Shown here: in pieces, positions 1 to 11,496 of the stretch
Layout: every line of letters begins with the position of its first letter
Position numbering within the stretch: the stretch's first letter is position 1
Virus record (IMG/VR): IMGVR_UViG_2541047847_000003
Coordinates: 1 to 11,496 of that record
DNA: 11,496 nucleotides
DNA from: a virus
Lineage: Duplodnaviria > Heunggongvirae > Uroviricota > Caudoviricetes
Strand: one strand, 5' to 3'
Position numbers and translations under genes: made by a program
Notes under the pieces: model-generated
Seen by the model: the letters and a program-made list of their open reading frames with translations, nothing else
The model's database searches: none
What the model was told of the DNA's origin: nothing

Positions 1-95
1 AGTTTGCTCCTGCCATAACGTGAAGAAGCAATGACCTGGTGGTCCGTGACTTCCCTACGCTGGCATTATCCAGATCAGGTGATACGGGTATTTCT
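1..95 (-). promoter_or_regulatory. thiM: 3' part of the thiM TPP riboswitch (aptamer 3' half plus expression platform); thiM start codon lies just beyond the left edge
   Basis: Reverse complement of 1..95 reads AGAAAUACCCGUAUCACCUGAUCUGGAUAAUGCCAGCGUAGGGAAGUCACGGACCACCAGGUCAUUGCUUCUUCACGUUAUGGCAGGAGCAAACU, which matches the well-studied E. coli thiM thi-box leader as I recall it. Confidence 0.85.
82..95. other. attL core: 14-bp ATACGGGTATTTCT, identical to the copy at 11083..11096
   Basis: Exact 14-bp direct repeat at both island ends; flanking bases differ on both sides (81 g vs 11082 a; 96 t vs 11097 c). The repeat lies inside the riboswitch sequence. Confidence 0.75.
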
Positions 96-160
96 TACTA
101 ATTACTTTTACCAGTTGATAATAAATAAGTTTTTAAGAACGCATAAATTAAAAACCTCAG

Positions 161-235
161 AACTGACCACACAACTGACCACACATTTTGTTGAAGCTCT
201 ACGAACAACGACGAACAATAACAAACAAAAGGGAA
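161..235. repeat. attL-proximal arm block: tandem AACTGACCACAC x2 followed by ACGAACAA-type repeats; homologous to 10929..10995
   Basis: AACTGACCACAC at 161..172 and 173..184. The roughly 75-bp block is about 80% identical (by eye) to the block beside int at the other end, in the same orientation. Confidence 0.6.
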
Positions 236-1134
236 ATTTGCTGGTGGTTTTGCTTAACCGTTATCATTTTTCGGCTATCCGTCATGAAGCTGGTGGATGA
301 TCACGGATAACCAGGCATCCACAGCGCCTTAAAAAGCTGAACCCGACAAACATTTCTGCTTATCGGGTCCGATCGCTCTTTCTGCTCGTGGCAGATGAGT
401 TTATTGGGAGAGGCGGAAACATTGTATCAGGCTATCCCCTTTCTGTGCTGATTTGCATAGTTGTATATAGCTGTGCGTCCACCAGACACGCAGGAATGGA
501 GTTTGTGAGGAACTATAAATCCTGCGCAAATTTTCCCGGCCCACTCAAATTGAGTTTTCCGAAAATATCAACGGCTTAGGCCAAAGCCCGAAAAAGGGCT
601 TTGTAAAAAATTAACCTAATACGGTCGCTTTAACCTACGGTAATCGTTCTGCTTCGGTGTGTGTCCCCTCTGCGGCCATCATGACCATGCCATAACAAAA
701 ACCCCATATTCGTGGTTTTTCTGTGTCGGGGCTATTCTGCTGTTGCCGTGCTGGTGGATATTCTCCGGTATGCGACTCCCCATATCGGCATCAGGCCCAC
801 CAGCGTGAAGCGTTTTTCATTTTTCGCGGGTATAAAAAATTGATGGGGCTGGCAGTCCGGAAGACGTCAGGGTACAGAGATTTGACCCGCCCCTCCCTGT
901 GCATAAGCACAATAAGTAACAGAAGGCGGAATTCCGCCCTCGGTACTCACATATGAGAAACGATATTTCTTCCACCGATACCCTTTATTTGGGTATCGCG
1001 AGTAAGCCCCAAAATCTGGGTGTTACTCTTACTACCCAAACTACGGGTGGTTTCCGTAGTTTCATGGTCGAGTTGCAGATCTGCAACTCACCCACCAGCC
1101 AACGCAATTTTGCGTTATCGGGAATATCAGGAAT

Positions 1135-1419
1135 CTACCGCCGCAACCGTTCCGGCTTCCTCCACTGGTAAGTATTTTTCGCGCTCTCCCTCCGTTGTTG
1201 AGAACGGCGACGGTATGCCAGCAACTCAAGGACTCTGATCCGTATGTCGCGCATATCCACGCCGTTAAGCTCGATACCGTCACGGCGCATCATCTCAGCC
1301 ACCACACGCGCGTAATTTTCGGCTATCACGCTGTCCGGCTGCGTGGCCTCCTGTTTGCTTGATGGTTGTTTGATTCCGGTAACGCGGCGGATTAATCCCA
1401 GCAATTCAGATTCTGTCAT
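1135..1419 (-). CDS. Small protein immediately downstream of terS; possible lambda gpFI-like packaging accessory protein
   Basis: ORF of 94 aa. N-terminus MTESELLGLIRRVTG resembles lambda FI MTKDELIARLRSLG, and VVAEMMRRDG resembles the FI C-terminal VAAEMTERG, both from memory. The C-terminal 40 aa are basic and low-complexity. Confidence 0.45.
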   Translation of the reverse strand: MTESELLGLIRRVTGIKQPSSKQEATQPDSVIAENYARVVAEMMRRDGIELNGVDMRDIRIRVLELLAYRRRSQQRRESAKNTYQWRKPERLRR

Positions 1420-1430
1420 AGTGCGCTACG

Positions 1431-1958
1431 TTACTTGTCTTTATTCGGCTGCAACTTATCCGGCACATTTCCGGTAGTTTCCATCAGGTAATCAGCCAGT
1501 ATCTGCGGGAGGTTGTCGTCAACTCCGGCACTGGCATTACAGGCTTTAGCCACTTCCTTTTTAAGTCCATCCAGCATAGCCGGAGTCATCTGTGGGAAGC
1601 GCCTTTGCATGGTAAGCGGCAGACTGTCCATGATAGATGAAATCTGACTCGCCAGTTTGGAAAGAACATACATACAAAACTCTGTATCAATAACGTCGCC
1701 GCGTTCGCGCTCGTTTTTAAGCTCCTGCGCCTCTGCCTGTGCTGTCAGTAATCTGATCCTGACGCGTAAAAGTTCATCGTCATCAATATCGCCCGTTTCG
1801 TTTGTAATCTGACTAATTGCATTGTTAACCCGATTATCTATTACACTGGCAACATCATAGAATGCCTCACGGCCCTTACGCTCGACGGGAATCACTCCCC
1901 ACTTATCAAACGCAGTGGCGCTTACACGGCAACTTTTTGCCATGTTTTTTTTGTTCAT
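1431..1958 (-). CDS. Terminase small subunit, lambda Nu1 family
   Basis: Translation aligns with lambda Nu1: RLLTAQAEAQELKNERERGDVIDTEFCMYVLSKLASQISSIMDSLPLTMQRRFP versus RLTRAQADAQELKNARDSAEVVETAFCTFVLSRIAGEIASILDGLPLSVQRRFP. N-terminal DNA-binding region is more diverged. Start chosen at the ATG giving MNKKN; the ORF track extends to 1982. Confidence 0.85.
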   Translation of the reverse strand: MNKKNMAKSCRVSATAFDKWGVIPVERKGREAFYDVASVIDNRVNNAISQITNETGDIDDDELLRVRIRLLTAQAEAQELKNERERGDVIDTEFCMYVLSKLASQISSIMDSLPLTMQRRFPQMTPAMLDGLKKEVAKACNASAGVDDNLPQILADYLMETTGNVPDKLQPNKDK

Positions 1959-2083
1959 CAGGTGCAATTTCATTGATACCACAACTTAATTACTGTTTCA
2001 GGTTGGTGTATTGATTGTATTTTTCTCTTCTTATTCATAGAGATAGAGCGAACAACAAAACCACCACCAGCCCCCTGAAAATG

Positions 2084-2148
2084 CTCATAAATAGCGAAAA
2101 CCCGCGAGGTCGCCGCCCCGTAGCCTGCCGGATCGCCGGAAAGGACCC
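2084..2148 (-). other. Lambda-type cos site (cosQ-like and cosN; 12-nt cohesive-end sequence at 2107..2118)
   Basis: Reverse complement of 2084..2120 is ACGGGGCGGCGACCTCGCGGGTTTTCGCTATTTATGA, identical to the lambda cosN junction and left end. 2119..2148 matches the lambda right-end cosQ region at about 27 of 30 positions. Lies about 130-150 bp upstream of terS, as in lambda. Confidence 0.85.
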
Positions 2149-2174
2149 GCCAGCCAGAACGGGCCCTAATTTCA

Positions 2175-2558
2175 TCAACCAATCAACTTATAGCGACCAT
2201 CCCGTGCATTGCGACGTACACGCTCAATCTTGAGGCATAGCGCCGCATCTGGCTTTTTGGGGACAGGTACGCGGCAATATTCAGAAGCTCGAGGAATATT
2301 GTTTATCCAGTCGATCACTTCACTTAAATACCAGGCCTTACGCCCTTCCGTAACCTGTACGCGTTCGGGGAACTCTCCACGAGCCTCAAGGTTTAGCAAT
2401 GTGCGACGGCTAAGGGTAGTAAGTTCCATCACCTGATTCATATCAACAAGGCGTTCACTTAAACGCATTTTGTCAGCAATAGCCTTTAATTCCTCTACTG
2501 CTGGATCCGGATACATCATTTCGGCAATTGGCTTAAGGTCATTGTAATGATTCTGCAT
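2175..2558 (-). CDS. AlpA/Vis-family HTH protein (second copy), 127 aa
   Basis: Central segment LTTLSRRTLLNLEARGEFPERVQVTEGRKAWYLSEVIDWI matches the AlpA-type HTH pattern. GGGGGA Shine-Dalgarno 4 nt upstream of the ATG; sits between the decoration gene and cos. Confidence 0.65.
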   Translation of the reverse strand: MQNHYNDLKPIAEMMYPDPAVEELKAIADKMRLSERLVDMNQVMELTTLSRRTLLNLEARGEFPERVQVTEGRKAWYLSEVIDWINNIPRASEYCRVPVPKKPDAALCLKIERVRRNARDGRYKLIG

Positions 2559-2569
2559 TGTATCCCCCT

Positions 2570-2911
2570 TTACACACGAGCCAGCGGCTGAACAGAAATA
2601 CCTGAGCCAACAAACGCGGCAACCTTTGCCGACAGTTCTCTTACAGACTCAGGCCAGTTCAGAGCATCAACATTTAAAACACCTGTCTTATAAACCTGTG
2701 CCTGTGTTTTTTTCGCTGTGTCGATTTGTACAGCGGAAACATAAACCGCTTTGCCTGCGCTCGTTCCATCCCATACCACTAGCGCACCAGTTGCATCTTC
2801 CTGCATCAGTGGCGTAAACGCAGGTATTACCCCTTTATTGGCTGAAAATATCCCCAGCGTAGTAACCAGTGCTTCAGTGCCAGACATGAGTTCAGTGTAA
2901 TGAGTAGCCAT
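2570..2911 (-). CDS. Head decoration protein, lambda gpD-like
   Basis: 113 aa. FTPLMQEDATGALVVWDGTSAGKAV parallels lambda gpD [25 protein letters not shown]; similar length. GGGGGAG Shine-Dalgarno 9 bp after the MCP stop. Confidence 0.8.
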   Translation of the reverse strand: MATHYTELMSGTEALVTTLGIFSANKGVIPAFTPLMQEDATGALVVWDGTSAGKAVYVSAVQIDTAKKTQAQVYKTGVLNVDALNWPESVRELSAKVAAFVGSGISVQPLARV

Positions 2912-2920
2912 TGCTCCCCC

Positions 2921-3967
2921 TTAGCCAATGCGAACGGTAACAAAACGATTGATGCGGGCCGGTATTGGCTGTGGTGCTGAATGTGTCTGCACATATTCAA
3001 TAGCCGGATCACCAGGCACAATATAGTTTTTCGGTGCAAGTTCGGCTTTAGTCAGCCCCATCCGAATTAGCTCCGGATCCTGAATACCGCCATAAGCGAC
3101 AATCCCCTGAAGAGCCGTATTGCCAAGCACCATCAAATCAGGATCAAGGAAATATTTTTCAGTTCCGTCCTCGTCGGTATAACGCCCGCTGTAAACAACA
3201 ATCGCAACATCGCCCATATACCCTTTAAAACTCACCGAATCACCAAGGTCTTTAAGGGCCGTTTCCAGTTCGGAATTAGAACCTCGACGGGTATCCAGAG
3301 CCTCTTTTACAGCTCTGAATGAGCGGTATTTTTTCCATACATTGCCGCCCATAATAATGATATTAGTGACTCCCTCACTAAATTCTGCGTAGCTCTCAAT
3401 ATCATCATTTGGATCAAAAGATCCTTTATCCTTACCTGACCACTCAGCACCGCCAGACTGAGTGATGATATTTTGTGGTTTAATATTCCAGTCCAGTTCA
3501 TAACGTTCAATACCATCGCCCTCAATGATATTTTTCCCCGTTGTGATTGCCTGAACAGCAAGCCATTCAATACGTGCACGTATAGCTTTAGCCTGATTTA
3601 CAATCGCCTGTTTAACTTTAATATTACGCGCCCCAAAAGCATTGTATTGTTCAGGTGATACACCAGCAGGGCGCACAGCTAACTTATTTGGATCAATGCT
3701 GCTTTTCGGTTTCATATAGCCAGGGCGAATTGTTTTTGATTCGTATCCCTCATCTCGTGAAACTTTACTGCCCACCATAGGAGAGCAAAACGCCGCGATC
3801 GGGATATTTGGATCGTCGATCGTATCAAGAATAATGTCTCTCGATTCAAACATTACCGAGCGAGTGAAAAACAAACTGGTAAACAACGCATTTAATTTTT
3901 TTTGCACATCTTCAGCATTAGCCACCTGCACAAGCTGTGTAGGCGAATATAAATCAACCATACTCAT
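2921..3967 (-). CDS. Major capsid protein, lambda gpE family
   Basis: Long collinear similarity to lambda gpE, for example NIITQSGGAEWSGKDKGSFDPNDDIESYA and AVKEALDTRRGSNSELETALKDLG and GDVAIVVYSG. Start set at MSMVDLY (lambda begins MSMYTT) with AAGAGG just upstream; the ORF track start at 4048 is probably an upstream extension. Confidence 0.9.
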   Translation of the reverse strand: MSMVDLYSPTQLVQVANAEDVQKKLNALFTSLFFTRSVMFESRDIILDTIDDPNIPIAAFCSPMVGSKVSRDEGYESKTIRPGYMKPKSSIDPNKLAVRPAGVSPEQYNAFGARNIKVKQAIVNQAKAIRARIEWLAVQAITTGKNIIEGDGIERYELDWNIKPQNIITQSGGAEWSGKDKGSFDPNDDIESYAEFSEGVTNIIIMGGNVWKKYRSFRAVKEALDTRRGSNSELETALKDLGDSVSFKGYMGDVAIVVYSGRYTDEDGTEKYFLDPDLMVLGNTALQGIVAYGGIQDPELIRMGLTKAELAPKNYIVPGDPAIEYVQTHSAPQPIPARINRFVTVRIG

Positions 3968-4132
3968 CCTCTTTACATTCATTACAAATAATTGTGAATA
4001 TATTCTATTACCGATGTCTGCTATGCGAATACATGCAACCAAGTGCAATGTTGTATAAAATCTGCCGTGACAACTTCAGTGCTGATAATTCGTGTTAATG
4101 TATTTACTTCCTTTGGTCGGGATTTATGTAGC

Positions 4133-4171
4133 ATGCCGGAAAATCTATTTTCTTCCGGCATTTTTTTATTT
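4133..4171 (+). terminator. Intrinsic-terminator-like hairpin with T-run on the plus strand
   Basis: ATGCCGGAA (4133..4141), 11-nt loop, TTCCGGCAT (4153..4161), then TTTTTTTATTT. On the minus strand the hairpin has no U-run after it. Confidence 0.45.
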
Positions 4172-4178
4172 GCAGAAT

Positions 4179-4601
4179 TTAAAACGGTATATTATCGCCG
4201 TACGGATCATCATTCCCCGACTGTTGTTTTGCCCTGTTCAGTGCGTCAGTAGCCTGGCCCTGTTGACCTTTTTTGCCGCCCGGTCGCGCCGTTCTGGCAC
4301 TGATTACACTGTCTGCGATAACCTGCCAGCCCTGCCGCGTTTCGCCGTTCTGGCCTGTCCACTGGCTTACCTGCATGTTACCCGCCACGCTCACCAGTTC
4401 GCCTTTGTGGTGTTTTGCCAGTGCGTCGGCCTGTCTGCCAAACGCCAGGACGGATAACCACATCGTCGCCGTTCCGTCATCTGCCTGGCTGCACGGAAGT
4501 GGGACCGCCATACTCGCCATCGTCATTTGTGTACCCTTGCTGGTGGTCTTTAACTGCGGGTCAGCCACCAGCCGCCCGTAAGCCGCTATCTGTGCTGTCA
4601 T
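4179..4601 (-). CDS. Single-stranded DNA-binding protein (SSB-like)
   Basis: 140 aa with an OB-fold-like pattern (WLSVLAFGRQADALAKHHKGELVSVAGNMQVSQWTGQNGETRQ), a Gly/Gln-rich linker and a C-terminal DDPYGDNIPF resembling the SSB DDDIPF tail. Confidence 0.7.
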   Translation of the reverse strand: MTAQIAAYGRLVADPQLKTTSKGTQMTMASMAVPLPCSQADDGTATMWLSVLAFGRQADALAKHHKGELVSVAGNMQVSQWTGQNGETRQGWQVIADSVISARTARPGGKKGQQGQATDALNRAKQQSGNDDPYGDNIPF

Positions 4602-4843
4602 GCTGTCTGCTCTCCGGTTTTAACGTTGATGGTTGTCACCTGTTCCGCTTCGGCAATCTCCCGTTCTGTCAGCGTGGCAAAGTTTGCAGCTGCCGTTGTC
4701 ATGAATGAGCTAATCAGTTCGGGATGTGCTTTCGCATATCCTTCCCCGGCGTTGCGGTCGATGATTTTTATCGACACCCTTAACCAGTGTTCCGTCAAAT
4801 CAAGGGCGTGCGATTGTGATTTTTTTGTGTGCTTCGCTGTCAT
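4598..4843 (-). CDS. Hypothetical protein, 81 aa, translationally coupled to ssb
   Basis: ORF whose stop overlaps the ssb start by 4 bp (ATGA); no recognisable motifs. Confidence 0.45.
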   Translation of the reverse strand: MTAKHTKKSQSHALDLTEHWLRVSIKIIDRNAGEGYAKAHPELISSFMTTAAANFATLTEREIAEAEQVTTINVKTGEQTA

Positions 4844-4895
4844 AGGCTTTATCTCACAGCAGTAAATTAAAATTTTTGCGTTTTAACCCTTCACC

Positions 4896-5116
4896 TGTTC
4901 ACCTTTTGATATTTTATCTTTTAATTCATAATGTTAAGGGGTGAACAGTTTCACAAAAACTATTCACCAACTGTTCACCACTGTTCACCCTTGAAGCTCA
5001 ATAAACAATCAAAAAGGTGAACAGTGAATAGTTTGGTGAACAGTTCATAAATAACTGTTCACCCTATAACATACTGATACAAAAGATATTTATGACAGGG
5101 TGAACAGTGGTGAACA
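4896..5116. repeat. Origin-like iteron cluster: about 10 copies of TGTTCACC/GGTGAACA in both orientations with AT-rich spacers (P4 ori/crr type)
   Basis: TGTTCACC at 4896, 4972, 4982, 5056; GGTGAACA at 4940, 5016, 5035, 5099, 5109; variants at 4961 and 5024. Immediately downstream of the alpha-like gene. Confidence 0.85.
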
Positions 5117-5130
5117 GTTATTCCATAAGT

Positions 5131-6948
5131 TTAATTTTTGCTATCGTCATTAGTGACCGATACACATGATGGCATCCAGTCTTCTGATTCCTCCGTCAGT
5201 GTCACGTTTGAACGCAAACCGTGCTTCGTTTTCCGTTTCATATACTCCCTGCCATATTCCGCCATTGCCCCCGGCATATCTTTACCGAAGCGCGTCAGTG
5301 TTACAGGTTTACCAAACCCATGTGCCCTCATATAAGCCAGATAGGCATGATAGAGATACCTGCGTGGGCTGAATGGCACAATTTCAGCATTACCCACTAA
5401 CAGGCCATCACACATTACCGACGCCATGAGATAGCCGCAGAAGTCCACCAGCGAATCCCCCTCTCGCTTTATCGCCAGTGCTTCTTCAGATTTCTGCTGC
5501 TCATATAACAGGCGTCTGGCTTCGTCCTGGTCAGCAAACCGTGTAAGCAGATGGCGAATCACTACCGCCAACTCACCTTCTATTTTTTCCGCCAGCATTG
5601 GATCGCGTTCGTTCTCCGGTACAACTTCCGAAAAATTGAATATCACCCGACGACGTGAGATCCCCCCGCTGCGGTCACTGAATGACATGGCGTTATTGTT
5701 AACCGCCAGCACTACTGCCGGAATACGCGTTGAGTAGGGGGCTTTGTGTTTCGGGTCAATTGCCACCTTGTCACCGCCTGTAATGGCCTTAATTCCTGCC
5801 CCATCACCAGCGTAGCGGGTCATATCCGGCATGATAATCAGCGAAAAGCCAACCACTAACGCGCGTTCCCTTGCATCTTCCAGCGCCTTCATGCTTGCCG
5901 ATACTGTGTTGGCCTTACCCGCCAGCATGGTGCAAATCTCCGCCATCACGCTTTTACCACTTCCCCCTGGACCTGTTACCTCAATGAATAACTGCCAGTC
6001 GTACCGGTTCGCCAGCACCATGAATAATGCAGCCAGTACGCGATCCGCCTTGCGGTCATTCTCAGCCACCGAACGGCGTAACCACTTCCAGAAATTCGGC
6101 GCATGTGTTGCCAGCGTTTCCCCCTCTGCTGGTGGGCTGAAAGGTAATTCACTGGCAATTAACAACCAGTCGTTTTTGTTATGCTCCCGAAAATTACCTG
6201 TTCTGGTATCAAATACCCCGTTACTGAATCCAATCAGGTTACGGGCTGTATTCCCCATTACAGGCAAACTTAACTTCATGGTATCGACCGCCGATTTAAT
6301 GGCGTTCTGCGAATAGCTGATCTCTGCATCAATGAAAATCTGCGCCATAGCTCGCTGTAATTCTTTATCCTGTACTGGCTCCCATACAACGCCGTTGTAA
6401 TGGTGAACAGTGTCAGAGTCAGCATGAATCGCCAGTTCACCGCCATAATGTGCCAGGAGAACTTCGCCGCGTTGACTTGCTCCCATCTGGTTAAGCGCCA
6501 GTGATGAAGCGTTATCGTCTTTTACCCGCTCTTTTTTCTTTACAGGCAGTTCAACTACCTTTTTCTTTTCCGCCAGCTCTGCCCGTTCACGTTCCAGATA
6601 TTCGCGCCAGTTCTCCCGTTTCTGGCTGTGCATTCCTTCAGGGTAATAATCAGCATCCCTGACACCTGCCGCTGCCAGTTTCTGCCCGATGGTATTAACA
6701 AGCCCCGGACGCAATAACCCCGCCTGATAGAGACGCACGCGATAGCGTCCGTCCGGTACGATTTGCAGGTTGTCCAGTTCGGCAAGTTGTTGCTCTCCAA
6801 GCCAGACAGGAGGCACGTTATCGCCAGCCAGTCGCCCGTCCTGTTCCTGCCACTGCTTCGCATGTGCCCACGCATCACTACCCGCAAAAATGATGACTTC
6901 CGTCATTTTGTCACGCGGCTGGTGTTTTAAATTTGGCGCTTTTTTCAT
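5131..6948 (-). CDS. P4 alpha-like replication protein (primase/helicase family, D5-type P-loop NTPase)
   Basis: Walker A GPGGSGKS and a Walker B-like hydrophobic stretch; adjacent TGTTCACC iterons. Start set at the ATG giving MKKAPNL (GGAGAGAG upstream); the ORF track start at 6963 is a GTG. No primase catalytic motif was identified by eye. Confidence 0.8.
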   Translation of the reverse strand: MKKAPNLKHQPRDKMTEVIIFAGSDAWAHAKQWQEQDGRLAGDNVPPVWLGEQQLAELDNLQIVPDGRYRVRLYQAGLLRPGLVNTIGQKLAAAGVRDADYYPEGMHSQKRENWREYLERERAELAEKKKVVELPVKKKERVKDDNASSLALNQMGASQRGEVLLAHYGGELAIHADSDTVHHYNGVVWEPVQDKELQRAMAQIFIDAEISYSQNAIKSAVDTMKLSLPVMGNTARNLIGFSNGVFDTRTGNFREHNKNDWLLIASELPFSPPAEGETLATHAPNFWKWLRRSVAENDRKADRVLAALFMVLANRYDWQLFIEVTGPGGSGKSVMAEICTMLAGKANTVSASMKALEDARERALVVGFSLIIMPDMTRYAGDGAGIKAITGGDKVAIDPKHKAPYSTRIPAVVLAVNNNAMSFSDRSGGISRRRVIFNFSEVVPENERDPMLAEKIEGELAVVIRHLLTRFADQDEARRLLYEQQKSEEALAIKREGDSLVDFCGYLMASVMCDGLLVGNAEIVPFSPRRYLYHAYLAYMRAHGFGKPVTLTRFGKDMPGAMAEYGREYMKRKTKHGLRSNVTLTEESEDWMPSCVSVTNDDSKN

Positions 6949-7244
6949 TTCTGCTCTCTCCACGCGGCAATCATGTTTTTCAGTTCCTGTAGTTTTTTAT
7001 CCACATCCACACGTGACACATGGTTATTTCTGGAAGTCGGGATTTCCCGCCGGAATCTGCAAATAAAGATCTCCACGTTCAGCGAACTAAGAAATGAATA
7101 GCCATCACGAATAAAATACACACGGTCAAACATCAGTTCTTTTACCGTTACTCTGTTACCGTTCTTATCCAGATAAATAGCGCCGGGGATAATTTTGGGG
7201 TGTGCATAACCGCTGGCAGTCAAGCCAGATAAATATGTTCTCAT
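6945..7244 (-). CDS. Hypothetical protein, 99 aa, translationally coupled to the alpha-like gene
   Basis: Stop overlaps the alpha start (ATGA); no recognisable motifs. Confidence 0.55.
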   Translation of the reverse strand: MRTYLSGLTASGYAHPKIIPGAIYLDKNGNRVTVKELMFDRVYFIRDGYSFLSSLNVEIFICRFRREIPTSRNNHVSRVDVDKKLQELKNMIAAWREQK

Positions 7245-7250
7245 GATTAT

Positions 7251-7571
7251 TTATCCCCGATTTGAATCAGTATTCGCTTTCTTTATGGCATTTAATGCAT
7301 CTGTGGCATTTTCAATGGTGCACCGTAACGAAATATCAAACTGCCCAAGCATTGCCAGTAACAAACCGATATTACCCATATCAATGCGCATAGCCTTTTC
7401 GTCATAGTCCTCATTTTCTGACGCATGCCACATCAGACTACCAATTGACGCAACAGCCATTGATATATTGTCAGTAGCCCCATCCGCAGCGGAATAAACC
7501 TTTTTAGCAATATCATGCTCACAGTTAAAATGCGGATTAATCAGGTACTGGTAATTTGACATATCAGGCAT
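7251..7571 (-). CDS. Hypothetical protein, 106 aa
   Basis: ORF in the same operon; its start overlaps the stop of the upstream 67-aa ORF (ATGCCTGA). Confidence 0.55.
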   Translation of the reverse strand: MPDMSNYQYLINPHFNCEHDIAKKVYSAADGATDNISMAVASIGSLMWHASENEDYDEKAMRIDMGNIGLLLAMLGQFDISLRCTIENATDALNAIKKANTDSNRG

Positions 7572-7767
7572 GGCACACCCCCTGACGAATACGGGCGGCG
7601 AATACCATCACGCAGCCAGCCGGGGATTGCTGGCGTGCTTCCTGTTCGCTGGTGGCCACGATGTGAATCACGCGCGGTTGTGCGGTGCTCAGGGCGATAA
7701 AACGCCAGATGTATTTATTCAGGTCGTGCGAGTCCCGCCCTTGCGGGTGTGTGGTATGATTTCTCAT
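7564..7767 (-). CDS. Hypothetical small protein, 67 aa, first gene of the replication operon
   Basis: Internal ATG of the 320-aa track ORF, preceded by GAGG; the sequence upstream in that frame looks non-coding. Stop is coupled to the next gene. Confidence 0.45.
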   Translation of the reverse strand: MRNHTTHPQGRDSHDLNKYIWRFIALSTAQPRVIHIVATSEQEARQQSPAGCVMVFAARIRQGVCHA

Positions 7768-7863
7768 AGCTACCTCGATACGCTTTCTATCGTTGGTGGT
7801 TAGAAGCCCGGTTAGTGTTAGCGCACTGCCGGGTTTCGTCGTTTCTGCACCTTGCATCAACAA

Positions 7864-7917
7864 GGTGTTGAACACCAATTTAAGCCTAGGTGTTAAACAC
7901 GTCAAGTGTTGAACACT
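7864..7917. promoter_or_regulatory. Three operator-like inverted repeats (GGTGTTGAACACC, GGTGTTAAACAC, AGTGTTGAACACT) in a divergent promoter region
   Basis: Repeats at 7864..7876, 7889..7900 and 7905..7917. The third overlaps a candidate -35 (TTGAAC) placed 17 bp from CATACT for the plus-strand gene. Confidence 0.6.
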
Positions 7918-7966
7918 TATTTTTTTTCCTGCATACTGCATTTGTTTTTTGTAAGGGGTACACAAC

Positions 7967-8146
7967 ATGGCGACAAAAGCAGTAAACGCAAAATCACAAA
8001 CAGTTGCGGCAAGGGTTCCGCATGAAGTTATGAACAATGTTGAGGCGGTAAAAATGCCTGGTGAAAGTACAGGGCAGTTTGTAACAGCAGCATTAAAGCG
8101 AGAAGTTGAATACCGCCAGCGTCGCAAGGCCAAAGAGCAGGAGTAA
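7967..8146 (+). CDS. Small ribbon-helix-helix-like protein, 59 aa; candidate repressor
   Basis: Below the ORF-track length cutoff. AGGGG Shine-Dalgarno 8 nt upstream. Pattern QTVAARVPHEVMNNVEAV...GESTGQFVTAALKRE fits a beta-strand/helix/helix RHH layout. Confidence 0.5.
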   Translation: MATKAVNAKSQTVAARVPHEVMNNVEAVKMPGESTGQFVTAALKREVEYRQRRKAKEQE

Positions 8147-8203
8147 CCATCACCAGCGCCGTGGTGCGGTGAACTGTGGCGCACAGGGTTACAGGTATCT
8201 ACG

Positions 8204-8383
8204 ATGACTGACAAATCATTAAAGAAATTATCCTCATCCAAGAAAAAACAACGCAAAAATGCGGTAAACGAACATGAACCGGAGAGATTCGCACCATGTG
8301 CGTTTGTCCTTGAGAAGTACCTTAAAGAGTATTCTAGGAAAATACGCTCATTGCAGGCATGGCAGCGAATCGAGCCAGACTGA
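8204..8383 (+). CDS. Hypothetical small basic protein, 59 aa
   Basis: ORF found by hand downstream of the RHH-like gene and before the plus-strand terminator; weak Shine-Dalgarno. Confidence 0.3.
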   Translation: MTDKSLKKLSSSKKKQRKNAVNEHEPERFAPCAFVLEKYLKEYSRKIRSLQAWQRIEPD

Positions 8384-8447
8384 TAGCATTGCCCACCAGC
8401 CAACAACCTGGTATTCTGGATATGCTCAAGTTTAGTGTTATGCCACT

Positions 8448-8477
8448 GGCGACCGCCCTTGGTCGCCTTTGTTTTAT
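8448..8477 (+). terminator. Rho-independent terminator (plus strand)
   Basis: GGCGACC, loop GCCCTT, GGTCGCC, followed by TTTGTTTTAT. Confidence 0.6.
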
Positions 8478-8494
8478 GTGTCATAGCTCCCCCC

Positions 8495-8719
8495 CTACGC
8501 TGCCTTACCTGAATTAACGCGGTCACGGCTTTGCACCCAGTCCATAACTTCGGAAAGCAACCAGCCTACAGAACGCCCCCCAAGATTACGGCGAGACGGA
8601 AAGCCCCCTTTCTTCTCCAGTTCGTAGCGTGTAGTACGGCTGACGCCTGTTAACTTACGACATTCATCTTCACGAATTACGCGATCTGTTAGTGATTGAA
8701 ATTGTGTATTTTGATTCAT
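8495..8719 (-). CDS. alpA: AlpA-family transcriptional regulator / excisionase-like HTH protein
   Basis: 74 aa; RKLTGVSRTTRYELEKKGGFPSRRNLGGRSVGWLLSEVMDWV matches the AlpA/Vis-type HTH pattern; GAGGG Shine-Dalgarno. Confidence 0.8.
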   Translation of the reverse strand: MNQNTQFQSLTDRVIREDECRKLTGVSRTTRYELEKKGGFPSRRNLGGRSVGWLLSEVMDWVQSRDRVNSGKAA

Positions 8720-8822
8720 AAAAACACCCTCGAACGTAACCGAACAAGGGCATCTTATTTACCATAGCAGTTGGTGCAATATTGGAAAAATAAACTTTAT
8801 TCTAATTTATCGTTCTCCATGA

Positions 8823-9677
8823 TTAATTTTCATTAGATAACATTTTTCTTATTTTTTCTAAAGAATCGCTGCGCATTATTTTTTCTAAGAAGGGTTTTAC
8901 AGTCTGAGCAATAGCAAAGGTGTCCTTTTCACCATCAGGATACAAAGATACGGCAAGCACCCCTAATGAAATTTTTCTATCTGTAGACAACTCCCAAGAT
9001 AATAAGTCAATTAATGGGATTATCTTATAATCAATAATTTTACGTCGTATGCTCTCCCAACTTCCTGCAATTGGTTTGTCTGGCTCAACAATTGAAAGTT
9101 CACTACGCCATTTTGGTAATAGTTTTGTAAACGCTTCAATCAACTCATCATCTCTGTTATGTAGTAAGTCAACAGAAACAAGCATATTATCTAATGTATC
9201 AGAAAGGAGATTCACTGGTTCACGCATCACAGCCCAAAACATCCCATTATCTTCTGATATTAAACTTCCAACCATCTCATTATCTATGATGATTGGTTTA
9301 TCCTTCCAATATCCTCTTTCCGCAGTCAGTTTATTAATCATTGATATATCAAACCTTGTTACAGGTTTAATTCCATCATCATAACTTAGCTCAATTAACT
9401 TCGGCTGCACTTTATGGTCATATTCTTTTTGTTTATCACAAAACCAATCGTCTTCTTTCAGCTCTCCAAATGGATCCCCATAATTATTATGCAACGGGTA
9501 TTCAGCACCAAACATAAAACCATATTCAGGCATCTCAGAATGTTTCATTGTTAAATCATCTTGTCGCCAATATAATTGGCGAAATAGATCTTTATCCGAC
9601 AAGTTTTCTAGGCAATCATATTTGCCTAAATCAAATGACTTTGGTAAATCTTTTTTACTATTTACTTTTTTCGTCAT
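8823..9677 (-). CDS. Hypothetical 284-aa protein, AT-rich cargo gene immediately downstream of int
   Basis: Long ORF whose start overlaps the int stop by 4 bp. Visibly more AT-rich than the neighbouring genes (not computed). No motif I recognise. Confidence 0.7.
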   Translation of the reverse strand: MTKKVNSKKDLPKSFDLGKYDCLENLSDKDLFRQLYWRQDDLTMKHSEMPEYGFMFGAEYPLHNNYGDPFGELKEDDWFCDKQKEYDHKVQPKLIELSYDDGIKPVTRFDISMINKLTAERGYWKDKPIIIDNEMVGSLISEDNGMFWAVMREPVNLLSDTLDNMLVSVDLLHNRDDELIEAFTKLLPKWRSELSIVEPDKPIAGSWESIRRKIIDYKIIPLIDLLSWELSTDRKISLGVLAVSLYPDGEKDTFAIAQTVKPFLEKIMRSDSLEKIRKMLSNEN

Positions 9678-10894
9678 TGTATCCCTCTCAATATCACAAT
9701 ATTTTCATTATATCCTGCAATCATATCAAGACGCTCAACCCATAGATGCAGTGCGTCCCGTTTCGCCTGCAAATAGCGTGAATGGTTATAGGTTTTTTGC
9801 TGACCTGGCATCTGATGCGCTGTGATGTGCTCCACGATATGCGGATCGACACCTAAATCATTCAGCATAGTTGTAAACGTGTGTCGGAAATCATGCAGCG
9901 TCCAGTGTTCCTGCTTAAGCCGCTTATGCGCATTTCGTCCATATTGCGCCACCGTGGTATCTTTTTTCAGTTCGCCGAGTAATAACCCAGTGTGTGCGTT
10001 TTGCTCCACCAGCTTCTGAATGAACGGCAAAATACCATCAGGAATAGGTCGGAATATTGTTACCTTCGTTTTGCTGTGCTCTTTTGGCACTGTCCACAAC
10101 ATTTCTTTCAGATCCCATTCTTTGATCTCTGAAAGTCTGATCTCTGCCGTTCTGCACCCGAACACAATTAACAAGCGCATTAACGCACTGTAATAGGGAG
10201 CGAACACATCACCATCAATAGCGCGTAGAATTTCTTTTAGTTCGCTGTTGCTGTGCACTCTCTCGCGGATTTCTGCTCTCTTACCCACATCAGTAACGAT
10301 CAAATCGTCCAGGGCGTTGCTAAACGCGTAGCGCCGCCTGCGGCAAAACTTTAGCGCCTGTTTGCATGTCTGCATGACATGGCCCGCTGCTACTGGTGCT
10401 TTTTTTCGTACGCGGTCAAAACATGCGATCCACTGCCTTGTATCACACTTATCAAGGGGAATTGCCCCGATATGGCAAATGATGTGCTTATCCATACGCT
10501 GCACCAGCTTTATGTAATCTTTGCGGTTATCCTTCGCGTATTCCTCCAGCCAGTAGTTAATCGCTTCCTTCACCGTAACGGGTTTTAGTGCTTCCTGTAC
10601 TGTGGCGCACAACTCATACCGAGGGTTTTTACCCTCAGCCAGCCATGCCCGGCACTGTGTTCGCTTTTCCCTTGCAGATTTCAGCGACAATTCCGGGTAA
10701 GCCCCCAGCTTTAACCGCTCTGCGGCAACCTCACGGCCTCCCGTTCGGTACCGGAAATACCAGGTTAATTTACCTCCCTTTGAGTGTTTAATCTCCAGCC
10801 CGCCCCCGTCGGAGTAAAAACGTTCTTTTTCTGCCTGGACAGCCACCAATTTTTTTAACGTTGAATCGCTCAGTTTGTTTAGTGCTTTTCCCAC
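9674..10894 (-). CDS. int: Tyrosine recombinase, P4-type integrase family
   Basis: 406 aa. N-terminal arm-binding-type region (GGKLTWYFRYRTGGREV...LGAYPELSLKSAREK); C-terminal catalytic motifs HDFRHTF and YNHSRY; GTG start. Confidence 0.9.
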   Translation of the reverse strand: MGKALNKLSDSTLKKLVAVQAEKERFYSDGGGLEIKHSKGGKLTWYFRYRTGGREVAAERLKLGAYPELSLKSAREKRTQCRAWLAEGKNPRYELCATVQEALKPVTVKEAINYWLEEYAKDNRKDYIKLVQRMDKHIICHIGAIPLDKCDTRQWIACFDRVRKKAPVAAGHVMQTCKQALKFCRRRRYAFSNALDDLIVTDVGKRAEIRERVHSNSELKEILRAIDGDVFAPYYSALMRLLIVFGCRTAEIRLSEIKEWDLKEMLWTVPKEHSKTKVTIFRPIPDGILPFIQKLVEQNAHTGLLLGELKKDTTVAQYGRNAHKRLKQEHWTLHDFRHTFTTMLNDLGVDPHIVEHITAHQMPGQQKTYNHSRYLQAKRDALHLWVERLDMIAGYNENIVILRGIQ

Positions 10895-10928
10895 TATCAG
10901 ATCCTCTTTTCAGTCCTCCAGCCTCAAA

Positions 10929-10995
10929 AAACTGACCACACAACTGACCACACATTTCGCTGAAACTCGGCAAACAACAACGAACAGCAACAAAC
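10929..10995. repeat. int-proximal arm block: tandem AACTGACCACAC x2 plus CAACAACGAACA-type repeats; homologous to 161..235
   Basis: AACTGACCACAC at 10929..10940 and 10941..10952, about 30 bp upstream of the int start. Confidence 0.6.
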
Positions 10996-11082
10996 GAGAA
11001 AGCCAATTAAATCATTGTATATCAAACATATACACAAACAATCACGAACATCCCAGAACTACAAAAAACACTAAATGAGAAA

Positions 11083-11096
11083 ATACGGGTATTTCT
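11083..11096. other. attR core: ATACGGGTATTTCT
   Basis: Identical to 82..95; continuous on its right with chromosomal thiM leader sequence. Confidence 0.75.
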
Positions 11097-11127
11097 CAGC
11101 CTTCACAAAGAAGGGCACCCCGAGTCG
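11083..11127 (-). promoter_or_regulatory. thiM: 5' part of the thiM TPP riboswitch aptamer, separated from its 3' half by the island
   Basis: Reverse complement reads CGACUCGGGGUGCCCUUCUUUGUGAAGGCUGAGAAAUACCCGUAU, the 5' half of the thiM aptamer including the conserved CUGAGA element. Confidence 0.8.
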
Positions 11128-11223
11128 TTTGGTTGCGATAATAAATCGCAGAGGAGGATGGTAATGTCCAGCGCACGCGTTGTAAACGGGGAAAAACGGC
11201 GGTATTACAATAACGTTGTGAAA

Positions 11224-11496
11224 TTATTTGATATAAGAATCCAGCACCTTCAGAACGACATCCAGATCTTCTTCTCGTTTTAGCTCATCCCCCTGGTGAA
11301 CGATGTGTTCCGTCAGATGGCCTTTAATCACTTCCCGCATCAGACCGTTTACCGCGCCACGGATAGCAGCAATCTGTTGTAAAACTGCAGCGCATTCATG
11401 CGGTTCGTCGAGCATTTTCTTGAGCGCCACGACCTGGCCCTGAATCTTACTGGCACGCGCTTTCAGTTTCTGTTTATCACGGATTGTATGAGACAT
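11224..11496 (-). CDS. rcnR: Ni/Co-responsive transcriptional repressor RcnR (CsoR/RcnR family)
   Basis: 90-aa translation [61 protein letters not shown]... matches E. coli RcnR as I recall it; complete CDS ending at the window edge. Confidence 0.85.

What the first reader, a model, noticed from the sequence alone, without database searches (positions are those of the whole stretch)
8823..9677. AT-rich 284-aa orphan gene translationally coupled to int, in the int-alpA cargo position
Its composition is visibly different from the rest of the island, suggesting recent acquisition, and it has no motifs I can assign. The int-to-alpA interval is a plausible accessory slot in such islands, so this is a candidate single-gene anti-phage or abortive-infection protein, possibly of an undescribed family.
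Basis: partly seen in the sequence, partly recalled or inferred. Interest (0 to 1): 0.6.

Follow-up and report, generated by a model that had tools for sequence, protein, structure and literature searches.

The report
DUF6387 gene between int and alpA
The gene is real and AT-rich, but it is not an orphan: it belongs to a large uncharacterised protein family (DUF6387) that sits just upstream of the alpA regulator in 23 of the 24 mobile islands examined, and whether it defends against phages or controls the island remains untested.

Summary
The 284-aa ORF (8823-9677, minus strand) is real. Its ATG overlaps the integrase stop codon (ATGA), and its GC is 0.34 against 0.48 for int and alpA. It is not an orphan: it matches Pfam DUF6387 (108.8 bits; cut-off 28.9). 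RefSeq annotates it as such, and the family has 1,261 clusters at 50% identity.

In 23 of 24 contexts examined, an alpA-like gene lies immediately downstream. This holds in phage-satellite-like islands (int>DUF6387>alpA) and in conjugative ROD21-like (EARL) islands. The family is nearly absent from phage and plasmid records.

Low GC recurs in all satellite-type homologues, so it does not indicate recent acquisition. The position behaves as an exchangeable cassette. Sister E. coli islands with 91-95% identical integrases carry one of three alternatives:
- a DUF6387 allele only 33% identical;
- an unrelated uncharacterised family of the same build;
- nothing.

The protein is soluble and acidic, with conserved ends, a hypervariable middle, no catalytic motif, no fusion partner, no PADLOC hit and no fold relative. 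It is under purifying selection.

Function remains unknown. I rank a non-enzymatic phage-binding or interference role (0.35) slightly above a sensor or regulator of AlpA (0.30).

The parts
8823..9677 (-). DUF6387-family gene (284 aa, 33 kDa, pI 4.97). Residues 1-40 and about 165-284 are conserved; residues 41-160 are hypervariable.
   Evidence: ORF; Pfam PF19924 108.8 bits; column entropy by region, pI and hydropathy; AlphaFold2 mean pLDDT 80.5; dN/dS 0.06-0.20
9674..9677 (-). ATGA overlap of the int stop codon with the DUF6387 start codon (translational coupling)
   Evidence: Sequence. The same 4-nt overlap is seen in L002, L004-L006, L010-L013, L018, L023, L024, L028, L031 and L033
9683..9687 (-). 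GAGGG Shine-Dalgarno for the DUF6387 gene, inside the 3' end of int
   Evidence: Read directly from the sequence
9674..10894 (-). P4-type tyrosine integrase, upstream gene of the same transcription unit
   Evidence: Arm-DNA-bind_3, Phage_int_M, Phage_integrase
8750..9692 (-). Exchangeable cassette: the last ~16-19 nt of int, the slot gene and ~70 nt of cassette-specific spacer
   Evidence: Homology with the sister island L010 stops at window 8749 and resumes at 9693. Alternative contents are shown
8752..8822 (-). Cassette-specific AT-rich spacer downstream of the DUF6387 stop codon; no consensus sigma-70 promoter detected
   Evidence: Spacer sequences compared; promoter scan
8720..8751 (-). 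Conserved GC-rich hairpin plus T-run that ends at the alpA ATG. Its 3' arm contains the alpA GAGG ribosome-binding site. It is terminator-like and would insulate the int-DUF6387 unit from alpA.
   Evidence: Folds of -16 to -20 kcal/mol in 8 loci; 97.5% of cells paired and 4 pairs with compensatory change, against 37-65% paired in slid controls
8495..8719 (-). alpA (74 aa), the invariable downstream neighbour of DUF6387 genes
   Evidence: Phage_AlpA E=4.8e-16; neighbourhood survey

Best explanation
The ORF encodes a DUF6387-family protein. It is the usual occupant of an exchangeable one-gene position between the integrase gene and alpA in P4-integrase/AlpA islands.

It is made together with Int from the resting island (ATGA overlap, own Shine-Dalgarno). 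A conserved terminator-like hairpin separates it from alpA.

The protein is soluble, acidic and shows no enzymatic signature. Its conserved N-terminal ~40 and C-terminal ~120 residues appear to fold together as one scaffold. That scaffold displays a ~120-residue hypervariable insert.

I think it most likely acts as a conflict or specificity protein. Through the variable insert it would bind a variable partner, most plausibly a phage protein. It would thereby block or interfere with phage reproduction in cells that carry the island. This matches the role reported for the 5' accessory region of PICIs, and it would work by stoichiometric inhibition rather than through an enzymatic or membrane effector.

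Shown here: gene, family membership, coupling to int, fixed position upstream of alpA, cassette exchange, region-wise variability, purifying selection, and absence of known domains or folds.

Inferred: that the variable region is a recognition surface, that the partner is a phage protein, and that the outcome is protection or interference.
For: - Slot behaviour: islands with 91-95% identical int carry a 33%-identical DUF6387 allele, an unrelated family, or no gene. The gene is therefore dispensable for the core island cycle and is exchanged as a cassette with sharp borders.
- Literature places immune genes at the 5' end of PICIs (PMC11364771) and between int and the regulatory module in related elements (10.64898/2026.01.12.698999).
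- The middle region is hypervariable with indels; the ends are conserved. Tandem paralogues occur in 3 loci.
- The unrelated family that replaces it has the same conserved-variable-conserved build.
- AT-rich composition relative to the island is kept across hosts.
- Expression is coupled to int and insulated from the inducible alpA unit. This fits a protein present before infection.
- Purifying selection.
- No catalytic-type invariant residues: family-wide conserved positions are F15, Y20, R38, L187, R191, Y217, D224, L225, P247 and T259. There is no membrane segment and no fused domain.
Against: - No hit to PADLOC defence models.
- No recognisable effector.
- The family was never seen outside the position just upstream of alpA (23 of 24 contexts). 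It is nearly absent from 50,697 phage and 72,556 plasmid records. Defence genes normally travel more widely.
- In conjugative EARL islands it accompanies the RDF gene in most members rather than being patchy cargo (PMC6035254, PMC10763509). There it is not AT-poor relative to its surroundings.
- No experiment bears on it. The key paper (Fillol-Salom 2022, Cell) is not in the held library, so I could not check whether a DUF6387 gene was among those tested.
Confidence: 0.35

Rival explanations
1. DUF6387 is a regulatory sensor of the island's own life cycle. Its conserved scaffold would act on a conserved island component (AlpA, Int or the alpA leader). Its variable insert would bind the inducing signal, such as a helper-phage or helper-plasmid protein. 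It would thus keep AlpA-dependent induction or excision off until the right helper appears. This is functionally analogous to the Stl repressors of Gram-positive PICIs, whose Gram-negative counterpart has not been identified (PMC6092414).
For: - An alpA-like gene is immediately downstream in 23 of 24 contexts, across satellites and conjugative EARL islands.
- PMC6035254 reports that the RDF gene is accompanied by an 843 bp gene of unknown function in most ROD21-like islands.
- DUF6387 and alpA share similar synonymous divergence, distinct from int, in two locus pairs. This suggests they move as a pair.
- The cassette carries its own ~70-nt spacer up to the alpA hairpin, as a regulator with its own target site would.
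- A conserved core with a variable insert fits one constant partner plus one variable ligand.
- The replacing family has an HTH-like N-terminus, and its spacer contains an operator-like inverted repeat.
- The family is restricted to integrative islands.
Against: - The protein is acidic (pI 4.97).
- The same alpA type (85-86% identity) works with a 33%-identical DUF6387 allele, with an unrelated protein, or, in a related island, with an empty slot. It is therefore not an obligatory AlpA partner.
- Tandem paralogues are unusual for a master regulator.
- It lies on the same strand as alpA and is separated from it by a terminator-like hairpin.
Confidence: 0.3
2. It is an establishment or counter-defence factor. 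It would be translated with Int when the island enters a new cell, and would protect the incoming DNA or neutralise a host or resident-element defence through protein binding.
For: - Translational coupling to int, the gene needed at entry.
- Acidic, non-enzymatic protein.
- Hypervariable region and allele shuffling typical of arms-race proteins.
- In the circular form of EARL islands the gene lies next to attP and int (gene order in PMC10763509, Table 1).
Against: - Net charge is only moderately negative, so it does not look like a DNA mimic.
- No similarity to any known anti-restriction or anti-defence protein in Pfam, PDB or BFVD.
- Coupling to int is confined to the enterobacterial satellite branch.
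Confidence: 0.1
3. It is an accessory factor of site-specific recombination, working with Int and the AlpA-type directionality factor at the att sites.
For: - Position between int and the RDF-type gene.
- ATGA coupling with int.
- Conserved at the att-proximal end of EARL islands (PMC6035254, PMC10763509).
Against: - Sister islands with the same int and att site lack it or carry an unrelated protein.
- Its extreme divergence (33% identity with a 95% identical int) is hard to reconcile with a conserved recombination partner.
Confidence: 0.08
4. It is a recently acquired, functionless or orphan piece of foreign DNA.
For: GC is 0.337 against 0.46 for the window.
Against: - The family is large.
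- It is under purifying selection.
- The same position and the same GC deficit are seen in distant genera.
- An identical protein is annotated in many E. coli genomes.
Confidence: 0.02

Closest known systems
Pfam PF19924 (DUF6387). This is the 'conserved gene of unknown function' that accompanies the RDF/AlpA gene of EARL (ROD21-like) islands, e.g. KPNJ2_RS09320 of ICEKp258.2.
   Same: Full-length HMM match. Same position directly upstream of an AlpA-family gene (PMC10763509 Table 1; PMC6035254). Same conserved N- and C-terminal motifs.
   Different: Here the gene sits in a phage-satellite-like island, downstream of and translationally coupled to int. It is strongly AT-rich, whereas EARL copies are not AT-poor relative to their island and int lies at the other island end. 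No member has a known function.
Immune genes of the 5' accessory region of Gram-negative PICIs (Fillol-Salom et al. 2022, as cited in PMC11364771), and Tai proteins, PICI-borne defences with no DefenseFinder or PADLOC match that block tail assembly (PMC11364771)
   Same: Location just after int in a PICI-like island. Content varies between sister islands. It is a single gene of unknown family with no PADLOC match.
   Different: No phenotype is known. The family is confined to this one position next to alpA instead of occurring in several kinds of elements. Tai genes lie downstream of pri, not upstream of alpA.
Stl master repressors of SaPIs
   Same: Highly divergent between islands that share other modules. 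Present in the resting island. It would couple a variable phage ligand to island induction.
   Different: No HTH detected. It is acidic, on the same strand as the regulated gene, dispensable in sister islands, and unrelated in sequence and fold.
Defence hotspot of P4-like satellites (Rousset et al. 2022, as cited in PMC11364771)
   Same: A fixed position in a satellite, flanked by conserved core genes, where unrelated genes alternate.
   Different: As I recall (not checked here), P4 hotspots hold many families that are also found elsewhere. Here only two uncharacterised families and an empty state were seen, and DUF6387 was not seen elsewhere.

Membership tests
Pfam DUF6387 (PF19924) | Whole-protein HMM score above the gathering cut-off (28.9 bits), covering the model | tested here: met
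   108.8 bits, E=4.6e-31, residues 3-272 on model positions 2-252 of 258. RefSeq product name is 'DUF6387 family protein'.
Pfam DUF6387 (PF19924) | Typical genomic setting: directly upstream of an AlpA-family gene in an integrase-bearing island | tested here: met
   Window. 23 of 24 contexts examined have this arrangement. No AlpA-like ORF was detected in L007.
Known anti-phage defence systems (PADLOC-DB v2.0.0) | Match to a defence-protein HMM | tested here: not met
   No family at E<=1 for this protein or for three other DUF6387 members.
Single-gene abortive-infection or effector-type defence proteins | A recognisable effector: nuclease, NADase, protease, kinase or membrane-disrupting segment | tested here: not met
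   Only DUF6387 in Pfam. No fused domains in 10 longer members. No His, Cys, Glu or Lys among family-wide conserved residues. Maximum 19-residue hydropathy is 0.91. No fold relatives.
PICI 5' accessory-region immune genes | Located after int, before the regulatory gene, with content that differs between otherwise similar islands | tested here: met
PICI 5' accessory-region immune genes | Measured protection against phages when expressed | not testable with these tools
   Needs plaque assays. The primary paper is not in the held library.
Stl-like master repressors of phage satellites | DNA-binding (HTH) domain | tested here: inconclusive
Stl-like master repressors of phage satellites | Required to keep the island quiescent; bound and relieved by a helper-phage protein | not testable with these tools
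   Sister islands without the gene exist, which argues against a universal requirement.
Orphan (taxonomically restricted) gene | No detectable homologues | tested here: not met
   57 clusters at 90% identity. 1,261 clusters at 50% identity at E<=1e-3. Members occur in Enterobacterales, Pasteurellaceae, Acinetobacter, Neptunomonas and marine metagenomes.
Recently acquired foreign gene | Atypical composition that is not shared by diverged orthologues in other hosts | tested here: not met
   The GC deficit is present here and in satellite-type homologues that are only 33-70% identical in protein.

The most novel reading that the evidence does not exclude
DUF6387, and the unrelated family of the same build that replaces it, would be the missing helper-sensing switch of Gram-negative PICI-like satellites and EARL islands. 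The conserved N+C scaffold would hold the AlpA/Int control module in check. The hypervariable insert would bind a specific helper-phage or helper-plasmid protein. Exchanging the cassette would then re-target an island to a new helper. The same binding could also inhibit the phage, so that sensing and immunity are one act.
Probability: 0.2. Interest if true: 0.8.

Novelty: new member of a known kind. Interest (0 to 1): 0.45.

Why it matters
How Gram-negative phage-inducible islands sense their helpers is unresolved: PMC6092414 states that no master repressor is known and the inducer is unidentified. What occupies their accessory slots is being actively mined for new immune systems.

DUF6387 is a large family with no fold relative. 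It is locked to one position next to the AlpA switch in two very different kinds of island, phage satellites and conjugatively mobilised EARL islands such as ROD21 and ICEKp258.2 of K. pneumoniae ST258.

Either outcome would assign a function to a gene that several island papers have flagged as conserved but unknown. One outcome is a new effector-less anti-phage protein. The other is the helper-specificity determinant of these islands. The cassette borders defined here also make swap experiments straightforward.

Tried and rejected
- NCBIfam gave no hit. PHROGs gave only an 'unknown function' family, phrog_23422.
- Sequence-profile search of PDB chains found nothing at E<=10.
- AlphaFold2 of the C-terminal 122 residues alone gave pLDDT 47.9, so it was not used for fold search. 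The only information it gives is that the C-terminal part needs the N-terminal part.
- A profile search of the 5.8-billion-protein set with a wide alignment added almost nothing.
- hhalign between DUF6387, the replacing family and AlpA showed no relationship.
- The idea that YfjH of CP4-57, which lies between intA and alpA in K-12, is an equivalent was dropped. It is on the opposite strand and was not compared further.
- Literature searches for DUF6387, SEN1999, EcCIEDL933 and DefenseFinder 'FS_' names gave no functional data. Fillol-Salom 2022 (Cell) is not held.
- No consensus promoter was found in the DUF6387-alpA spacer. My manual TTGCAC/TAAGAT candidate is weak and not conserved in related spacers, so I make no claim about an alpA promoter.

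Full report
**What is in the window**

The window holds a ~10.8-kb integrative island. It is bounded by 66-nt direct repeats at 161-226 and 10930-10995 (86% identical, 28-nt exact core) and inserted next to rcnR. All island genes run on the minus strand. In transcription order they are:
- a P4-type integrase (9674-10894);
- the ORF in question (8823-9677);
- alpA (8495-8719);
- small genes, including a DUF4222 gene;
- a D5/P4-type primase (5131-6963);
- an SSB;
- a lambda-E-type major capsid protein and a head-decoration protein;
- a second AlpA-like protein;
- a Nu1-like small terminase.

This is the layout of a Gram-negative phage-inducible chromosomal island or satellite. Close relatives sit at the same thiM-rcnR site in other E. 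coli strains, with different packaging modules.

**Checking the observation**

The 284-aa ORF exists at the stated coordinates. Its ATG overlaps the integrase stop codon (ATGA, 9674-9677) and is preceded by a GAGGG ribosome-binding site. It is clearly AT-rich: GC 0.337 and GC3 0.270, against 0.479/0.514 for int and 0.484/0.413 for alpA.

The 'orphan, no motif' part is wrong:
- The protein matches Pfam DUF6387 over its whole length (108.8 bits, cut-off 28.9).
- An identical protein is annotated as 'DUF6387 family protein' in E. coli. Fifty of 5,426 complete genomes carry this int-DUF6387-alpA block at >=80% coverage.
- A search of 1.84 billion cluster representatives finds 1,261 family members at E<=1e-3 and 419 at E<=1e-10.
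- Members occur in Enterobacterales, Pasteurellaceae, Acinetobacter, Neptunomonas and marine metagenomes.
- Pairs of homologues give dN/dS of 0.06-0.20, so this is a working protein-coding gene.

**Composition**

The low GC is not a mark of recent arrival. In Enterobacter, Providencia, two Yersinia species, Tenebrionibacter and another E. coli allele, the DUF6387 gene is again 7-20 GC points (16-36 GC3 points in all but Providencia and Enterobacter soli) below the integrase next to it. These proteins are only 33-70% identical to the window's. The unrelated gene that replaces it in sister islands is equally AT-rich, at 0.32-0.34. In conjugative EARL-type islands the DUF6387 gene is not below its surroundings (0.44-0.45 against 0.43). 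AT-richness is therefore a stable property of the satellite branch, not of the whole family.

**Genomic context: the most informative result**

I examined 24 distinct contexts.
- In 18, the order is int, then one or two DUF6387 genes, then alpA, all on one strand. Examples are. Unannotated alpA genes were confirmed with an AlpA HMM.
- In Haemophilus, Avibacterium, two EARL-type islands on large plasmids and one short marine contig, DUF6387 is again directly upstream of alpA, but without an int gene confirmed directly upstream on the same strand.
- Only one locus (Neptunomonas, L007) showed no AlpA-like ORF.

The literature had noticed the same pairing without explaining it. [quoted passage not shown] Table 1 of PMC10763509 lists a DUF6387 protein next to the AlpA-family gene at the distal end of ICEKp258.2. 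A Serratia island shows the same pair (PMC9964261).

By contrast, tblastn finds the family in only 2 of 50,697 phage records. One of these is a 1.8-kb fragment and the other a chromosomal contig. It finds the family in 4 of 72,556 plasmid records. One of those is a 17-kb circular element with int-DUF6387-alpA plus capsid and terminase genes; two others are EARL-type insertions.

**The position is an exchangeable cassette**

Islands at the same rcnR site with 91-95% identical integrases carry one of these between int and alpA:
- the window's 284-aa allele;
- a 331-aa DUF6387 allele only 33% identical, with int 95% and alpA 85% identical;
- an unrelated 239-257 aa protein.

A related island at the cspD site has a 418-nt empty spacer. 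The identical 257-aa protein (WP_000775337.1) also occurs behind a different integrase at cspD in O157:H7.

Homology between the window and the sister island breaks at 8749/8750 and 9692/9693. The swapped unit is therefore the last few codons of int, the gene, and ~70 nt of spacer. All occupants keep the ATGA overlap with int.

Across 14 loci, DUF6387 identity tracks int and alpA identity only loosely (r 0.46-0.52, against 0.72 for int with alpA).

The replacing family has no Pfam, PHROG, PADLOC or PDB match. It nevertheless has the same build: about 40 conserved N-terminal residues, a hypervariable middle, and a conserved C-terminus. Profile comparison shows no homology between the two families, or between either and AlpA.

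**The protein**

- It is 33 kDa, with pI 4.97 and no membrane segment.
- Column entropy in the family is lowest in residues 1-20 (1.7 bits, rising to 2.7 in 21-40) and in about 161-260 (1.9-2.6 bits). It is high, with many indels, in residues 41-160 (3.2-3.5 bits).
- Family-wide conserved residues are F15, Y20, R38, L187, R191, Y217, D224, L225, P247 and T259. This set has none of the His, Cys, Glu or Lys residues that catalytic sites commonly use.
- Ten longer members have no added Pfam domain.
- AlphaFold2 gives a mostly helical model (mean pLDDT 80.5), with the highest confidence in residues 10-60 and 200-280.
- The C-terminal 122 residues modelled alone collapse to pLDDT 47.9. I read this as the two conserved ends forming one folding unit that carries the variable insert.
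- PADLOC has no model for it.

**How it most likely works**

The data describe a non-enzymatic protein with these properties:
- it is produced with Int in the resting island;
- it is dispensable for the core cycle;
- it diversifies quickly in one region;
- it is shuffled between islands;
- it is sometimes duplicated in tandem.

This is the profile of a protein engaged in recognition of a variable partner. Two readings fit.

(a) Phage interference or immunity by stoichiometric binding. The published use of the 5' region of PICIs for immune genes supports this (PMC11364771). So do the empty and alternative slot states and the tandem copies.

(b) A sensor or regulator of the AlpA switch. The almost absolute linkage to alpA in both satellites and conjugative islands supports this. 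So does the family's frequent presence beside the RDF gene in EARL islands. DUF6387 and alpA also share similar synonymous divergence, distinct from int, in two locus pairs. Finally, the family is absent from any other kind of locus.

I rank (a) slightly ahead, at 0.35 against 0.30, because the gene can be lost or replaced while int and alpA stay nearly the same. The two readings are not exclusive.

Lesser possibilities are an establishment or counter-defence factor translated with Int on entry (0.10) and a recombination accessory factor (0.08). The 'recent orphan cargo' reading is refuted.

**Comparison with what is known, and novelty**

The gene is a member of a catalogued but uncharacterised family in a recognised accessory position. 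I therefore file it as a new member of a known kind, not as an undescribed family.

What seems not to have been stated before:
- the family is tied to the position upstream of alpA across island types;
- the position is a sharply bounded cassette;
- a second unrelated family of the same architecture alternates with it;
- it has no fold relatives.

No function can be assigned without experiments.

**Side observations**

A conserved hairpin plus T-run ends exactly at the alpA start codon and contains its ribosome-binding site. It forms in 97.5% of cells and has four compensatory pairs, whereas slid controls give 37-65% pairing. It looks like the terminator of the int-slot gene unit, or an attenuator of alpA.

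From my own knowledge, not checked here, the Pseudomonas aeruginosa AlpA protein has been described as a transcription antiterminator. That would make such a hairpin a natural control point.

Other items are listed under 'noticed in passing'.

Noticed in passing
window 8720-8751 (minus strand); also L010, L012, L013, L018, L023, L024, L033, L002, L004-L006: A conserved GC-rich hairpin followed by a T-run ends at the alpA ATG, and the alpA GAGG ribosome-binding site lies in its 3' arm. 97.5% of cells are paired and 4 pairs show compensatory change. It is absent from EARL-type and marine loci and from the empty-slot island. It is a candidate terminator or attenuator that insulates alpA from the int operon, and possibly the point where helper-induced read-through acts.
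   Followed up: partly
L010 1821-1911, L011 1797-1888, L031 5297-5387 (spacer between the alternative slot gene and alpA): The spacer of the alternative cassette contains TATCACGTGCTGGTAGTGTGATATCAC. This inverted repeat has half-sites that resemble lambda cI operator half-sites (TATCAC / GTGATA; resemblance from memory). It could be a binding site for the cassette's HTH-like protein or for a helper-phage repressor.
   Followed up: no
L010 1912-2685, L011 1889-2608, L031 5388-6161 (alignment A5): A second uncharacterised family (239-262 aa; N-terminus MKLPERLYYPLPEAAEKLGC...) occupies the same int-alpA slot, with the same ATGA overlap. It shows the same AT-richness and the same conserved-variable-conserved architecture. 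It has no Pfam, PHROG, PADLOC or PDB match. The identical protein occurs behind two different integrases (rcnR and cspD sites).
   Followed up: partly
window 161-226 and 10930-10995: 66-nt direct repeats (86% identical; exact core AACTGACCACACAACTGACCACACATTT) lie 10,769 nt apart. They are the likely attL/attR of the island, inserted between thiM and rcnR.
   Followed up: partly
window 4892-5123: About eleven copies of GGTGAACAGT, in both orientations, lie in an AT-rich stretch directly downstream of the primase gene. This is the likely replication origin (iterons) of the island.
   Followed up: partly
L033 (CP018459.1, whole record): A 16,971-bp circular 'plasmid' of Klebsiella pneumoniae carries int-DUF6387-alpA plus terminase, capsid, head-tail adaptor and tape-measure genes. 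It is probably an excised satellite assembled as a circle rather than a plasmid.
   Followed up: no
L003 8001-9681, L026 1619-3330, L039 2015-4131: Tandem pairs of diverged DUF6387 paralogues lie between int and alpA in Providencia and in two metagenomic or marine islands. Where compared (Providencia), the two copies are 50% and 32% identical to the window protein.
   Followed up: partly
window 2175-2558 (minus strand): A second, longer AlpA-family protein (127 aa) lies between the head-decoration gene and the Nu1-like small terminase gene. Its start region (AGGGGGATACAATG) resembles that of the DUF6387 gene (AGAGGGATACAATG; repeat D14).
   Followed up: no
window 7564-8526 (minus strand): The 320-aa ORF listed mechanically here is probably spurious. 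RefSeq annotates instead a short Icd-like gene on the minus strand and a YlcI/YnfO-family gene on the plus strand (window 7967-8146) in the corresponding region of a sister island.
   Followed up: no

Follow-up and report, generated by a model that had tools for sequence, protein, structure and literature searches.

The window, by which we mean the whole 11,496-nucleotide stretch of DNA that was analysed, contains an 11-kb island inserted by site-specific recombination at a 14-bp core inside the aptamer of the thiM TPP riboswitch. The insertion itself is of the textbook kind; the riboswitch as an integration target is new, and the significance of the finding is otherwise modest. At one junction, attR, the integrase gene of the island, int, lies downstream of the thiM promoter and of the 5' half of the aptamer. 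Judged from the sequence, a TPP-independent chimeric thiM-leader::int transcript is plausible, since no terminator or Rho-loading tract is predicted ahead of int and the aptamer there is incomplete. That read-through from the thiM promoter contributes measurable int mRNA is a proposition for and against which the case appears evenly balanced.

The features of the two junctions were as follows.

11224 to 11496, minus strand: rcnR, chromosomal, upstream of and co-directional with the thiM promoter (from the open reading frame list; annotated as rcnR in every matching genome)
11158 to 11186, minus strand: thiM promoter, with a -35 box TTTACA at 11186-11181, a 17-bp spacer and a -10 box TACCAT at 11163-11158
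11083 to 11132, minus strand: 5' half of the thiM TPP aptamer, consisting of the P1 5' strand, P2, P3 and J3-2 and ending in the core; co-linear with the annotated K-12 riboswitch
11076 to 11098, minus strand: imperfect inverted repeat TGAGAAATA-CCCG-TATTTTCTCA across the core; up to and including TTTTCT it does not vary among the seven aligned loci
11083 to 11096, unstranded: attR core, a 14-bp repeat in the crossover region, found again without change at 82-95; homology to the empty site stops at 11083
10895 to 11082, minus strand: island arm (P') of 188 nt between the core and int, its RNA rich in U and G and poor in C, with an AT-rich centre
10930 to 10995, unstranded: arm-type repeat module, with the doubled 12-mer GTGTGGTCAGTT at 10930-10955, 36-101 nt upstream of the int GTG
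9674 to 10894, minus strand: int, an open reading frame for a P4-type tyrosine integrase of 406 residues with a GTG start and a Shine-Dalgarno sequence, AGAGGA (10907-10902), 7 nt upstream
339 to 370, minus strand: terminator-like hairpin with a stem of 14 pairs and then a T-run, close to the end of the island on the thiM side
82 to 95, unstranded: attL core, the other copy of the 14-bp exact repeat
1 to 95, minus strand: 3' half of the thiM riboswitch (P2 3' strand, P4/P5, P1 3' strand and the expression platform with the thiM Shine-Dalgarno sequence); the thiM ATG is immediately beyond base 1

The gene order in K-12 is rcnR, a 91-nt spacer, the annotated TPP riboswitch, thiM and thiD. On its minus strand, the window begins with rcnR and ends, at position 1, with the base that precedes the thiM start codon, and these two K-12 neighbours are split in it by about 11 kb of foreign DNA. 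When the segment 10900-11496 was compared by megablast with 5,426 complete E. coli genomes, a full-length match was found in 72, and in about 5,300 the match started only at query base 184, which is window position 11083. The latter, empty-site genomes have an annotated TPP riboswitch and rcnR at the matching stretch, and their homology to the window ends exactly at 11083. The core, AGAAATACCCGTAT on the minus strand, is present in exactly two copies in the window, where none would be expected by chance. In the empty site of K-12 (L001), GGCTGAGAAATACCCGTAT is followed directly by CACCTGATCTGG, and in the window the same GGCTGAGAAATACCCGTAT is followed by TTTCTCATTTAG. The empty site can thus be written GGCTG-core-CACCTGATCTGG, attR as GGCTG-core-TTTCTCATTTAG and attL as TTAGTA-core-CACCTGATCTGG. 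The repeated core, the comparison with the empty site and the junction at 11083 together establish that the insertion was site-specific and lies in the aptamer. The inverted repeat at 11076-11098 is probably a pair of core-type binding sites for the integrase. A search of the literature, of incomplete coverage, for links between thiM or a TPP riboswitch and an integrase, prophage, PICI or rcnR returned no relevant paper. The locus is of more interest for the use of a riboswitch as its site of attachment and for what becomes of thiMD at the other junction.

The piece of leader retained at attR comprises the first 67-69 nt of the thiM leader and holds the pyrimidine-sensing arm only. Its aptamer portion was nearly identical to that of K-12, differing at two bases of the P3 loop; at this loop (window 11107-11109) the window and most of the Salmonella loci have CUUCUUUGUGAAGG, compared with CUUCUGCGUGAAGG in K-12, a natural polymorphism. 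The remainder of the aptamer, P4/P5 and the P1 3' strand, is found at 35-81, beyond the island and 11 kb from P1-5', P2 and P3. The pyrimidine-sensing arm (P2/P3 with CUGAGA) and the pyrophosphate-sensing arm (P4/P5), which are required on one RNA closed by P1, are not on one such RNA in the window. Against the Rfam TPP model (RF00059), which has a gathering score of 54.3, the attR hybrid gave 20.7 bits at 11033-11132 on the minus strand; only P1-5', P2 and P3 were aligned, and P4/P5 was replaced by unalignable island sequence. The attL hybrid gave 34.4 bits, also under the gathering score, and no TPP aptamer reached that score anywhere in the window. These scores, and the fact that P4/P5 and the P1 3' strand lie at the opposite end of the island, bear out the claim of a preliminary description of this DNA that the truncated aptamer no longer has a TPP-bound fold. 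The reconstruction of a functional aptamer at attR by island DNA, in the manner of tRNA targets, was considered and rejected on the same 20.7 bits, P4/P5 being an unaligned insertion.

The E. coli thiM TPP riboswitch was reportedly described by Winkler in 2002 and by Serganov in 2006. Compared with it, the 50 nt upstream of the junction are a genuine P1-5', P2 and P3 behind a genuine promoter, whereas the int side has neither P4/P5 nor the P1 3' strand and is also without the expression platform and Rho site. With part of its aptamer missing, it is not expected to respond to the ligand. TPP does not act on the thiM promoter but controls thiM at translation and through a Rho site within its codons 1-34 (Bastet 2017, PMC5499598), the native elements being sequestration of the Shine-Dalgarno sequence and a C-rich, G-poor Rho tract inside thiM (PMC5499598). 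The platform that sequesters the Shine-Dalgarno sequence and the thiM Rho site both stay with thiM at attL.

The int open reading frame is uninterrupted, contains the motifs GCRTAEIR, HDFRHT and, at the C-terminal end, HSRY, and was called identically by the NCBI annotation pipeline in strains 751 and C21. The protein matched the Pfam domains Arm-DNA-bind_3 (PF13356, 1.1e-17, residues 8-94) and Phage_integrase (PF00589, 8.2e-17, residues 216-374) and the integrase family phrog_1 (3.4e-65). It is accordingly predicted to be a P4-type tyrosine integrase in which the arm-binding N-terminal and the catalytic C-terminal domains are both present. The GTG codon is 188 nt past the core and about 256 nt past the thiM start site, on the same strand. 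An exact 26-mer at 161-186 and 10930-10955 lies within a 66-nt direct repeat (161-226 and 10930-10995) that is 86% identical. Measured from the core centre of the reconstructed attP, one doubled motif is about 85 bp upstream and the other about 147 bp downstream. The doubled arm motif is kept, with variation, in the Salmonella relatives, as GTGCGGTCAGTG or GTGAGGTCAGTT, and one of them has three copies. The preliminary description had placed int (start 10894) behind the thiM promoter and the aptamer 5' half on the minus strand, with arm repeats between attR and int, and each of these elements was found where it had been put, the repeats being the copy of the 66-nt repeat at 10930-10995. One figure needs correction: the interval between attR and int that it had set for a terminator should be bounded at 10895 and not at 10995.

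The thiM promoter, TTTACA-17-TACCAT, was the sole match of at least 9 of 12 consensus positions in a sigma-70 scan of 10700-11496. Its score is only 9 of 12, which counts against read-through. In the numbering of Bastet et al. (2017, PMC5499598), thiM codons 9-40 are nt 174-271; this places the AUG at +150 to +152 and the start site 149-151 nt before it. The start of thiM transcription is therefore inferred to lie at about 11150-11152 in the window, 6-8 nt past the -10 box. The equivalent position in Salmonella has TTTACA-17-TATGCT within a spacer that has otherwise diverged. Between the rcnR stop codon and the thiM promoter (11187-11223, minus strand), the consensus scan predicted no terminator. 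For this reason nickel- or cobalt-induced transcription of rcnR could also enter the thiM leader and, in carriers of the island, continue towards int.

Downstream of the promoter, the consensus scan found no terminator-like site on either strand of 10700-11496. When all hairpins across the leader were scored together with the following 15 nt by the d'Aubenton-Carafa formula, in which a terminator needs a score above 0, the best value was -30. A terminator between attR and int, a finding that the preliminary description had named as decisive against read-through, was thus predicted by neither method. The inverted repeat across the core was examined as a terminator and rejected; its RNA hairpin is weak (-5.1 kcal/mol) and the U-run is 8 nt away. 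The 256-nt leader had no C-rich signature of a Rho-loading tract. G exceeded C throughout the island part, and the C/G ratio downstream of attR was 0.29-0.56, which is atypical of a Rho-loading site and the opposite of the Rho tract inside thiM. Rho termination or degradation can nevertheless affect a 256-nt untranslated leader even without a recognisable signature. No significant structure was found for the chimeric leader as a whole (z-score -1.08).

The genes of integrases of this kind adjoin attP with the 5' end facing it, so that integration sets int downstream of attR, co-directional with the intact thiM promoter. These observations suggest the following sequence of events. RNA polymerase from the thiM promoter, and perhaps from rcnR, would meet no predicted terminator, and some of it would cross attR into int. 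TPP would have no effect on the chimeric mRNA, given its partial aptamer and the loss of the native control elements, which were left at attL. Read-through would most likely add a low basal expression of int, and control would still be exerted by a weak promoter in the arm and by integrase or AlpA on the repeats there. The position of int is best explained as a side effect of the usual attP-int layout, not as a circuit built for the purpose.

If thiM transcripts reach int, the supply of integrase in carriers would depend on a host housekeeping promoter. The integrated and the excised island would then also differ in this supply, a matter of relevance to the stability of the island and to the speed of its exit when a helper phage arrives. 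Carriers include clinical isolates of ST131, and the junction is present in 72 of the 5,426 complete E. coli genomes. The locus offers a clean natural test of the old idea that elements beside structured-RNA genes are transcriptionally coupled to them. If read-through is negligible, the finding is a routine consequence of the attP-int layout.

An integrase gene behind a host promoter is a common layout in this integrase family, and the present case is a variant of a known theme and not distinctive in that respect. Among 1,273 tRNA-adjacent integrase genes, 736 come second, after a tRNA gene that is read from the same strand (Panis 2010, PMC2951348), and a coupling of the integrated element to the tRNA promoter is an earlier suggestion cited in a passage of that paper (PMC2951348). 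The window shares with the STI layout of P4-like and KplE1-like elements (argW-intS, ssrA-intA, leuX-intB; PMC2951348) 1) a P4-type integrase with an arm-binding N-terminal domain, 2) an int gene that adjoins the att junction with its 5' end facing it, 3) arm-type sites between the junction and int, and 4) a position of int downstream of a host structured-RNA gene that has the same orientation. It differs in that the host partner is an mRNA leader, a riboswitch, instead of a tRNA gene. Moreover, a tRNA gene is restored upon integration with its own 3' end retained; the host unit here, by contrast, is cut in the middle of its leader and the target is not rebuilt; as a consequence, read-through is more plausible here than at tRNA genes. 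New in the present case are the mRNA leader as host partner, the target that is not rebuilt and the lack of a predicted terminator between the host promoter and int.

A second comparison is with the PICIs embedded in helper phages, which are co-oriented with the helper late gene that they interrupt and which late transcription of the helper is proposed to enter passively (Tommasini, Mageeney and Williams 2023, PMC10111431). Here too a GN-PICI with a unidirectional int-alpA-pri order lies inside a transcription unit and is co-oriented with it, and the doubled arm motif is placed at fixed distances from the core (about 85 and 147 bp here, 81 and 132 bp there). The target, however, is the leader of a chromosomal housekeeping gene and not a helper late gene, the host promoter has no link to helper induction, and the arm motif is GTGTGGTCAGTT where the embedded islands have TGTATTGC.

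The alternative that survives best is that int is insulated from its surroundings. On this account thiM transcripts would be too few, or would be stopped by a complex of integrase and host factors or by Rho, degraded or left untranslated, and int would be expressed only from an arm promoter under Int and AlpA, as in P4, KplE1 and other PICIs; this is a real possibility whose likelihood falls somewhat short of even. P4 lysogens are said to contain only short 5' int transcripts, a result attributed to Piazzolla in 2006. In P4 and KplE1, int has a dedicated promoter that overlaps the att region and on which both Int and the excisionase act as repressors (Panis 2010, PMC2951348), and this double repression is the documented rule; GN-PICI int genes likewise have their own upstream promoter (PMC10111431). 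In the window, of these P4/KplE1 features, promoter overlap with the arm sites and autoregulation, only weak promoter candidates could be recognised. One, TTGTTT-16-TACAAT at 11041-11014 on the minus strand, emerged from a relaxed scan, and in several Salmonella loci such scanning gave TTTAC(G/C)-16-(A/T)ATGAT at a comparable offset. Such candidates recur in position, 119-148 nt before int, which favours insulation, but they score only 7.5-8.5 of 12, none passed the consensus scan of 10700-11496 and no clear, conserved sigma-70 promoter for int was found.

The arm repeats provide a possible means of insulation, as they lie between the upstream promoters and the start codon, where integrase and host bending proteins could form a block; integrase bound to these putative sites would stop upstream transcripts before int. 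A second candidate means was a pairing in the RNA of the E. coli islands between the 30 nt after the core (11053-11082) and the int initiation region (10875-10919), with an energy of -20.5 kcal/mol (p about 0.012 against shuffled sequences). In ST131, a G-to-A change converts a G-U pair of this duplex to A-U. If formed, the pairing would make long int transcripts poorly translated, an effect that we do not rely upon. The pairing was absent from five Salmonella loci (p 0.18-0.8) and calculations of accessibility were inconsistent, and a conserved long-range pairing as translational insulation was therefore not adopted. The missing signatures of termination, intrinsic or by Rho, count against insulation as well.

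A different alternative accepts the read-through and ascribes it to selection. The placement of int under a constitutive housekeeping promoter only while the island is integrated would provide a pool of integrase for rapid excision upon induction of AlpA by the helper. The ICE clc element, ICEclc, is the precedent for int transcription that depends on the junction: its int transcription depends on the joined upstream DNA, and a strong promoter of the element is fused to int only in the circle, as demonstrated experimentally (Sentchilo et al. 2003, as related in a passage of PMC5812530). The two cases share a P4-family int that abuts the recombination site and an upstream transcriptional context that changes with the state of integration. 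The present one would be the mirror image, because its extra promoter belongs to the chromosome and would be active only while the island is integrated; the switch in ICEclc was demonstrated experimentally, whereas ours is a proposal. We consider such an adaptive capture unlikely, and the relatives of the island provide arguments on both sides.

A search of genome contigs for the locus with the single integrase gave no match, and the relatives were reached through homologous proteins and the contigs that encode them. Integrases 66-74% identical to that of the window (P0002-P0006) were traced to Salmonella contigs, in which int adjoins rcnB. The order in these is the thiM promoter, the aptamer 5' half, an identical core, an arm of 190-220 nt and int, all in the same orientation, and no conserved terminator was found between the thiM promoter and int. 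The same-strand order of host elements and then int (rcnR, thiM promoter, aptamer half, core, int in the window) was thus seen in the window and in six Salmonella loci. The presence of these integrases at the same site indicates that the riboswitch is a long-standing target of the lineage. That site, orientation and the absence of a terminator are common to Escherichia and Salmonella, with integrases down to 66% identity, would fit selection for read-through. However, an asymmetric core fixes the orientation once a site has been adopted, so that conserved orientation alone is no proof of such selection. The spacer between the core and int is poorly conserved among the aligned loci outside the binding-site motifs, which also argues against it. 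Efficient excision needs integrase within a narrow range of concentrations, and in KplE1 an excess lowers the efficiency of excision (PMC2951348), a point against adaptive capture.

A sister clade of integrases, 67% identical, uses an unrelated intergenic site between cspD/yljB and clpS and was found in 365 complete E. coli genomes, a further point against capture as an adaptation. In the locus of this clade at L004 2097-2501 (E. coli, GCA_010686425.1), the junction is at L004:2334 and the arms are rich in TGTTCG motifs, similar to those of the window. The excised circle, in contrast, lends capture some support: int is there preceded by island DNA, and the island-side end has terminator-like hairpins that face the core. 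The hairpin at 339-370 would be situated in the circle about 245 nt upstream of the core and hence upstream of int. In the ST131 variant this hairpin was not found at the corresponding place, and a different one is present.

The last alternative, that attR-specific int transcripts come from a promoter created by the junction, TTGTGA-17-TATTTT (11108-11080, minus strand), and not from the thiM promoter, is very improbable: the aptamer P3 loop supplies the -35 box, and core and island each supply half of the -10 box, so that the two are together only in attR, and it is found at the same position in all eight loci examined, but at 8 of 12 it is a marginal match under the threshold of the consensus scan, each half has another reason to be conserved (aptamer function in one case, core-type binding sites in the other), and the K-12-type P3 loop (CTGCGTGA) has no -35 box.

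Read-through as a by-product of the layout remains the preferred reading at attR. The other junction is the more consequential one. There, thiMD has been left without its promoter and retains just the 3' half of the riboswitch. Synthesis of thiamine de novo requires thiD. No consensus promoter was found in positions 1-1500 of the window, and folding of the thiM-side leader was uninformative as a predictor of ongoing thiM translation. This junction may be a reversible case of 'regulated gene integrity' that acts on an RNA leader. A broader proposal is that the Escherichia/Salmonella PICI lineage gains twice from the riboswitch site, obtaining a TPP-blind supply of integrase from the captured, constitutive thiM promoter only while integrated, and cutting thiMD off from promoter and TPP sensor until excision, as a reversible 'regulated gene integrity' switch on an RNA leader and not on a coding sequence; we regard this as unlikely.

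The element itself has the features of a P4-like Gram-negative phage-inducible chromosomal island (GN-PICI) of about 11 kb, as its gene content showed. Members of this group are 10-20 kb long, with four zones, a unidirectional int-alpA-pri order, an origin after pri and optional late genes (PMC10111431). About 11.0 kb separate the two cores here, and int, AlpA, the D5-type primase, the major capsid protein and terS are all encoded on the minus strand, as are all island genes but one. The order is int, DUF6387, alpA, icd-like, DUF4222, primase, ori iterons, SSB, capsid and terS. After the iterons come the genes for SSB, for a major capsid protein of lambda-E type, for a decoration protein and for the small terminase subunit. 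The features on which the assignment draws, in addition to int, were as follows.

8495 to 8719, minus strand: alpA-type excisionase/regulator (Pfam Phage_AlpA, 4.8e-16; PHROG 'excisionase and transcriptional regulator'), downstream of int and DUF6387
5131 to 6963, minus strand: D5-type primase
4940 to 5123, unstranded: GGTGAACAGT iterons, some as inverted pairs, immediately downstream of the primase gene

The iteron cluster is probably the replication origin of the island. The islands at this site are mosaic. The int-DUF6387-attR module is combined with the lambda-E-type capsid, decoration protein and terS in the window and in strain C21, and in ST131 and related strains it is joined to a ClpP-protease/capsid fusion instead. 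The replication and late part (254-8687) is also found in E. coli with other integrases at other sites. When a phage collection was searched with the integrase protein, the best match was only 50% identical and no excised copy of the island was found in that collection. The island in the window contained no C4/isrK-type immunity RNA at the Rfam gathering score. In two Salmonella islands at the thiM site (L006 5225-6068 and L007 5049-6232), three C4 antisense RNA genes, with interleaved isrK and c4-a1b1 matches, adjoin a Phage_ASH gene. These are immunity RNAs of the P4/P1 type.
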